Source of the DNA: an uncultured archaeon
Lineage (GTDB): Archaea; Asgardarchaeota; Lokiarchaeia; Sigyniarchaeales; SOKP01
Length of the DNA: 64,000 nt
NCBI GenBank assembly: GCA_964583985.1
Contig: CAZOYD010000001.1
Location: 99,532-163,531, forward strand
Direction of reading: 5' to 3'
Positions 1 through 64,000 of the stretch are shown in pieces. The notes under the pieces were generated by a model. The model did not search any database and was not told the origin of the DNA. It worked only from the letters and a program-made list of their open reading frames with translations. Numbering within the stretch: the first letter of the stretch is position 1; each line of letters opens with the position of its first letter. The position numbers were made by a program, and so were the translations under genes.

Positions 1-155
1 ATTAATTTTTCTATTTCTTTGACCATTATTCATATGAACAATTATTAACCATTTCGAAGGCATGATATAAAGAGTTTTAAGCAAGGGGATATTAAATCAG
101 TTTATTGGGATAATAGAATTAGTGTTACTAAATTATAAAATATTAAGTGTAAGCA

Positions 156-2852
156 ATGTATACGATAAATCTATCATCGAAAGAGAAGATATCTGCGAAT
201 TTAGTGGGAACAAAAGCCGCTAATCTTATCTTTTTAAATCAAAAAGATTTTCCAATTCCTGACGGTTTTGTTTTAAATGTAAATGCATATAATGATTTTA
301 TTAAATTTAATAACCTAAATGTATTGATAAAGGACAATTTGATATCCTTTAATGGAAAAAATAATCAATCCATAAAATTTCAATCAGAAAAGATCATAGC
401 TGCTATTGAGGGTGGTAAATTACAGGATCTCCTAATTGATCAAATCAAGGCAAATATGGAAATTTTTAATAACAATCCAGTTGCAATTCGCTCATCAGGA
501 ACATTAGAGGATTTACCAAATTCTTCTTTTGCAGGTCAATACGATACATATCTCAACATTATAGGAATGGAACAGGTCCTTATTCATGTTAAGAAATGTT
601 TTGCTTCACTTTGGAGTGAACGGGCAATCACTTATCGATATAATAATAACCTACCCAATAAAGAACCAGAAATTGCGGTAATAATACAAAAGATGGTTCA
701 AGCTAATAGTTCTGGCATTCTATTTACAGCAAATCCGATAACAACAGATAAAACCGAATTAATTATTGAATCAAATTTTGGATTGGGAGAATCTGTTGTT
801 TCTGGACGAGTTAGCCCCGACCAGTTCATTATAAAACGATTAAGAAAAAATAAAGGATTTAGAATTATAAATAAAAAAATTGGCTTAAAAAGTCTTACGG
901 TTAACCCAATATTGAATGGAGTAGGTGTAGAATATAATAAAGCATCTGAAATTGAAAGTAATAGAGTTTCTCTTTCTGATCATTTAATTATTAAATTAGT
1001 TAAGTTAGGTATCGAACTAGAAAAAGCATTTTATAATAATCCTCAAGATATAGAATGGGTAATAGATAATCAATCCAATATCCATATTGTGCAATCTAGA
1101 CCAATTACTTCTTTTAGGCAAAAAAATGATGCTGAAGAGGTTTTATGGAGTAGGGGTTATTCTGATGACTATTGGAATGATAATACCACTCCTTTATTTT
1201 TTGATCTTTTGGGAAATCACCTAACAAAGATAGTAAACGTAGAATTAAATAGTATCATGGGTTATAGAAAGATGGATTTCCGATTGCTTAAATTATTCAA
1301 ATGTCATGTCTACTTTAATTTAAACGTTTTAAAAAACAAAGTAGAATATGAAATTCCTACTTTTATGCGATTTGAAGATGTATTGAATTACTTTCCAAAT
1401 GGATCTGGATCATATGGTAAGAAGACAATAAAAAAGCTTCCGTTTCATCTCAAGAATTATTTACTCGCTCAATTAAGGGTAAAATTTCATGATCCTAATG
1501 GAGCCATATCACGAACAGCAGAAGCATATGAAAGTTGGACAAAAGACGTATTTGATCCCTTTTTAAAAACTTTTGATATGAAGATGGAAGCAATAATAAA
1601 AAAAGGTGAAGAGATTTCTCTGCTGCGCTTAGTGGACGAGTTGGATGAAATAATGATTTCGCATTTTAGATTAGTCAGGTATGGTATCCCAGTACATAAC
1701 ATCGGCATGAATTTATTAACTCAATATCTACTCACTCGATTCTTAGGTAAAGAAGAGTGCCAAAATAATTTCCCAATCTTAATATCTGGTCTCGAGCATA
1801 AATTGACTCTAACAAATGAAAGCATCTTTGAAATGGTCTCTATAATTCTAGAATCTGAATATCTCAGAAATATCATTTTAAATAATAATTCAAGCTACAT
1901 CTATAGTATTTTAGAATCTGATTCTTCCCAAATCGCACGAGATTTTTTAAGGGTATTAAACAAATTTCTTGAGGAATATGGTGATAGAGGTTTTACTAGA
2001 GAAATGTATTACGCTCGATGGAGAGAATCCCCTGATTTAGTATTGGATATCTGTAAATCTTTAGTAAGAGATAAATGTAACTTCTCTGATAAATCACAAT
2101 TGAAAAATGAGAAGCGAAGAATGATACATAGAAGCATAGTTGAAACCAAAATTAAAAATCAAAAATTAGGTTTTATAAAATGGCTAATATTTTCGACAAT
2201 TTTGAAAAATAGTCGCAAATATATAATATTTAGAGAAAATCAACGATTTAACCTTGATAAGTGGATTACTAGAAATAGGAAAGTTTTTTTAGAGATTGCA
2301 AAAATATTAGTTGACAAAGAAATATTAAAAGAAGAGAGGGAAATATTTTTCTTTCATAAGTTCGAATTAGAAAATCTTGCGAATAATAAATACAAGATTT
2401 CTGAAATAGAAAATCTAAAAAAACTTATAAAGATAAGATTAGAGGAATTCGAGAAATATGAAAATCAAATTCCTCCTAAATTTATTTTTGGTTCAAGAGA
2501 ATATGATGATGAGTTTCCATTCACGCAAGAGAGTGAGACTTTACGAGGAACCCCTGCTAGTCATGGAATAATCACGGCTCCTGTACGTATTCTAAATGAA
2601 GTTAATGAGATCGAAAGCGTTCAATCGGGTGAAATAATAGTCGTTCCAAGAACAGATCCGGGTTGGACTCCAATATTTTCAAAAATTGGAGGATTAATCA
2701 CAGAAACGGGAGGAATTCTCTCACATGGTGCTGTTGTATCGAGAGAATATGGTATTCCAGCAGTGACTAATCTCATTAACGCCAGAAAACTAATAAAAAA
2801 TGGTCAACTAATTACATTGAATGGATATAATGGAGAAGTAATATTAAATTGA
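156..2852 (+). CDS. PEP-utilising enzyme, rifampicin phosphotransferase/PPDK-like (ATP-grasp + central domain + C-terminal swivel His domain)
   Basis: GTKAANL, AIRSSGTLED..SFAGQYDT, QDIEW..VQSRPIT in the N-terminal part; TDPGWTP..GGILSHGAVVSREYGIPAV phospho-His domain at the C-terminus. Confidence 0.85.
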   Translation: MYTINLSSKEKISANLVGTKAANLIFLNQKDFPIPDGFVLNVNAYNDFIKFNNLNVLIKDNLISFNGKNNQSIKFQSEKIIAAIEGGKLQDLLIDQIKANMEIFNNNPVAIRSSGTLEDLPNSSFAGQYDTYLNIIGMEQVLIHVKKCFASLWSERAITYRYNNNLPNKEPEIAVIIQKMVQANSSGILFTANPITTDKTELIIESNFGLGESVVSGRVSPDQFIIKRLRKNKGFRIINKKIGLKSLTVNPILNGVGVEYNKASEIESNRVSLSDHLIIKLVKLGIELEKAFYNNPQDIEWVIDNQSNIHIVQSRPITSFRQKNDAEEVLWSRGYSDDYWNDNTTPLFFDLLGNHLTKIVNVELNSIMGYRKMDFRLLKLFKCHVYFNLNVLKNKVEYEIPTFMRFEDVLNYFPNGSGSYGKKTIKKLPFHLKNYLLAQLRVKFHDPNGAISRTAEAYESWTKDVFDPFLKTFDMKMEAIIKKGEEISLLRLVDELDEIMISHFRLVRYGIPVHNIGMNLLTQYLLTRFLGKEECQNNFPILISGLEHKLTLTNESIFEMVSIILESEYLRNIILNNNSSYIYSILESDSSQIARDFLRVLNKFLEEYGDRGFTREMYYARWRESPDLVLDICKSLVRDKCNFSDKSQLKNEKRRMIHRSIVETKIKNQKLGFIKWLIFSTILKNSRKYIIFRENQRFNLDKWITRNRKVFLEIAKILVDKEILKEEREIFFFHKFELENLANNKYKISEIENLKKLIKIRLEEFEKYENQIPPKFIFGSREYDDEFPFTQESETLRGTPASHGIITAPVRILNEVNEIESVQSGEIIVVPRTDPGWTPIFSKIGGLITETGGILSHGAVVSREYGIPAVTNLINARKLIKNGQLITLNGYNGEVILN

Positions 2853-2873
2853 ATGAATTAATGAGTGATTTTT

Positions 2874-3851
2874 ATGGAAAGAATCATACATAAAGATAAA
2901 TTAACCAATCATCTTGAATGGAATGAAAGTTTTTATTTTGTGTTTTATGATAAAAAGAATAACATTGGAGGAATGTCTAGAATTGGCTTTAAGCCAAATA
3001 AGAGTGAAGGGATGACATTCTTCTTCTTATTTTTATCCGATGGATCTGCTGCAGGATATCATAAAATAATTAAACTTAAAGATTTTTCTGAGAATTTACG
3101 AGTAGGAGGTATGTCTCACAATTGGCAAAATGATGGATCTTGGAAATATTTTTTCCGAGGAACAATGATATTTGTTTCGGATCCGTTAAATATACCTGAT
3201 GTCCGAGAGAATCCCAAAATCATTCTCAAATCTGAAAAAATATTGATGGATTTAACTTTTTCTCCTCATAGCAGTATTTACGAATATAGTAAATTTATGA
3301 CCCCTGAATCTTTAGAAATTGGTAAAAAATCGGGAGATAAGCATTGGGAGCAAATTGGGAGAATAGATGGTAAAATTAATATTGGACAAATAGAATATCA
3401 CATAAATTCAGTATTAGGTCAGAGAGATCATACGTATGGAGTGCGTGATTGGACAGGAGTTGGAAATTGGTTATATTATGTAGTTTGGTTCAATGAAAAC
3501 TTAGCAATTAATCCTGCTGCAATCATTACTGAAGATGGAAGGTTATCTATTGGTGGATTTTTATTTAGAGATGGTCAAAATATTCCATTAATTTCAATTA
3601 ACATAATAAATCAAGAATATGATGATCAAGGGATTTATCCCATTAGTTCTGAATTATTAATACGGGATAATTTGGGTGAAGAACATAATTTAAAAGCAAA
3701 AGTTGGTCCTATAATTCCCGTACCTTTTACAGATGAGGGAGGAAATCAATCAATCTTAATCCAATCATTTGGTAAATTTGAATTGGATGGAATTAAAGGA
3801 GGATATGGATCTTTTGAAACCCTTAGAAAAGTAATAAATGTAAAAAAATAA
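2874..3851 (+). CDS. Uncharacterised beta-rich protein (lipocalin/tocopherol-cyclase-like)
   Basis: WNESFYF, HWEQ and GQRDHTYGVRDW motifs; directly follows the PEP-utiliser; ATG at 2874 preferred over GTG 2865. Confidence 0.55.
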   Translation: MERIIHKDKLTNHLEWNESFYFVFYDKKNNIGGMSRIGFKPNKSEGMTFFFLFLSDGSAAGYHKIIKLKDFSENLRVGGMSHNWQNDGSWKYFFRGTMIFVSDPLNIPDVRENPKIILKSEKILMDLTFSPHSSIYEYSKFMTPESLEIGKKSGDKHWEQIGRIDGKINIGQIEYHINSVLGQRDHTYGVRDWTGVGNWLYYVVWFNENLAINPAAIITEDGRLSIGGFLFRDGQNIPLISINIINQEYDDQGIYPISSELLIRDNLGEEHNLKAKVGPIIPVPFTDEGGNQSILIQSFGKFELDGIKGGYGSFETLRKVINVKK

Positions 3852-3871
3852 CAAAAAACAGTTAAAAAAAA

Positions 3872-4699
3872 TTATTCGTAATTTACTTTATATTGCCAAA
3901 AATTCAAATCTTTTCTCAATTTTTTTCCTATTTCTATTGATTTTTTAGCTAACATGCTTATTTCATCAAAGGAAAATGTTGCTTCACCACTTTTTTGCAT
4001 AGATGTGATTTTATCTTCCGTAACTGAAATTGAGAGCTTTCCATCACTGATTAATTCCTCGGGTAAACTTGGGTCCAGAAAGATCATATCATCAATCTTG
4101 CCGTAAGTTAAAACTAAAGGGAGTTCTTTAACTATAAATTCTCCATCTAAATATTTCCCAGTCCAGACAAGTTTTCCATCTTCCATTTTTCCTTCTGGAA
4201 TATGACTCGATATCAATGCTGTTAATGCACTTATTCCTCCAGCATCAATTAAATTGCCCGCATAATTCAAGACATACATATCGACAAAAAGAATATAGAC
4301 TGCTTTTTTAGCTTCTATGCATAATTTCTTGGTTTGAACACAATCAGCATGTCTAATTCCTCTATCAACTACACGTGCTAATTCAATAGATTGTTCATCA
4401 GGTGGACCTCTTTCAAATAGTGGTGATGCGATAGGTAATAACTCCGCCATAACTGTACATACCCCCTCATCAGGCATGTCTGGAAATGGTTCTCCAACGT
4501 CATATTTTAATCCAGTTACTATTCTTGTTTTACCTAAAGAAACATCAGCAGACCCTTCAGCTGAGGCAATGATATCATGCTTGATGGAAATTTTTCGATA
4601 TTCCCATAATCCACGATCATCAAATCGCTCTTCCCTTCGAAGATTTTGAATAATATAATTCTTTTCTATAGCAGAAATGACGCGTTTTATATTCATCAT
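3872..4699 (-). CDS. rrp42: Exosome subunit Rrp42
   Basis: RFDDRGLWEYR, AEGSADVSLGKT, ELARVVDRGIR; position after rrp41. Confidence 0.95.
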   Translation of the reverse strand: MMNIKRVISAIEKNYIIQNLRREERFDDRGLWEYRKISIKHDIIASAEGSADVSLGKTRIVTGLKYDVGEPFPDMPDEGVCTVMAELLPIASPLFERGPPDEQSIELARVVDRGIRHADCVQTKKLCIEAKKAVYILFVDMYVLNYAGNLIDAGGISALTALISSHIPEGKMEDGKLVWTGKYLDGEFIVKELPLVLTYGKIDDMIFLDPSLPEELISDGKLSISVTEDKITSMQKSGEATFSFDEISMLAKKSIEIGKKLRKDLNFWQYKVNYE

Positions 4700-4700
4700 T

Positions 4701-5462
4701 TTAAGTATTACCTCCACTTACTTCTTCTTGAATAGCAATATACTTCTTTTTTAAAGCTTGTAGTTGCAATTCGTATATTTCTGATAAAGCAGATTTTGCT
4801 AATTTAAGAAATTCATCCATCTGTTCAATATTCATATCGCCATCAAACTGTAACAATGATAATTCTTCATTAAACCAGGTAATAGCACACGGTAAATCCG
4901 CTTGTCCCGCTTTATCTTCGATTCCTGAGAGATCAACAACTAATTGATCATCAATCTTACCGACTGCTACTGCTGTCACCAAACTTTTCATCGGAATGCC
5001 CGCATCTGCTAATGCTAGCGCTGCCACAGTAGTACTTGCACATCTGGTGCCACCATCAGCATCCATGACTTCAATGAAAACTTCGAATGCAGTGCCAGGA
5101 TATAATTCTAAAAACAAAAGTGGCTTTAAACAATCAGTTATAACCATTGAGATTTCTTTTTCTCTGCGTCCCGGAGCAGGTCGTTTTCTTTCGAATACGG
5201 AGTACGTTGTCATTCTATAAAAAACGCGTAAAATACCACTATCAGGTTTGGCTAAATGATGAGGATGTACTTCTCGTGGACCATATACTGCAGCATAAAT
5301 CTTATTATTTCCCCATTCTAGGTAAGCAGAACCATCTGCATTCTCAATAACGCCCACTTCCATCTTGATTGGTCTTAATTCGGTTTTTTCTCGCCCATCT
5401 AACCTTTTTCCATCTTCTCGAAATAATTTTTCAGGATATTCATCTTTTATAACTAACGGCAT
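4701..5462 (-). CDS. rrp41: Exosome subunit Rrp41 (RNase PH-like)
   Basis: RLDGR..ELRPI, AVYGPRE, ADGGTRCAS. Confidence 0.97.
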   Translation of the reverse strand: MPLVIKDEYPEKLFREDGKRLDGREKTELRPIKMEVGVIENADGSAYLEWGNNKIYAAVYGPREVHPHHLAKPDSGILRVFYRMTTYSVFERKRPAPGRREKEISMVITDCLKPLLFLELYPGTAFEVFIEVMDADGGTRCASTTVAALALADAGIPMKSLVTAVAVGKIDDQLVVDLSGIEDKAGQADLPCAITWFNEELSLLQFDGDMNIEQMDEFLKLAKSALSEIYELQLQALKKKYIAIQEEVSGGNT

Positions 5463-6302
5463 TTATTTCAAACCTCTCTTCTTTTTTTCATTTTCAATAA
5501 ATTCTATCATTCTATCTGTTAATCCAACTGTATGAGCTTCTCGTTCAATTTTTCTTATTGCATCAATTAATAATCGCTCGTGAGCAATATCTTCACCTTT
5601 TAACCAGATACGCCCATTTTGGGTTACGAAAATAGTACTTTTCGTTAAATTTTTCAAATTTTTAATCATGGATCCATCTCGTCCTATAACACGAGGAATT
5701 TTAGGCGGATCAATAGAGATCACGATCCCATTATTTTTTTTGCCTAAATACTTGCCAACCGTAGTTAATTCTGGTGAATTTAATCTATCTGCAGAAAGTA
5801 CTTTAGCAATTAAAATATCCCCAACATCATACATTTCAGCATTTGAATTATTACGATCTGGAGGACCTCCTCTCATACCTCTGGAAATTCTGCCACGTTT
5901 CATCGTATTCTTGGGTTTAAGAACAGCATCATCTTTTGCGTTAATATCACACCTGTATTTTACAGGATTTTTGTCAGTTACTAATGCTATAACCTTATCT
6001 CCTGGACGGGGAGTATAGAATCCTCTAAGAGGGATAACATTGATATAGTTTTTTTTTGTTTGTTTCAACCCAATATTAAGTGATATTATTTTAGATCGAT
6101 CGGGAGTCAGTAATGTTCCTCTTCCAGGTAAGTAAGTTTTTGTATCTGTTGTAAGGATCTCACCAGGAACAACTAAATTACGAGTGGTTTCCTCATCTTC
6201 AAATTCATCAAGATCAGAATCTTCTTCAGAAATTACCGCTTCTTCTTCCTCATCTTCGTGATTATCATCTTTACTTACTTGTTCTTCATCTTTAAAACTC
6301 AT
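5463..6302 (-). CDS. rrp4: Exosome cap subunit Rrp4 (S1+KH) with acidic N-terminal tail
   Basis: VVPGE, YTPRPGDKVI, IPRVIGRDGSMI, QNGRIW. Confidence 0.95.
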   Translation of the reverse strand: MSFKDEEQVSKDDNHEDEEEEAVISEEDSDLDEFEDEETTRNLVVPGEILTTDTKTYLPGRGTLLTPDRSKIISLNIGLKQTKKNYINVIPLRGFYTPRPGDKVIALVTDKNPVKYRCDINAKDDAVLKPKNTMKRGRISRGMRGGPPDRNNSNAEMYDVGDILIAKVLSADRLNSPELTTVGKYLGKKNNGIVISIDPPKIPRVIGRDGSMIKNLKNLTKSTIFVTQNGRIWLKGEDIAHERLLIDAIRKIEREAHTVGLTDRMIEFIENEKKKRGLK

Positions 6303-6389
6303 TTGTATAATTTCACGCTCTTTACGTATTTTCTTTTGTCTAAACGAAAAAAATATGAAGCAAACAAAAATCAGTCACATTATAAGAGC

Positions 6390-7193
6390 TTAAGATTTTA
6401 AGAGTTTTGTTTGAACTCTTCCATGTGTGAGCTTGTTCAGTTTATCAATTAATTCCATTTGAAGACCTGCAGGAAGATTGATTACAGAAACCCATGATCC
6501 ATCAGCTTGCCATTCTTCTTTTTTAATTTGAGCCATTTGAGCAACAACATTATATCCTTTCGCTGTAAATGCTGATGGGATCTTAATTGCCATCTCCACT
6601 TGTTCCATTCGAATTGGAATAATAGCTCGTAGACTTTTTACAACATCATCTACTTGTTCCTCTGCATTTTTCATCAAAGATATCTTAACTTTCGCTTCTT
6701 CTATAGCTTTTTCAATTCTCTGATATGGATGTGGTTTATTATTCTGTGGATTTATCGCGTTTTTGCTAATAATAGTAATTATTTGCTTTAATTTTTTCTC
6801 TCGTTCTTCTTCTCTCTGTGTCCTAGTCCAGTGAATCTCTCCATCTAATAAAATGTGTGCAGCTATCGTTCTGCCATCAGTAGAGTTAAAAATAGACTCC
6901 ATATCACCATCAGTGGCTTTTTTTCCTCTTTTAAGATCTTCAAAAACAGAAAAACTTTCAAAAATGAGATCTATCGAAATTCTGGGGTCATTTAAAATAT
7001 CCTGAACGGAAAGACGAGATTTATCGCTTCCACTTTTTAGGTTATTGCTAATTTCATCCCGTATGATTTTTTTTGCCTCCCATGCTTTTTCTTGATCTAA
7101 GAGCATTTCAAAAGTTCTTCCTTCTTTTTCAATGCGTCCAATGATATATTCTCCTAAATCAATCCTTGCTCGATCAATCATACGTTTTATCAA
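6390..7193 (-). CDS. Ribosome maturation factor SBDS/Sdo1
   Basis: INPQNNKPHPYQRIEKAIEEAKV, IPIRME, EEWQADGSW; conserved exosome-operon position. Confidence 0.95.
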   Translation of the reverse strand: MIKRMIDRARIDLGEYIIGRIEKEGRTFEMLLDQEKAWEAKKIIRDEISNNLKSGSDKSRLSVQDILNDPRISIDLIFESFSVFEDLKRGKKATDGDMESIFNSTDGRTIAAHILLDGEIHWTRTQREEEREKKLKQIITIISKNAINPQNNKPHPYQRIEKAIEEAKVKISLMKNAEEQVDDVVKSLRAIIPIRMEQVEMAIKIPSAFTAKGYNVVAQMAQIKKEEWQADGSWVSVINLPAGLQMELIDKLNKLTHGRVQTKLLKS

Positions 7194-7288
7194 ATATTGC
7201 TCTTTAATTATAAATTATATATCTCGTCTATTATTTGTCTACATTAATGATTATTATTATAAGGGTGTGCCTTGAAAATGGTTCTATA

Positions 7289-8005
7289 TTATAGCATGCC
7301 TAATAATTCTTCTTTTTCTTCAACATTCAGCAGTTTAAATTTCTTTTCATCCTTTAAAATATAAGTTACATCACAAGTATGAGATGTTAAATTTTCACCC
7401 ATCAATTCTTTTAAAGTTTTTAACGGCAATAATTTTAACTCTTCATCACTCATATCTTCTTTATAATTCTCTTCAAGGTACGCTCTTGCTTCAGTTGCTC
7501 CTGAACCTATCGCAAAAGCTTTATAGCCCCACATAGCTCCACTAGGATCCGTTAAGTATAAGGAAGTGCTCCCATCTGAATCAATTCCAGCAATCAAGAG
7601 ACTCACTCCAAAAGGTCGAACACCAGCGTTTTGGGTGAACATTTGAAGATATTCACATATATTCAAAGTTGAGTCTTTTACTGAAATTTTCTCATCATAA
7701 TTCAATAAATTTACTTGTGCTTGAACTCGTGCACGATCGACTAGCACACGGGCATCTGCAGTGAGTCCAGCAATAGCCACACCAATATGATCATCAATCT
7801 TAAAAATTTTCTCTGAACCGAGAACCTCTTGAAGTTCTAAACTTTTCTTTTCTACTGCAAACACAACAGAATGCTTGTTGGTACAAACAATAGCAGTAGT
7901 ACCTCGTCTTACGGCTTCAATAGCATATTCTACCTGAAATAATCTTCCTTCAGGTGAAAATTGCGTTATAGCCATATCATATCCACGACCTTGCTGACTG
8001 AACAT
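7289..8005 (-). CDS. psmA: Proteasome alpha subunit
   Basis: YDMAITQFSPEGRLFQVEYA signature, RPFGVSLL. Confidence 0.98.
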   Translation of the reverse strand: MFSQQGRGYDMAITQFSPEGRLFQVEYAIEAVRRGTTAIVCTNKHSVVFAVEKKSLELQEVLGSEKIFKIDDHIGVAIAGLTADARVLVDRARVQAQVNLLNYDEKISVKDSTLNICEYLQMFTQNAGVRPFGVSLLIAGIDSDGSTSLYLTDPSGAMWGYKAFAIGSGATEARAYLEENYKEDMSDEELKLLPLKTLKELMGENLTSHTCDVTYILKDEKKFKLLNVEEKEELLGML

Positions 8006-8414
8006 TTATCATGCACCTTCTTTATATTATAACAGATGTTAGCTCAAATATTATGGAATTTTACAAACCGCAAAACTCTAATCAAAATCTTAAGTCTTCT
8101 GAATACAGATTTTTATTTGCGTTATTTTTTTAGTTCTAATTCTGTTAATAAAGAAGTAATAAATCAAATAATTTATATTTTGTTTTTATGGTTTGAAAGT
8201 CGTGGAGGTTTGGGGTAGAGTAGGGAAAAATTTAAGGTGGGAAGATGATTTTTATTTTTGCGTTTGTGATTGTATTGGTCGTGTTTTTTGTTGAATTTTG
8301 AATTTGAGATTAGGGAAGGATATCATTACTCCAGAATAACAATTAGAGGAACAAAAAAAGCAAAATATCATTCTTTCATCAAATAAGGAAACCAATAAGG
8401 ATTTTAAAATTAAT

Positions 8415-9230
8415 TTAACTTTTTGAAAATCCACCATGGTGAAATTCGATATAATAACTGAGAGATTTCCTTTCACAAAATTCTTTAATTTCTAACTCTA
8501 TAAAATCCCAATAGCTCTGATCATGTCGAATTTCTTTATATTTAGAGAGTAGTTTTGGATAATGCTTCTCAATTATCTGATATATCCTTGGAATATTATG
8601 AGGTCTAAAATTTAGGTTTTCAAAAAGAAAATTCTGAGTAAAATTCTCTGCTTGTTCAATGATCACTTTAAAATCAGTTATTTCTGGAAAGAATGGCGAA
8701 ATAAATACATAAGTATCGATATTTTCCTTAGAAATTTGTTCTATTGCGTTTAACCTTTCTGAAGGCTTAGATGCCATGGGTTCAATTATCCTGGCAAAAT
8801 CATCATTTAACGTGTTAATCGAGATTCCAATTTTTATGTTTTCAAATTTCTTGAATAATTCTATATCTCTGGTTACTAATTTTGATTTCGTAAGAATTTG
8901 TATTTCAGCACTGGTTCCAATAAGGCTCTCCAAAACTTTCTTGGTATTTTGATATTTCTTTTCTAAAGGCAAATATGGATCCGTCACAGAACTTAATAAA
9001 ATTGATTTATCATCATATCTTGAAGGTTTAATCTTACTAAAGTCATATTTTTTGACATCCAAGAATTGCCCCCATCTTTCTCCTTTATGACCCGTAAATC
9101 TAATCATAAATTCCGCATAGCAATAAATACAACCATGTTGGCATCCTATATAAGGATTAATCACATAATCTATTGAAGGGATATTACTTTTGGTTATAAT
9201 GCTTTTAGCTTCTCGGATTTCAACTTTCAT
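8415..9230 (-). CDS. Radical SAM protein, spore photoproduct lyase-like family
   Basis: INPYIGCQHGCIYCYA, SSVTDPY, ILTKS. Confidence 0.85.
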   Translation of the reverse strand: MKVEIREAKSIITKSNIPSIDYVINPYIGCQHGCIYCYAEFMIRFTGHKGERWGQFLDVKKYDFSKIKPSRYDDKSILLSSVTDPYLPLEKKYQNTKKVLESLIGTSAEIQILTKSKLVTRDIELFKKFENIKIGISINTLNDDFARIIEPMASKPSERLNAIEQISKENIDTYVFISPFFPEITDFKVIIEQAENFTQNFLFENLNFRPHNIPRIYQIIEKHYPKLLSKYKEIRHDQSYWDFIELEIKEFCERKSLSYYIEFHHGGFSKS

Positions 9231-9351
9231 ATGTTATGCTCTACTTTTACATTTGGATGTGAAAAAAAGCTTAAGGATTATTCAGGTAATTTCTCTCAGA
9301 ATTAAAAAGGTTGAGGTTTATTTCGAATATAATAAGCACTCCTGTAATTTT

Positions 9352-9723
9352 TTAACTCCAAGCAACCTTATTTATAAAAATTGACCATTCCAACAGGATC
9401 AATCCTTCATCTCTCGTATGTGCTACAAGATAATCTCCTTCTTTAGTGATTGATCCCACGATGTTTCCTTTCCCACCCGTTATGTTTTTCGCAGCCAATT
9501 GAATTTCATCATTCTTAAGAATTGCAAAGCGCAGACCTTGAAAAATGATGGCAGGTTCTTTTTCTTTCCATGCTCTTAATATTGCCTTTGCCTCATCGGG
9601 TGATAAAACAAAATCTCCTGATTTATAGATTATGTCTCCTTCAGAATTTAAAAGAAATATCTCCTCCATTCCTTCATGTTCCTTTAGTTTTTCTACTAAA
9701 TTAAAAAACCTCTGTTCTTCCAT
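9352..9723 (-). CDS. Profilin-like protein
   Basis: 123 aa; pattern IFLLNSEG..FQGLRFAILK..LAAKNITGGKGNIV resembles Asgard profilins. Confidence 0.7.
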   Translation of the reverse strand: MEEQRFFNLVEKLKEHEGMEEIFLLNSEGDIIYKSGDFVLSPDEAKAILRAWKEKEPAIIFQGLRFAILKNDEIQLAAKNITGGKGNIVGSITKEGDYLVAHTRDEGLILLEWSIFINKVAWS

Positions 9724-9892
9724 GAGTTATCTTTCTCATTTTTAGTATTTTTCTACCATTTACAATAAAAGAAAAGTAATATAAATTTAGTGAAATAGAT
9801 AGTTCAAGAGAAAAATAACTATTTACCGCATTAGGAGAAAGTATTTTATTTCGTTTAGATTATTTAATATAATATATTAAATATTTCCTCCG

Positions 9893-10687
9893 GTGATTCT
9901 AATAGTAAAGCAGATTGTTTTATTTGATAGACTTTATAACACTAAAAGTAATCAAGAAACAAAAGACTTAATTTCAAGATATCAAAAATATGTCCTTGAA
10001 TTGGCCCAAGATTTTCCTAACACAAAAATAATTTTTAACAAGGTAAGAAAGTTTGACCAACGAGTGGAAATCACGGTTACAGGTCCGGAGGACGTGTTTA
10101 TCATTAACATGTTAAAAAAAGAAATTGGAACGATCCAAGAATTCAAGAATTTAAGTATTGGCATGAGCTTGAAAGGTAATTTAGTAGATGTAGGAAAAGT
10201 AGGTTTTGGTTTATTTGTAGATTGTGGAATTTTAAATCCTAAAACAGATCTGTTGATTTCTTTACACACGCTTAGAGATCAATTATGTAATGGTAAGGAA
10301 AAGTCATTACCCGAAATTATTAAAGCATATGATTTCATAAATGAATTTCCTGTTTACGTAAAAATCACAAAAATCAATAATGAAAAGCAAAATGTTCAAG
10401 GTGAACTAGCTATTCCCACATTAAATTTCTTTAAAAAAGTTCTTGATGAAGATCTTGAAGCTGTACATGTGAGCGGAGAAACAAAAGGGCAATTAAAAAA
10501 AGCCCTGATTAGAACGGGACATCTTAGAGATATCGTGTCCATTTATCGATACAACTTCATAGATAACATCGTTCTTCTCTCTGAAAATACTGAAGCTCCT
10601 GGGATTATCGCTGATATCGGGAAATATCTGCGAAATTGCAAATTAAATGCAATTAGACCCTCTAGAATTAGGAAATTATGCTATTAA
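9893..10687 (+). CDS. Conserved archaeal protein with S1/OB-like domain (DUF2110-like)
   Basis: GKVGFGLFVD, TGHLRDI, TEAPGII motifs. Confidence 0.7.
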   Translation: MILIVKQIVLFDRLYNTKSNQETKDLISRYQKYVLELAQDFPNTKIIFNKVRKFDQRVEITVTGPEDVFIINMLKKEIGTIQEFKNLSIGMSLKGNLVDVGKVGFGLFVDCGILNPKTDLLISLHTLRDQLCNGKEKSLPEIIKAYDFINEFPVYVKITKINNEKQNVQGELAIPTLNFFKKVLDEDLEAVHVSGETKGQLKKALIRTGHLRDIVSIYRYNFIDNIVLLSENTEAPGIIADIGKYLRNCKLNAIRPSRIRKLCY

Positions 10688-10717
10688 GGAAAATAATGCT
10701 ACTAGGGATAAAGAGAA

Positions 10718-10820
10718 TGGGCCAGGAGAGGTTCGAACTCCCGATATCCACGGTGTAAGCGTGGCGTCCTAATCAATCAAGAGATAATCTTCAGATTTAT
10801 AGCCACTAGACCACTGGCCC
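10718..10820 (-). tRNA. tRNA-Val(TAC) with ~30-nt intron in the D-loop (~10770-10799)
   Basis: GGGCCAG/CTGGCCC acceptor stem, CCACG-CTTACAC-CGTGG anticodon arm, TTCGAAC T-loop; 103 nt reduces to about 73 nt after removing the D-loop insert. Confidence 0.92.
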
Positions 10821-10839
10821 CTTTTATTTAACATAAAAG

Positions 10840-20101: not shown

Positions 20102-22021
20102 TTATTTCAATACCTCCAATCTCTTTTGAATTGCTGTTTTTAATTCTTCAGAAACAATTGCCCCATCAATTTTACCACGTACTTCTTTCATAACTTCACC
20201 CATTAAAGGTCCCATTGAACGAATTTTTTTGCTTTTTATGATTTCAATGTTATCATTGATGACCATTTCTATGACTTTTTTTAGTTCATTTACATTCATC
20301 TTTTCAATTTTTAATTTTTGTTTGATTTCTTCAATAGATAGATGAGAGTTATCTGCTTTCATAATCAACATTTCTTCAATTGCTTCTTTACTAATCTCTT
20401 TTTTTTTTAACTCCATAAATATGTCTTCAAAATCTGAATCTGCAATATTTTCTATATTCTTTCCATCTCTCCTTAAAGCAGTAGTCATTTCTGATATTAC
20501 ATTAATAATTAAGGAGGGATTTTCAGAAAAGATCTTGATTAGTTTTTCGAATAACTCAAGTTTATCATTAAAGATTAATTTCATGATTACCTTCTCTTCC
20601 AATTTATGCTTCTTCGCATATCTTTCAATTGTTAACCAGGGGTATTCTGGAAGTTTTTTTCTTATAATTTCAGCTTCTTCAGGTGGATTGAAAATAGCTT
20701 TGGAATCAGTATCAGGATATAATCGTGCTCCGCCATGTAATTCCCTCAAAAATTCAGTATTGCCATTTTCTAATGCTTTTCGTGTTTCAGGAGGGACGCC
20801 ATTAAATGACACTTTTACCCGTTGAATAATGATATCGATAGCTTTTTTGCATTCTTCTTTTAAACCTAAAATCAATAGGAAACAATCATTTTGAGAGTCT
20901 GAATTTAGATTTTTTCTAATTTTATTTAATTCCTCATTTGATAATTTATACTTGTTAAGATCTTCATCTGAATGGATCAAACCTTTCAATCCTACGAGCG
21001 TTTTTATTTTACTACTAACTTCAGTACCAAATCTATAATCCTCCATCAGTTCAATGCCGAAAATACCCTTAAAGCCTTTCAGATTAATGCCATAGAGCAT
21101 TTTTCCTTTCTTAATGCCCATTCCTATGAATCCTGAGTTATTATTAATCAGTTTTGTTAAATCTTGACCATTAGGGATAATATCATTTAGTTTTAGTTTT
21201 CTTTTTTCTAATTCTTCTTTAATTTTAACTAATCCAAGTTGTCGAGAAATTTCATGATTAATTAAAACGGGGATCCATCCTAATTTCTGAACCCCTTTTA
21301 TCTCGATCCGAGTCCCTGACTTAATGCTCACATTAATATCTTGACGTATTGAGCCTAAAACTTTTTTTACTTTTGTTGACCATAAAAGCAATCCTAATCG
21401 TTCAGCACATTCTCTACATTCATCTGGATGATTTATATCAGGATCGGTAGTGATTTCAACAAGGGGAATTCCCAATCTATCCAACCTAAAATAGTTAGTC
21501 TTGTTTTCAGTCTTAATTCTTCTAGCAGCTTCCTCTTCTAAGCTTAAAATATCAATGCCAATTTTTTTTCCATTTTTTAGCTCCACGTATCCATCTGTTC
21601 CTAAGATCATCGTTCTTTGAAATCCACACGGTACGCTACCATCTAAATAATTTTTCCTGCAAACGTGCATTTCTTCAATTATATTGGCGTTTAATAGCAT
21701 TGCTACTTCCAACGCAATTTTTCGTGCCTCTTCATTGCATGAAAAGGGAGGAGTATCATCCATTTCATAAGTACATATCACGTCATTATAACCCTCATAT
21801 ATAACATCCATGCCTTTTTCATATTCTGTTAGCATTGCTTTATCAAACGTCCCCATTTCTCCTAAGACAGGTCGCATTAATCTTTTAATGGTAAAATCGG
21901 GTTCTTTTGTTCCTTGGAGATTTGTTGGACACCTGCAAAACAGTTTAGTATTAGTATCAAGTTGTTGATGTATTTCTAAGCCACATTTGAGGCCTAACTC
22001 TTTATAATTAAATTGTTTCAT
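20102..22021 (-). CDS. gatE: Glu-tRNA(Gln) amidotransferase subunit E
   Basis: GLKCGLEIHQQL, LDRLGIPLVEI, IRQDINVSI, GARLYPDTD. Confidence 0.97.
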   Translation of the reverse strand: MKQFNYKELGLKCGLEIHQQLDTNTKLFCRCPTNLQGTKEPDFTIKRLMRPVLGEMGTFDKAMLTEYEKGMDVIYEGYNDVICTYEMDDTPPFSCNEEARKIALEVAMLLNANIIEEMHVCRKNYLDGSVPCGFQRTMILGTDGYVELKNGKKIGIDILSLEEEAARRIKTENKTNYFRLDRLGIPLVEITTDPDINHPDECRECAERLGLLLWSTKVKKVLGSIRQDINVSIKSGTRIEIKGVQKLGWIPVLINHEISRQLGLVKIKEELEKRKLKLNDIIPNGQDLTKLINNNSGFIGMGIKKGKMLYGINLKGFKGIFGIELMEDYRFGTEVSSKIKTLVGLKGLIHSDEDLNKYKLSNEELNKIRKNLNSDSQNDCFLLILGLKEECKKAIDIIIQRVKVSFNGVPPETRKALENGNTEFLRELHGGARLYPDTDSKAIFNPPEEAEIIRKKLPEYPWLTIERYAKKHKLEEKVIMKLIFNDKLELFEKLIKIFSENPSLIINVISEMTTALRRDGKNIENIADSDFEDIFMELKKKEISKEAIEEMLIMKADNSHLSIEEIKQKLKIEKMNVNELKKVIEMVINDNIEIIKSKKIRSMGPLMGEVMKEVRGKIDGAIVSEELKTAIQKRLEVLK

Positions 22022-22093
22022 AAAAGATCATCATAATATTTTAAACAATAATAATAACAAGATCTAATCAAGTAGGAAAATTTAAAATTATTA

Positions 22094-23719
22094 TTAAAAA
22101 ACTAAGTTTTTTGCGACATATGGTCCATCTGATTTGTAACCTAATTTATAAAACCAGTTTCTTGCCCCTACTCCGCTGATAACTGCTAATTTTTTTGCAT
22201 CATACTCTTCTCTTGATATTTTTTCTGCTTCTTCCATAAGTAACTTACCAAAACCACGGTGTTGAATCTGGTTAAAATAATTAGGAATCGTCTCTGTTGG
22301 AACAATTTCACCGACAATTCTAATTTCTCTTACAATTAATGTCTTCCCATCATTTAACTCAGATCTATGTGAAAGTTCAGAAGGTTTTCGCAATCGCAAG
22401 TAACCTATTAATAAATCATCCTTTTCATATGAAAGAAATATTTCATCTCCTTGGGATGCTTCATAATTTAATCTCTTTAACTTAAATTCTTTAAAATTGT
22501 TTTCAAAATATGGTTCTTTATTAAAAGCGAATCCATACTCTCGACATCTGATACATTTACATTTTGAGTTGGTCTGATCCAATCTCAACTTTACTAACTG
22601 TCTTAAGTTACTTTTATTACATCCCGCCTCGATTAATGGAGCTGGTATATCTCTCATTATTCTTTGAATTCTAACATAAGGGGGGATTTCTTTTTTAACT
22701 CGTGCAATCAAATCTATTAATCGATCAGTCGAGTATGGATGATATATGCCGTTTTTCCACCATTCATATAATTCCGTGCCTTTTATCACCAAACACGGAT
22801 ATATTTTTAGCATGTCTGGTTTATAGTCCGAATTAGAAAATAATATATGAAATAGCTTTAAATCTCGATCAAAATTTGAACCAGGCAAGTTCGGCATAAT
22901 ATGGGCATTAATTTTAAGCCCGGCGTCTCGAGCAATTCTTATTGCTTCAACACTATCCTTTGTAGTATGTCCTCGGTTTACTAACTCAAAAACGTCATCA
23001 AAAACGGTTTGAATCCCAAGTTCTACACGTGTTACTCCATAAGATAACATTCTATCAACATGTTCTTCTTTACAGTAATCGGGTCTTGTCTCAATAGTTA
23101 AACCAATTAACCGTCGTTTTGAGTTTTCGGCCAATCGTTTCGCTTCATTTAAATTGGATACTTTTTTCTGCAGAATACCTTCATAGGCTCCTTGAATGAA
23201 TGATTCTTGATAATTGAGTGGAGTAGATAAAAACGTACCACCCATACAAATCAGTTCGACCTTATCTATAGCATGACCAATCGCTTCTAGATCAGTTATT
23301 CTGCTTTGAACTTGTTTATAGGAATCATATTGATTATTAATGGATCGGAGTGCGGCAGGTTCTTGTCCTGTATAAGATTGGGCTACTTTTTGCCCAGGTT
23401 GAGATTTTTGTCCTGGACAGTATATGCAAGTACCTGGGCAAGGAAGTGGTTTTGTCATAATAGCAATTACTGAAACTCCCGAGATTGTTCGTGTCTTTCT
23501 TCTTTTAAGTAGTGGCGTTATAATTCTTTTTTCTTCACTTGAAGCGAATTGTAAAATAGTTGCATTCTTTATGACGTTATCAAGAAAATATTTTTTTCCT
23601 ATTTTTCCCTTTAAAGTTGTAATTTTATGACGTGGTGTATTGGGGTTTTCAATTAAAAAATTTATCATTTCTCGAGAAATCTTTTCCAGTTTATCAGAAT
23701 CATCAAAATCTTCAACCAT
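22094..23719 (-). CDS. elp3: tRNA U34 acetyltransferase Elp3 (radical SAM + GNAT)
   Basis: CPGTCIYCPG, QSYTGQEPA, IETRPD, QHRGFGKLLM. Confidence 0.96.
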   Translation of the reverse strand: MVEDFDDSDKLEKISREMINFLIENPNTPRHKITTLKGKIGKKYFLDNVIKNATILQFASSEEKRIITPLLKRRKTRTISGVSVIAIMTKPLPCPGTCIYCPGQKSQPGQKVAQSYTGQEPAALRSINNQYDSYKQVQSRITDLEAIGHAIDKVELICMGGTFLSTPLNYQESFIQGAYEGILQKKVSNLNEAKRLAENSKRRLIGLTIETRPDYCKEEHVDRMLSYGVTRVELGIQTVFDDVFELVNRGHTTKDSVEAIRIARDAGLKINAHIMPNLPGSNFDRDLKLFHILFSNSDYKPDMLKIYPCLVIKGTELYEWWKNGIYHPYSTDRLIDLIARVKKEIPPYVRIQRIMRDIPAPLIEAGCNKSNLRQLVKLRLDQTNSKCKCIRCREYGFAFNKEPYFENNFKEFKLKRLNYEASQGDEIFLSYEKDDLLIGYLRLRKPSELSHRSELNDGKTLIVREIRIVGEIVPTETIPNYFNQIQHRGFGKLLMEEAEKISREEYDAKKLAVISGVGARNWFYKLGYKSDGPYVAKNLVF

Positions 23720-23799
23720 CTAGTAAACATAGTTTTTATAATAGGATAAATTTTTTGATAAGTTGACAAAAAAACTGAGTGAATTTTTAGATTCATAAC

Positions 23800-24636
23800 T
23801 CAAATTCTTATTTTTTTTCCTGTGAAATCCCTTTTAAATTTACCAAAATCATCCATTTTACTTAGTTGAGATAGACTAAAAATAGGACCGTCCTTACATA
23901 CTAACATTCCAACGGGATCAATGTTACAAAGTCCGCATAAGCCGCAACCACATCTCATAATTCTCTCCAAACTGGCGAATAATTCTATTCCTTGCATTTT
24001 ACAGATTTGAAAGAGCTTATGCATCATAATTTCTGGACCACATGTATATACAATAATATTCTTCAGATCGTCTTGGTTAAATTTACTAATAATTTCTTCA
24101 AAGACATTCGTTGGAAAACCTTTTTGACCATAAGAACCGTCGTCTGTACAATATAAAAATGCGTTATTTTTGTTTTTTAAATCGAACGACTTATCTAAAA
24201 ATATTAATTCATTCTTATTTTTTGCTCCTTCAATTACTTTAAACATGAAGCCAGACTCTTTTAATCGATTTGCAAGGAATTTTAACGGAGCCATACCGGT
24301 ACCTCCTCCAATTAAAAATATGTGCTTTGATGATTTAGAGGGCATTTTAAAATGATTACCAAGTGGACCTCTTATCCCAATATAATCTCCAATTTTTAAT
24401 TCTTGCAGAGCATTTGTGCATTCTCCGACTTTTTTAACCGTAATTGACCAATTGCCACTTTTCTCGTGATCGGATATTGACATAGGAATCTCATCTACTC
24501 CCGGTACCCATATCATAACAAATTGGCCTGGTTTTGGAGTGGGATAATTCTCCAATTTGAAGGTAATTGTTTTTACGGCAGAGCATTCTTCGATAATTCG
24601 ATTAATTTTTACAGTTTTTATTATATTTTCAGTCAA
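23800..24636 (-). CDS. pyrK: Dihydroorotate dehydrogenase electron transfer subunit
   Basis: PGQFVM, RGPLGN, GGGTG, MRCGCGLCGLC..CKDGP. Confidence 0.93.
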   Translation of the reverse strand: MTENIIKTVKINRIIEECSAVKTITFKLENYPTPKPGQFVMIWVPGVDEIPMSISDHEKSGNWSITVKKVGECTNALQELKIGDYIGIRGPLGNHFKMPSKSSKHIFLIGGGTGMAPLKFLANRLKESGFMFKVIEGAKNKNELIFLDKSFDLKNKNNAFLYCTDDGSYGQKGFPTNVFEEIISKFNQDDLKNIIVYTCGPEIMMHKLFQICKMQGIELFASLERIMRCGCGLCGLCNIDPVGMLVCKDGPIFSLSQLSKMDDFGKFKRDFTGKKIRI

Positions 24637-25556
24637 AAATCGGGCACCTTTTGTGTTTCAAAGTTATGAGATAATCCTTTTATCTCAGTTAAATTTTTAA
24701 AATTATTTAATGTTAGATATTCTCTTATCCCTGAGTTGATCTTTTCAACTATATCAAAGCCTTGATATAAGATTGAACCAATTTGTATAGCTGTAGCTCC
24801 AGCAAGAAAAAATTCAATAGCATGTTCCCATTTAGATATACCACCACATCCAATTATGGGAATCTTTAAAATCTTATAAAGATCATAGACTTTTTTCACG
24901 GCGATTGGGTGAATGGCCCTTCCAGAAAGTCCTCCGCTTCCGTGGGACAGAATTGGTCTCATTGTGTTAATATCAATCACCATTCCTGCTAAGGTATTTA
25001 TTGCAACAACGCCATCAGCACCTCCTTCTTGGGCAGCGAGAGCAATCTCACAGATATCAGTGACGTTAGGGTTTAATTTCACAAATAAAGGAATCGATAA
25101 TTTTTCCTTAAGAAGTTTCGTGAGGTTAAACGTGAGATCTTTACTTATACCAATAGAAGAAACCTCAGCATGTGGACAAGATATGTTAATTTCGATTGCA
25201 TCTGCTCCTGCCTTTTGTGCTTTTAATGCTACATCTAAATATGATTCATTAGTATCACCAAATACACTCACTATTAAAGGAATATTATTTACTTTAATCT
25301 CTTTTATTTCTGAGATGAAGTTCTCGATTCCAGGATTCCCTAATCCTACACTATTTAGGAAGGTCCCCGGAAAAATTTCTATAATTGAAGGATTTTTATA
25401 TCCTTTTCTGGGTTTTGGACCAATAGATTTTGTTGTTATCGCCCCTAAGCCTGTATCCATAAGTTTCTTCATATTGGAAAAAGAAACTCCTAATATACCG
25501 GAAGCTAGAATGATTGGTGATTTTAAATTTAAACCCGATAAAATTACCTTTAGCAT
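24633..25556 (-). CDS. pyrD: Dihydroorotate dehydrogenase class 1B catalytic subunit
   Basis: ILASG, EINISCPH, VKLNPN, GGLSG; ATG at 25556 preferred. Confidence 0.95.
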   Translation of the reverse strand: MLKVILSGLNLKSPIILASGILGVSFSNMKKLMDTGLGAITTKSIGPKPRKGYKNPSIIEIFPGTFLNSVGLGNPGIENFISEIKEIKVNNIPLIVSVFGDTNESYLDVALKAQKAGADAIEINISCPHAEVSSIGISKDLTFNLTKLLKEKLSIPLFVKLNPNVTDICEIALAAQEGGADGVVAINTLAGMVIDINTMRPILSHGSGGLSGRAIHPIAVKKVYDLYKILKIPIIGCGGISKWEHAIEFFLAGATAIQIGSILYQGFDIVEKINSGIREYLTLNNFKNLTEIKGLSHNFETQKVPDF

Positions 25557-25626
25557 TACATTATAATTTAAGAAAGTATTATTATTATTATTATTTGAGA
25601 AAATCAAATTGCAAGTTGGTTGAAAA

Positions 25627-26859
25627 ATGAACTGTTTTATCATTGATACTTTATTAGGAATCTATGCCTTGGATGAGGGAGAAACAATTGTCAATTTTAT
25701 TGACTTTAGCAAAGATGAAAAGAAAGCTATTGATTTTTTCAAATCTTTAAAGGAAAAAAGTATCAGTAAGGAATATGAACAATTTCTCCAAGAAATCAGT
25801 AGTTCTGGGTTTGATAATTTAATTTTTGATAACGAGATATTAGCAAAAACTACGAATATCAATTTGGGATTAAAAATAACTCTTACCCCTGAAGACTTAG
25901 AATTCAGAAATTTTCGATTGAATTTAAAAGAGCAACTTAAAAAAATTGGAAATTACCAGAGCTTAGATGATCTCTCATACCATTTTAAACGTGTTCAAGA
26001 AATTTTAATCAAAACCAATATCAGAGAAGCTGGAGGAAAAGAGGATTTAATAATAATTCAAGTTACTGAATCACTTGAAATTGTAAAAAAGTCAATAAGC
26101 TTATTTGCAAGTCGATTAAAGGAGTGGTATGGATTGCATTTTCCTGAATTAACTGATAAATTGATCGAAGACAATATAATTTTAGCGAAAATGATTGATA
26201 GAATAGGTCATCGAGATAATTACACACTAGACAATATTAATCTATATTTTGATTTCAAGGATGAAAGAAGTGAGATGCTGCAAGGATTAGCAGCTCGTTC
26301 TATGGGAGCAGATATAGATCTTACTATTATTAAAAAATATGCTCAAGAGATTTTAGATTTAGATGTTTTTCGGGAAGAACTTGAACAATATCTTGAAGAA
26401 TTAATGATGGAAGCAGCACCTAATCTTACAACACTTATTGGGAGTTTGATTGGAGCAAAATTGATAGCAAAAGCTGGAAGCCTGAAAAATTTAGCTTATA
26501 TGCCCGCCTCAAGGATTCAGCTTTTAGGAGCTGAAAAAGCATTATATAGATTTCTTAAAACTGGTGAAAAAAGACCAAAACATGGATTAATTTTTCAGTG
26601 GAATTTAATTAGAGGAAGTAAAGCTTATATCCGCGGAAAAATTTCCAGAGTTATTTCAGGGAAAATAGGAATTGCTTCAAAAGTAGATTTTTTTAAAGGA
26701 GCCTTCATAGGAGATATTTTAGCAAGAGAAAGTGAGGAAAAAATTAAAGAACTGGAAATGAAATATCCTAAACCGCCCGTAAAAAAAAGTCAGGTGCAAA
26801 CAAAATCAAAATCAAATAAAATGCAAGCAAAGAAGAAACCTAGAAGGAGGGAAAGCTAA
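25627..26859 (+). CDS. nop5: C/D-box sRNP protein Nop5
   Basis: EWYGLHFPEL, APNL, IQLLGAEKAL, PKHGLIF. Confidence 0.95.
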   Translation: MNCFIIDTLLGIYALDEGETIVNFIDFSKDEKKAIDFFKSLKEKSISKEYEQFLQEISSSGFDNLIFDNEILAKTTNINLGLKITLTPEDLEFRNFRLNLKEQLKKIGNYQSLDDLSYHFKRVQEILIKTNIREAGGKEDLIIIQVTESLEIVKKSISLFASRLKEWYGLHFPELTDKLIEDNIILAKMIDRIGHRDNYTLDNINLYFDFKDERSEMLQGLAARSMGADIDLTIIKKYAQEILDLDVFREELEQYLEELMMEAAPNLTTLIGSLIGAKLIAKAGSLKNLAYMPASRIQLLGAEKALYRFLKTGEKRPKHGLIFQWNLIRGSKAYIRGKISRVISGKIGIASKVDFFKGAFIGDILARESEEKIKELEMKYPKPPVKKSQVQTKSKSNKMQAKKKPRRRES

Positions 26860-26860
26860 T

Positions 26861-27550
26861 ATGAGTAATTTTAATATTAGAACCCATCCAAAATACGCTA
26901 ACGTTTATATTTCTGGTCCTCCACACAACCTCAAGCTTTATACTAAAAATTTGGTTCCTGGAAATAAAGTATATGGGGAGAAATTGATTGAATTTAAAGG
27001 AGAAGAATACCGAGAATGGGATCCCTATAGAAGTAAATTAGCAGCCATGATATTGGAAAACCCTTTAACTGATTTCTTATCCGGCGATTTAAAATGTTTG
27101 TATTTAGGTGCATCATCAGGTACTACAATATCTCATCTTTCAGATATATTTTGTGAAGGGATAATTTATGGAGTTGAATTTTCTGAACGGAGCATGCGTC
27201 AATTAATTCAAAATACAAATAAAAGGAAAAATATTATTCCAATTTTAGGTGACGCTAATTTTCCAGAAAAATATTCTAATTCTATTTTTACGAATATTGA
27301 TATAGTTTATCAAGATGTAGCTCAACCAAACCAAGCACAGATTGCTATTGTGAACTGTGATTATTATCTTAAGGATAAAGGATTTTTAATTCTCGCAATT
27401 AAATCTCAATCAATAGATAGCGTTCAAAAACCTGAAAAAATTTATATTCAAGAAATAAAGATTTTGGAAAAAGCTGGTTATGAGATAAGTGAAAATTTTA
27501 ATATTCACAGATTTGCAGCAAATCACATTATTTTAATTGCACATAAATAA
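26861..27550 (+). CDS. flpA: Fibrillarin
   Basis: VYGE, YREWDPYRSKLAA, LYLGASSGTT, DVAQP. Confidence 0.97.
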   Translation: MSNFNIRTHPKYANVYISGPPHNLKLYTKNLVPGNKVYGEKLIEFKGEEYREWDPYRSKLAAMILENPLTDFLSGDLKCLYLGASSGTTISHLSDIFCEGIIYGVEFSERSMRQLIQNTNKRKNIIPILGDANFPEKYSNSIFTNIDIVYQDVAQPNQAQIAIVNCDYYLKDKGFLILAIKSQSIDSVQKPEKIYIQEIKILEKAGYEISENFNIHRFAANHIILIAHK

Positions 27551-27614
27551 TCTTAGCATTACTTCTATAAGCGAATTTTGTTTTTTTCAAAAGGTGTTAA
27601 TTTTTTTAAATTAT

Positions 27615-28304
27615 TCATATAAAATCGGTAAATTTTTTCGAGTATAATTCTTCGCGAATTATTTTTTTCGTTGTTTCCCATGAATTTCTCGCAATAGGGG
27701 GAGCTTTCTTATGCGTTCTAACCCAGTCACGAAGGAAAGTAGTACTCCGCAAGTCTGATGGATACCCTGATCCAAAATCTCCATATTTATTCTTTAGTTC
27801 TTCAATGATTCTATCTCTCTTATCTTTAGCAATTATTGAACTTGCTGACACGATTGGATATGAATCATCGGCCTTATGTTTAGAAATGATTTTTTTTGGC
27901 GAATAATTTAGCAATTTAGCAATTGAACGCCCAAATCGATCTTCTTTAACATCAGCAGCGTCAATATATACAAAATCTGGTTTTAAGTGATTTATTATTT
28001 CAGCCATTTTTAATTCTTCAAGGTGATTTAATGAAATTCTAAGAGAAAGTCTTTCATCAATTTCTTTCGGTGATACAATCACGTTTTGATAAGAATAGCA
28101 TATTGATTTTATTTTTATAGATAATTCGCTTCTTTTTCTCATTGTTAATTTCTTCGAATCCTTCACTCCCAAACGTGAAAGTAAATTGATATTTTCTTCG
28201 AGAAAGCAAACACCACAAATTACCATTGGGCCTAGAACGGGTCCTGTCAACATATAATTCGATATGAATTATATTCTACCAGCCTCATCTAATCCACAGA
28301 TCAA
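27615..28304 (-). CDS. rnhB: Ribonuclease HII, interrupted by a 30-nt intron (exon 1 28304-28276, exon 2 28245-27615)
   Basis: TTG-ICGLDEAG(R) + insert + GPVLGPMV; GVKDSKKL, KAD..YPIVSASSIIAK, GSGYPSD; C-terminal PIP-like KKFTDFI. Confidence 0.93.
28246..28275 (-). other. Putative BHB-type mRNA intron in rnhB
   Basis: A-ATATAATTC-ATATC-GAATTATAT-GTTG-AC: 9-bp hairpin and in-frame TAA; exact removal restores GGT AGA GGA CCC (GRGP). Confidence 0.85.
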
Positions 28305-28305
28305 T

Positions 28306-29313
28306 TTAGAGGTTATTTGCTGTTCCTTTGACGAGTTCGATAAATTCATCTTCGTTATCTATATTTTCTAAATCTCTAACTTTTACAATTGGTATGACGT
28401 TATTCTTAGTAGTATCAGATACGTTAATGTCATTGTTTATAATTAAAAGACTTTTTTTTTGAAACAGATTTGTAAATATTTTCAAGCAATTTAAATTGAT
28501 TTCAGAAATTTTTTTCTGTTCTTCAGAGATCCCAGAAAAGATAGGATAGATATTGACTTGTTTTTCAGAAGATGAATAAATTGAAAATTTGAACGGGATG
28601 GGTCCCTTACTATACCAGTATGTTGACATTCCAATATCCTCAATTACGTCATTGATATGAGCTTCAAAAGGATTTAAATCTTTTTCTTCCCCAATAGTTG
28701 ATTCTTGAAATTTGAATTTTATTTTCCAACTAAAAGGGTCCATTCTTTTTAGGATCATATTATCGTGTAATGTTTCAAGAATTTTTAAAGCAATACTTTC
28801 CGATGGTCTCATGCTGTCATTTTCATAAGCACATACGGTTCTTTTCGTAACTCCCAACTTTTCAGAGAGTTCTTTTCTTGAAATTGATTCTGATTCTCGT
28901 TTAAATTTCATTAATTGCCCATCCAAGAAGATAATGCCCCCTCCTCGCCTTGCTAAGATGTAGGGATAGTCATCATGTTCGATTATTTTTTGAAATGTAT
29001 TCATTGAAATAAAGGGTAATCCATATCGCATATAGACGGAATTATCCTCTAATTGTTGATACCTATTTCTAAGTCCAATCAATAATGGTTTTGATTTGAG
29101 TAATAATGATAGTGATTTAATGTCATTTACTAATTCAATATTAAGATTATCGATATTTGGAAATATTTTAACACTAAAAATAGAGTCTTTTTTTTTTGCT
29201 AGTAAATCAAAACAAAATTTATTCTTCTTATCGTTAAAATTATCAAGCAAAAAAGTCTCAAAATTAGCTTTTAGTAATATGGTATTAATTTTTTCAATAA
29301 TTTCACTAATCAT
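28306..29313 (-). CDS. Archaeal HTH transcriptional regulator (COG1395-like)
   Basis: CFDLLAKK, NIDNL, ARRGG, ISRKELSEKLGVTKRTVCAYE HTH. Confidence 0.85.
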   Translation of the reverse strand: MISEIIEKINTILLKANFETFLLDNFNDKKNKFCFDLLAKKKDSIFSVKIFPNIDNLNIELVNDIKSLSLLLKSKPLLIGLRNRYQQLEDNSVYMRYGLPFISMNTFQKIIEHDDYPYILARRGGGIIFLDGQLMKFKRESESISRKELSEKLGVTKRTVCAYENDSMRPSESIALKILETLHDNMILKRMDPFSWKIKFKFQESTIGEEKDLNPFEAHINDVIEDIGMSTYWYSKGPIPFKFSIYSSSEKQVNIYPIFSGISEEQKKISEINLNCLKIFTNLFQKKSLLIINNDINVSDTTKNNVIPIVKVRDLENIDNEDEFIELVKGTANNL

Positions 29314-29376
29314 AATATCGGCATTATATGAAATACAAAACTCTTAAAAAAATATCTGATTAAGAATAATTACGAA

Positions 29377-29958
29377 TTACCTGAGTGTTAATTTAAGAAA
29401 ATTCGAATCTGTAATGATCCCGAGGTATTCATCAAATTCTTTCACTAATACAGCTGAATATTTCACTAATAGGTTTGAAATATCCTTTACACTCCAAGTT
29501 TTTTCAACTTCAGGAAAAGGTAATTCCTTAAAATTCATAACATTGATATTAATTAACTCTGGATTTTCAATGATGAGTTTTTGTATTTTTTTGGAAGTTA
29601 TACTCCCTAGATTCTGCCCATTATTCCCTATTATTGGTATTTGGGAAATACTATATTTATTCATTATTTCCATCGCATCTTTCATTGTTGAATTTGAATT
29701 AATGCTATAAATTTGTTTTGTCATAATATCCGAAGCAATATTTTCTGTTTGTTCTCTCTTTCTACGTTCTTTTTCTAAAAATTCATATATCTTTTTAAAT
29801 TTAGAATAAGGAGGATCCATTGTCTCATTTTCAATTCGAGAGACGGTTGATTGGGGGATTTTTAAGATTTTGCCAAGTTCTTTTTGGCTGATATTCAATG
29901 ATTTCCTTAGACTCTTGATTTCATTTAGTTCTGGTAAATTATTCATTACTAATTCCAT
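29377..29958 (-). CDS. XRE-HTH + CBS domain regulator
   Basis: ISQKELG..QSTVSRIE..DP HTH; ASDIMTK..ISQIP..GIIT CBS pair. Confidence 0.9.
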   Translation of the reverse strand: MELVMNNLPELNEIKSLRKSLNISQKELGKILKIPQSTVSRIENETMDPPYSKFKKIYEFLEKERRKREQTENIASDIMTKQIYSINSNSTMKDAMEIMNKYSISQIPIIGNNGQNLGSITSKKIQKLIIENPELININVMNFKELPFPEVEKTWSVKDISNLLVKYSAVLVKEFDEYLGIITDSNFLKLTLR

Positions 29959-30108
29959 TTATCCATAAAATTTATTTAGTATAATCTGAACGCATAAAAA
30001 ATGCTGCAGAGTTATTTTCATTTCAATAATTATTAAATAAGCTCATTAATTTAAAAACGTAGTTAATATTTAAACATCGTTATAGATAGAAGAACTTGGT
30101 TTAGCAAT

Positions 30109-31350
30109 ATGTTAAAAATTACAAATGCAAATTTTTTACCAATCGAAAAAAGTGAAAATCCAGAAATAGTTGAAAGAAAGGGTATAGGGCATCCAGATTC
30201 CGTATGTGATGCTGTCGCGGATGCTTGCTCAAGAGCGTTATGTGCATATTATTTGGAACATTATGATCGCGTATACCATCATAATGTTGATAAAGCAGCT
30301 TTAGTTGGAGGAACTGCGAAACCTACTTATGGTGGAGGGATGATAATTCAACCTCAATATTTTCTAATAGTAGGGAGAGCAATCAATCAGATTCTTACAC
30401 AGTGTGGAACTGAATCTAAGTTAGATTATATACCTGTTGCGACAATATGCATCGAAACCCAACGAATTGAATTAGCAAAAATTTTTAGAAATCTCGATTT
30501 AAATCGAGATATTCAATTTGATTATGCTGTTCGTCCTGGATCAATAGATTTAACAGGTGTTTTTGACTCATCACATCATTCTGAGGAGGTTCCTTTAGCA
30601 AATGATACGAGTTTTGGAGTAGGCTTTGCTCCTTTCTCTGATGTTGAGAATATAACCTTAGAAGCAGAAAGATTGCTCAATTCTGCAAAATTTAAAGATA
30701 AATGTAAGGGTTCAGGTGAAGATATCAAGGTAATGACTGAAAGAATTGGTAATAACGTAGGAATTACAATCGCAGCTGCAATGGTTAGTAAATACATACA
30801 TGATCTTGATGAATATATGAGTTATACTAATCAAATTAAAGATGCTATTTTAGATTTAGCAGCAAAATTAATTCCAGATAGAGAAGTCACTTGCCAAGTA
30901 AATGTTGGTGATAATATTGAAAAAGGATTAGTTTACCTTACAATTACAGGAACTTCTGCAGAAGCTGGTGATGATGGTGAAGTTGGTCGAGGAAATCGAT
31001 CTAATGGTTTAATCACTCCTTGTCGTACAATGAGTTTAGAAGCTGTCTGTGGAAAAAATCCTATAAATCATGTCGGAAAAATTTACAATATTTTGGCAAC
31101 GAACATGGCCAGAGCGATTGTAAAGCGGGGTGAGGGAGATATCGTTGAAGCACATGTCAAACTACTATCACAAATCGGTCGTCCCATAACTGATCCCTGG
31201 ATTAATTCAATTGAATTGATCCCAGCTGAAAATGTGAACTTTAAAAGCATAGAGAAAATAGCAGCTGAAGTAAGTGAAGAAATGCTGAGGAAAGAAAGTC
31301 TAATTGATTTGAGGAAACGATTAATAGAAGGGAAAGAGCAAGTATTTTAG
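30109..31350 (+). CDS. mat: Archaeal S-adenosylmethionine synthetase
   Basis: [40 protein letters not shown]. Confidence 0.97.
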
Positions 31351-31483
31351 AATTTTAAAATAAAAAAATTATTTTTTTTACTCTTTTATATATAACAATA
31401 CTATTATTTATAACAAGAATAAGTAATATTAATACATGATTTTATTTTGATCTAATAAATACTTCAAAATCAGTGATTGTGCC

Positions 31484-31759
31484 TTGAGTTTAGATAAATG
31501 GATAACAGATCCAAAAAAAATAAAAAAAAAACAAATTCCAAAAAAGGAAATTATTGAAGAGCAAATTGACGATATTAAATATCAACCATCTGAATTTGAA
31601 ACCAAGATAGACTCACAAATGCTAACCAAATTTGTACTTACGTGTTCAGATTCGAAGTGCAAGTATAAAAAAACATTAAGAAAGAAAAATCTTAAAGATA
31701 AAGATAAGACTTGCCCACGATGCAAGAAGGAAATGAAGGTTAAAATAATAACTGATTAG
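31484..31759 (+). CDS. Small Zn-ribbon protein with N-terminal SLDKW motif
   Basis: CSDSKC...CPRC. Confidence 0.65.
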   Translation: MSLDKWITDPKKIKKKQIPKKEIIEEQIDDIKYQPSEFETKIDSQMLTKFVLTCSDSKCKYKKTLRKKNLKDKDKTCPRCKKEMKVKIITD

Positions 31760-31995
31760 TCTTCCTTCAATACATTAGGAAGGTTATCGAGATCAAATTG
31801 GGTTTCACAATTTGGGCAACGATTTTTCTTTTTACTGTATTTTAAAATGAGATATACAAAGAATCCTAATCCTGCGGTGAGAGTGACTAAGAAGCATAAA
31901 ACTTCATGATAAATGTGTTCAAAGTTTTTTCGCCTTAGTTCTACATTTGCTTCACACACTGGGCAATAGACCACGTTTTTTCCCGTATTAATCAA
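31756..31995 (-). CDS. LITAF-like zinc-ribbon membrane protein
   Basis: CPVC - hydrophobic segment - CPNC arrangement. Confidence 0.65.
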   Translation of the reverse strand: MINTGKNVVYCPVCEANVELRRKNFEHIYHEVLCFLVTLTAGLGFFVYLILKYSKKKNRCPNCETQFDLDNLPNVLKED

Positions 31996-32109
31996 CCAAA
32001 TATTGATACTTTAATTAGTTTTTAAAATAATTCTTCTTTAAATTATTTTTTGAATCTAAAAGAGTAATGTGAATTATAGAAGACATCCATAAAACGAAAA
32101 TTCTACTCT

Positions 32110-32241
32110 TTAATCGCCATTTTTTTTTTTCTTCGTTAAATCAGATAAGAGATTCCAGGTACTATTCACTCCTAACTCATCTAATTTTTTTCGTTCTTTA
32201 TTTATATCCTCGGAATCTTGTCTACTTTCTTCATCATTCAT
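32110..32241 (-). CDS. 43-aa hypothetical microprotein (not in ORF track)
   Basis: MNDEESRQDSEDINKERKKLDELGVNSTWNLLSDLTKKKKNGD; fills an intergenic gap with coding-like composition. Confidence 0.45.
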   Translation of the reverse strand: MNDEESRQDSEDINKERKKLDELGVNSTWNLLSDLTKKKKNGD

Positions 32242-32397
32242 TATTAATTTCTACTTCAATTTCAATATTTTTGAATATACTTAATTTATCCAACTACATC
32301 TTAATAAATCTATTTTGATGTCAATTTGGATTAACATTAAAAGCCTAGAATTTTATATCAAATTATATTGTAAATTATCATAAAAAGGTCTTCTATC

Positions 32398-33333
32398 ATA
32401 CCAACATGTTATCATTGCGGAGAAAATGTTTCAGAAATACATCATTGCTCTCAATGTGATCAAAATTATTGTTCTTTTCATAAAAATCCAATAGATCATG
32501 AATGTAATCTAGTAAAAGAATCCTTAAACATTCACGCTTTTCAAACAACCCCTCAATCAACCACTTCCTCATATCAATCATCCACAATTGAGGCAGTGCA
32601 AGGAAGTTCTGTAGTTAGAGGGACCACTGATGGCACATATACTTGGTATAAACAAGAAAAACAACTACCCAATAATGCATTTGATCCAAATTCGGGGATA
32701 AATTTTAAAGGAATTCTATTGTCTCATAAATCTGAATTAGTACATTTTTTAATCGCGAGTATCATAATATTTGGTATTGGTTTATGGTCTTTTTATGAGG
32801 TTGTATCATATGGTTTAATCTGGGCTTGGTTCATGCTTTCAGGATTTTATGTGACTGCTTTTCTCTTTCATGAATTCGGTCATCGACAGGTAGCACTACA
32901 CTTTGGTTTACAAACAAAATTTAGGTTGCTTACTTATGGAATACTTATGACTGTAATAACATTGGGGCGAATGGCTTTACCTGGTGCGGTTGTTGTATTA
33001 GGTTTAGATAAAATAAGCAGGAAAACGGGATTATGCAAAGCTGCAGGACCACTTGTTAATTTGATTTACGGTTCCATTCTTTTATTAATTTCCTTCATTT
33101 TACCCAATTCAGTATATCCCTTGAATTATTTTATTGGGTACGGTGCTCAATTTAATTTTATGCTTGGGTTATTTAACATGATCCCAATGGGTATTTTAGA
33201 TGGTCAAAATATTTGGAAGTGGAATAAAAAAGTCTACATCTCACTTATCATACCTTTAGCAGTTTTATTAGTCATAACATTGATTAGCATATCGGCTCCT
33301 GTTGGATCCAATCCATATATCCCAATATCATAA
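32398..33333 (+). CDS. AN1 zinc finger + site-2 protease (M50)-like membrane protein (probable ATA start)
   Basis: In-frame upstream extension PTCYHCG..HCSQCDQNYCSFHK.P..HEC; HEFGH, AAGPLVN, FNMIP..ILDG. Confidence 0.85.
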   Translation: MPTCYHCGENVSEIHHCSQCDQNYCSFHKNPIDHECNLVKESLNIHAFQTTPQSTTSSYQSSTIEAVQGSSVVRGTTDGTYTWYKQEKQLPNNAFDPNSGINFKGILLSHKSELVHFLIASIIIFGIGLWSFYEVVSYGLIWAWFMLSGFYVTAFLFHEFGHRQVALHFGLQTKFRLLTYGILMTVITLGRMALPGAVVVLGLDKISRKTGLCKAAGPLVNLIYGSILLLISFILPNSVYPLNYFIGYGAQFNFMLGLFNMIPMGILDGQNIWKWNKKVYISLIIPLAVLLVITLISISAPVGSNPYIPIS

Positions 33334-33428
33334 AATTTAACAGATTATTTTTTTTATATCATATAATGATAAAATATCAAAGAAATAGTTGATATTTTTA
33401 AATTAATGTCTTAGGATAATTCAATCTC

Positions 33429-34355
33429 ATGTCTTTTTGTGAATTTTGTGGAGAAAAAATTGGGTATTTGCCTTTTAAATGTAAATATTGTGGTGGGGTT
33501 TTTTGCAAGAAACATAGATTACCCGAGAATCATGAGTGTACATTTGAATTAAAACACGTCCCTTTAGTGCCAAACACGTCTACAGGAGGGAATCCTTTAC
33601 TTATTAAACCACAAAAGTTAAAGTCTAAGTCAAAACAACAAAAACAACTGAATAATTATTTGAAACGTCAAGACCAACATTACATACCAAGGGTGAAACG
33701 ATCAAATAATTGGAATGCGAATTTTGGAGGTACGAAAGCGCTTTTGATTTTTATTTTAATTTTATCCATAGTGGCTTCATTATTTAGACAATTTAATCTT
33801 CAATTATACATATATTTTAGTTTGAGCGGATTGATCAATAATTATGCATTTCAAACGATTATCACTTCGCTTTTTATTACAGATATCGATCTATTTAGCT
33901 TCTATGCCTTTTTGGATATAATTTTTTTAGCTATCATGCTTTTTTTCACATATTTGCTGTCCAGAACTATTGAAATACGATTTGGATCATTTTTTCTTTT
34001 CAAGCTTTTCATGGTCTCCAGTTTTTTTTCCCTTCTATTTTTCATCCTTTTAAGACTCACATTGATTGAAATAGTTCCAATAACCATAATAAATGCAATT
34101 CCTATGGGATTCGCGTGGGGAGGAATTTTAGGTTTAATTTCATATTCCTTGTTCCCCATCATGAATCAAGAAATAACCGCATTCATGGCGATTATTCCTA
34201 TAAGATTGAAAGGGAAAACTTTCTTATATGTCATTATCATATTAAGAATATTCCCAATATTGTTTAGTCCTCTTTCTTTCGTGGTCTATCTTCCTGATTT
34301 AGGTGGAATTTTAGGAGCTTGGATTCTTTTTCAATATCAAATAAAAAGAAATTAA
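33429..34355 (+). CDS. AN1 zinc finger + rhomboid-like membrane protein (catalytic residues apparently lost)
   Basis: [28 protein letters not shown]; rhomboid-like TM pattern with GFAWGG and PDLGG in place of GxSG and HLGG. Confidence 0.75.
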
Positions 34356-34373
34356 AAAAAAAGAAAAAAGATC

Positions 34374-35012
34374 ATGAAAATTATCGAGTTAAATGAAGAT
34401 TTAATAGGAAATAATGAGAAATTAGCTTCTGCGAATAATGAATTATTCAAAAAAAATAAGATAAAATCTTATGATATTGTAGGCGCTATTGGAGCAGGTA
34501 AAACAGCTTTACTGGAGGCAATCGTTAGTCATATTTCCAATGATTTTAATGTGCTTGTGATTAATGGGGATGTAGCAACAAGAATTGATGCTGACAGAAT
34601 AGAACAGCATGGGGCAAAATCGATCCAAGTGAATACAGGAAGGGAATGTGCTTTAAATTCTTATCATATCAATCAAGTACTAAAAAATATTGATTTAAAA
34701 GATTATGATATTGTTTTTATTGAAAATGTGGGTAACTTGATTTGTCCATCCGATTTTATTTTAGGTGCTGACAAGAGGATTGTAGTTGTATCAATCACGG
34801 AAGGAGAATGGGTAATAAAAAAGCATCCGTTATTGTTTAAGATGTCAGATATAGCGGTAATTAATAAAATCGATTTAATGGATGTTATGGATATAAATAT
34901 TGAGGAGATGATTTCTGATGCACGCAATATCAACCCTAATTTAGAAGTAATTACGACAAGTGCTCAATCTGGGGAAAATATTTCTAAATTCATAAATTTG
35001 CTCCTCTCATGA
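34374..35012 (+). CDS. hypB: Hydrogenase nickel-insertion GTPase HypB
   Basis: GAGKT, GDVATRIDADRI, IENVGNLICP, INKID. Confidence 0.93.
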   Translation: MKIIELNEDLIGNNEKLASANNELFKKNKIKSYDIVGAIGAGKTALLEAIVSHISNDFNVLVINGDVATRIDADRIEQHGAKSIQVNTGRECALNSYHINQVLKNIDLKDYDIVFIENVGNLICPSDFILGADKRIVVVSITEGEWVIKKHPLLFKMSDIAVINKIDLMDVMDINIEEMISDARNINPNLEVITTSAQSGENISKFINLLLS

Positions 35013-35113
35013 GAAAATTGCAAGAAAATGTGTTTTGAACTAAATTAAGAATAAAAGCAAAAGAACATTTCTAATATTAATTATATAGAAAATATTCATT
35101 ATTAATCATAAAC

Positions 35114-35527
35114 ATGTCGCTTAGATCATACAATCAAGAATTAGGTCTACTTATTGATAAGATCGTCAAGGTCTACCTAGAAGGAGAAGGATTTTTTGTA
35201 GGTCAGTTAAAAGGAGTCTCCGAAGATTCAAATCTTATACTTGTAAACGCTAAGAACCATAAAAATCATGCTTTTCCTAAATTATTAATACGTAGCTCAT
35301 TTTATAATTTTGTGACAATAGAGGATGAACCATTTCCCATGAAAGCTTTATCAGAGAGAATTGGGACGATTTTCTCTGGACACGTTAATTACATAGAAGA
35401 TCAAAACATCATTTCAATATTAAATGGTAAAATTATCGTTGATGAAAATGGTGTGAGAGGGACGGGTCCTTCTTCTGATCGCGTAAAGAAAATTTATGAG
35501 CAATTTATACTAGATATTGAGAAATAA
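35114..35527 (+). CDS. Sm/Lsm protein with C-terminal extension (SmAP3 type)
   Basis: Sm1 motif VKVYL..G..FVGQL...NLILVNA; C-terminal domain VNYIEDQN..GVRGTGP similar to crenarchaeal SmAP3. Confidence 0.85.
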   Translation: MSLRSYNQELGLLIDKIVKVYLEGEGFFVGQLKGVSEDSNLILVNAKNHKNHAFPKLLIRSSFYNFVTIEDEPFPMKALSERIGTIFSGHVNYIEDQNIISILNGKIIVDENGVRGTGPSSDRVKKIYEQFILDIEK

Positions 35528-35553
35528 TTGTATCCTTTTATTTTTTTTCCAAT

Positions 35554-36060
35554 TTAAGAAGGTCTTTCTTGTTCAAAAACATTAAGCAAGTTTTTTAATC
35601 TTAGATCTTGAATTATATTCTTCAATATGGCTTTACCAAGCGGTGTAACCCTAATAATGTCTAAATCTTCAATTTCTCTTAAATAATCATTAGCAATTAA
35701 AAATTTAATATCTGAATCCCACACATCAGAAAATAGGGTCATAAGATCTTTTTTTGGTAAATTTTCTTCTAATTCCTTACCAAGAGCTGTTATCAATGCC
35801 AAAATTCCATATTGGGAGGGTGATATTGTATCATCCATTCCATCGGTGGTTAACACGTAGAAGTTTTGATCAAAAAATTTAGTTTTTATTAGTTCAAATC
35901 CTACATTTTGCAAATTTTGGTAAACTTCACTTATAATTTCCTCAAAATCTTGGTTACTACTAAGGGTTTTCAAGTCTTCTTCTCTAACTAACTTTTGAGG
36001 ATTTGTTAAAATGAGTTTCGTTATTTTTCTAACCGTTTTTTCAATTTCTTGATTTTCCAT
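35554..36060 (-). CDS. Hypothetical tandem winged-helix protein
   Basis: ISPSQYGILAL..FLIANDYL..IRVTPLGK wHTH-like pattern; last gene of operon. Confidence 0.6.
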   Translation of the reverse strand: MENQEIEKTVRKITKLILTNPQKLVREEDLKTLSSNQDFEEIISEVYQNLQNVGFELIKTKFFDQNFYVLTTDGMDDTISPSQYGILALITALGKELEENLPKKDLMTLFSDVWDSDIKFLIANDYLREIEDLDIIRVTPLGKAILKNIIQDLRLKNLLNVFEQERPS

Positions 36061-36063
36061 AAT

Positions 36064-37680
36064 CTAGTCACTATCTATAATTTTTATTATTTTTATATTG
36101 TTAATTTGATTTTTTAGTTCTAAATTAGATATGATAAAGACGATCGTATAATCATTGAAAGTTGAATTTCGTTCAAACAATTGAATTAATTTTCGAATTG
36201 TTCTGAATATTGATCCTCGTTTATTATAAGTATCAGGAATAAAAGCATTTGAAATAATGATTGTTTTTGATCTTTGGAGCATCTTTATTGCAATTTGCAA
36301 TATAATTATAAAATAAATCTTTTCAGGGGTAGTTAGGTCATTAAATGGTAAATTATCGTTCTTGGTTCTGGTAAATTGAGGATGAATTAATAATTTTTTA
36401 TAATCCTCTGTAATTGATATTTCTAGGTTTATTCGTAAATTTATCTCATTTAACAATAAATTGAGTGTTTCCTCTAATTTAGTCACATGAGACTCTAATA
36501 TGAAATACCCTTCGAACATTTTATCGAATTTTTGATCTGCATCAGAAATAGTCATTTTATTTTTATTTTTATTTAAAAAGTTAATTAATTTGCCAAGTTC
36601 GTCTGTTAAAGCCTCAAAATTAATGATAGAATCATCATTTACATACGTTTCACTTGTTAAAATCGTTTCCATTCTTAATTCAAGATCTGATAATGCGAGT
36701 TCTATTTGGGAAGGGGTTTTAATAGACTTAAAATCGATTTTTTGTACTTGTTCACTCAAGCTTACATCTAAACTTGTAAGTGCCTTTTTTAGTTCATTTT
36801 CTTTTATCTTTGCTTTATTTTCATCTTCCTTTATCAAATGTACTAGTTTATCATAATCTTGAGTAATGATTTTAAATTGGGGGAATAAATCGTCATGTAT
36901 CTGTGAAATTTCGTCAAGATTTAGTTTTAATTTGTTAATCTCGTACTGAATTTCTCTTGCTTTAATTTGTAATAATCTGATCTTCTCAGCATTTGTCATT
37001 TCAGAATCTAAATCTAAAAGAGAATTGAGTTCTTCTTCATTTGTTATTAATTTTGAGGATATATCCATATTACGAGTAATTTTATTAATATAGCTGAAAC
37101 ACATTTTTTTTTTATTTGTCAAGTTTTGTAAAATATCATTATTCTTCTGGATATCTTTATTTACATTGTCAATTTGATTTTTCTTTTTTTGATAATCTTG
37201 TGCTAAATAGCTTAATTTGGTTTTGTTTTCTATTAATGATTTATTTAACTTTTCTAATAAATCCGAAATTGCTTTTATTTCACTTGATTGTTTAAATGTT
37301 TTAGCAATCTCTAATTCTTTATTGAGTCGAGATTTTTCATTATTTAGTGTAATGATTTGAAACAATTTTATTATTTTGTGAGTCAGATTAATTAGATTTG
37401 ATAATAAATCAGTATTTAAATCGATTGATTTAAGATAATTCTTTAAATATTTTAAAAGATTAATTGATTCTTTAATCATAGGGTAAAAAGAATCTAGATT
37501 CTTTATTAAATTCTCTACGGGTATAGGATCTAAATTTGTGATTAATTCAACTAAATTTTCATCCTTAATAGAGATTATATCATCGTCTTTAATCTTACCA
37601 ATGATTAAAGTTAATCGATCTTGGATGAGATATTTCCGTGTTCCTATAGTTATTTGTCCATGCTCATCTTTAATATTCAT
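36064..37680 (-). CDS. SMC/Rad50-like coiled-coil protein with degenerate ABC head
   Basis: Long central coiled coil; N-terminal LTLIIG and C-terminal LTTPEK..IIISN resemble decayed Walker A/signature/Walker B. Confidence 0.6.
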   Translation of the reverse strand: MNIKDEHGQITIGTRKYLIQDRLTLIIGKIKDDDIISIKDENLVELITNLDPIPVENLIKNLDSFYPMIKESINLLKYLKNYLKSIDLNTDLLSNLINLTHKIIKLFQIITLNNEKSRLNKELEIAKTFKQSSEIKAISDLLEKLNKSLIENKTKLSYLAQDYQKKKNQIDNVNKDIQKNNDILQNLTNKKKMCFSYINKITRNMDISSKLITNEEELNSLLDLDSEMTNAEKIRLLQIKAREIQYEINKLKLNLDEISQIHDDLFPQFKIITQDYDKLVHLIKEDENKAKIKENELKKALTSLDVSLSEQVQKIDFKSIKTPSQIELALSDLELRMETILTSETYVNDDSIINFEALTDELGKLINFLNKNKNKMTISDADQKFDKMFEGYFILESHVTKLEETLNLLLNEINLRINLEISITEDYKKLLIHPQFTRTKNDNLPFNDLTTPEKIYFIIILQIAIKMLQRSKTIIISNAFIPDTYNKRGSIFRTIRKLIQLFERNSTFNDYTIVFIISNLELKNQINNIKIIKIIDSD

Positions 37681-37684
37681 TTGT

Positions 37685-38725
37685 TCATTCCTGACCAAAA
37701 TGTTTTTTGAATTTCTTAAATTCTTCTGCCTTCAATTTTTTCCTCTTTCTAATTAAATCTACAGGGTCTTGTTCTTGGTCTATTCCAATTAAATTTTCAT
37801 CTTGAAATTTTTTTTCGAATTGAGATTTAAATAATTCTATTTTCTCAGATATTTCTTCACTAATTTCTAATTCTTTAGATTGATTGAAAGGAACATCGAT
37901 ATTACTTAATTTTTCTCTTGATTTTTTCCTCCTTCGTCTTTCAAATTCTTTTGCTGACAATTTTAGGTAATCTTGATAGCCTTGATTTTGTTCTTCTTGC
38001 TTTAATTTCAATTTCTCTAATTCTTCTTTTTCCTTCATTTTTTGTAGGAGGGCTCTTCTCTTGTTTAAATCAGAGGCTGTTAGCAATTTTTCATATTCAC
38101 TAAAGAATTTCTCAAAAGATAAATCAGGATCGTCATAAAAAGCATTCTTGAAATCATTTTTAATCTCATTATCAAATTCCTCAGGAATCATCTCCAATTC
38201 TTTTTTTAATTTTATAGCTGTAATTTTTCCGTAATAATCCCTTATTACAGGGATTAATTTCATAAAAATTGAATTTTGATTTAATGAATCTAAAAGATTA
38301 AACCAATCATTCATCAAAATAGAATTAACATAGGAAATCTGTTGATTTACCTTACTAATTTTTTGCTGGGAAATTAAGTAAAGCCCCAGAATTTTGCTCT
38401 TTTCTTGATCAATATTCAGTCTTAGTAAATGATTTTTATATTGTTCCTTGTATTTTTTTAGTAAATTATCTTGAAAATTAAGGAAATTAGTGATATTCTT
38501 GTTAGTGATTTGAGTGAGTTCATTATATAATTCTTGGAGGTGAGTTAACATCTTTTCAATCTGTGTTTTTTCAATTTTAAGAGAATTTACTTCATAAATC
38601 TGCTTTTTTGATTGGTTGACTTGTTCTATGGAAAAAGAAAGGGAATTCAATCTATTTTGCAAGGTATTTAATGGTTCTGTAATGCACTTAATTCTATTTA
38701 AATCAAAAATTAAATCTTTTGACAT
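37685..38725 (-). CDS. Hypothetical coiled-coil protein
   Basis: 346-aa ORF, charged helical, EFERRRRKK segment. Confidence 0.7.
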   Translation of the reverse strand: MSKDLIFDLNRIKCITEPLNTLQNRLNSLSFSIEQVNQSKKQIYEVNSLKIEKTQIEKMLTHLQELYNELTQITNKNITNFLNFQDNLLKKYKEQYKNHLLRLNIDQEKSKILGLYLISQQKISKVNQQISYVNSILMNDWFNLLDSLNQNSIFMKLIPVIRDYYGKITAIKLKKELEMIPEEFDNEIKNDFKNAFYDDPDLSFEKFFSEYEKLLTASDLNKRRALLQKMKEKEELEKLKLKQEEQNQGYQDYLKLSAKEFERRRRKKSREKLSNIDVPFNQSKELEISEEISEKIELFKSQFEKKFQDENLIGIDQEQDPVDLIRKRKKLKAEEFKKFKKHFGQE

Positions 38726-38762
38726 TATTCATCACTTCTTTTTTTATAACTCTTTTAAGGAA

Positions 38763-39869
38763 TTAAATTTCAGGGGGTTTTTTAGTGCTATTTAGTTTTT
38801 TCTCATTTCCTTCATCTATTTTTATACTTTTAGTTGTAGCTAATGTATTTTGACGTTCGACATGAATTGCTGTGCCACCGACTAATTTTAAGGAATCATG
38901 GAAGAGATCGTAAGTTAGGAGATCACTAGATATAGCCTTTAATAATGCAACCTTAGTCCCTCTTTCAATATCAGATCCAGAATACCCATGAGTTAATTTT
39001 AATAACCCCTCTCCTTTAATTTTTTTAGAGATTTCATTCCATAATACCATATCGTCAAATTCCGTGACTTTTTGACCCATTTTATTTGTGATATCTTTTT
39101 CAATCTTTTGTATACGATTATATTCATCATCTAAACGAGTAAAAATTTGATCATCAACGCCTATTTTTGCTTGCTTGATTTTATCTAAAAAAGCTTCAAT
39201 TATCTGTTTTCTAAGATTATAGTCTGGAAAATCAAACTTGAAATGAAATGTAAATCGCCTCCATATTGCTGAATCTAATTGATGTTGGTGATTTGTAGCT
39301 CCAAAAATAGCAAGGGGTACCCCTTCATAATTTACTCTATCAATTACTTGTAAAAAAGAAATAACAGCACGTTTGATCTCTCCTACCTCATGAATATTGG
39401 ATCGTTCTGATCCAATAGCATCAATTTCATCAAAAAATAAAACAAAAGCACCTCTTTCTTTAGAAATTTCTGAGGATAACTCAACTACATTTCGTATGTT
39501 TTTAATTGTATCTCCTAATAATGGTGAAACAAGGCGATCTGACTCTACAACACAAATTGGCACATTATATTTTTTTGCAAATCCCCTGGTTAGTGAGGTT
39601 TTTCCCGTTCCTGGAGGTCCATATAAAAGTACAGTGAGATTTGGATTTAAGTTTGTATTTTTTAACTTTTCAATGAATTCATAATACTTATTCAAGGCTT
39701 TAAAAAATTCTTCGAGAAGATCTTTGATTATATCATTTCCTAATATATCATCAACTGATTCTTTTATATCTTCTGGAAAATATACCGCACCATATTTTCC
39801 AATTCTTTCTTTAATAACATCGTCAGTATACACTACTTTTTTTTCAACATCATCTTTTAATTTGGATAT
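38763..39869 (-). CDS. Single-ring classical AAA+ ATPase (probable ATA start at 39869)
   Basis: LLYGPPGTGKT, LFFDEIDAIG..R, ATNH..LDSAIWRRF, GYSGSDI. Confidence 0.92.
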   Translation of the reverse strand: MSKLKDDVEKKVVYTDDVIKERIGKYGAVYFPEDIKESVDDILGNDIIKDLLEEFFKALNKYYEFIEKLKNTNLNPNLTVLLYGPPGTGKTSLTRGFAKKYNVPICVVESDRLVSPLLGDTIKNIRNVVELSSEISKERGAFVLFFDEIDAIGSERSNIHEVGEIKRAVISFLQVIDRVNYEGVPLAIFGATNHQHQLDSAIWRRFTFHFKFDFPDYNLRKQIIEAFLDKIKQAKIGVDDQIFTRLDDEYNRIQKIEKDITNKMGQKVTEFDDMVLWNEISKKIKGEGLLKLTHGYSGSDIERGTKVALLKAISSDLLTYDLFHDSLKLVGGTAIHVERQNTLATTKSIKIDEGNEKKLNSTKKPPEI

Positions 39870-39898
39870 TTTCTTTCACCTCTTTTTTCGGTTTATTC

Positions 39899-41203
39899 TT
39901 ACTTAGGTTTTTTTCTTTCTTTATCAAACTTTTCACAAAATAGAGCAATTTCATCAATGAGCTCTTTTAAATTATCGATTTGCGACCCAATAAAGTTAAA
40001 TATTTCCTTTCTATACTGAATTGAATCTCTTATTTTCATTTTATCTAATCCAAGATAATTCGGAAAACAAATTAATTTCATTAAATAAGGTAATATTTTT
40101 TCATTGGTTTGTAAATCTTTAAAAATTGTATAAAATATATTTTCCTCTGATAATTTCCATTTTAAAATCCCCATATATATTAAAAATGCAAAATTCATCG
40201 AAATCCAATTAATTAATTCTTTTGATAAAAAGCCTCTGCGTTGAGAAACAAAAGCAAGGTAATGTAAGATAAGGGTTTCATTACTGAATTGAGGAAAATA
40301 TCTTATAGTTCCATCGGATTGTTTATTTGTCCTTAAAAAATTATTTTCTTCTAATATACTTACAAATTCCTCTTTAGGTGCTAAAAATAGATCATCGATT
40401 AAACGCATTCCAATTCGTTCAGCTAAATTTTCGATAGATTCTTCTTCAGCATTAGCAATGGAGTCTATATAAGGTAAAAATATTTCACTTTTTAAAATCA
40501 TTGGAATTTCACGATTAGGCTGTTCGGGAAAATCACCGAAGTTAGGATCAAGATTAAATAATGATGTTATATTGTTAATTATTTGATATAATTTTGGAGA
40601 AATACCAGGTATTTCAAATGAATCTAAATTTTCAAGTTTCTCTCGATAATAGGTGTGTGATTGCAATAAATGCCTTTGGCATTCATAATATTCATTCGAA
40701 AAATTAAGTAGTTTTTCATATATTATTTTTAAACTTGCTCCTTTAGGAAATAAACGCTCTTCTATATATTTACTAAGAGAATATAAGTACGTCTCATCGA
40801 GATTTTTTTGATCTGGATTTGTTATGTGTCTTAAAATATATAAAGCCCCGATTGATTCTTGTAAAAATTCTATGATATAATCTTTTATATCAATAATTGG
40901 AATTGTTCCCCTATACTTAATGATAAAATTCTTGATTATTTCATAGATATTGGATCGATACATTGCAGAAAATTCGGATAATGCTCTTACTTTTCTTATA
41001 TTTCTTTTTTCCTCTTCTTCACGAATTTTATCTAATATTTCCGTATCATTTAATAAATCCGCATCCAAATCACTGATTATTTTTCTTGTTTCTCTAAGAA
41101 TTGGTCTCATATGACTGATAAAAGTAAGATATCTTGGTAAAATATCAGTCCATTTTTCACGCTTCCGACCGGATTTTCTAGTAGATTTTTTTGAGTAACT
41201 CAT
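39899..41203 (-). CDS. Conserved-looking hypothetical protein
   Basis: 434-aa ORF in operon, no motif recognised. Confidence 0.75.
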   Translation of the reverse strand: MSYSKKSTRKSGRKREKWTDILPRYLTFISHMRPILRETRKIISDLDADLLNDTEILDKIREEEEKRNIRKVRALSEFSAMYRSNIYEIIKNFIIKYRGTIPIIDIKDYIIEFLQESIGALYILRHITNPDQKNLDETYLYSLSKYIEERLFPKGASLKIIYEKLLNFSNEYYECQRHLLQSHTYYREKLENLDSFEIPGISPKLYQIINNITSLFNLDPNFGDFPEQPNREIPMILKSEIFLPYIDSIANAEEESIENLAERIGMRLIDDLFLAPKEEFVSILEENNFLRTNKQSDGTIRYFPQFSNETLILHYLAFVSQRRGFLSKELINWISMNFAFLIYMGILKWKLSEENIFYTIFKDLQTNEKILPYLMKLICFPNYLGLDKMKIRDSIQYRKEIFNFIGSQIDNLKELIDEIALFCEKFDKERKKPK

Positions 41204-41221
41204 AATTTTTCATTTAATGAT

Positions 41222-42361
41222 TTATTCATTTTCATATCCAACTACAATTTCTGCAAAAATATTAGCAATTTCCACAAAAATCGGAATCTCAACACGTACC
41301 AATTCACCTAACACCCATTTATTGACATCTTTTAATAGGAAACGTATCTGATTATGAATTTTTTTATTTATTTCTGAATCAATGATTTTTGACAGCCATA
41401 AACCTCCTCCTAATCGATAAGCAATGATTTTTATAAGTGGTTCAAATAATGGTTCTAATACTTGTCGCATCATCCAAGATTTTGGAATGATGCTCATATT
41501 ACTCTCATCATAACCAGGATCATTTAAAATAGGATTAGTTTCGTCCACGGAGAGTTTTGGCATAAAACTCAATAATAAAATTAAGGCGAAAATAGCACAG
41601 ATTCCGTTTATGGTATAAGAACCTCCAATTTTTTCAATATTATCGCTATTTATTGCAATGTTTGCTAAAAACATGCATATAAATACGTTCCTATCAAAAT
41701 TCTCGGATACATAAGCATATCCTAATTTAGGATCAAGTATCAAGTATTTCTCTTCAAGAATTTTAATGATATCATCAGGAAAGGTGAAAAAAGTGTAAAT
41801 TTTTTCTTCGCTCCGTCTTACATCTTTCTCAATGACTAATTTTTTAGAGACTAACCCAAACATATTAACAAGTTCTTCCAGCTGTTTTTTAATGTAGTGG
41901 CGAGGTTTATTTGGATCTCCAAACATTGCATAAAATTGATGATCTACGATATGAAAATCATTCCTTTTACTGAAAGCTTCGACCATTCTATCTATAATAG
42001 GAGTTTGAGTTCCTGATGCAATTGCTTTTGCTTTTGAGGAGACAAAACCATTAAGTAATTCATTTATAATAAAGTCTTGTTCGTGGGTTCGGGACTTTAA
42101 AATCTTACTAAATGCTTCTGAGAAATTCTTCGTCTTAGGGAAAAAAAAATTTTGAATTTTTTCATTTATTGCCTTCTTAAATAAGTCCCCATCATTTCGT
42201 GGGAAATGTAACTTCATATTTTCAAGTCTTTGTATTAAGGCATCTTTTGCTCCGGGTATATTCTCAACATCCCGTTTTGCCACTTGCTCAATTGCTAATT
42301 CAAGACCTTTTTCAAAAGATTGTAAGAGTTGCCTCCAAGTCGAATCTATAATTTCCCCCAT
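41222..42361 (-). CDS. Hypothetical protein
   Basis: 379-aa ORF in operon with GGTGGTG SD. Confidence 0.75.
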   Translation of the reverse strand: MGEIIDSTWRQLLQSFEKGLELAIEQVAKRDVENIPGAKDALIQRLENMKLHFPRNDGDLFKKAINEKIQNFFFPKTKNFSEAFSKILKSRTHEQDFIINELLNGFVSSKAKAIASGTQTPIIDRMVEAFSKRNDFHIVDHQFYAMFGDPNKPRHYIKKQLEELVNMFGLVSKKLVIEKDVRRSEEKIYTFFTFPDDIIKILEEKYLILDPKLGYAYVSENFDRNVFICMFLANIAINSDNIEKIGGSYTINGICAIFALILLLSFMPKLSVDETNPILNDPGYDESNMSIIPKSWMMRQVLEPLFEPLIKIIAYRLGGGLWLSKIIDSEINKKIHNQIRFLLKDVNKWVLGELVRVEIPIFVEIANIFAEIVVGYENE

Positions 42362-42376
42362 TTTGCACCACCTAAT

Positions 42377-43336
42377 TCAGGTCCAATTTAAATCATTAGA
42401 TATTTTTTTTAGAGCATTGATCAATGGTCTAATATCCTTTTTATCATAAATATTTGGAGACGATACTCCCTTTTGCGCTTTCCATCCCATTTGAGTGCCT
42501 TCAGCCATCTCTCTCTGTCCATATTTAATTAGTTTACTAAAATCTCGAGTCCACCAATAAAATCTAAGCCATCGTTTATTTGGATTATTACTTGAATAGA
42601 TGACAACTATCGCTTTCCACTCACCTACAAGCCATTTGATGGTGATTCCACTTATAGGCATGTAGAAATTAATAGGAAAATTACTATGAAATTGCAAGTC
42701 AAGGTCTTCAGGATCAATATTAAAAATTGGTTGATTATATCCTTCTAAAATCACAATTTCTGAACAATGTTGGCATATATAATGAGATTTATGTTTTTCC
42801 ATTTTCTGCTGGCAATTGGGGCATGTTTTATTCTCAAGGATGCGATATTTAATGATGTCTAATTTTTTATTTTTGTCTGCATCCTCTTTAGTTTCTGAAT
42901 TGGTTTTACCATAACTTCCTTTCCAATTCCATAATTCATCGAAAAATTCATCAATTTTTTCCAATGCTTTAATTAAATTATTTAACACGCTATTATCATA
43001 AATTTTAATCATTCCTGCATGTTGGTATGTTTTCCACCACGAAATTCTTACGTATCTCTCACTTTTTAACAAGGTACTATGACAAATTAAAGCTGCTAAT
43101 ACTCTAGCTTCAGTTTTACTGATAATTATCCCTTTCTCACAAATTTCATACTCTTTATTCAGAGTTAGCTGGGTATGGAAATACTCTCCATCTAAATATT
43201 CTCCTTTCTTGTCGGTTTCTTCTGAAATTTGTTCACTGTTTTTGTCTTTAGGCTTCAATATCTTTCTACATTGAGGGCATTGGAAAATTCCTGCTACAAG
43301 AGGTTCCATTTCAACATTACATGAGGGACATTTCAT
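42377..43336 (-). CDS. Duplicated Zn-ribbon + PC4-like domain protein
   Basis: CPSC..CPQC and CPNC..CQHC ribbons, each followed by a YVRISWW / WLRFYWW..WKAQKGV unit. Confidence 0.7.
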   Translation of the reverse strand: MKCPSCNVEMEPLVAGIFQCPQCRKILKPKDKNSEQISEETDKKGEYLDGEYFHTQLTLNKEYEICEKGIIISKTEARVLAALICHSTLLKSERYVRISWWKTYQHAGMIKIYDNSVLNNLIKALEKIDEFFDELWNWKGSYGKTNSETKEDADKNKKLDIIKYRILENKTCPNCQQKMEKHKSHYICQHCSEIVILEGYNQPIFNIDPEDLDLQFHSNFPINFYMPISGITIKWLVGEWKAIVVIYSSNNPNKRWLRFYWWTRDFSKLIKYGQREMAEGTQMGWKAQKGVSSPNIYDKKDIRPLINALKKISNDLNWT

Positions 43337-43338
43337 AA

Positions 43339-44439
43339 TTATTCATTCTTGCTTTCTATTATTAATCTTTCATAATCTAAATTTAATAACTTCAATTCTT
43401 TTTTAGTCAAATCTGAAATTTTGTCATTAATTTCCACAATTATTTCTCTTAATTTTATGAGCGTGTCTTGAATAATATTTACTAGTCCATCTTCATTAAA
43501 AGAGATTTTTTCGATGAATTTAATATAATTATGTTTTTTGTTTTTCCCAGAATAATAGTTTCTTAATTCATTAATCTGAACTTGAATCTTATTTAATTCG
43601 CATCTGGAATTTAATAAGAAGGTTAGATCTTTGTACCATTTTTTATATATATCATTTGATTTTTCAATATTATCTAAATCAAATTTATCTGATAATTGAA
43701 TTTTAGAATCCTTTAAAAAAGAAATAACTTCTTTTTCTTGTTCTATTGCTTCATCTATCTTTTTCATTCCGGATTTAGAATTTAATACGGGATCAAATAA
43801 CTCAATGTAATTATTGACTTTTTCCATTAATTCTTCAAATCGTTGGTAAAATCCTTCAATTGTGATTTCAATTTTAATCGCTTGATAGATATTACCATAA
43901 TGATCTAATATATAATAGAGATCATTAGAAAGTGTGTAGTCATGTTCTCCAATTTCATATATAAATGGATGAATAACACTGCTTTTTTCACAACTAACAC
44001 TCTTTAATCTCGTGAGTGCGAGATTGAAATTTCTTCTGGTTAGAAACTTGAATTTTTTTTTTATAATTAGGAAGAGAACATCATCAGGTATGGAAATCGT
44101 GTCATTTTCAATTGTGATGGTTTCTTCTCCTAATTTGAGTATAAAATCTCCTTCTAATTTATTAAATTCGCCTAAACTCCTTACATTTTTGAAAACCCCT
44201 AGATCTATCATTATACCAATAAAATCTTCATCCCAAAATTTAATTACGTTATTTTTAAAAATTTCATCCAAGATTAAAACTCTATCATAAGATTCAATCA
44301 ATTTTGAATCAGTTAGATCTTTAAATAAATCATTACGAATAATATACATAAATAAGATGATGTAACGCATATCTACATCATCAAGGATCCGGATTAACAA
44401 ATTTTCATCTTCTTCTATTGAAAGAGACTTATGTTCCAT
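43339..44439 (-). CDS. Hypothetical winged-helix + coiled-coil protein
   Basis: LTRRNFNLALTRLK..YTLS wHTH-like segment followed by helical C-terminus; first gene of operon. Confidence 0.65.
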   Translation of the reverse strand: MEHKSLSIEEDENLLIRILDDVDMRYIILFMYIIRNDLFKDLTDSKLIESYDRVLILDEIFKNNVIKFWDEDFIGIMIDLGVFKNVRSLGEFNKLEGDFILKLGEETITIENDTISIPDDVLFLIIKKKFKFLTRRNFNLALTRLKSVSCEKSSVIHPFIYEIGEHDYTLSNDLYYILDHYGNIYQAIKIEITIEGFYQRFEELMEKVNNYIELFDPVLNSKSGMKKIDEAIEQEKEVISFLKDSKIQLSDKFDLDNIEKSNDIYKKWYKDLTFLLNSRCELNKIQVQINELRNYYSGKNKKHNYIKFIEKISFNEDGLVNIIQDTLIKLREIIVEINDKISDLTKKELKLLNLDYERLIIESKNE

Positions 44440-44610
44440 GCCTATTGTCCACTCATCTTAATTTTAATCATTTCAATTAAAAAGAGTAATGATCATAATT
44501 AAGCATTCCTAAAAAATTTTATGGTCTCCTATAATTTCTCTTTAAAAAAGCGAAATTTTTTTAGTTTTGGTTCACTTATCATTATTGTAATAATTTTCGC
44601 GTGAAGTTCT

Positions 44611-45189
44611 ATGGGAAGAAGAAAAAGAAAGCAACAATCGTATAAACGAGTAAAAAAAGTGCCAAAAATTTTCACATGCCCAAATTGTGGGGAGAAAAGC
44701 GTCAAAGTAGAAAATATTAGAAAGTCAGCAATTGCAACGGTCAAATGTGGATATTGTGGATTAAATAGAGACGTGATAGTTAATTCTATATCCGAACCAG
44801 TTGATGCTTTTGGAGATTTCATTGACATTTATTACGCGGACCAAGAGCTACAAAGGTTAGAAAAAAGAATCTCTAAATTAAAAAAAGAAAATGAATGGGG
44901 TGAATTAGCTTTATCGTATTCTATTTTATCGGATATATGTCGAGCAAAAGCAGCAGCGGCTTTGGATGAGGAAGAGGGTGATAAATTGGAAATGGCAACT
45001 CAGTGGCGTACAAAATCCGAAGAATACAAGCAACTTGAAAAGGGAGCTTTGCTACAATTGGACACTCTTGAACTTGAAAAAGGTATTAAAACTGATGAAG
45101 ATTCGTTATTTGATGAAACGGAAGGGAAGGTAAAGCGTGAAAAGAAAATTGAAGATATCTTTGATGACCCTGGATTTTTAGAGTTTTAA
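44611..45189 (+). CDS. elf1: Transcription elongation factor Elf1 with C-terminal extension
   Basis: MGRRK..FTCPNC..CGYCG..EPVDAFGDFID. Confidence 0.88.
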   Translation: MGRRKRKQQSYKRVKKVPKIFTCPNCGEKSVKVENIRKSAIATVKCGYCGLNRDVIVNSISEPVDAFGDFIDIYYADQELQRLEKRISKLKKENEWGELALSYSILSDICRAKAAAALDEEEGDKLEMATQWRTKSEEYKQLEKGALLQLDTLELEKGIKTDEDSLFDETEGKVKREKKIEDIFDDPGFLEF

Positions 45190-45589
45190 TAATTCAAATT
45201 TAGAAACTAAATCTTTTATATGATTTTTGTTTCAATTGATTTGTAAGAATGAATTGATACTAATTATTAAATGCTATTTTATTAAATAAAATCATCAAGT
45301 TAAAGCTAATCGGAACATATATTTATGTTAGAGAGCTTACTAAATAGATCCCAAATCTCCTTGATTTTGAGGATCAATTTCTGGATATGCAGATTTAGCC
45401 CCAGATCTATGAAATAATTCATAGAAAGGATAGGAATGAGTTTATTTATTTTTCTATTTACTATAGCAACGTAATTCTCATCCATTATCACTACTCATTT
45501 TAATTATGTTAGGTCTAAAATTAAATAGAATGAGATAAGTAATTGGATTAAAAATCTTAAAGGAATATGAAGTAATTAACTTAGGTACA

Positions 45590-46054
45590 TTATTCTTGGT
45601 TACGTTTGGCAAATAATTGTTTTAGTTCACCCATTATTGCTCCCCTTAAACTTTGTGGATTTGCTGGTCGATTCCCTCCAGGTCCTCCAGGTAATGGGGG
45701 TGGTCCCCCGGGCGGTCCTCCGGGCGGTCCTCCGGGCGGTCCCCCGGGCGGTCTTCCGGGTGGTCCCCCTAATGGGGGAGGTGCACTACTTGGAGCGCTA
45801 GGTGCGGCTACAATTGGAGTAGAGAGCGCTGATTTAGCTTTTATATTAGATACTTCTGTATTTATGGTATTAATTCGTGATTCCATTGTTGTAATTTGCT
45901 GATTTATTGTTAATAGAGCTTGATCAACTAGATCTGGGATCCTTAGAAACATTGTCATCATTTTTTCCACAATATCTCCAAAAGCATTAATCTTTTCTTC
46001 AATCGGTGATTTACGAGCATTTTCTAAAAAGCTGGTAAACTCTTCTGCACACAT
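45590..46054 (-). CDS. Coiled-coil + polyproline (GGPP)n protein with C-terminal amphipathic helix
   Basis: 154 aa; PPPLGGPPGRPPGGPPGGPPGGPPGGPPPLPGG; SLRGAIMGELKQLFAKR. Confidence 0.85.
   Translation of the reverse strand: MCAEEFTSFLENARKSPIEEKINAFGDIVEKMMTMFLRIPDLVDQALLTINQQITTMESRINTINTEVSNIKAKSALSTPIVAAPSAPSSAPPPLGGPPGRPPGGPPGGPPGGPPGGPPPLPGGPGGNRPANPQSLRGAIMGELKQLFAKRNQE
45702..45770 (-). repeat. 12-nt GC-rich coding tandem repeat (GGPP)
   Basis: ccgggcggtcc(t/c) units on the + strand. Confidence 0.9.
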
Positions 46055-46191
46055 TTTTTAATCTCGGTAAATATTAACTGATTTTCATAGAAATTTTTAA
46101 TAATTATATGTTAGAGATGTTTAATAAATTTAAGCAGTTACTTAGGAAAAGTTATTAAGTTGATATTCGAAAAAAAATAATAAAGAATTAG

Positions 46192-46824
46192 TTAGCTTGA
46201 CTTGGATACGGTTTCTTTTATTTTTAACCATAAATTGTCTACCTCGTCTCTTACTTGTAAAAATTGATTAATTTTTTTAAGCATTACATCTCGAGCTCTA
46301 TCAAATTCTCTTTGAATATCATTTAATTCAGATTCATAAATTTTTATTTTTTCGCCTTCTTCCAAGTTGTTTTTCTTTTTTTCAACAAATAAAGCCTTTT
46401 TTATGATAGTGCTTCTCCTTTGGGCCACCTCGTTTAGTGCATCAGCAAATTCTTCTTCTTTTTCAATTAAATAATCCTTTTTCAGTGTAAGATTTTTTAT
46501 TGAATCAATATAACCCTTGTTAGCTTCAATATATTTATCATTTTGATGGATAATATCATCAAACAATCTTACTTCTTCATCTTTAATATTAGACCGCTTT
46601 TCTCTTACCAATGTTTGCATTTGTTTTAAAACGTCCCTATAAGTTCGATTCATCATTTCTCTTGCGAAATTGGCTTTAGTTAAATTTTCCGCGTATTTTT
46701 TCTGAGAATTTACTAGTGTTGATTGAGCTTTGGCTAGTTTTTTAATTTCTTTAACGAGTTCTTGCTCAATTTTAGCTAATTCTAACTCATCTTCATGTGT
46801 TATTATTGGACTCAAAATTTTCAA
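46192..46824 (-). CDS. All-helical coiled-coil protein (possibly BAR-like)
   Basis: 210 aa, continuous heptad pattern. Confidence 0.7.
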   Translation of the reverse strand: MKILSPIITHEDELELAKIEQELVKEIKKLAKAQSTLVNSQKKYAENLTKANFAREMMNRTYRDVLKQMQTLVREKRSNIKDEEVRLFDDIIHQNDKYIEANKGYIDSIKNLTLKKDYLIEKEEEFADALNEVAQRRSTIIKKALFVEKKKNNLEEGEKIKIYESELNDIQREFDRARDVMLKKINQFLQVRDEVDNLWLKIKETVSKSS

Positions 46825-46901
46825 CTCGATAAAATAATCATTTTATTGATATTATTTTTATAATGATTTGATATTATAATTTTTAGGTTTTTTATCGTGA
46901 T

Positions 46902-47936
46902 TTAATTAGGAGGAAATTTGGCTGTCAAGATATTATCTTTATAATTAGCTTTTATAATTTTCACTTTTATTTCACTTCCAATCATATTATCCGTAAATTT
47001 AAGTGGATTTTTTAGTAGCACTTTTATGCCTATATCTTCAGTAATTTTACCAATACATTCCGAACCCCAACGTCCTTTAGATACGATTTTTAATTTTATT
47101 TCATCATTTTTTTTTAAATTTAAAGTAGGGATCGATGCTCGTCGATGAATTCCAAAATCTTTAGGTCCAAGTTTTAATTTTAATCCGTATTTTTTTTCCA
47201 AATTTGAAAGCTGCTCATAAAAGTATCCCCACGATTTTGGATGGGTTCTACTGAGTTTTCTTCCCGTTTTATATACTAAGTATTTTTGTATACCAATTTT
47301 TGGGATTTGGGAATATCCTTGATTTTCTAAGGAGAGTACATATTTGATTATATCCTCAATATCGTCATCATTTTTTCCAGGAAACCATACCGGTGCAATT
47401 AATACATCGATTTTTGATGCAATAAGTAATTTTATATTATCTAATAATACATTTACACCATAAGATTTGCATCCACACAAATTTCTTGCTAGATTTTCAT
47501 TTAGTGTATTTAGACTGATATTTATTCTTGTTAGTTTTAATAATTCTAATCTTTCGATATTTTTTTTAGTTAACAGTAATCCATTGGTTTGCATAGAAAT
47601 TAGTGAAATTCCTTCTATTCGCCATAATTTCTCCAATAGGTCATATAATTCGGGATATAATAAACTTTCACCATAAGGTGCAATATGTATCTCTAAATCA
47701 TGAGCTCCTTTGATTTCTATTATTTTTTTTATTCCTTTTTCTATATATTCTGAACTAACAATAAAGTTTGTTTGATATTCTCCAGCGCTAACAAAGCAAT
47801 ACTTGCACTTCAAATTACATAATGTTATAGGTTTAATTTCAATAATATTTGTCCCGCGATCTATTAAACCTAAAAAATCTACACCCATCAATGGGATGTT
47901 TGATGTCTCATTAACATAAATTGTATCATTATACAT
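46902..47936 (-). CDS. Archaeal radical SAM protein (COG2100-like)
   Basis: GLIDRGTNIIEIKP..CNLKCKYC, ISMQTNG. Confidence 0.88.
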   Translation of the reverse strand: MYNDTIYVNETSNIPLMGVDFLGLIDRGTNIIEIKPITLCNLKCKYCFVSAGEYQTNFIVSSEYIEKGIKKIIEIKGAHDLEIHIAPYGESLLYPELYDLLEKLWRIEGISLISMQTNGLLLTKKNIERLELLKLTRINISLNTLNENLARNLCGCKSYGVNVLLDNIKLLIASKIDVLIAPVWFPGKNDDDIEDIIKYVLSLENQGYSQIPKIGIQKYLVYKTGRKLSRTHPKSWGYFYEQLSNLEKKYGLKLKLGPKDFGIHRRASIPTLNLKKNDEIKLKIVSKGRWGSECIGKITEDIGIKVLLKNPLKFTDNMIGSEIKVKIIKANYKDNILTAKFPPN

Positions 47937-47954
47937 TTAATACGCCATTATTAG

Positions 47955-49028
47955 TTAATATTTATATCTTAGGATAGCTACGAGAGATCCCAAATCTTCA
48001 ATACGTTGTCCAGTTGGATGCTCACTACTCATAATATGGATTACTCCTTGTGATTTCTCTACATTGCTAATTATTCGTTCAATACGTAATTTTTGATTTT
48101 TTTTCGCTCCTCGAATTAGAGTATCAACAAGAAACAATTCTTTTACTGCACCATTCTCCGATGCGATATCTATTTCATCAAATCCAATCGCAACTAGATC
48201 GGGATTTTTATCAAACAAAGTAAAGATATCCTCTATATTTTGGCTCTCTTGTAGAATTTTAACATTACTTTTTATTTTTGCTAATTTTTTTGATTTTAGA
48301 ATCTCAATAATTCCACTTTCTGTCCCAGAACTCGCATGAAAGGTCTGAATTTTATTTTGATAAGGTACTTTTGCTTTTTCTTTCAAATAGGTCAAAAAAT
48401 GTTCCTTAACACTTCCAGGTCCACATAAAACGATTAAATTAATATCATTTATCTTCAAATTTTCTCCAAGTATCTTATCTACTTCCGCAAAAAAATCTTG
48501 ATATGCTTTATTTCTATGTGTTTGCTCGTATCGCTTTCCAGGAATGTTTCTTTTTATAGTAGCAATTCTTTTATGGCTGAAATTTGTAGTAAGGGAGATT
48601 GTAGCTAAACCTGTTTCTATAGCAACAATAATCATATTAAAATTAACCTCGAATTTGGAGGGTTCACTTAATCTCTTTATTTCGTTTTTCAACCATTTTT
48701 CTTTTATGATAACCAATTTCTGGCCAATTTCAATATTTAAAGTATGATGGGTTCCAAAACTTACAAAATCGTCAGGTCCTTCTAATATTGTGCCCTTGAT
48801 CCTTAAACGATTCGAAAATTCATGAAATGAGAAATCTTCCACATTAATTTTAAGATACATTGGTTTACGTTCTCCTTTAGAACCTTCTTTTAATACTATT
48901 CTTCTCTGCGTTCGGGCAGCAACTTTGTCATTTTCTGCTATTATGTTGTATAGGGTCCATAAATCGTTTAAGTTCTCGATCTGAACTGAAACTTCTCCCA
49001 ATTTCTCATTTATGTCCAGAATCTTCAT
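47955..49028 (-). CDS. pelA: mRNA surveillance protein Pelota
   Basis: NLNDLWTLYNII, NRLRIKG, GTHHTL, IPGKR, AILRY. Confidence 0.95.
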   Translation of the reverse strand: MKILDINEKLGEVSVQIENLNDLWTLYNIIAENDKVAARTQRRIVLKEGSKGERKPMYLKINVEDFSFHEFSNRLRIKGTILEGPDDFVSFGTHHTLNIEIGQKLVIIKEKWLKNEIKRLSEPSKFEVNFNMIIVAIETGLATISLTTNFSHKRIATIKRNIPGKRYEQTHRNKAYQDFFAEVDKILGENLKINDINLIVLCGPGSVKEHFLTYLKEKAKVPYQNKIQTFHASSGTESGIIEILKSKKLAKIKSNVKILQESQNIEDIFTLFDKNPDLVAIGFDEIDIASENGAVKELFLVDTLIRGAKKNQKLRIERIISNVEKSQGVIHIMSSEHPTGQRIEDLGSLVAILRYKY

Positions 49029-49155
49029 TTACAATCATTTGATCTAATGATAAGGTTAAAACTAAAAGGTATTAGTAATTGAAAAGTATTTTTTCCAATA
49101 AAGTTATATGCTCCAAATTAGAAAAATAAATAAAAAAAAATTATAAAAAAATAGA

Positions 49156-49308
49156 TTATTTATCTCCAAGAGCTTCTTTTATCTTCTCCAATTCTTCCAT
49201 GCGCTTCTTCTTTTCTTCCTCGCGTCGCTGCATTTCTTTTTCGTCTACTTTTTGGAGAGTAACGCCCTTTTTTATATCCTCTTTCAGTTCATTATCAATT
49301 GGGGTCAT
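49156..49308 (-). CDS. 50-aa WH2-like microprotein (not in ORF track)
   Basis: MTPIDNELKEDIKKGVTLQKVDEKEMQRREEEKKKRMEELEKIKEALGDK; GAGGT SD before the ATG; T-rich terminator-like tract downstream. Confidence 0.75.
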   Translation of the reverse strand: MTPIDNELKEDIKKGVTLQKVDEKEMQRREEEKKKRMEELEKIKEALGDK

Positions 49309-49414
49309 TATACCTCAGCATTCCTTATTTTAAATACTAATCTGAATTTGTAGCATTTATAGATACAGATATTATAATAGTTTTTATTTATAAGTTTAAG
49401 TTAATGATAAAAAG

Positions 49415-49855
49415 CTAGAGTTTAAGCTCCATTAAGTAAGCATTATCCCCTATGCGGTAATAATTATCAATTTCTTTGATAATACGAAAATTATGGTTCT
49501 GATAAAGCTTAAGAGCACTCAAATTAGAGATTCGAACATTTAAGATGATTCGTTTAAAAATTTGTGATTTTTCGACTTCCATTATAACATGATTCAAGAG
49601 ATAAGAGCCTAATCCCTTATGTCGATATCCTTCTTTTATGAGGAAATTTATGATGTTGAGCGTTTTTCTTTCTTGCTCTAAAATTATTACAAATCCTATT
49701 ATTTTTCCATCGTCATTTACCAGTTTAAGAAAAAAATTGTTATCATGTATTAACTGTTCAATTGATTCTTTTGAAAAAGAATCAGCTTTGAAAGTGGTTT
49801 TCTCAAGTGAAATTATTTGTTCTAAATCCTTAATTTTAACTTTTTCTATCTTCAT
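49415..49855 (-). CDS. RimI/Ard1-like GNAT N-acetyltransferase
   Basis: YRHKGLGS, LNVRISN..ALKLY, YY..GDNAYLM. Confidence 0.9.
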   Translation of the reverse strand: MKIEKVKIKDLEQIISLEKTTFKADSFSKESIEQLIHDNNFFLKLVNDDGKIIGFVIILEQERKTLNIINFLIKEGYRHKGLGSYLLNHVIMEVEKSQIFKRIILNVRISNLSALKLYQNHNFRIIKEIDNYYRIGDNAYLMELKL

Positions 49856-50996
49856 TTAATCCAATTTCCTCCCGAAATGAATCAATTGGTGATTTCTCTG
49901 TAATTTGTCGATATTTTTGCTCCCTGAATGGAGTTGTTTCCAATATGTAAAATTTTAATCCACTCTTGTTAATTAGTTGAATCAAATCGTCATTCAGGGC
50001 AACTCTAAATGGGAGTTTTAATCCTTCTTCATCAATTTCTAAAAGGTGTGGTTTTAATCTTGAAATTTTTAAAATTTGTTCTTTTATTTCATTTAATTGA
50101 TCTGAGGATCCTTCGATTTGGCTAAAGATCAATAAACCCTCGGGAGAAATTGATTCATACGATTTTCGTATTTTTTTTGCCCGGCGATAATATCGCTTAC
50201 TTAATTGCCAATGATCTTTTGCAAAAGTTGTACAAAAATGAATTTTAATTGAAACTTTGGGAGCCATTCGATCTAGTAGATCTAATGCCATTTCATAGCT
50301 ATTCTTTACAGAAGCTATTGTCCCATACTTTAATTCAAAACTACGCTCTTTTAGATTAGTACTATTTGTTATACTATATTCGAATTCATTTAAGTTGATA
50401 AAATCAGCTCCGATTTTATCTAAATAGATAATTAATTCTTCTAATTCTTTTATATAATCTTCTTGAGGAATTAAAGGCACTTCAGCACCAACACGCATCC
50501 CTTTTTTTAGAGCTAAATCGATTACATTCCAATTCTTCCTGGAAGGGTTAAATCTGATCTCATCTAAACCAGAATTTGCAAGTTCGAGAGCTAAATTTTC
50601 ATCAAAATTAACACCATTTGTATAGATGTGTATGTGGAATTTTGCACCTTTTTTTTGTTTGATAAATCTAATTATTTCAAGTGTAGATTTAATATTTGGT
50701 GTAAACAGGGGATCTCCTCCCGTGATACTCATACCCATGGCATCGGTTTTATTAATTTCCTCAAGAATTTCTTCTTTAGTAGTGATTTGGATCTCATTAG
50801 CAAATCTCAATGAATTATTTTTTCTTTCTTCAGAAATGGGGCAATACCAGTAGCAGTGATCTGGATTTTGGCATAATCCATTGAGAAATAATACTGTTTT
50901 TGCTCCCTTTAAGCATAATTTGCATCCCCTTGGAATCCCTCTTCGTTTTATAAAAAAGGTTTCTTTTCCTGAATTAATTATTTTTTTTTTTCTCAT
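49836..50996 (-). CDS. Radical SAM protein (COG2108-like)
   Basis: PRGCKLCLKGAKTVLF, C....C..C, SITGGDP, HIHIYT, INLNE. Confidence 0.85.
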   Translation of the reverse strand: MRKKKIINSGKETFFIKRRGIPRGCKLCLKGAKTVLFLNGLCQNPDHCYWYCPISEERKNNSLRFANEIQITTKEEILEEINKTDAMGMSITGGDPLFTPNIKSTLEIIRFIKQKKGAKFHIHIYTNGVNFDENLALELANSGLDEIRFNPSRKNWNVIDLALKKGMRVGAEVPLIPQEDYIKELEELIIYLDKIGADFINLNEFEYSITNSTNLKERSFELKYGTIASVKNSYEMALDLLDRMAPKVSIKIHFCTTFAKDHWQLSKRYYRRAKKIRKSYESISPEGLLIFSQIEGSSDQLNEIKEQILKISRLKPHLLEIDEEGLKLPFRVALNDDLIQLINKSGLKFYILETTPFREQKYRQITEKSPIDSFREEIGLNEDRKS

Positions 50997-51694
50997 ATTT
51001 CCCGTAATTTTTTTCTAATAATTGCTTTTTTTTTAGCAAGTAATTTTAGAACATCCTCAGTAGATTCATCTGGATTAAGAGATCTTTTTAAAAACACCCC
51101 AGTACGCCCATATTGTTCTCTTCTTAAAAGTACATTCCTTCTTTCTAAAATTGTTTCAATATCTACTTTGATTTCTTTAGCCGCATTATGCTCATTACCT
51201 ATAATTGACGATTCTTCATGACCCTCATTTGTAGGTTTGATAAGAACTAAGCGTTTATCTATTCCAGGAACTCTAATTTTTCTTTTTAACTGATTTTGAT
51301 TAACTTTTCCTCCAAATGAATAAAAGTCTAAGCTTCTTTTATTAAAAGGGGATATGGGGATTATAATACTTTCTAATTCACTTAAATAAATATACAGTTT
51401 TATTGTATCTCCTGGAGTTGCCATTATTATTTCTCTAAAATAATTATCATAACCATTTTTGAACAAAACATGCTCGATTAGAAATGATGATATTCTTTGC
51501 AAAAATATAATATCAATATCACTATCTACATGCACATCTCCACGAGCTATGCTTCCAAACACGTACGGTTTAAAACCTTCCATGACAAATAGATTTAATA
51601 ATTTTAAAGCTTGCAGTCTTTTATTATTCAGAAGTTCCCAATGATTTGCATTATAATTAATGATTCTATTATGATTTCTTAATATTTTATTCAT
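50993..51694 (-). CDS. Archaeal Pol-beta-family nucleotidyltransferase (COG2413-like)
   Basis: FGSIARGDVHVDSDIDI, RVPGIDKRL, GRTGVF. Confidence 0.88.
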   Translation of the reverse strand: MNKILRNHNRIINYNANHWELLNNKRLQALKLLNLFVMEGFKPYVFGSIARGDVHVDSDIDIIFLQRISSFLIEHVLFKNGYDNYFREIIMATPGDTIKLYIYLSELESIIIPISPFNKRSLDFYSFGGKVNQNQLKRKIRVPGIDKRLVLIKPTNEGHEESSIIGNEHNAAKEIKVDIETILERRNVLLRREQYGRTGVFLKRSLNPDESTEDVLKLLAKKKAIIRKKLREI

Positions 51695-51705
51695 TGTAAA
51701 TTCAT

Positions 51706-52497
51706 TTAAAGTCTGATTTTATTAATGAGATTTAGAATATTTCCAAATAAAACAGTTTCAAAATATTTAAAATTTCGAGAAGCATCACCAATTATGATTG
51801 AATTATTTAATTTTTGTATGCTACATTTCTCAAGAGTTTTATTTTTGAATTTAATAATGTTATATTCACTGAATATGAGGTATACCTTTTTTAAGGATTT
51901 ATTTTCTGCTTCATTTGTTAAATTTTCTGGTTTCTCTATAAAATTTACCTTAGAATTTATTATAATATGACCCAAGTAATTTTTTTCATTTTTTATGGAT
52001 ATCGCATTGCAAATTTTATCATTAAAAGATATTATTATGTATTTATCATTGTTTATTGATCCAGCTGTAGCTTTTATTATAGAATCGATTATGCTTTTTG
52101 CTTCATCGTTAATTTTGTCGTTGGATATATCAAATAATGATTTTTTACTAATAGATAACATTAAATTAACCACTCTTAATCCATAACTACTGAGTCCTTC
52201 GGAAATAACTCTTAACAGACTCATCCTTCTCTTCGTACGAAGAACAAATATGATAGGGTCGTTTTTATTAGAGAGTTTATTATTAATTGCATAGTTCCAT
52301 AAACAAACCTTAATATTAAACTCATCCTTTCTTTCGATTGATTTATAAGATGATATGGAGATATCTTCATTAGCTAATTTATACCTCCATCGTGTCAATA
52401 TTTTATAGATTTTAACCAAAATTAAAAAAATTATTAAAAAAATTATACTAACAGAGCTAACAAGTATCCAATCAACACGAAAAATATCAAAATCCAT
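51706..52497 (-). CDS. Membrane-anchored hypothetical protein
   Basis: N-terminal TM helix then alpha/beta domain; very AT-rich. Confidence 0.6.
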   Translation of the reverse strand: MDFDIFRVDWILVSSVSIIFLIIFLILVKIYKILTRWRYKLANEDISISSYKSIERKDEFNIKVCLWNYAINNKLSNKNDPIIFVLRTKRRMSLLRVISEGLSSYGLRVVNLMLSISKKSLFDISNDKINDEAKSIIDSIIKATAGSINNDKYIIISFNDKICNAISIKNEKNYLGHIIINSKVNFIEKPENLTNEAENKSLKKVYLIFSEYNIIKFKNKTLEKCSIQKLNNSIIIGDASRNFKYFETVLFGNILNLINKIRL

Positions 52498-52502
52498 AAC
52501 TT

Positions 52503-52829
52503 TTACTCCTTATTATAACTTACGACATCAGCAATCCACTGTAAATATTGGGTTGAGCCTTTTGTTATTGGTATCCTTATACATTCGGGATTTTCATAGC
52601 TATGTATTTCACGGACCTTTTGAATGACTTGGTTGCTTTTTTCTTCAATTGTTTTTATGATCAGTAATTGTTCTTTCTCAACATCAATCTGATTTTTCCA
52701 CCAATATGTAGAAATGATATTTGGTACAAGACTCACGCATGCAGCTAACTTTTCTTCTACTAAAATTTTGGAGATACTAGTCCCTTCTTCAATATTTGGG
52801 ACCGTCACAAAAAATACACAATATTTAAT
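52503..52829 (-). CDS. cutA: Divalent-cation tolerance protein CutA (probable ATT start)
   Basis: LVEEKLAACV, STYWW, HSYENPE; upstream strand YCVFFVT in frame. Confidence 0.93.
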   Translation of the reverse strand: MKYCVFFVTVPNIEEGTSISKILVEEKLAACVSLVPNIISTYWWKNQIDVEKEQLLIIKTIEEKSNQVIQKVREIHSYENPECIRIPITKGSTQYLQWIADVVSYNKE

Positions 52830-52959
52830 ATTTTTTCACCCTTGATAAGTGCATTGATTTATCATTGGTAATGAATGTTTAAATACAAACTTTTTTTTCT
52901 AAATAAAAGTTATCTAATCCTAAGAAAAAGCTTCTCAAATCACAAAAAATTCTTGAGAT

Positions 52960-53919
52960 GTGAATAAAAAAGTGTTAGATGAATTCTCTATTTCGATACC
53001 CGGTCGCATTTGTATATTAGGAGATAAAGTTGATTTACTGGAGAAACCAGTGATTGCAGCAACAATCGATTTAATGATGGACTTTAACTTTAAAAAATGT
53101 GACGACTCATCTATAACGTTTTATAGTCATAATACTAAAGAAAAAGTACAATTTCAATTAGGAGATATTCCTCCCCGAAATAATGATCTTTCTTATTGGA
53201 GTGTTTTATATGAAAAGTTAAAAAAAAAAATTAATACGGGATATTATTTGGAAGTAAATTCAGATATTCCTATTGGTCGAGGTTTATCAACCTCTGCTGC
53301 TATATCAGTAGGATTCCTAAGAGTAATGAATTTGGCATATGATTTGGGATTAGGAGATAAAGATATCGCTGAGCTTGCTTTCTGGGGAGAAAACCACGAA
53401 TTAGGAATCCAATGCGGGAGAATGGATCAATATAGCATAGCTTATGGAGGAGTCAGTTTTATCCATACGGATACTAATACAACAATCGAATCATTAGAAA
53501 TTAAAGAATTACCAATGGTTATAGGGGATTCTCTTGAAGATAGAAAAGCCAGTTCTATTTTAAATAGGATAAAAAATCAAATTAAAAATAAAGATCCTAA
53601 GACGATACGTGCATTTAAAATTATTGAAAAATGTGTATATGAAGGAAAAAAAGCATTATTAGAGGGAAATTTTCAAAAATTAGGATTATTGATGGATACT
53701 CAACAAGAACAAGAAGCAATCCTAAGAGCAGAAACTCAAAAAATAAAAGAATTATGTCAAGCTTCAAAGGATGTGGGAGCATTAGGAGCGAAGCAAATGG
53801 GCGCTGGAGGAGGAGGATGTATGATCGCACTATGCCCTGAAAAACAAGAAGAAGTCGCAAAAGCTATTAGAAATGCGGGTGGAGAAGCTTGGATATTTAA
53901 GTTATTTAATTACACATAA
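52960..53919 (+). CDS. GHMP-family kinase (galactokinase/mevalonate kinase-like)
   Basis: PGRICILG, IPIGRGLSTSAA, CGRMDQ, GAGGGG. Confidence 0.88.
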   Translation: MNKKVLDEFSISIPGRICILGDKVDLLEKPVIAATIDLMMDFNFKKCDDSSITFYSHNTKEKVQFQLGDIPPRNNDLSYWSVLYEKLKKKINTGYYLEVNSDIPIGRGLSTSAAISVGFLRVMNLAYDLGLGDKDIAELAFWGENHELGIQCGRMDQYSIAYGGVSFIHTDTNTTIESLEIKELPMVIGDSLEDRKASSILNRIKNQIKNKDPKTIRAFKIIEKCVYEGKKALLEGNFQKLGLLMDTQQEQEAILRAETQKIKELCQASKDVGALGAKQMGAGGGGCMIALCPEKQEEVAKAIRNAGGEAWIFKLFNYT

Positions 53920-53932
53920 AAGGGAATGATTT

Positions 53933-54670
53933 TTGAAGGCAATTATACTTTGCGCTGGACTTGGAAAACGAATGAAACCTTACACGGATAAATATCAAAA
54001 GACGATGTTACCTTTTAATGGCAAACCGATATTAGAGTTCATTATTGAAGGTATAAAAAGAGCTGGAATTAATGATTTCATCATAGTTGTTGGTTATCGT
54101 AAGGAGCAAATTATCGATTATTTTCAAGATGGATATAATTGGGATATAAAAATAGATTATATGGAGCAAAGGGATTTAAATGGAACAGGTGAAGCCGTTC
54201 TTTTATGTGAAACTTTAATTGATAATTCTGTCTTTTTCTTAACATGGGGAGATACACTTGTCTCATATGAAGTTTATAGAAAAGTAGTTGAACTCTATAG
54301 AAATGAAAAACCGGATTTCATTATAGTAGGAAATTTAGTCGATGATCCATATAGAGGTGCTGCTATATATATAAACGATCAACATTGTTCAGAAATTATT
54401 GAAAAACCCCTAAAAGGAACTTCTTCAACGAATGTAAATAATGCAGGGATATTTATTCTTTCTAAAAAGATATTTGATGTTTTAAAAAATCAAAAGAAAT
54501 CTGCCAGGGGTGAAATTGAAATACCTGAGACCATAAGATATGGAATAAAGAACCTTGACTGGCAAGTTCGAGTATTTAAAATGAGTAAAGATCACTTCTA
54601 TGGGGATTTGGGGGATCTTACTGAATATGAAAAGTTAAAAGATGATAAAAAATGGCTTGAATTATTATAA
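53933..54670 (+). CDS. Sugar-phosphate nucleotidyltransferase
   Basis: AIILCAGLGKRM.P.T...K, GTGEA, EKP, SARGEIEI. Confidence 0.9.
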   Translation: MKAIILCAGLGKRMKPYTDKYQKTMLPFNGKPILEFIIEGIKRAGINDFIIVVGYRKEQIIDYFQDGYNWDIKIDYMEQRDLNGTGEAVLLCETLIDNSVFFLTWGDTLVSYEVYRKVVELYRNEKPDFIIVGNLVDDPYRGAAIYINDQHCSEIIEKPLKGTSSTNVNNAGIFILSKKIFDVLKNQKKSARGEIEIPETIRYGIKNLDWQVRVFKMSKDHFYGDLGDLTEYEKLKDDKKWLELL

Positions 54671-54771
54671 TCCTTTTTTAATTCAGATTAAATATTTAAT
54701 AGGAGTTTAAATAATCTAATTTAAATATTAAATCATTCCAAATTCAACGTCTAATAAGATGTTAAGATTAA

Positions 54772-54936
54772 ATGAATGAAAAAATCTTAAGGGCAATTAT
54801 TGAAGACACGGGATTAACAAAAAGTGAAATAAGAGAATATATTTTGGGAAAGAAAAGAGAAATTGAAGGAATTACTGAGTTTGGTGCATTATTTATAATG
54901 TGCAAGGAATTATGTGTTGATTTTATATATCCTTAA
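54772..54936 (+). CDS. 54-aa helical protein resembling the archaeal RPA N-terminal/DUF2240 helical module (not in ORF track)
   Basis: MNEKILRAIIEDTGLTKSEIREYILGKKREIEGITEFGALFIMCKELCVDFIYP. Confidence 0.65.
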   Translation: MNEKILRAIIEDTGLTKSEIREYILGKKREIEGITEFGALFIMCKELCVDFIYP

Positions 54937-55113
54937 ATAAGATGAATATTCAATATTCTCTATTCGAATAAAAAAACTTAATTTTTAAGCAATTTTTTTA
55001 TTTTCGACCATATATTTAATTCAGAAATTATAAATATTGGGAATATTATTAATATTAAAACAATAAATTGAAGTCTTGCTTCTGCAGTAAGAGCGATTTA
55101 AATCAATTAGGAG

Positions 55114-55848
55114 GTGATTAAAGTTCTTCATAACCTATATCTAATACACCAATATTCAGGAATATGTTTAGTCCATCGAAGTTATGGAAATATAGAATTT
55201 AACCAAGATTTGGTTTCGGGTTTTTTAACCGCACTAAAGGATTTTAGCGTTGAATTCTCCAAGGGATCTGGTGAATTAAAAATCATAGATATGCAGATAT
55301 TTTACTTGTTATTAGTATTTAAAGAAGGAATTCTCTGCACGGCCGCTGCGGATAAGAATGATGATGCAAAAATCACTCATAAATGCTTGAGTGATATAAT
55401 CGAAAGATTTGTAGGAGAGTATGGTGATAAAATCGTCAATTGGTCAGGCGATGTTCGTATGTTTAGAGATTTCGAAGCAATCATAGATAAAATATTGCAA
55501 AATGGTAAGGTTGCTGAAGTCCCTCTTAAAATTCCAATTTTGAAAATTTATGAAAAAGATTTTTTAAAAAAAAGCAAAGAGATCTCTAAGAAAGGTTTAG
55601 TTGTTTCGGAAGAAGATTTACGCACTGTACAACATCAGAAGCCGGAATGGACTTCAAAAAGGTTGCCTACTCAAGTTATTACTCAAGGTTTTTTGGATAA
55701 AAATGCTTACAAGATTGCGCATTTAGCAGATGGATTTCATACAATTTCAGATATAGCAGAGGAAGCGGGAATTCCACAAGCTGAGATTGAGGTCATTATT
55801 GATGACTTAGATGATTTAGGCTTATTGAAATTTATTGATATCAAATGA
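55114..55848 (+). CDS. Longin-like domain + C-terminal winged helix protein
   Basis: LYLIHQYSGICL..DLVSGFLTALKDF Asgard longin-like pattern; DGFHTISDIAEEAG..LDDLGLL wHTH. Confidence 0.75.
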   Translation: MIKVLHNLYLIHQYSGICLVHRSYGNIEFNQDLVSGFLTALKDFSVEFSKGSGELKIIDMQIFYLLLVFKEGILCTAAADKNDDAKITHKCLSDIIERFVGEYGDKIVNWSGDVRMFRDFEAIIDKILQNGKVAEVPLKIPILKIYEKDFLKKSKEISKKGLVVSEEDLRTVQHQKPEWTSKRLPTQVITQGFLDKNAYKIAHLADGFHTISDIAEEAGIPQAEIEVIIDDLDDLGLLKFIDIK

Positions 55849-55971
55849 TTATACATTTTGATTTTTCTACTTTTTTGATACAGAGATATAAAATTCAGTT
55901 TTTTTTATAATCATATTCTTCAATTTAATAATCAAAAAATTTATGAAAATGGCAATATTTTTTCCTTTAGA

Positions 55972-57450
55972 ATGAATGTGAATAAAATTGCTAGTAATGT
56001 TTATGAAATTCCCCCTACTACCTTAATGGCGCGTGTGGAAGGAACGATAAGAAAATTTGAGATGAGTGTTCCAGTTCACATATATGCTAATGAGTATATC
56101 ATGGAAAGGATTAAACAAGATAAAACTCTTGATCAAATAAGCAATGTAGCTTGTTTACATGGTATTCAAAAACATGCTATTGCTTTATCTGACGCTCATC
56201 AAGGTTATGGTTTTTGCATAGGTGGAGTTGCAGGGACCAATGCTGAAGACGGTATGATATCTCCGGGAGGCGTTGGGTATGATATAAATTGTGGTGTTCG
56301 ATTACTACGAACGAATTTAATGATGAAAGATGTTAAAAAAAAAATTCCAACATTATTAGACACAATTTTTAAGAACATTCCTTCAGGTTTGGGGTCAAAA
56401 GGCAAATTAAACATTACTTTTTCAGATTTAGATGATGTCCTAAATAATGGATTAAAATGGGCACTTGATAAAGGTTATGCATTAGAAGAGGATATAAAAC
56501 ATTGTGAGGAAAATGGTTTCCTAAAAGAAGCGAATGCAGATTTAGTTTCAGAGAAAGCGAAACAAAGAGGAATAAAACAACTAGGATCCTTAGGAAGTGG
56601 GAATCATTTTTTAGAAATTCAAAAAGTAGACCAGATCTACAACAAAGAAGTAGCGAATAAATTAGGAATTTTTGAAGAGAATCAAGTCACGGTGATGGTT
56701 CATACCGGTTCGAGAGCTTTAGGTCATCAAGTATGTACCGATTCGTTGAGAACTATAGAAAAAGCCATGAAAAAATACAAGATTGAGGTTCCAGATAGAG
56801 AACTTGCTTGTGTACCTGCTAATACACCAGAAGCTGAAGATTATTTAACCCAAATGGCCTGTGCTGCAAATTTTGGGTTTAATAATAGGCAATTAATTAC
56901 ACATTGGTTAAGAGAATCGTTTCAATCCCATTTCAAACAGAGTGCAGAGGATTTAGATTTCACGCTTATATATGGAGTGGCTCATAATATTCTTAAAATA
57001 GAAGAACATGAAGTAGATGGCAAGAGGATGCTATTAAATGTACATAGGAAGGGAGCCACACGTGCTTTTCCTCCTGGTCATCCAGATTTACCCTCAGATT
57101 ATAAATATATTGGGCAGCCCGCATTAATCCCAGGTACCATGGGTTCGGCTTCATATCTTTGTGTTGGTAGACCAAAAGCAATGGATTTCTCATTTGGTTC
57201 AACAGCACATGGATCAGGTCGAGTGATGTCGAGATCCAAAGCGAAACGTACATACCTTCCTAATATCAGACAATTAACAGATAGTCTTGGAAATAAAGGA
57301 ATTTCGATAAGAGCGGCTTCAAATGAAGTAGTTGCCGAAGAAGCTCCGGGAGCTTATAAAGATATTGATCAAGTTGTCCAAGTTAGTCATGATCTCGGAA
57401 TTATTGAAAAAATCGTTCGTTTAGTACCAGTAGGAGTTGTTAAAGGATAA
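55972..57450 (+). CDS. rtcB: tRNA-splicing RNA ligase RtcB
   Basis: DAHQGYG, GYDINCG, GSGNHF, HTGSR, HRKGATR, HGSGR, EEAP.AYK. Confidence 0.98.
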   Translation: MNVNKIASNVYEIPPTTLMARVEGTIRKFEMSVPVHIYANEYIMERIKQDKTLDQISNVACLHGIQKHAIALSDAHQGYGFCIGGVAGTNAEDGMISPGGVGYDINCGVRLLRTNLMMKDVKKKIPTLLDTIFKNIPSGLGSKGKLNITFSDLDDVLNNGLKWALDKGYALEEDIKHCEENGFLKEANADLVSEKAKQRGIKQLGSLGSGNHFLEIQKVDQIYNKEVANKLGIFEENQVTVMVHTGSRALGHQVCTDSLRTIEKAMKKYKIEVPDRELACVPANTPEAEDYLTQMACAANFGFNNRQLITHWLRESFQSHFKQSAEDLDFTLIYGVAHNILKIEEHEVDGKRMLLNVHRKGATRAFPPGHPDLPSDYKYIGQPALIPGTMGSASYLCVGRPKAMDFSFGSTAHGSGRVMSRSKAKRTYLPNIRQLTDSLGNKGISIRAASNEVVAEEAPGAYKDIDQVVQVSHDLGIIEKIVRLVPVGVVKG

Positions 57451-57888
57451 TTAAATATCAAAAACAATATCAATTACGGTAAGATCACTTTTTTCATCTA
57501 TATTCATATATGAATACGTAATTGCTTTGACTTCTATTCCAATTTCATGACGAAACTTATCAAATTTCTCTCCTTTGGCAATTGCAATCAATCTATATTC
57601 ACTCTCTATTTTTATTACTTTTTTAATGATTATTTGGGAAAAGATTAACCCTTCAACATCAAAAATATATAAAAATTCAGATAAAAAATTTTCCAATAAA
57701 GCTTCCTTATCTTCTGCTTTGATTGTAATTTCTTTTTTCTCTATAATTTGGATTTTCTGCAAATCAGGGGAAATAGTTTTCATCAAACTATAGGCAGCTT
57801 GTTCAAATGCTTGTTCAATAGAGAATCCATAACAACGAACTTGAACATCAGCAGTGTGATCTATGTATTCAAATCCTGGAACTTTCAC
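57451..57888 (-). CDS. Archease
   Basis: FEYIDHTAD, EVKAITY, VFDI. Confidence 0.96.
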   Translation of the reverse strand: MKVPGFEYIDHTADVQVRCYGFSIEQAFEQAAYSLMKTISPDLQKIQIIEKKEITIKAEDKEALLENFLSEFLYIFDVEGLIFSQIIIKKVIKIESEYRLIAIAKGEKFDKFRHEIGIEVKAITYSYMNIDEKSDLTVIDIVFDI

Positions 57889-58005
57889 TCTCTTTTCATT
57901 CTCATTATTGATTTATAAAATTAATGCTTAAATATTATAGGATCGCATATTGTTTATTTTTTTCTTAGAGGACTTTAAAATGATTGTTGAAAAAATATCT
58001 TATAC

Positions 58006-58518
58006 ATGATGGATATAAATTCTATAGACTCTACAGATTCGCTATTAAATCAGAGACTTAATATTAAAAAAAAATATTCAAATCAAGAAATACTCCTTCA
58101 TCATTATTTTTACCAATGTTGTAAAGTGTATCCTAAAAATATCATCTTGATTAGGGATTTCGTTTTCTTTTTTGTAAATAGTCGTGATTATTTTAAAACG
58201 AAACTCTCCTTGCCTCTTATGAGACGACAAATCCAAAATAAAAAGATATTAATAATTCGTGATGAAAGTATACTTTTACGACTCCTGTATAACTTCTTTC
58301 CCGATCCTTACGTTCATGACATAAGAGTTTATCGAAATGTGTATTCTGGTAAAAAAGATATAATAGTTGGTTTTTTAAGTTTTGTAGAAAGGGGGATTGC
58401 CATTGGGTGTAAAGGGGAATATATCAAAGCGGTAAATAAATTATTTGAAAATTATATTATTATTAATAATGATGATGGTTTTCCAATAAACATAAAATGT
58501 GAGGTTGTAGGAATTTAG
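58006..58518 (+). CDS. Divergent NusA-like KH-domain protein
   Basis: LLYNFFP, ERGIAIGCKGEYIKAV. Confidence 0.6.
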   Translation: MMDINSIDSTDSLLNQRLNIKKKYSNQEILLHHYFYQCCKVYPKNIILIRDFVFFFVNSRDYFKTKLSLPLMRRQIQNKKILIIRDESILLRLLYNFFPDPYVHDIRVYRNVYSGKKDIIVGFLSFVERGIAIGCKGEYIKAVNKLFENYIIINNDDGFPINIKCEVVGI

Positions 58519-58519
58519 A

Positions 58520-59293
58520 TTACCACGGAACATCCTTCCATCCAATAATGTAAGCAAATGTATTGGCTATGATACTAATTGAAGGTGTGATAATCATTAG
58601 AAAGATGATAAGGTTCAAATCTGGAGCTATATATAAGCCGGGAAAAATGAGAACTGGAATTAACGAGAATAAAATTGCTCCCAAGGCGAAATCTAATTGA
58701 TCAACTATCCAGAATGGCGCTCCGCTAGGGTAATTTAAACGTCTTTTTATAAAGGATCCTGCTAAATCCCCAAGAGATGCTCCATATGAGACGAATATAA
58801 TTCTTATCAATAGCATTAAAAGTCCAATTGGAAAGGGACCACCAATAAAATAAAATTCATATAATTTTAAATCTGAATACACCTTAAAGATTCCTAGCTG
58901 TTCAACCGAAATTGGAATTTGTTGAATTGCTGGCCATAAAACGAGAAAAAGTAAAAAGATACCAATTGAGATAGGTATTCCGATATAAAGAGGACCTTTA
59001 ACTAGTCCATTTATAGTTTTGTGATCGCCTAATATTCTTCTTCCATCTTTACAAAATTTTCCACGGTCTATTGGTTTTCCGCCACCCACAAATACCATTC
59101 CAGCATTAGAAATGTACGCAGGAACAATAAATAACATGCTAAAAACTAAAATTGCTACCCAATCTGCCCATGAATAAATTAGTGAAATAACGATAAAATC
59201 TAAGAAGATCATCAATCCGCAGGCAAGTGCTAATATTAAAGCGATTCTGACGTGTTTCATTTTTAAAGGATCGTTATTATCATATTCAGACAT
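58520..59293 (-). CDS. carS: CDP-archaeol synthase
   Basis: PAYISN, GGKPID, DGRRILGDHKT, GDLAGSFIKRRL, DQLDF, KDVPW. Confidence 0.93.
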   Translation of the reverse strand: MSEYDNNDPLKMKHVRIALILALACGLMIFLDFIVISLIYSWADWVAILVFSMLFIVPAYISNAGMVFVGGGKPIDRGKFCKDGRRILGDHKTINGLVKGPLYIGIPISIGIFLLFLVLWPAIQQIPISVEQLGIFKVYSDLKLYEFYFIGGPFPIGLLMLLIRIIFVSYGASLGDLAGSFIKRRLNYPSGAPFWIVDQLDFALGAILFSLIPVLIFPGLYIAPDLNLIIFLMIITPSISIIANTFAYIIGWKDVPW

Positions 59294-59600
59294 TTATACA
59301 ATCAAGTATAATCAGTAAAATTACAATGGATAATTTTTTATCGAAATTAAATTTTAAGTTTTACTTTCCTTTTTAATAGGCGTTTAATAATATTGGTCAA
59401 CTAATAATGATCTTTTATATTCCCGACAATAATATATTACTTTATTGATTAGGTCGTTGCAAGATGGTCTTATTAAATCTTTAATATGATTTTGATCCAT
59501 AGATTTATATGTATTCATACCTTGCATTGGAAATATGATAATTTCGATTGGAATTTTTTTACTAATCATCTAAAATATATACATAAAAGGAATGATATGA

Positions 59601-60920
59601 GTGTTGACTAATCCAAATAATAAAGAAAGTTATAATTTTAACATTGATCAATTTTATAAAAATTACATTAATGGTCCTAAAATTTTCAGAAATCGGGAAG
59701 CACTCGAACCCTCATTCATACCAGATGAATTACCACATAGAGATGCTGAGATTGAACAGATAGCAGGACTTACTGCGTGTGCATTGAAAGGAGATGTTCC
59801 TCCAAATTTCTTATGCTATGGGATGACAGGTACGGGTAAAACGGCTACAATAAGATATGTTAGTCAGAAGTTAGCACAACATTGTGATTCGAATCCACCT
59901 TGGTGGATATATATAAATTGTAATGTTGTTTCAACACCTTATCGAATCTTAGCACATATATATAATACTATCTCAGGAAAAGAAAAAATACCTCCTACAG
60001 GTTTACCCAAAGATATAATTTTTAAGAAGCTATTAGGTTTACTCGATTTATGCATAAAATCAAATGTTTGTTTTCTTGTCTTGGATGAGATAGACATTCT
60101 TATTGAAAAGAAGGGGGGGAATGAAATTCTTTATGATCTGACCAGATTGAATGAAAATTTAGATGTTTGTAGAGCTAACGTCATTGGAATTTCAAATAAA
60201 TTGAAATTTAAAGAATATTTAGATCCACGAGTAAAATCTAGTTTGGGACAAGAAGAATTGGTATTTCATCCATATAATGCAAATGAATTATCAGATATTC
60301 TCGAGAACCGAGCGAAAGTTGCATTTCAGGAGGGTATTATCAATGAAGGAGTGATAAAATTATGTGCGGGCTTAGCTGCTAAGGAACATGGTGATTCGCG
60401 TAAAGCTCTTCAATTATTAAGAAAAGCAGGAGAAAATTCAGAGAGAAATCAGAGAGCATTCATCTCTGAATCTGATGTAAACAAAGCTCAACAAGATATC
60501 GAGAAAGATAATGTGGTTGAATATATTTTAGGGATGCCCTTACAATCTCAATTAACACTCACCGCCATTTACTTAATGAGAAAGTTTTCAAAAGAAACTA
60601 TAATCACTTCAGGTGATATATATGAAATCCACTTAGAACTAACAAATAAGCTAACCAATACAAAATTATTAACTAAAAGAAGAATATCAGATTACATAAA
60701 TGAACTTGCCTTAGCAGGTATTATCACAGCCACTACAAGATCGATGGGTCATTATGGAAGAACTAAAATTATTACATTAGACATAGATATCTCATTGATA
60801 GAAAAAGTATTGACTCAAGTAAAACATATATCTATGGCTGATTTGTTAAATTATAAGCCGATATTATTACAAACTGATAAAGTGAGGATCAAAAATAACG
60901 TTTTTAAAAAGTTAGTTTAA
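59601..60920 (+). CDS. cdc6: Orc1/Cdc6 replication initiator
   Basis: ELPHRD, GMTGTGKT, LVLDEID, LDPRVKSSL, HGDSRKAL, GRT wing. Confidence 0.96.
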   Translation: MLTNPNNKESYNFNIDQFYKNYINGPKIFRNREALEPSFIPDELPHRDAEIEQIAGLTACALKGDVPPNFLCYGMTGTGKTATIRYVSQKLAQHCDSNPPWWIYINCNVVSTPYRILAHIYNTISGKEKIPPTGLPKDIIFKKLLGLLDLCIKSNVCFLVLDEIDILIEKKGGNEILYDLTRLNENLDVCRANVIGISNKLKFKEYLDPRVKSSLGQEELVFHPYNANELSDILENRAKVAFQEGIINEGVIKLCAGLAAKEHGDSRKALQLLRKAGENSERNQRAFISESDVNKAQQDIEKDNVVEYILGMPLQSQLTLTAIYLMRKFSKETIITSGDIYEIHLELTNKLTNTKLLTKRRISDYINELALAGIITATTRSMGHYGRTKIITLDIDISLIEKVLTQVKHISMADLLNYKPILLQTDKVRIKNNVFKKLV

Positions 60921-61603
60921 CTAATAAATTGCCAGTTATTAATATCATTTCCAATTTCTTTTAGGAAATAAATAACTAAAGATTCATCTTGTTCCTTTAA
61001 AAGTAAAAATAATCTAGCCAAATGCTTGCAAAATTTTTTAGATTTGATTTTTTTTGTTTGAAAATCAAAACAATCATGTTTTAATGTTTTTAGCTTAATA
61101 TTTATCTCGATGGTGTAATGATTTTCTTGAGATCCTTTTACAGTAGCTTTTAGCATTCCAGTTTTATCATCAAATTTGAGAATTTTTATATCAGAATGCA
61201 ATATAGAAGCAGATCTTCCCGCTGTAATCTCATCCACGAATATTTTAAATAGATCTTTAAATTGATTAGAATCTTTTAGTAGATTTCTTTTTTCAAATTT
61301 TAAATCTTTAATCTTTTCAGAGGAGGTTATTCTTTCAGATATTTCTTCTTTTCGTTTTAATTGCCACGTAGTTAATTCTTGATTTAATTCCCTTGATAAT
61401 TTGAGATTATCTCCATCTGAGATTACAAAATTTTTAGAGATTGCAGTTTCAACAAATTCTTTTGCCTCTTTTGGTTCAAATAAAAATAATTCAAATGAAA
61501 GTCTAAAAAGGAGATCATTTAATGATATTGAAGATAATCCAATGATTTTCCAGATATATATTATCATATCTGAAAGATTTTTACGGGGAATTGTTAAATC
61601 CAT
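60917..61603 (-). CDS. DUF2240-like N-terminus + SWIM-type zinc finger protein
   Basis: LSFELFLFEPKEAK..A; VKGS..Y...HDC.DF....FCKH. Confidence 0.7.
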   Translation of the reverse strand: MDLTIPRKNLSDMIIYIWKIIGLSSISLNDLLFRLSFELFLFEPKEAKEFVETAISKNFVISDGDNLKLSRELNQELTTWQLKRKEEISERITSSEKIKDLKFEKRNLLKDSNQFKDLFKIFVDEITAGRSASILHSDIKILKFDDKTGMLKATVKGSQENHYTIEINIKLKTLKHDCFDFQTKKIKSKKFCKHLARLFLLLKEQDESLVIYFLKEIGNDINNWQFIS

Positions 61604-61615
61604 AATAAATCTTAA

Positions 61616-63370
61616 TTATACTTGCTTTTTAAAATCTAATATATTAGATTTTAGTGAATCTAATTCAATAATAGGTACTATTCCTATTGTTGGATCTATA
61701 CCAAAACTTCGCATAAAATCTGTTTGTGCTTGAAAGCATCCTGAGTTGATTAAGTTAACATTTCGATAACGACTAAATCCATTGATATGAAGATGTCCTG
61801 TATGAAAAATATCGGGAATCGTGTCGATTACAAGCCAATCCTTACTTGTGGGTGCAATTTGAGTCTTTCCACCATATATAGGGGCGAGATGCCTACAAAT
61901 GAGCAATTCTTTCATCGTTTCAGTTGGATTTTTTATATCTAAATCAGGAACGGACATATTTAAATCATGCATACTTTCCCCATGAAAAATAAGGGTTTGA
62001 ACACCATGTGTACTAATTAAAGAAGGATTGCCTAAACATTTTACTCCTAAATCTACTAAACCCTTGCAATATTTTTTAGGAACGGCGGGTCTTGCGATAG
62101 CATTTCTCACGGGTTCGTGATTACCAGATACATAGAAAATCTTAATATATTCAGGTATTTCCTCAATAAATTCTGTAGCTTTATCGTATTGTTTATAAAT
62201 ATCTGATATGAGAAGATCTTCATTCTGATTGGGATATACACCTATTCCATCAACTAAATCTCCGTTAATAATCAAGTATTTAATTTTTCCTGCTAATGTT
62301 CTTATTTTATTATTCCCAACTTTTCCATTTAAGAATTGGATGAACTTATGGAATACTGCTTCTTCAAATTCCTTACTTCCTATGTGAGTATCAGAGATTA
62401 AGCCAACAGCAAGAGGTTCAGTAGCTTTATTAGGTTGAAAATTAGTAGGAATATCAATTTTCGTGAAATTATTTGCAAATATTATCCCCTTGCTTTTAGA
62501 ATCACTTGGATTATATACCCCTTCCACATATATCATTTGGTCATTGATGATCCGTTCAGCTCTTTTCAATTGACTGAGATCATCATTATTTTTCTTGATT
62601 AATACATTAATTTCTCCTGTTAAATCTTCTAATAATAAAAGATAATTTTTGTTTTTTGTTATTCGTATATTTTTGACCAATCCCATTGTAGATACTTCAG
62701 CATTGTTAGATAATCTGATTATTTTTTCAATATTAGTTGCTGATAGTACTTCAGTTCGATTTCTCATCAATTCACGCAATGAATTGTATTTATCTACAGT
62801 CATCTCATAGAAATCATCGAAAGATCCATTTGTAAACAATTTACCATTTGGATCTTTTAAAATCTTATCTTCAAATTCATAATTTTTCGCTATGGGATTA
62901 AATGAAAGTGATGATTTTGCAGAATCAAATTGTTTGATTTTTAATTGTTGTTTTATTGCAGGAGGAGAATCAATAACTATTGATTTAGTTATTTTTGCTT
63001 TAGGAATACTAATAGCATTTTGAGTGTTTATTGAATTTGAAACTTCGTTTAGAATTGGAGTTTGAATATCTACTTGATTATTAGTCATATTATTTTCATT
63101 TAAATTAGCTCTATCATTTATATTTAATTTTAGATTCTCTCTTTTTAGCACGTTTTGAATTTCTTCATTTGAAACTTTTTGCATTACATCTATAGTAAGA
63201 TGTCCGTTAAACGTGGGAATATTATTCATATCTTGTATTATTGTATTAGTTTTAATCAACGGGTTTTCCAATTTCATAATGATCTCTATAGATTTGGGAG
63301 AAATATTTATGCCAGAATTTGCTAATCTATTTACCAATACCTTCTTTTGTGACAGATACTCTTGATCCAA
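61616..63370 (-). CDS. polB: DNA polymerase D small subunit DP1
   Basis: LEDLTG, ISDTHIGS, GDLVDGIGVYP, GNHE, RHLAP, HTGHLH. Confidence 0.96.
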   Translation of the reverse strand: MDQEYLSQKKVLVNRLANSGINISPKSIEIIMKLENPLIKTNTIIQDMNNIPTFNGHLTIDVMQKVSNEEIQNVLKRENLKLNINDRANLNENNMTNNQVDIQTPILNEVSNSINTQNAISIPKAKITKSIVIDSPPAIKQQLKIKQFDSAKSSLSFNPIAKNYEFEDKILKDPNGKLFTNGSFDDFYEMTVDKYNSLRELMRNRTEVLSATNIEKIIRLSNNAEVSTMGLVKNIRITKNKNYLLLLEDLTGEINVLIKKNNDDLSQLKRAERIINDQMIYVEGVYNPSDSKSKGIIFANNFTKIDIPTNFQPNKATEPLAVGLISDTHIGSKEFEEAVFHKFIQFLNGKVGNNKIRTLAGKIKYLIINGDLVDGIGVYPNQNEDLLISDIYKQYDKATEFIEEIPEYIKIFYVSGNHEPVRNAIARPAVPKKYCKGLVDLGVKCLGNPSLISTHGVQTLIFHGESMHDLNMSVPDLDIKNPTETMKELLICRHLAPIYGGKTQIAPTSKDWLVIDTIPDIFHTGHLHINGFSRYRNVNLINSGCFQAQTDFMRSFGIDPTIGIVPIIELDSLKSNILDFKKQV

Positions 63371-63640
63371 TATTTAATCTCTCGAGATAGAAATTATAAT
63401 ATCTATTGCTATGAATAATTATATTGTTTATTATTAAAGAACAAACATCTCATCTTATAATTTAAGAGAGTGTGTCATTTCAATCGATTTATTTAAAAAT
63501 CAGCCATCTCATTTGGTTATTAAAGAAAGTTTCGAATTATCCTATTAATAATTTCATTTATTTTTTCAAGATTTATTAATACAATATAATCATAATTAAT
63601 TTTGTTTATTGGATTCATTTCATAGCAATATCATACCATT

Positions 63641-64000
63641 ATGTCAGATGCAAGTAAAAAGATGCAAGAATATTTTGCAATAATTCAGCAACATGTAGAT
63701 CATTGTTATAAAATTGCTGAAGATGCCCGCCAGAAAGGTTTAGATCCCGAAACTTTTGTAGAATCACCACAAGCAAAAGATTTGGCTGGAAGAGTCGAAA
63801 AGCTTGTAGGTCCTGAAGGTGTTGGTGGTTTGATCCGAAAATTAAAAAATACGGGGAAATCAGATGATGAGATTGTCTTTCAAGTAGTTTCTGATATTTT
63901 AGAAAAAAAAATCGGAAATATTGAATCCTTAGATGAAAGAGTGGAACGTGCGATTAGAGTAGGATTAGCAATAAAGACAATGGGGGTTGTAAGTGCTCCG
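63641..64000 (+). CDS. polC: DNA polymerase D large subunit DP2 (5' part, runs off window)
   Basis: MSDASKKMQEYF..AEDARQKGLDP..AKDLAGRVEKLVG..AIRVGLAI..GVVSAP. Confidence 0.93.
   Translation, partial: MSDASKKMQEYFAIIQQHVDHCYKIAEDARQKGLDPETFVESPQAKDLAGRVEKLVGPEGVGGLIRKLKNTGKSDDEIVFQVVSDILEKKIGNIESLDERVERAIRVGLAIKTMGVVSAP

What the first reader, a model, noticed from the sequence alone, without database searches (positions are those of the whole stretch)
28246..28304. Probable BHB-type mRNA intron splitting the catalytic motif of RNase HII
Seen: the minus strand reads TTG ATC TGT GGA TTA GAT GAG GCT GGT AG|A ATATAATTC ATATC GAATTATAT GTTG AC|A GGA CCC GTT CTA GGC CCA ATG. The 30-nt insert holds an in-frame TAA and a perfect 9-bp hairpin. 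It has bulge-helix-bulge geometry: 3-nt bulge AG|A, 4-bp central helix UGGU/GUUG (all G-U wobble, the weak point), 3-nt bulge AC|A. Cutting after the second bulge base on each side restores DEAGRGPVLGPM exactly. The rest of the gene is intact, including the PIP-like tail. The ORF-track product from ATG 28253 lacks the catalytic Asp/Glu. Known: archaeal tRNA endonuclease plus RtcB splice BHB introns, and the well-known mRNA example is crenarchaeal cbf5. Inference: a spliced protein-coding intron in an Asgard DNA-repair gene that makes RNase HII depend on the tRNA splicing machinery and is invisible to gene callers.
Basis: partly seen in the sequence, partly recalled or inferred. Interest (0 to 1): 0.95.

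Follow-up and report, generated by a model that had tools for sequence, protein, structure and literature searches.

The report
tRNA-type intron splits Asgard RNase HII
The only RNase HII (DNA-repair) gene of this Asgard archaeon is broken inside its catalytic motif by a 30-base insert shaped like the introns archaea cut out of tRNAs, so its messenger RNA very probably has to be spliced, which the papers I could search document for the coding part of only one other archaeal gene (cbf5).

Summary
Observation confirmed; interpretation supported, but no spliced RNA was seen. The insert is window 28275-28246 (minus strand), 30 nt, phase 2 of the Arg codon in DEAGR|GP. An insert sits at this site in 80 of 133 other genomes of the family and in Hadarchaeota, Woesearchaeota, Micrarchaeota and Nanoarchaeota records (25-37 nt, often frameshifting). 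Across 56 distinct copies only the cut after the second bulge base restores Arg/Lys every time. Stem and central helix covary. dN/dS of carriers equals that of intronless genes. The genome has one rnhB, an (alpha-beta)2-type EndA with the relaxed-substrate loop, and RtcB. A motif-free comparison found six more such inserts in four other genes, including Rpo1N. Gains or losses between sister lineages mostly came with short patches of changed flanking codons. This scan found the same rnhB intron earlier in other genomes. Class: new member of the cbf5-type kind, part of a multi-gene system not found in the papers searched.

The parts
28276..28349 (-). rnhB exon 1 from ATG 28349 (alternative start TTG 28304); encodes the CGLDEAG motif and the first two bases of the Arg codon; overlaps the 3' end of the upstream gene
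28278..28281 (-). exon strand of the 4-bp central helix (UGGU)
28246..28275 (-). 30-nt BHB-type intron; cuts after the second base of each 3-nt bulge
28252..28274 (-). intron hairpin h': 9 bp (28274-28266 with 28260-28252), 5-nt loop
28269..28271 (-). in-frame TAA that ends the unspliced frame
28251..28253 (-). intron-internal in-frame ATG used by gene callers (212-aa product without the DEAG motif)
28248..28251 (-). intron strand of the central helix (GUUG)
27615..28245 (-). rnhB exon 2 (PF01351), with the YIDAAD and HKADD acidic motifs intact and a PIP-like tail
28306..29313 (-). upstream HTH-domain gene (PDDEXK-HTH in relatives); same neighbour in carriers and non-carriers of the family, probably co-transcribed
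55972..57450 (+). RtcB RNA ligase gene (trans-acting; single match in the genome)

Best explanation
A tRNA-type (relaxed bulge-helix-bulge, HBh') intron in the rnhB messenger. Shown from sequence: the insert, its site, its fold potential, its conservation and the genes for the machinery. Inferred: the transcript folds the 9-bp intron hairpin and the 4-bp exon-intron helix; the heterotetrameric (alpha-beta)2 EndA, whose specific loop tolerates relaxed motifs, cuts after the second base of each bulge; RtcB joins the exons, rebuilding the Arg codon of DEAGR|GP; active RNase HII is then translated. Unspliced RNA stops two codons into the insert. The intron looks old in this family (homologous 30-mers in 8 genera, none in 26 genomes of the other six families) and has been lost or regained repeatedly, mostly through short DNA patches around the junction. 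Unrelated inserts at the same site in other archaeal phyla suggest a recurrent insertion site. It is most likely a tolerated passenger and one of roughly 15-25 such introns in this genome (extrapolated from six others found).
For: Same-site insert in 80/133 family genomes, 0 control hits, and in Hadarchaeota, Hodarchaeaceae-, Woese-, Micr- and Nanoarchaeota-labelled records, 25-37 nt. Register: the phase-2 cut gives R or K in 56/56 distinct copies; one base later gives S or N in 3; one base earlier gives T or I in 19. Covariation: 89.9% of cells paired, 10 of 14 pairs with compensatory changes, slid controls 29-38%; central helix 129/140 paired against a mean of 106.6 and a maximum of 120 in 10,000 exon-intron swaps. 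In the 10 Hadarchaeota-like, Micrarchaeota, Woesearchaeota and unassigned copies L051, L054, L055, L060-L062, L069, L071, L072, L078 the central helix has pair probability above 0.9. dN/dS 0.10-0.27 in carriers, 0.09-0.24 in intronless pairs. Only rnhB in a 100%-complete genome. Two EndA paralogues; the catalytic one best matches the PDB 3p1z/3ajv enzyme (Aeropyrum pernix, own knowledge) and keeps the K-P-R of the specific loop. RtcB present. Motif-free census: 6 of 8 well-defined disruptive inserts fit the 3+3 geometry, against 0-2 of 8 for control geometries and 0 of 4 open in-frame inserts; they include Rpo1N, which the cell cannot lose.
Against: This copy is the only one of 56 with four G-U pairs in the central helix, and ViennaRNA gives that helix a probability near 0 at 37 and 15 C, as for most copies in the family. 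The exon-exon helix is one pair. Related genomes are not independent, so shuffle counts are not probabilities.
Confidence: 0.9

Rival explanations
1. A real intron family, but this copy is poorly spliced or decaying because its central helix has drifted to four wobble pairs; most rnhB mRNA stays unspliced and the cell leans on RNase HI and other repair.
For: Only all-G-U helix among 56 copies; predicted probability near 0. RNase HI is present. rnhB deletion strains exist in Haloferax and Thermococcus (PMC12639248).
Against: Both changes from the nearest relatives (U-A to U-G, C-G to U-G) keep pairing. dN/dS against those relatives is 0.10-0.12. Most family copies also have near-zero predicted helix probability yet persist in 80 genomes.
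Confidence: 0.05
2. Ribosomal bypassing or stop readthrough skips the insert without RNA cutting (as in T4 gene 60).
For: A stop codon and a hairpin follow the take-off codon; the family length is nearly always 30 nt.
Against: Take-off and landing codons do not match (AGA against ACA here; AAA, ATA, ACG or AAG elsewhere). Readthrough would put 10 residues in the active site and cannot fix the frameshifting copies. Neither explains the covarying exon-intron helix or the register that needs a cut inside the codon.
Confidence: 0.02
3. Pseudogene, or a catalytically dead 212-aa protein from the intron-internal ATG is the real product.
For: An in-frame ATG open into exon 2 occurs in 21 of 44 in-frame copies; gene callers use it.
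Against: Absent in the other 23. Exon 1 keeps the C-G-[LIV]-D-E-A-G-[RK] motif in all ten congeneric carriers that were found by exon 2 alone. Selection is unchanged. No other rnhB.
Confidence: 0.02
4. Assembly artefact, or a DNA element excised from the chromosome rather than from RNA.
For: Raw reads could not be examined.
Against: Identical insert on an independent contig; 81 genomes; no second copy in the genome (best other match 22/30); no target duplication beyond one base.
Confidence: 0.01

Closest known systems
cbf5 pre-mRNA intron of Desulfurococcales and Sulfolobales (Watanabe 2002; Yoshinari 2006; Yokobori 2009, PMC2738675)
   Same: Short intron in a coding sequence, at a catalytic motif; unconventional BHB cut between bulge bases 2 and 3; hetero-oligomeric EndA; ancestral presence with lineage-specific losses; confuses gene prediction.
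   Different: Different gene and phylum (Asgard, Promethearchaeota). The same site is occupied by unrelated inserts in other phyla, and at least four more genes of the genome carry such inserts. cbf5 splicing is shown by cDNA and in vitro cleavage; this one is not.
BHB intron in the 5' UTR of Haloferax volcanii HVO_1309 (Schwarz 2020, PMC7714728)
   Same: EndA-processed intron in an mRNA.
   Different: That one is outside the reading frame, 46 nt, and verified in vivo and in vitro; this one interrupts the reading frame.
Non-canonical tRNA introns of Asgard archaea (bioRxiv 10.64898/2026.10.13.758758)
   Same: Same lineage group, BHB boundaries, repeated gains, (alpha-beta)2 EndA as a permissive background. 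A tRNA-Val in this window has a 30-nt D-loop insert.
   Different: That paper treats tRNA genes only; 'mRNA' and 'cbf5' do not occur in its text.
Eukaryotic non-spliceosomal HAC1/XBP1 splicing (own knowledge)
   Same: Endonuclease cut plus tRNA-ligase joining turns a dead reading frame into a working protein.
   Different: Uses Ire1 on two stem-loops and is stress-regulated; no regulation is shown here.

Membership tests
EndA-spliced BHB mRNA intron (cbf5 type) | Intervening sequence absent from orthologues at the exact site; removal restores a conserved frame | tested here: met
EndA-spliced BHB mRNA intron (cbf5 type) | Junction falls after the second base of two 3-nt bulges | tested here: met
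   56/56 R or K at this register; neighbouring registers fail in 3 and 19 copies
EndA-spliced BHB mRNA intron (cbf5 type) | 4-bp exon-intron central helix, conserved across the family | tested here: met
   129/140 paired, compensatory changes
EndA-spliced BHB mRNA intron (cbf5 type) | Central helix actually forms in this copy | tested here: inconclusive
   all pairs allowed but all G-U; predicted probability near 0 without protein
EndA-spliced BHB mRNA intron (cbf5 type) | Intron-side outer helix h' | tested here: met
   9 bp; 8 of 9 pairs with compensatory changes
Strict hBHBh' motif | Exon-exon outer helix h of two or more pairs | tested here: not met
   one invariant C-G pair then a mismatch; hence relaxed HBh'. 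Most cbf5 introns are also called unconventional (PMC2738675)
EndA-spliced BHB mRNA intron (cbf5 type) | Host encodes a hetero-oligomeric EndA with a relaxed-substrate loop, and RtcB | tested here: met
   (by sequence only)
EndA-spliced BHB mRNA intron (cbf5 type) | Spliced mRNA detected; cleavage by EndA | not testable with these tools
Group I or group II intron | Ribozyme core matching Rfam models | tested here: not met
   30 nt; Rfam finds only two tRNAs in the window
Programmed translational bypass (T4 gene 60 type) | Matched take-off and landing codons | tested here: not met
   bulge tables
Homing-endonuclease intron or endonuclease-plus-mini-intron cassette | Endonuclease ORF within or beside the intron | tested here: not met
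   none in the insert; neighbours in the family are HTH, fibrillarin and Nop5 genes. For other phyla only the top 25 of 96 Pfam families were shown, so not excluded there
Pseudogene | Relaxed selection, further lesions | tested here: not met
   dN/dS 0.10-0.27; later acidic motifs intact

The most novel reading that the evidence does not exclude
This Asgard family routinely splices protein-coding mRNAs with its tRNA endonuclease: some 15-25 genes per genome, RNA polymerase included, carry 28-35-nt relaxed-BHB introns that come and go by short DNA patches, and the rnhB catalytic codon is a site filled independently in several archaeal phyla. That would make endonuclease-type mRNA splicing a system in the closest prokaryotic relatives of eukaryotes rather than a one-gene oddity. 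(A bolder add-on, that the weak G-U helix makes retention a regulated switch to a dead isoform, I put near 0.08.)
Probability: 0.7. Interest if true: 0.85.

Novelty: new member of a known kind. Interest (0 to 1): 0.72.

Why it matters
The papers I could search confirm endonuclease splicing inside an archaeal coding sequence only for cbf5, plus one 5' UTR case (PMC2738675, PMC7714728); no paper on rnhB or Asgard mRNA introns came up. If spliced, Asgard archaea have introns in protein genes, removed by the homologue of eukaryotic TSEN and RtcB, which bears on how introns arose and spread before eukaryotes. It is directly testable with one junction read or one in vitro cleavage. It also means many database proteins are mis-annotated: 65 of 120 close RNase HII homologues lack their catalytic N-terminus.

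Tried and rejected
Metagenome scan allowing both joined and unjoined forms: four hits, all unspliced. Viral contigs: no rnhB relative and no insert. De novo BHB-plus-ORF scan of the genome: no excess over five control geometries, rejected as evidence. Intact Logan proteins nested among carriers (P0104, P0105) turned out to be distinct intronless alleles with changed junction codons, not spliced copies. L179 (P0115) is intronless with carrier-type flanks; library type unknown, left open. No second copy of the intron in the genome. ARAGORN's intron calls were unreliable and not used for length statistics. The Pro-to-Ser change after the junction adds an A-U pair to the exon helix and is seen only in carriers, but it needs only 1-2 events on the tree, so it is no test. 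No paper was found for the catalytic residue numbering; it rests on my own knowledge.

Full report
OBSERVATION. On the minus strand the RNase HII motif DEAGR is followed by 30 extra bases (28275-28246) and then GPVLGPM. The insert has an in-frame TAA at 28271-28269 and a 9-bp hairpin. Removing it gives an open frame of 234 aa from ATG 28349 or 219 aa from TTG 28304. The ATG is present in all four GTDB genomes of the closest clade, the TTG in three. Exon 2 matches PF01351 and solved archaeal RNase HII chains from their residue 11 onward, so the called 212-aa product lacks the first strand with the two N-terminal acidic catalytic residues (numbering from my own knowledge).

IS IT MORE THAN CHANCE? 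The fold alone is not. A scan for the 3+3 bulge geometry finds about 20,900 positions in this genome, and the number that also join two reading frames (374) is no higher than for five wrong geometries (350-401). The window segment folds no better than shuffles (z = -0.64). The evidence is comparative. Ten of 33 congeneric loci examined, found with exon 2 alone, carry a 30-nt insert at this exact site; the rest read DEAGRGP without it. A pattern search of the class finds it in 80 of 133 other genomes of the family, in 8 genera, in none of 26 genomes of six other families, with no control hits (a miss can also be incompleteness or pattern mismatch). A scan of all GTDB species finds inserts of 25-37 nt at the same site in records labelled Hadarchaeota, Hodarchaeaceae, Woesearchaeota, Micrarchaeota and Nanoarchaeota. 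An independent metagenome contig carries the identical insert. Assembly error is excluded for practical purposes.

ANATOMY. In the focal copy the junction is ambiguous by one base. Homologues fix it: cutting after the second base of each bulge gives Arg or Lys in 56 of 56 distinct copies; one base later gives Ser or Asn in three; one base earlier gives Thr or Ile in 19. That is the EndA rule (PMC2738675). On 24 distinct 30-nt copies, 89.9% of cells pair, 10 of 14 pairs show changes on both sides, and slid registers pair only 29-38%. Over 35 copies of all lengths the central helix pairs in 129 of 140 cells, against 106.6 on average and 120 at most when exons and introns are swapped. Relatedness inflates such counts, but the partners track each other across phyla (UGGU/GUUG, UGGC/GUUA, GGGU/GCCC, CGGC/GCCG, UGGU/ACCA). 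Two weaknesses: the exon-exon helix is one C-G pair, so the motif is the relaxed HBh' form; and the focal copy is the only one with four G-U pairs, with predicted helix probability near 0, as in most family copies, whereas ten copies from distant lineages exceed 0.9. All 44 in-frame copies contain a stop, against 54% expected from shuffles; most share one ancestral stop, so this is only suggestive.

IS THE GENE ALIVE? It is the only rnhB in a genome rated 100% complete. dN/dS in exon 2 is 0.10-0.27 between carriers and 0.09-0.24 between intronless genes. Exon 1 keeps its motif in the carriers found without using it. RNase HI is also present, and rnhB can be deleted in Haloferax and Thermococcus (PMC12639248), so the gene is useful rather than essential.

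MACHINERY. Two EndA paralogues: one with the catalytic Tyr, His and Lys, one without the His (residue roles from my own knowledge). The first best matches PDB 3p1z/3ajv and aligns over the specific loop with its K-P-R, which the literature ties to cutting relaxed substrates (PMC12397907). RtcB lies in the window at 55972-57450. A tRNA-Val at about 10718-10821 has a 30-nt D-loop insert that ARAGORN and Rfam missed, so the cell must already process non-canonical introns.

NOT ALONE. I compared 1.55 Mb of a relative (G017) with the genome without using the motif. Besides rnhB, six frame-breaking inserts of 29-35 nt stood out in well-conserved stretches: Rpo1N (C2, 31 nt), one thiolase (30 nt), a second thiolase (35 and 31 nt) and an SCP2 gene (30 and 29 nt, the last irregular). 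Six of eight well-defined disruptive inserts fit the 3+3 geometry, against 0-2 for control geometries and 0 of 4 open in-frame inserts. The sample covers a third or so of the genes, so 15-25 per genome is a rough extrapolation. Earlier notes of this scan had pointed at Rpo1N and the thiolases; the test here was independent of the motif.

HISTORY. Carriers are scattered on the RNase HII tree: 8 changes, at least 3 forced by strongly supported branches, with DNA-confirmed rows and the junction region left out; 17 and 5 when truncated database proteins count as carriers. Family introns are mostly homologous (63-78% identical among six clades, 39-67% for two more), which fits an old intron with repeated loss, though lateral re-gain is not excluded. 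Carrier and intronless sisters differ in a short patch: synonymous identity over codons -7 to +12 is 5/17 against 121/147 elsewhere for one pair, and lower than the rest in all six pairs (four with p below 0.01), while carrier-carrier pairs show no drop (two of ten intronless pairs also show a drop). So most changes of state came with a swap of about 50 bases, not a clean deletion. One intronless contig (L179) keeps carrier-type flanks and is either a clean recent loss or a spliced RNA. No endonuclease gene is beside rnhB in the family; a free-standing LAGLIDADG gene lies near the SCP2 gene on C66.

MECHANISM. Shown: insert, register, covariation, selection, enzymes encoded. Inferred: folding on the transcript, two cuts by EndA, joining by RtcB, translation of active enzyme; about 0.9. 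Rivals: poorly spliced copy (0.05), ribosomal bypass (0.02), dead protein or pseudogene (0.02), artefact or DNA excision (0.01).

WHAT IS MISSING. RNA.

KNOWN AND NEW. It works like, and meets every testable feature of, the cbf5-type intron, apart from the strict outer helix. Six literature searches found only cbf5 and the Haloferax UTR case for mRNAs, and a 2026 preprint on Asgard tRNA introns that does not mention mRNA; subscription journals are mostly not covered. This scan has reported the same rnhB intron in at least eight other genomes; one note claims a joined RNA contig, which I could not check and do not count. Verdict: real, very probably spliced, a new member of a known kind whose interest lies in the multi-gene, multi-phylum pattern. 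Interest 0.72.

Noticed in passing
G000 C2:24787 minus (locus L218): Rpo1N (RNA polymerase largest subunit) has a 31-nt frameshifting insert in GHFGH|IELARP with a 4/4 central helix; an essential gene, so the best control for splicing.
   Followed up: partly
G000 C2:124178 plus (L217) and C2:138115, 138064 minus (L216): Two thiolase-family genes carry three inserts of 30, 35 and 31 nt with BHB geometry; the last two are 18 bases apart.
   Followed up: partly
G000 C66:14382 and 14276 minus; C66:16370-17242 plus (L215): An SCP2 gene has two hairpin inserts (29 nt irregular, 30 nt regular); a free-standing 291-codon LAGLIDADG frame lies about 1.7 kb away, after a 385-codon frame with no Pfam match.
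   Followed up: partly
window 10718-10821 minus: tRNA-Val(TAC) with a 30-nt insert in the D-loop, missed by ARAGORN and Rfam; same length as the rnhB intron.
   Followed up: partly
window 13096-13196 plus: tRNA with an 18-nt insert in the anticodon loop.
   Followed up: no
L089, L090, L091, L190, L194-L209 junction: Many carriers have Ser for Pro two codons after the junction, which adds an A-U pair to the exon-exon helix; never seen in 55 intact database proteins, but only 1-2 events on the tree.
   Followed up: partly
L179:924-1589 (Logan SRR26538805): Intronless rnhB whose eight junction codons equal those of carrier L191 while the rest is diverged: recent clean loss, or a spliced RNA contig.
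   Followed up: partly
L174, L178 junction: Intronless sisters of a carrier clade (89% identical in exon 2) have six consecutive synonymous changes across the junction, including a CGN Arg codon not seen in the other family loci tabulated; looks like an imported patch.
   Followed up: partly
L092:1990-2430: A 146-aa acidic, Cys-containing ORF with no Pfam match sits between the HTH gene and rnhB in one carrier lineage.
   Followed up: no
window 28306-28349 minus: The probable rnhB start overlaps the last 44 bases of the upstream gene in another frame; a similar overlap is open in most congeners.
   Followed up: no
G000 C78:12612-13124 minus: Two LAGLIDADG matches inside a 1180-codon open frame, probably an intein-bearing gene.
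   Followed up: no

What the first reader, a model, noticed from the sequence alone, without database searches (positions are those of the whole stretch)
35554..44439. Eight-gene uncharacterised operon: AAA ATPase, dead SMC-like protein, winged-helix and PC4-like proteins
Seen: eight tightly packed minus-strand genes (gaps of about 2-40 nt). In order: wHTH+coiled coil, duplicated Zn-ribbon/PC4-like, two unknowns, a classical AAA ATPase with no N-domain, a coiled-coil protein, an SMC-like protein, and a tandem-wHTH protein. Known: SMC/Mks/Wadjet complexes combine an SMC, a kleisin with a wHTH, and a tandem-wHTH KITE subunit. Inference: an undescribed chromosome-organisation, segregation or defence complex in which a separate AAA ATPase may replace the lost ABC ATPase activity.
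Basis: partly seen in the sequence, partly recalled or inferred. Interest (0 to 1): 0.75.

Follow-up and report, generated by a model that had tools for sequence, protein, structure and literature searches.

The report
ATPase-dead SMC5/6-like operon with AAA partner
Loki-type Asgard archaea keep an eight-gene operon that is a stripped-down relative of the SMC5/6 chromosome-maintenance machine: the SMC arm has lost its hinge and ATP-binding motifs, while an intact AAA ATPase and four other partner proteins, also found beside working SMC5/6-like genes in sister lineages, are retained.

Summary
Eight tightly packed minus-strand genes (35554-44439) keep the same order in every relative examined from two families of one Asgard order (Promethearchaeia/Lokiarchaeia). 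A g3 profile hit 130 of 147 genomes there and 0 of about 250 other Asgard genomes.

- **g7** folds as an SMC/Rad50 head plus coiled coil. It has no hinge, and Walker A, signature and Walker B are degenerate in all orthologues.
- **g8** is a tandem winged-helix KITE, closest to Nse1/Nse3-MAGE.
- **g6** has no known relatives. A complex prediction places it on the g7 neck and on g8, as a kleisin sits (0.63 against best control 0.42).

Rarer relatives carry an "active" version, in at least one closed genome at the same chromosomal site. It has g1-, g3-, g4-like genes, the same AAA ATPase, a 1050-1200-aa SMC with intact motifs (closest to Smc5/Smc6), an Nse4-like protein and a g8 homologue. g7 is homologous to that SMC (hhalign E 1e-9).

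The operon is therefore a degenerate SMC5/6-type complex plus a previously undescribed AAA-containing accessory module. The AAA did not replace the ABC ATPase; it was already there. The biochemical function is not shown. This scan reached similar conclusions on other genomes (e1-5578097, e1-2077310).

The parts
43339..44439 (-). g1, 366 aa, no known family. First gene of the operon and part of the accessory module shared with active-SMC operons.
   Evidence: ORF. No Pfam, NCBIfam, PADLOC or PDB-profile hit. Homologous over its full length to the 399-aa first gene of the active-type operon of G031 (hhalign 94.7%, E 6e-8). About 60% identical within the genus. The 'wHTH + coiled coil' description was not tested by folding.
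42377..43336 (-). g2, 319 aa. Internally duplicated protein; each half is a CxxC...CxxC zinc ribbon followed by a beta-rich domain with a (S/Y)WW motif and a C-terminal helix.
   Evidence: Zn_ribbon_6 hit, E 1e-5. The two halves align at hhalign 97.9%, E 3.5e-13. g2-like genes lie next to active-type operons in G031 and G329. The PC4 HMM does not hit it; its fold was not tested here.
41222..42361 (-). g3, 379 aa, no known family. One of the two most conserved genes of the operon (about 80% identity within the genus).
   Evidence: A profile search of 1.84 billion representatives found only 39 proteins. Of the 10 hits whose contigs were looked up, 8 had an AAA gene two genes downstream, 1 sat on a contig too short to tell, and the weakest (E 1.4e-5) had none. 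Weak similarity to g4 (hhalign 58.8%, E 9e-5).
39899..41203 (-). g4, 434 aa, no known family. Basic N-terminus and highly conserved.
   Evidence: Found in 61 of 67 family f1 genomes and 6 of 7 family f2 genomes; among 225 other Asgard genomes only one marginal hit, E 3.7e-5.
38763..39833 (-). g5, 356 aa. Classical AAA ATPase with all catalytic motifs and no substrate-recognition N-domain.
   Evidence: PF00004, E 1.6e-25. The best models are IetA/IteA, but below the family cut-off: 177 bits against 510. Walker A GPPGTGKT, Walker B FFDEID, sensor-1 ATNH, WRRF arginines and GxDIER are conserved in both dead-type and active-type operons. An insert of about 50 aa occurs only in the dead type. There is no close paralogue in the genome.
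37685..38725 (-). g6, 346 aa. Helical protein with a charged C-terminal tail; candidate kleisin-like bridge between g7 and g8.
   Evidence: No family hit. All 75 relatives found are unnamed or annotated only as hypothetical protein (those with an organism name are Asgard MAGs) and carry no Pfam domain. No profile similarity to the Nse4-like protein Y or to X of active operons. Complex prediction: g6 helices 6-107 lie on the g7 neck (84-120 and 359-398) and g6 109-164 on g8; score 0.63 against best control 0.42. Fast-evolving, about 39% identity within the genus.
36064..37698 (-). g7, 544 aa (probably 538 aa from the ATG at 37680). SMC5/6-derived protein with head, short antiparallel coiled coil and head; no hinge; Walker A, signature and Walker B degenerate.
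   Evidence: AF2 model, pLDDT 81. Foldseek top hits are Rad50, Smc, MukB, JetC, Smc5/6 and LmuB, E 5e-9 to 1e-4. hhalign to active-operon SMCs gives 96.4%, E 1e-9, with LTTPEK aligned to HSSGQK and IIISNAF to ITAIDEF. The motifs are degenerate in all 18 aligned orthologues. About 35% identity within the genus.
35554..36060 (-). g8, 168 aa. Tandem winged-helix KITE-type subunit.
   Evidence: AF2 model, pLDDT 86. Foldseek top hits are MAGE-G1/NSE1, Nse1-Nse3-Nse4, MAGE-A3, ScpB, JetB and MukE. VIA Z 10.3 (MAGE-G1/NSE1, rmsd 17.7, 152 aligned) and 9.9 (Nse1-Nse3-Nse4, rmsd 4.0, 152 aligned). Almost only KITEs span both domains: Smc5/6 holocomplex chain 7qcd_E, JetB, ScpB. Homologous to the last gene, about 165 aa, of active-type operons (hhalign 98.6%, E 5e-16).

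Best explanation
The eight genes encode one vertically inherited protein complex of Loki-type Asgard archaea. It descends from the archaeal SMC5/6-related SMC-kleisin-kite machine.

**Shown**
- g7 is a homologue of SMC5/6-like SMCs that has lost the hinge, much of the coiled coil and every ATP-binding or hydrolysis motif.
- g8 is an Nse1/3-like KITE.
- g5 is a catalytically intact classical AAA ATPase.
- g1, g3, g4 and g5 form an accessory module that also accompanies ATP-competent SMC5/6-like operons in sister lineages. g2-like genes lie beside two of those operons.

**Predicted**
- g6 takes the kleisin's place, packing two helices on the g7 neck and holding g8.

**Inferred mechanism**
- g6-g7-g8 form a passive, DNA-associated clamp or tether that can no longer cycle by ABC-ATPase head engagement.
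- The g5 hexamer, targeted by g1-g4 (g2 probably binding nucleic acid through its zinc-ribbon repeats), supplies the only energy input. It would assemble, open or strip the scaffold from DNA, a job it presumably already did for the ATP-driven ancestor.
- The likely biological role is chromosome maintenance: DNA repair, junction handling or segregation.
For: - **Operon and conservation.** The order and flanks are conserved in all 12 genus-level genomes fetched, and in further genera and a second family where the contig reaches. The g3 profile hit 117 of 133 f1 and 13 of 14 f2 genomes and none of about 250 other Asgard genomes, usually as one copy. Neighbours are housekeeping genes: Lsm, Elf1, SAM synthetase, an eRF1-domain protein.
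- **g7.** SMC/Rad50 fold and homology to active SMCs with motif-for-motif correspondence.
- **Active SMC.** Its best sequence matches in the PDB are Smc5 and Smc6, E 5e-9. The genome's other SMC matches the condensin/cohesin type. There is a weak Nse4_C hit on the neighbouring 313-aa protein.
- **g8.** KITE fold, best to Nse1/Nse3, and homology to the last gene of active operons.
- **g6.** In the prediction it bridges the g7 neck and g8: score 0.63, best control 0.42. That mark was reached by 58 of 80 solved complexes and 2 of 110 mismatched pairs. The runs agree in at least 80% of contacts and the partner pLDDT is at least 67. My own alignments and three chains were used, so the calibration holds only roughly.
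- **g5.** Motifs are intact in both operon types.
- **Same site.** The same chromosomal site, next to galactokinase and Lsm, holds the dead type in closed genome G328 and the active type in closed genome G031.
- **Literature.** Archaeal SMC5/6-related SMC, Nse4-like kleisin and Nse1/3-like kite operons are described in 10.1101/2024.01.07.573240 and PMC8665677.
Against: - No biochemical function is shown for any subunit. DNA binding is inferred only from family resemblance.
- g6 has no sequence similarity to any kleisin, and no C-terminal winged helix was demonstrated. Coiled-coil-on-coiled-coil predictions can be spurious. The control in which g7 was replaced still scored 0.42, so the margin of 0.21 only just passes the 0.20 mark.
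- g1-g4 were not folded, so their roles are guesses.
- A few complete genomes of the same genus lack g3, g4 and g7 matches (G109, G284), so the system is dispensable.
- g6 and g7 evolve much faster than g3 and g4 (35-40% against 80% identity within a genus). That fits loose coiled-coil constraints but also an arms race.
- The single origin of the dead type is only weakly supported (74/43).
Confidence: 0.6

Rival explanations
1. It is an anti-virus or anti-plasmid defence system of the SMC family, like Wadjet, Lamassu or eukaryotic SMC5/6 restriction of extrachromosomal DNA. The dead SMC would act as a sensor scaffold and the AAA ATPase as an effector or switch.
For: - The AAA's best-scoring models are the defence ATPase IetA/IteA (PADLOC 1e-58, NCBIfam 4e-52).
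- g6 and g7 diverge rapidly within a genus.
- Active and dead types alternate between species of one GTDB genus (G031 against G027).
- A few complete genomes lack the operon.
- Foldseek hits to g7 include JetC and LmuB.
Against: - The operon is near-universal, nearly always single-copy, and sits at the same site with the same housekeeping neighbours across two families. Defence islands are patchy and mobile.
- No nuclease, protease or other effector domain was detected, and no PADLOC system match exists beyond the AAA core.
- The IetA score is far below the family cut-off and no IetS partner is present.
- No integrase or mobile-element genes are nearby.
Confidence: 0.2
2. The SMC relic has been re-used as a purely structural coiled-coil scaffold for a function not involving DNA, for example a protein-remodelling or cytoskeletal/membrane assembly disassembled by the Vps4-like AAA ATPase.
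For: - All nucleotide-binding motifs and the hinge of g7 are gone.
- g5 carries the LDSAxWRRF motif; from my own knowledge this resembles the Vps4/katanin-type AAA clade.
- g1, g3, g4 and g6 have no nucleic-acid-binding signatures.
Against: - The KITE subunit and the zinc-ribbon protein are retained.
- The same accessory genes accompany ATP-competent SMC5/6-like SMCs with a weakly Nse4-like neighbour. That ties the module to SMC-type, hence DNA-related, biology.
Confidence: 0.12
3. The g6-g8 part is a decaying, functionless remnant carried along with a functional g1-g5 module.
For: g6 and g7 are the least conserved genes. In G327 the g7-position protein no longer gives a significant profile match.
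Against: - Full-length open frames of constant size persist in 21 of 23 genus genomes, and in further genera and family f2 wherever examined.
- Motifs are conserved, for example G34, N205 and the LTTPEK region.
- g8 is about 60% conserved.
- A confident inter-subunit interface is predicted.
Confidence: 0.04

Closest known systems
Archaeal SMC5/6-related SMC-kleisin-kite operons (10.1101/2024.01.07.573240; PMC8665677) and eukaryotic Smc5/6-Nse1-Nse3-Nse4
   Same: - g7 is homologous to an SMC whose best PDB sequence matches are Smc5 and Smc6.
- g8 has the Nse1/Nse3-MAGE tandem winged-helix fold.
- A helical subunit (g6) is predicted to bridge the SMC neck and the kite.
- Sister operons carry a protein with a weak Nse4_C hit.
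   Different: - g7 has no hinge, a coiled coil of only about 140 residues per arm, and no Walker A, signature or Walker B.
- g6 shows no detectable kleisin homology.
- The operon carries five extra conserved genes, including an AAA ATPase, that the papers I could search do not mention for SMC5/6-type complexes.
Bacterial MukBEF / Wadjet JetABC(D) and Lamassu LmuACB
   Same: SMC-family protein encoded with kleisin-like and KITE-like partners in one operon. JetC, JetB, MukB, MukE and LmuB are among the structural matches.
   Different: - Those SMCs are active ATPases.
- Wadjet and Lamassu carry nuclease effectors and are patchily distributed.
- Here there is no effector domain, and the operon is a syntenic core locus.
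IetAS (Ietter) defence system ATPase IetA/IteA
   Same: Its AAA core is the closest sequence model for g5.
   Different: The score is far below the NCBIfam cut-off (177 against 510 bits). There is no IetS protease, and the N- and C-terminal regions and gene context differ.
Pur-alpha / Whirly / PC4-like nucleic-acid binders (for g2)
   Same: The repeat pattern of beta strands followed by a helix is compatible with that.
   Different: This was not tested here. The Pfam PC4 model does not hit g2, and g2 adds a zinc ribbon before each repeat.

Membership tests
SMC/Rad50 superfamily (g7) | Bipartite ABC-type head joined by a long antiparallel coiled coil | tested here: met
   The AF2 model has N-terminal strands, helices 69-212 up and 236-419 down, and a C-terminal head half. 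The Foldseek top 50 are SMC, Rad50, MukB, JetC and LmuB chains, from E 4.6e-9.
SMC/Rad50 superfamily (g7) | Detectable homology to bona fide SMC proteins | tested here: met
   hhalign of the g7 alignment against six active-operon SMCs gives 96.4%, E 1.1e-9, collinear through the C-terminal head. The Pfam SMC_N model itself does not hit g7.
SMC/Rad50 superfamily (g7) | Walker A GxxGxGK[ST], signature LSGG/SSGQ, Walker B hhhhDE | tested here: not met
   The corresponding positions read GKFKxx, LTTPEK and IIFSNLF. They are degenerate in all 18 orthologues and align to the intact motifs of the active SMCs.
SMC proper (g7) | Hinge dimerisation domain at the coiled-coil apex | tested here: not met
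   The model shows only a short loop and helix at 213-235. There is no SMC_hinge hit. The active-operon SMCs do have a hinge-like segment.
KITE (ScpB / MukE / Nse1 / Nse3) (g8) | Two consecutive winged-helix domains in a protein of about 170-250 aa | tested here: met
   The model has WH1 at 2-72 and WH2 at 81-138. Foldseek ranks 1-8 are Nse1, Nse3/MAGE and ScpB; JetB and MukE follow at ranks 12 and 14. VIA Z 10.3 (rmsd 17.7, 152 aligned) and 9.9 (rmsd 4.0, 152 aligned).
KITE (g8) | Encoded with, and bound to, a kleisin of an SMC complex | tested here: inconclusive
   g8 lies next to the SMC-like g7, and its homologue ends the active SMC operons. Contact with g6 is only predicted: the control without g7 still scored 0.42.
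Kleisin (g6) | N-terminal helical domain that packs on the SMC neck coiled coil | tested here: inconclusive
   The prediction places g6 6-107 on g7 84-120 and 359-398. Score 0.63 against best control 0.42, a mark reached by 58 of 80 solved complexes and 2 of 110 mismatched pairs. This is a model only.
Kleisin (g6) | Sequence homology to ScpA / MukF / Nse4 / Rad21, and a C-terminal winged helix binding the SMC cap | tested here: not met
   There is no Pfam hit and no profile similarity to the Nse4-like Y proteins. None of the 75 relatives has a Pfam domain. The C-terminal fold was not modelled.
Classical AAA ATPase (g5) | Walker A, Walker B, sensor 1, second region of homology with arginine fingers | tested here: met
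   PF00004, 90.5 bits against a cut-off of 21.2. All motifs are conserved in 15 orthologues.
IetAS defence system (g5) | Full-length IetA/IteA equivalog score and an adjacent IetS serine protease | tested here: not met
   NF042959 scores 177 bits against a cut-off of 510. No protease is present in the operon.
Wadjet / Lamassu | Nuclease or other effector subunit (JetD, LmuA), and patchy, island-like distribution | tested here: not met
   PADLOC gives only marginal hits: JetC E 0.12 on g7 and LmuB E 0.03 on the g2 zinc ribbon. The distribution is near-universal and syntenic.
PC4-like ssDNA binders (g2) | Match to the PC4 family model, or the PC4 beta-sheet-plus-helix fold | tested here: inconclusive
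   A whole-genome search with PF02229 at E up to 10 does not hit g2. Its fold was not predicted here. An earlier scan note claims Pur-alpha likeness; I did not check it.

The most novel reading that the evidence does not exclude
Asgard SMC5/6-type complexes ancestrally work with a dedicated AAA ATPase module (g1-g5) that loads, opens or removes them from DNA. In most Lokiarchaeia this module became sufficient, so the SMC could lose its own motor and hinge yet stay as a passive DNA clamp. That would be a natural SMC-kleisin-kite complex operating without SMC ATP hydrolysis. It would also be a possible prokaryotic forerunner of AAA-dependent (Cdc48-type) or Nse5/6-type regulation of SMC5/6.
Probability: 0.25. 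Interest if true: 0.85.

Novelty: new variant of a known kind. Interest (0 to 1): 0.68.

Why it matters
SMC5/6 is the least understood eukaryotic SMC complex, and its origin is traced to Asgard-type archaea. This locus offers three things.

1. **An unreported accessory gene set.** A classical AAA ATPase, a double zinc-ribbon protein and three proteins of unknown family are tied to Asgard SMC5/6-like operons.
2. **A natural 'motor-dead, hinge-less' SMC.** It has been kept under selection in well over a hundred genomes. It asks what an SMC scaffold can do without ATP cycling, and whether a second ATPase can drive it.
3. **A paired comparison.** Active and dead versions occur at the same chromosomal site in closed genomes of the same order (G031 and G328), at least some of which may be cultured strains.

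If the AAA module remodels the SMC-kleisin-kite ring, the regulation of SMC5/6 loading and unloading becomes testable in a simple system.

Tried and rejected
**Searches that gave nothing for g1, g3, g4, g6, g7 and g8**
- Pfam, NCBIfam, PHROG and PADLOC scans.
- Profile searches of PDB sequences with the g1, g2, g3, g4, g7 and g8 alignments. They returned only coiled-coil or zinc-ribbon noise.
- ESM Atlas look-ups. g4 gave no usable hit; g2 returned only its own Promethearchaeota clusters.

**Comparisons that found no similarity**
- hhalign of g6 against the X and Y proteins of active operons, and of g8 against X.
- hhalign of g7 against the single G031 SMC sequence was not significant. It became significant only with a six-sequence SMC alignment.
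- The PC4 family search did not touch g2.
- The longer 678-aa g7-position protein of G327 was examined as a possible intermediate, but it gives no significant profile match to either type.

**Ideas considered and dropped**
- The G031 1057-aa protein as a g6+g7+g8 fusion: rejected. It is a complete SMC with intact motifs.
- In-frame stops reported inside g7 matches. In the one case I read (G022) the stop is only the end of the upstream gene before a later ATG start; the others were not checked.

**Limits**
- Only two structure predictions were allowed, so g1-g4 and g6 were not folded.

Full report
**1. The observation**

The window carries eight minus-strand ORFs that fill 35554-44439:

| Gene | Coordinates | Length (aa) |
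|---|---|---|
| g1 | 43339-44439 | 366 |
| g2 | 42377-43336 | 319 |
| g3 | 41222-42361 | 379 |
| g4 | 39899-41203 | 434 |
| g5 | 38763-39833 | 356 |
| g6 | 37685-38725 | 346 |
| g7 | 36064-37698 | 544 |
| g8 | 35554-36060 | 168 |

- Spacings run from a 14-nt overlap to 65 nt.
- In the closest relative, g7 starts at an ATG that corresponds to 37680. That start would turn the overlap into a 4-nt gap.
- The flanks are ordinary chromosomal genes: an Lsm protein, a CobW-type GTPase, an AN1 zinc-finger protein and SAM synthetase on one side; Elf1, a radical SAM enzyme and an eRF1-domain (Pelota/eRF1-like) protein on the other.
- No integrase or other mobile-element gene is nearby.

**2. Conservation**

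- A six-frame search with g7 found it in 22 of 23 other genomes of the same GTDB genus, but with this query in none of 16 genomes of other families of the order.
- tblastn on 12 fetched loci showed all eight genes in the same order with the same neighbours. Identities to the window were about 80% for g3 and g4, 71% for g5, 66% for g2, 60% for g1 and g8, 39% for g6 and 35% for g7.
- The order is kept in other genera of the family and in a second family, f2. That includes a closed 6.04-Mb genome, G328.
- g4 was found in 61 of 67 f1 genomes and 6 of 7 f2 genomes. Among 225 genomes of other Asgard families there was only one marginal hit, E 3.7e-5.
- A g3 profile hit 117 of 133 f1 and 13 of 14 f2 genomes. 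It hit 0 of 5 genomes in the two other families of the order and none elsewhere in the phylum.
- Nearly every genome has one copy. A few complete genomes (G109, G284) have none.
- Record titles name the hosts Promethearchaeota or Promethearchaeia, that is Lokiarchaeia.

This is a core, vertically inherited locus and not a patchy island.

**3. What the known-family searches give**

- Only g5 and the zinc ribbons of g2 match any library.
- g5 is a classical AAA ATPase: PF00004 at 90 bits. Walker A, Walker B, sensor 1, the WRRF arginines and GxDIER are conserved in all 15 orthologues aligned.
- g5's best models are the defence ATPase IetA/IteA. The score is far below the curated cut-off (177 against 510 bits) and there is no IetS protease. 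It is therefore an IetA-like AAA core and not an Ietter system.
- g5 has no close paralogue in the genome.
- The two halves of g2 are homologous (hhalign 97.9%, E 3.5e-13). Each half is a CxxC...CxxC ribbon followed by a beta-rich domain with a conserved WW motif and a helix.
- The Pfam PC4 model does not hit g2.

**4. g7 is an SMC-type protein without a motor**

- An alignment of 18 orthologues shows the layout of an SMC/Rad50 head. An N-terminal strand-turn reads ...FTLIxGKFK... where Walker A should be. A C-terminal LTTPEK sits where the signature should be, then IIFSNLF where Walker B should be, then LIFLISN.
- The AF2 model (pLDDT 81) has N-terminal strands, a helix at 69-212 going up, a short apex at 213-235, helices returning to 419, and a C-terminal alpha/beta half-head. 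It has no hinge domain.
- Foldseek against the PDB returns Rad50, Smc, MukB, JetC, Smc5/6, condensin, cohesin and LmuB as the top matches, E 4.6e-9 downwards.

**5. The key comparison: 'active' sister operons**

The closed genome G031 belongs to family f2, in the same GTDB genus as G027, which has the ordinary operon. G031 has only a divergent set:

- a g1-like gene (hhalign 94.7%);
- g3-like, g4-like and AAA genes;
- a 1057-aa protein with intact GKNGSGKS, SSGQK and IDEFD motifs and a hinge-like middle;
- a 322-aa protein;
- a 313-aa protein with a weak Nse4_C hit (E 1e-3);
- a 176-aa protein;
- a g2-like gene just beyond, on the other strand.

A g3 profile search of 1.84 billion representatives found only 39 proteins. 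I looked up the contigs of 10 of them.

- **Six reach past the AAA gene.** They show g1-like, g3-like, g4-like, AAA, an SMC of 1050-1200 aa or cut by the contig end, then, where the contig continues, X (about 300 aa with several weak winged-helix hits), Y (about 300 aa) and Z (about 165 aa). In one, L104, a 334-aa gene on the other strand lies between the AAA and the SMC.
- **One further contig** shows g3, g4 and the AAA, but its next gene is cut off.
- **One is too short to tell**.
- **The weakest hit** (E 1.4e-5) has no AAA or SMC nearby.
- GTDB genome G329 also carries the active order, with a g2 fragment at the contig end.

Further comparisons:

- The G031 SMC's best PDB sequence matches are Smc5 and Smc6, E 5e-9 to 5e-8, ahead of Smc.
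- The window genome's other hinge-bearing SMC matches the condensin/cohesin type best.
- Profile-profile comparison links g7 to these active SMCs (96.4%, E 1.1e-9). LTTPEK aligns to HSSGQK and IIISNAF to ITAIDEF.
- g8 links to Z (98.6%, E 5e-16).
- The dead-type operon of closed genome G328 and the active-type operon of closed genome G031 both lie beside the same galactokinase and Lsm genes.
- Of 399 genomes, only G351 (9% contamination) gave two full-length g3 matches, and both score like the dead type.
- In a g3 tree the dead-type rows fall on one side of a branch with short branches. The active rows are long and diverse. Support for a single origin is weak, 74/43.

The operon in the window is therefore a derived, motor-less form of an SMC5/6-related system. 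The g1, g3, g4 and g5 genes are shared with the ATP-competent forms, and g2-like genes lie beside two of them.

**6. g8 and g6**

- The g8 model (pLDDT 86) is a tandem winged helix.
- Foldseek ranks MAGE-G1/NSE1, Nse1-Nse3-Nse4 and MAGE-A3 first, then ScpB, JetB and MukE.
- The Foldseek-independent search gives Z 10.3 (MAGE-G1/NSE1, rmsd 17.7, 152 aligned) and 9.9 (Nse1-Nse3-Nse4, rmsd 4.0, 152 aligned). Further KITE chains cover both domains at lower Z: Smc5/6 holocomplex chain 7qcd_E, JetB and ScpB. Nearly all other rows match a single winged helix.
- g6 has no relatives outside these archaea and no Pfam domain in any of 75 relatives. It shows no profile similarity to X or Y.
- A three-chain prediction of g7, g8 and g6 residues 1-232 scored 0.63 against a best control of 0.42.
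  - That mark was reached by 58 of 80 solved complexes and 2 of 110 mismatched pairs.
  - The runs agree in at least 80% of contacts, and the partner pLDDT is at least 67.
  - My own alignments and three chains were used, so the calibration holds only roughly.
- In the prediction, g6 helices 6-107 lie on the head-proximal coiled coil of g7 (84-120 and 359-398), and g6 109-164 touches g8. This is the arrangement by which a kleisin N-domain binds the SMC neck and its middle binds kites.
- It is a model and not a measurement. Because SMC-kleisin complexes are solved, part of the score may reflect likeness to them.

**7. Mechanism**

*Shown:*
- the fold and ancestry of g7 and g8;
- intact AAA motifs in g5;
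- shared accessory genes between dead and active operons;
- the phyletic pattern.

*Predicted:*
- the g6 bridge between g7 and g8.

*Inferred:*
- g6-g7-g8 form a passive clamp or tether on DNA.
- The g5 hexamer is directed by g1-g4 and remodels, loads or removes the clamp.
- g2 probably binds nucleic acid.

The AAA was already a partner of the working SMC, and it is what remains. The dead-type AAAs carry an extra insert of about 50 residues between the large and small subdomains, which may reflect adaptation to the new scaffold.

**8. Rivals**

- **Defence role.** It is suggested by the IetA-like AAA, the fast evolution of g6 and g7, the alternation of types within one genus, and occasional loss. 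It is disfavoured by the core, syntenic, effector-less nature of the locus.
- **Function not involving DNA.** This is possible, but it fits poorly with retention of the KITE and zinc-ribbon subunits and with the link to active SMCs.
- **Decaying relic.** This is contradicted by full-length, constant-size open frames in nearly all genomes examined and by conserved motifs.

**9. Comparison with what is known**

- Archaeal SMC5/6-related SMCs with Nse4-like kleisins and Nse1/3-like kites, organised in operons, have been described by comparative genomics (10.1101/2024.01.07.573240; PMC8665677).
- Neither paper mentions an AAA ATPase partner or a motor-less form in the text I searched. Two other literature searches found nothing on this.
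- Earlier agents of this scan reached very similar readings on other genomes (e1-5578097, e1-2077310). I found those notes only after my own analysis.
- I class the finding as a new variant of a known kind.

Noticed in passing
g6/g7 junction: window 37680-37700; L018, L019, L035, L036, L037, L048: In six relatives the conserved N-terminal 60-100 codons of g7 lie in an open frame with no ATG, GTG or TTG. A conserved GTGA next to the g6 stop is in frame in some genomes and out of frame in others. This could mean a non-canonical start, termination-reinitiation, a frameshift or assembly errors.
   Followed up: partly
G031 locus L047 (395-11137) and L197 (2483-4354): A closed 4.36-Mb genome of the same order carries an 'active' operon beside the same galactokinase and Lsm genes that flank the dead-type operon in closed genome G328. 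It contains g1-, g3- and g4-like genes, the AAA, a 1057-aa SMC5/6-like SMC with intact motifs, 322-aa and 313-aa proteins (the latter weakly Nse4_C-like), a 176-aa g8 homologue, and a g2-like gene on the other strand.
   Followed up: yes
window 38763-39833 (g5), residues about 222-275: AAA ATPases of dead-type operons have a helical insert of about 50 residues between the large and small subdomains. It is absent from all nine active-type AAAs aligned.
   Followed up: no
G000 contigs C38 (1477-aa ORF), C68 (L095 2431-5895) and C14: The window genome's only hinge-bearing SMC (1154 aa, weak hinge hit) is of the condensin/cohesin type. It sits in an operon with 400-, 215- and 178-aa proteins of no known family. 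A 1477-aa protein gives the strongest SMC_N hits but has no hinge hit. No strong-hinge SMC like those of G176 and G031 was found.
   Followed up: partly
window 44529-45189: The Elf1 gene (44611-45189, +), divergent from g1, aligns to relatives with a difference of about 10-11 residues (193 against 203 aligned columns). An antisense ORF (44529-44828) overlaps it. Earlier scan notes report tRNA-type (BHB) micro-introns in elf1 of related genomes; I did not check this.
   Followed up: no
G109, G284 (same genus, 99-100% complete); G352, G353 (single-contig genomes of genus g12): These genomes gave no g3 match, and G109 and G284 also gave no g4 match. The operon seems to have been lost in a few lineages and so is dispensable.
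   Followed up: no
L194 6580-8616 (G327): In one f2 genome the g7-position protein is 678 aa. It is so diverged that it matches neither the g7 nor the active-SMC profile, although g6 and g8 flank it as usual.
   Followed up: partly
L101 885-3878 (metagenome contig): One active-type operon has a second SMC_N protein (997 aa) encoded divergently just upstream of its g1-like gene.
   Followed up: no

Follow-up and report, generated by a model that had tools for sequence, protein, structure and literature searches.

A 50-codon open reading frame on the minus strand of a Lokiarchaeial contig raises the question of whether it is a gene at all and, if so, whether its product handles actin monomers. 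The frame lies within the window, that is, the whole stretch of 64,000 nucleotides that was analysed. A reading made from the letters alone had claimed an ORF with its own Shine-Dalgarno (SD) motif and an E/K/R-rich tail, and had interpreted the product as a stand-alone WH2-like, thymosin-like binder of monomeric actin, and speculatively as a nucleator should its C-terminal helix oligomerise. The ORF, its SD and its tail were confirmed. Residues 7–22 read E-L-K-E-D-I-K-K-G-V-T-L-Q-K-V-D and the remainder is rich in glutamate, lysine and arginine. The features of the locus are as follows.

49156..49308, minus strand: coding sequence of the 50-aa protein, ATG start, 50 codons, TAA stop included (ORF list).
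49243..49290, minus strand: WH2-like core, residues 7–22, comprising the end of the amphipathic helix 1, G15 and L18-Q-K-V21.
49270..49299, minus strand: predicted helix 1, residues 4–13, with a hydrophobic face formed by positions 4, 8 and 12 (AlphaFold2).
49162..49242, minus strand: long E/K/R-rich helix 2, residues 23–49, the most conserved part of the family (AlphaFold2 and alignments).
49312..49316, minus strand: SD-like GAGGT, with the ATG 3 nt further on (read from the sequence).
49371..49394, minus strand: TATA-box-like element CTTATAAATAAAAACTATTATAAT, 24 nt, 63–86 nt upstream of the ATG (aligned related loci).
49125..49150, minus strand: oligo-T tracts immediately 3' of the stop codon (read from the sequence).

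The TATA-like element at 49371..49394 is near-identical across nearly all aligned related loci of the whole family (same place in L002–L056) and is a putative promoter. The oligo-T tracts at 49125..49150 presumably act as an archaeal terminator-like signal. At the position equivalent to GAGGT, related loci carry GAGG/GGTG-like, purine-rich SD-like motifs before their start codons. Two small plus-strand ORFs overlap 49156..49308; their F/S-rich products merely mirror the K/E codons of the opposite strand, and no support was found for either. An Rfam search of the region matched no family.

A search of protein collections returned 59 near-full-length homologues of 49–51 aa with 68–100% identity. 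The gene had been called unannotated. This applies to the gene track, from which it is absent, but a few of the 59 homologues have entries in GenBank MAGs assigned to Lokiarchaeota or Promethearchaeota, where they are called hypothetical proteins. Six-frame searches matched the frame in 56 of 60 related genomes, all frames being open; these include 34 of the 35 genomes that belong to its genus. With a family profile, the small gene was found in 62 of the 67 genomes of its own family and in all seven of the sister family f2. Outside the order, 4 of 76 genomes of one family were matched by the profile, marginally and in the N-terminal motif alone; no other family among 300 Asgard genomes was matched. 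Within the genomes sampled, the protein family thus occurs in a single order of Lokiarchaeia. The proposed search across Asgard archaea was successful among the close relatives and, beyond this order, yielded no more than these marginal motif matches.

Where homologous genes align in register with that of the window, pN is ~0.12–0.13 and pS ~0.8–0.9, with synonymous sites saturated. Across family loci, the 50-aa protein retains 74–80% identity, compared with 60–66% for the adjacent Pelota and 42–48% for the GNAT acetyltransferase, and it is also better conserved than the syntenic radical SAM protein. The preserved open frames, a pN far below pS, the SD, the promoter-like element and the T-tracts indicate a real gene that is separately transcribed, translated and under strong purifying selection, as judged from the sequences. 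The frame is short and of low complexity, as would be expected if the AT-rich intergenic DNA at 49156..49308 held no gene and stayed open by chance. The conservation pattern refutes this explanation, leaving it a negligible probability: the frame stays open in relatives, its protein identity exceeds that of the flanking genes, substitutions are strongly biased to synonymous sites, and the SD and promoter-like element are conserved with it. An absence of conservation, which the sequence-only reading had named as fatal to its proposal, was not observed, and the stand-alone small protein of a Loki-type archaeon is genuine by its conservation across genomes.

The composition of the protein is unusual. 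Charged residues account for 29 of 50 positions, the net charge is ~−1 and about a quarter of the residues are hydrophobic; therefore, a globular fold is not expected. An AlphaFold2 model based on a 19-sequence alignment (me19a7361e5ad) has a helix at 4–13 (pLDDT ~66–67), a non-helical stretch at 14–22 and a second helix at 23–49 (pLDDT 84–92). The predicted topology is a helix, an extended L-x-K-V segment and a helix, without a globular core. Foldseek found no match to the model in the PDB, which is unsurprising for two helices, and an NCBIfam search with the protein yielded noise matches only.

In an alignment of 58 homologues (A1), E7, L8, I12, K14 and L18 are invariant, as are R29, E31, K33, K35, R36, E39, L40, K42, K44 and L47 in the second helix. 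Conservation reaches 90% or more at G15, V16, Q19, K20, V21 and D22. The best-conserved segment is R-E-E-E-K-K-K-R-M-E-E-L in helix 2. Some members have a proline at the fourth motif position, and members of family f2 lack G15. A broad alignment of stand-alone, tandem and fused modules (A4) has L18 and R36 as its sole nearly invariant columns.

The spacing L8-x3-I12-x2-G15-x2-L18-x-K20-V21 is that of the WH2 core and is invariant or nearly so in the 58 homologues. The WH2 hallmarks of hydrophobic residues at i and i+4, a turn and L-[KRQ]-[KR]-[VT] at fixed distances are all present in the 50-aa protein. At the level of prediction only, and with a pLDDT of ~66 for helix 1, the protein also shows the WH2 succession of a helix and an extended segment outside any globular fold. 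Architectures of actin regulators, i.e., tandem arrays and profilin-linked modules, occur among the relatives, but many other fusions are unrelated to actin.

Database searches gave a mixed picture of this resemblance. The single sequence had only two weak matches in the PDB, one of them the WH2 of WAVE1, in register. The family profile, searched against 177,635 PDB sequences, had as its best match an N-WASP tandem-WH2 construct, in register and with an E-value of 0.001 that sums over three near-identical engineered repeats; a single repeat has an E-value of ~20. Spire ranked fourth (0.24) and N-WASP fifth (0.26), both in register. An Alba chain was also matched, by chance. The proposed search with a WH2 HMM did not bear out the assignment: the 50-aa protein had no match to PF02205 at E ≤ 10. 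The gathering score of this model is 23.1 bits. A minority of relatives gave sub-threshold matches with best E-values of 0.03–0.3, namely 2 of 58 (best 0.059), 3 of 33 (0.033) and 2 of 9 tandem proteins (0.067); a member from genome G040 reached 13.1 bits. These scores are no better than those of unrelated noise families such as DUF3006. An identity as DUF3006 (PF11213) was itself rejected, since 13.6 bits and an E-value of 0.08 stand against a gathering score of 32.3 bits and the match covers the charged helix only.

For the Thymosin family PF01290, neither the 50-aa protein nor eight divergent relatives had a match at E ≤ 10. In a language-model feature search, the family's own clusters came first and the nearest named cluster was Thymosin PF01290 (0.87), which counts as no more than a lead. 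By eye, the small homologues of family f2 resemble thymosin beta-4; HMMER detected neither Thymosin nor WH2 in them. Of the thymosin-like description, the short stand-alone peptide holds, and membership in the beta-thymosin family is not supported by the profile. The WH2 reading keeps its exact spacing, with the key residues among the most conserved, but it misses the Pfam thresholds and has to accommodate a helix 2 that is alien to WH2.

The motif on its own is not significant: a shuffled proteome of this genome is expected to contain 4–10 matches to a strict WH2-type regular expression. A mini-profile of five WH2 cores, too small to discriminate, placed the 50-aa protein sixth among 47,501 six-frame ORFs (E = 13). 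Among the inspected hits of a profile search of 1.84 billion proteins, none was recognised as a eukaryotic WH2 protein, and one was a chance bacterial surface repeat that had the motif only. This repeat, the Alba chain and the shuffled-proteome matches show that such a motif may occur by chance. Since 300 Asgard genomes yielded the family in a single order of Lokiarchaeia, its homology with eukaryotic WH2 is doubtful.

Two further stretches with a similar appearance were noted. Helical proteins of 267–311 aa in family f12 (L062:1222-2022, plus strand; L063:1054-1986, plus strand) contain an internal near-consensus WH2-type stretch, …L-K-A-S-I-L-x-G-V-S-L-K-K-V…, which lacks helix 2 and is marginal (E ~1e-4). 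Pfam assigned no family to these proteins. In the window, 45590..46054 on the minus strand encodes a 154-aa protein with a long P/G-rich tract and the C-terminal helix S-L-R-G-A-I-M-G-E-L-K... By eye, this helix is like the longer helix 1 of the fused modules (L-R-x-S-I-M-x-E-L-K), but it scored −1.3 bits against the profile and was rejected as a module.

More information came from longer proteins. A single-sequence search found none at E ≤ 0.01, and fusions emerged only with profiles. The profile search of the genomes and 1.84 billion representative proteins returned only 91 proteins at E ≤ 0.001. Three groups stand out.

L022:1864-3327, minus strand (= G054:C1:4726363-4727826); L021:2312-3748, minus strand; L023 and L100–L104: tandem proteins of family f2.
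P0072, P0083 and P0068; L059:1301-2065, minus strand; L057:948-1790, plus strand: profilin followed by one, two or four modules and a C-terminal domain of ~55 aa.
P0092, P0102, P0120, P0144 and P0128; L058, L065 and L066: LRR with module and RHH or Zn ribbon; Ras/Roc GTPase with module and RHH.

The tandem proteins have 479–497 aa and consist of ~10 module copies, many of the form L-L-x-E-I-x-x-G/x-x-x-L-x-K-V/I. Family f2 includes closed genomes of 4.3–6.0 Mb. Its tandem-bearing genomes also encode a 55-aa single-module homologue (in G054, at C1:2869254-2869418), and both forms are present in cultured strains of this family. The exact sequence of the 488-aa tandem protein of G054 is absent from the protein collection searched. 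AlphaFold2 modelled a 488-aa tandem protein, from an alignment of nine rows only, as long helices connected by low-confidence loops of 9–10 residues that correspond to the L-x-K-V/I segments. The pTM was 0.20; therefore, the tandem protein is not globularly packed and does not form a packed solenoid. The tandem proteins are candidates for binding several monomers.

In the second group, the profilin domain of P0072 matched the solved Asgard profilins 5zza_P (E 1e-9), 7pbh_A (5e-8), 5yed (7.5e-7) and 5zzb (4e-6), and by sequence the domain qualifies as a bona fide Asgard profilin. The ~55-aa C-terminal domain of these fusions had no sequence relative in the PDB. Together with the tandem arrays, the profilin fusions tie the module to actin by context, and they are the strongest contextual argument for the actin reading.

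The inspected proteins included further architectures: RHH with module, module with a hexapeptide acetyltransferase and coiled-coil proteins with a module. No actin link is evident for the LRR, Ras/Roc GTPase, RHH, Zn-ribbon and acetyltransferase fusions. The module is a mobile element of Lokiarchaeial signalling-type proteins.

The genome of the window has only the stand-alone gene and a truncated RHH-type remnant. The latter, at L106:1501-1605 on the plus strand (= G000:C26:39433-39537), is a truncated RHH and module copy with a frame that opens after a stop. No ORF of at least 40 aa with an ATG, GTG or TTG start is listed there and the copy is probably a remnant. A 200-aa profilin-domain protein of the same genome (L107:1507-2109, plus strand, on G000:C19) carries a tail with a degenerate helix-G-x-G-L after the profilin fold and may be a decayed relative of the profilin-module fusions.

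The small gene is not syntenic with actin genes. Its neighbours are Pelota and the GNAT acetyltransferase, and the order radical SAM – GNAT – small ORF – Pelota – radical SAM was found in all of the ~40 family loci examined and in one genome of family f2. In family f4 (L025, L027), the small gene lies head to head with a gene for a MoxR-type AAA ATPase rather than with Pelota and GNAT. A VWA-domain gene is also beside it in G044 of the same family. In G052, it is located between CarS and a gene with a CCA-adding enzyme domain. The prevailing gene order could point to an accessory factor of translation or ribosome rescue, tied to Pelota and the RimI-like acetyltransferase. Such a role is very unlikely because the MoxR-AAA/VWA and CarS/CCA-adding neighbourhoods mark the synteny as lineage-specific and because the small gene has its own conserved promoter-like element, besides its terminator-like T-tracts. 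Furthermore, none of the fused forms contains a translation-related domain. Equally independent of actin would be a charged single-alpha-helix spacer, chaperone-like or associated with nucleic acids, which has no sequence-specific partner and in which the WH2-like stretch is a chance helix cap. The extreme E/K/R content, weak matches to charged helical families (DUF3006, the H-NS N-terminal domain and coiled coils), the RHH fusions and the chance occurrence of the motif in Alba and a bacterial surface repeat fit this description. It is nevertheless improbable: a net charge of ~−1 does not suit a basic nucleic-acid binder, and a mere spacer, in a gene whose synonymous sites are saturated, would not hold E7, L8, I12, K14 and L18 invariant.

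The alternative with more weight is a general short interaction module, composed of a linear motif and a single charged alpha-helix, with a partner other than actin. One candidate partner is a hub of Lokiarchaeial signalling proteins, for which the stand-alone form would be a competitor or regulator. This explanation accommodates the module in LRR, Ras/Roc GTPase, RHH, hexapeptide acetyltransferase and coiled-coil proteins, the missed Pfam thresholds of WH2 and Thymosin, and a conservation that is strongest in helix 2 and not in the WH2-like part. On the other hand, it turns the profilin fusions with one to four copies and the in-register WH2 matches into coincidence, and no result points to another partner. 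It is rather unlikely, yet helix 2 as the dominant element and the fusions to LRR, GTPase and RHH domains keep it live.

The preferred reading is that the 50-aa protein binds monomeric Lokiactin in the manner of WH2 or beta-thymosin. A probability of roughly 45% is assigned to it. The analysis shows the gene, its conservation, its motif, its predicted topology and the architectures of the module in relatives, whereas every step that involves actin is inferred. The genome has a candidate partner: its two Lokiactins, one of them encoded at G000:C1:25546-26688, match eukaryotic actin over the full length (E ~1e-160) and retain the acidic pair and the W-I-G-G-S-I-L segment. These segments are those contacted by WH2 peptides in published WH2-actin structures. 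The second Lokiactin gene is directly followed by the gene of a 423-aa protein (the pair lies at L110:85-1230 and 1465-2736, plus strand, = G000:C116); this protein starts with a profilin-like domain and continues into a long C-terminal extension.

In the proposed mechanism, helix 1 would bind to the hydrophobic cleft at the barbed face of Lokiactin. The L-x-K-V segment would follow the surface of actin, inserting L18 into a hydrophobic pocket and pointing K20 toward the acidic pair. Helix 2 may provide a second, family-specific contact or may be a spacer. The stand-alone protein would buffer or shuttle actin monomers, and the relatives with ~10 tandem copies or with one to four copies behind a profilin could collect or deliver several of them.

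Asgard actin regulators comprise profilins and gelsolins only, as far as the available parts of the literature on the subject describe them. The only WH2-like element reported in the Asgard actin literature, to the extent available, is the motif of the 2DGel gelsolins, and the available text on Asgard actin regulators names no filament nucleator. A literature search that linked thymosin with Lokiarchaeota found nothing relevant beyond arcadin-2. The module may represent a third class of actin regulators in Lokiarchaeia, a WH2/beta-thymosin-type monomer module that occurs as a sequestering peptide of 50–55 aa, a ~10-repeat protein and profilin-(module)1–4 fusions. This analogy is tentative, with the odds leaning against it. 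If it is true, the ~10-repeat protein could align monomers for a nucleation like that of Spire or Cobl, and the profilin fusions could hand on profilin-actin. The archaeal toolkit would gain monomer buffering and possibly nucleation. Eukaryotic WH2 motifs would then have their root in this archaeal module, or else the module would have reached the same solution independently; in either case it would bear directly on when WH2-based actin control arose.

Among known systems, arcadin-2 of Crenarchaeota is a small protein with a C-terminal helix that binds the actin homologue crenactin and has been likened to thymosin (PMC5173319). It has no sequence relation to the 50-aa protein and belongs to a different lineage and a different actin. 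The Asgard 2DGel gelsolins have a WH2-like motif of the L-K-K-T type (LVDV, LKDV, LRRV) between their two domains, which crystal structures place on actin (PMC9433394; bioRxiv 10.1101/2025.11.30.690169). This motif comprises four residues in a gelsolin linker without a preceding amphipathic helix, whereas the present family is an autonomous module.

Beta-thymosins (PF01290: thymosin beta-4, ciboulot, tetrathymosin) share the stand-alone size of ~45–50 aa and the topology of an N-terminal helix, an L-K-K-T/V-type segment and a C-terminal helix; single and tandem forms coexist in both. The C-terminal helix of the 50-aa protein is much longer, differs in sequence and starts two residues after the motif. 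WH2 domains (PF02205: WASP/N-WASP, WAVE, WIP, Spire, Cordon-bleu), which bind G-actin in the cleft between subdomains 1 and 3, have a second leucine at position 9, where the 50-aa protein has a lysine and its tandem-repeat relatives have L-L-x-x-I. The long conserved E/K/R helix after the motif has no counterpart in canonical WH2, and the 50-aa family is sub-threshold in Pfam and limited to one archaeal order. Common to both are the short amphipathic helix, the glycine turn and L-[K/R/Q]-K-[V/T], as well as the non-globular context and the single, tandem and profilin-associated occurrence. The motif spacing of the 50-aa protein is identical to that of N-WASP LLDQIREGAQLKKV and WAVE1 LLEAIRKGIQLRKV.
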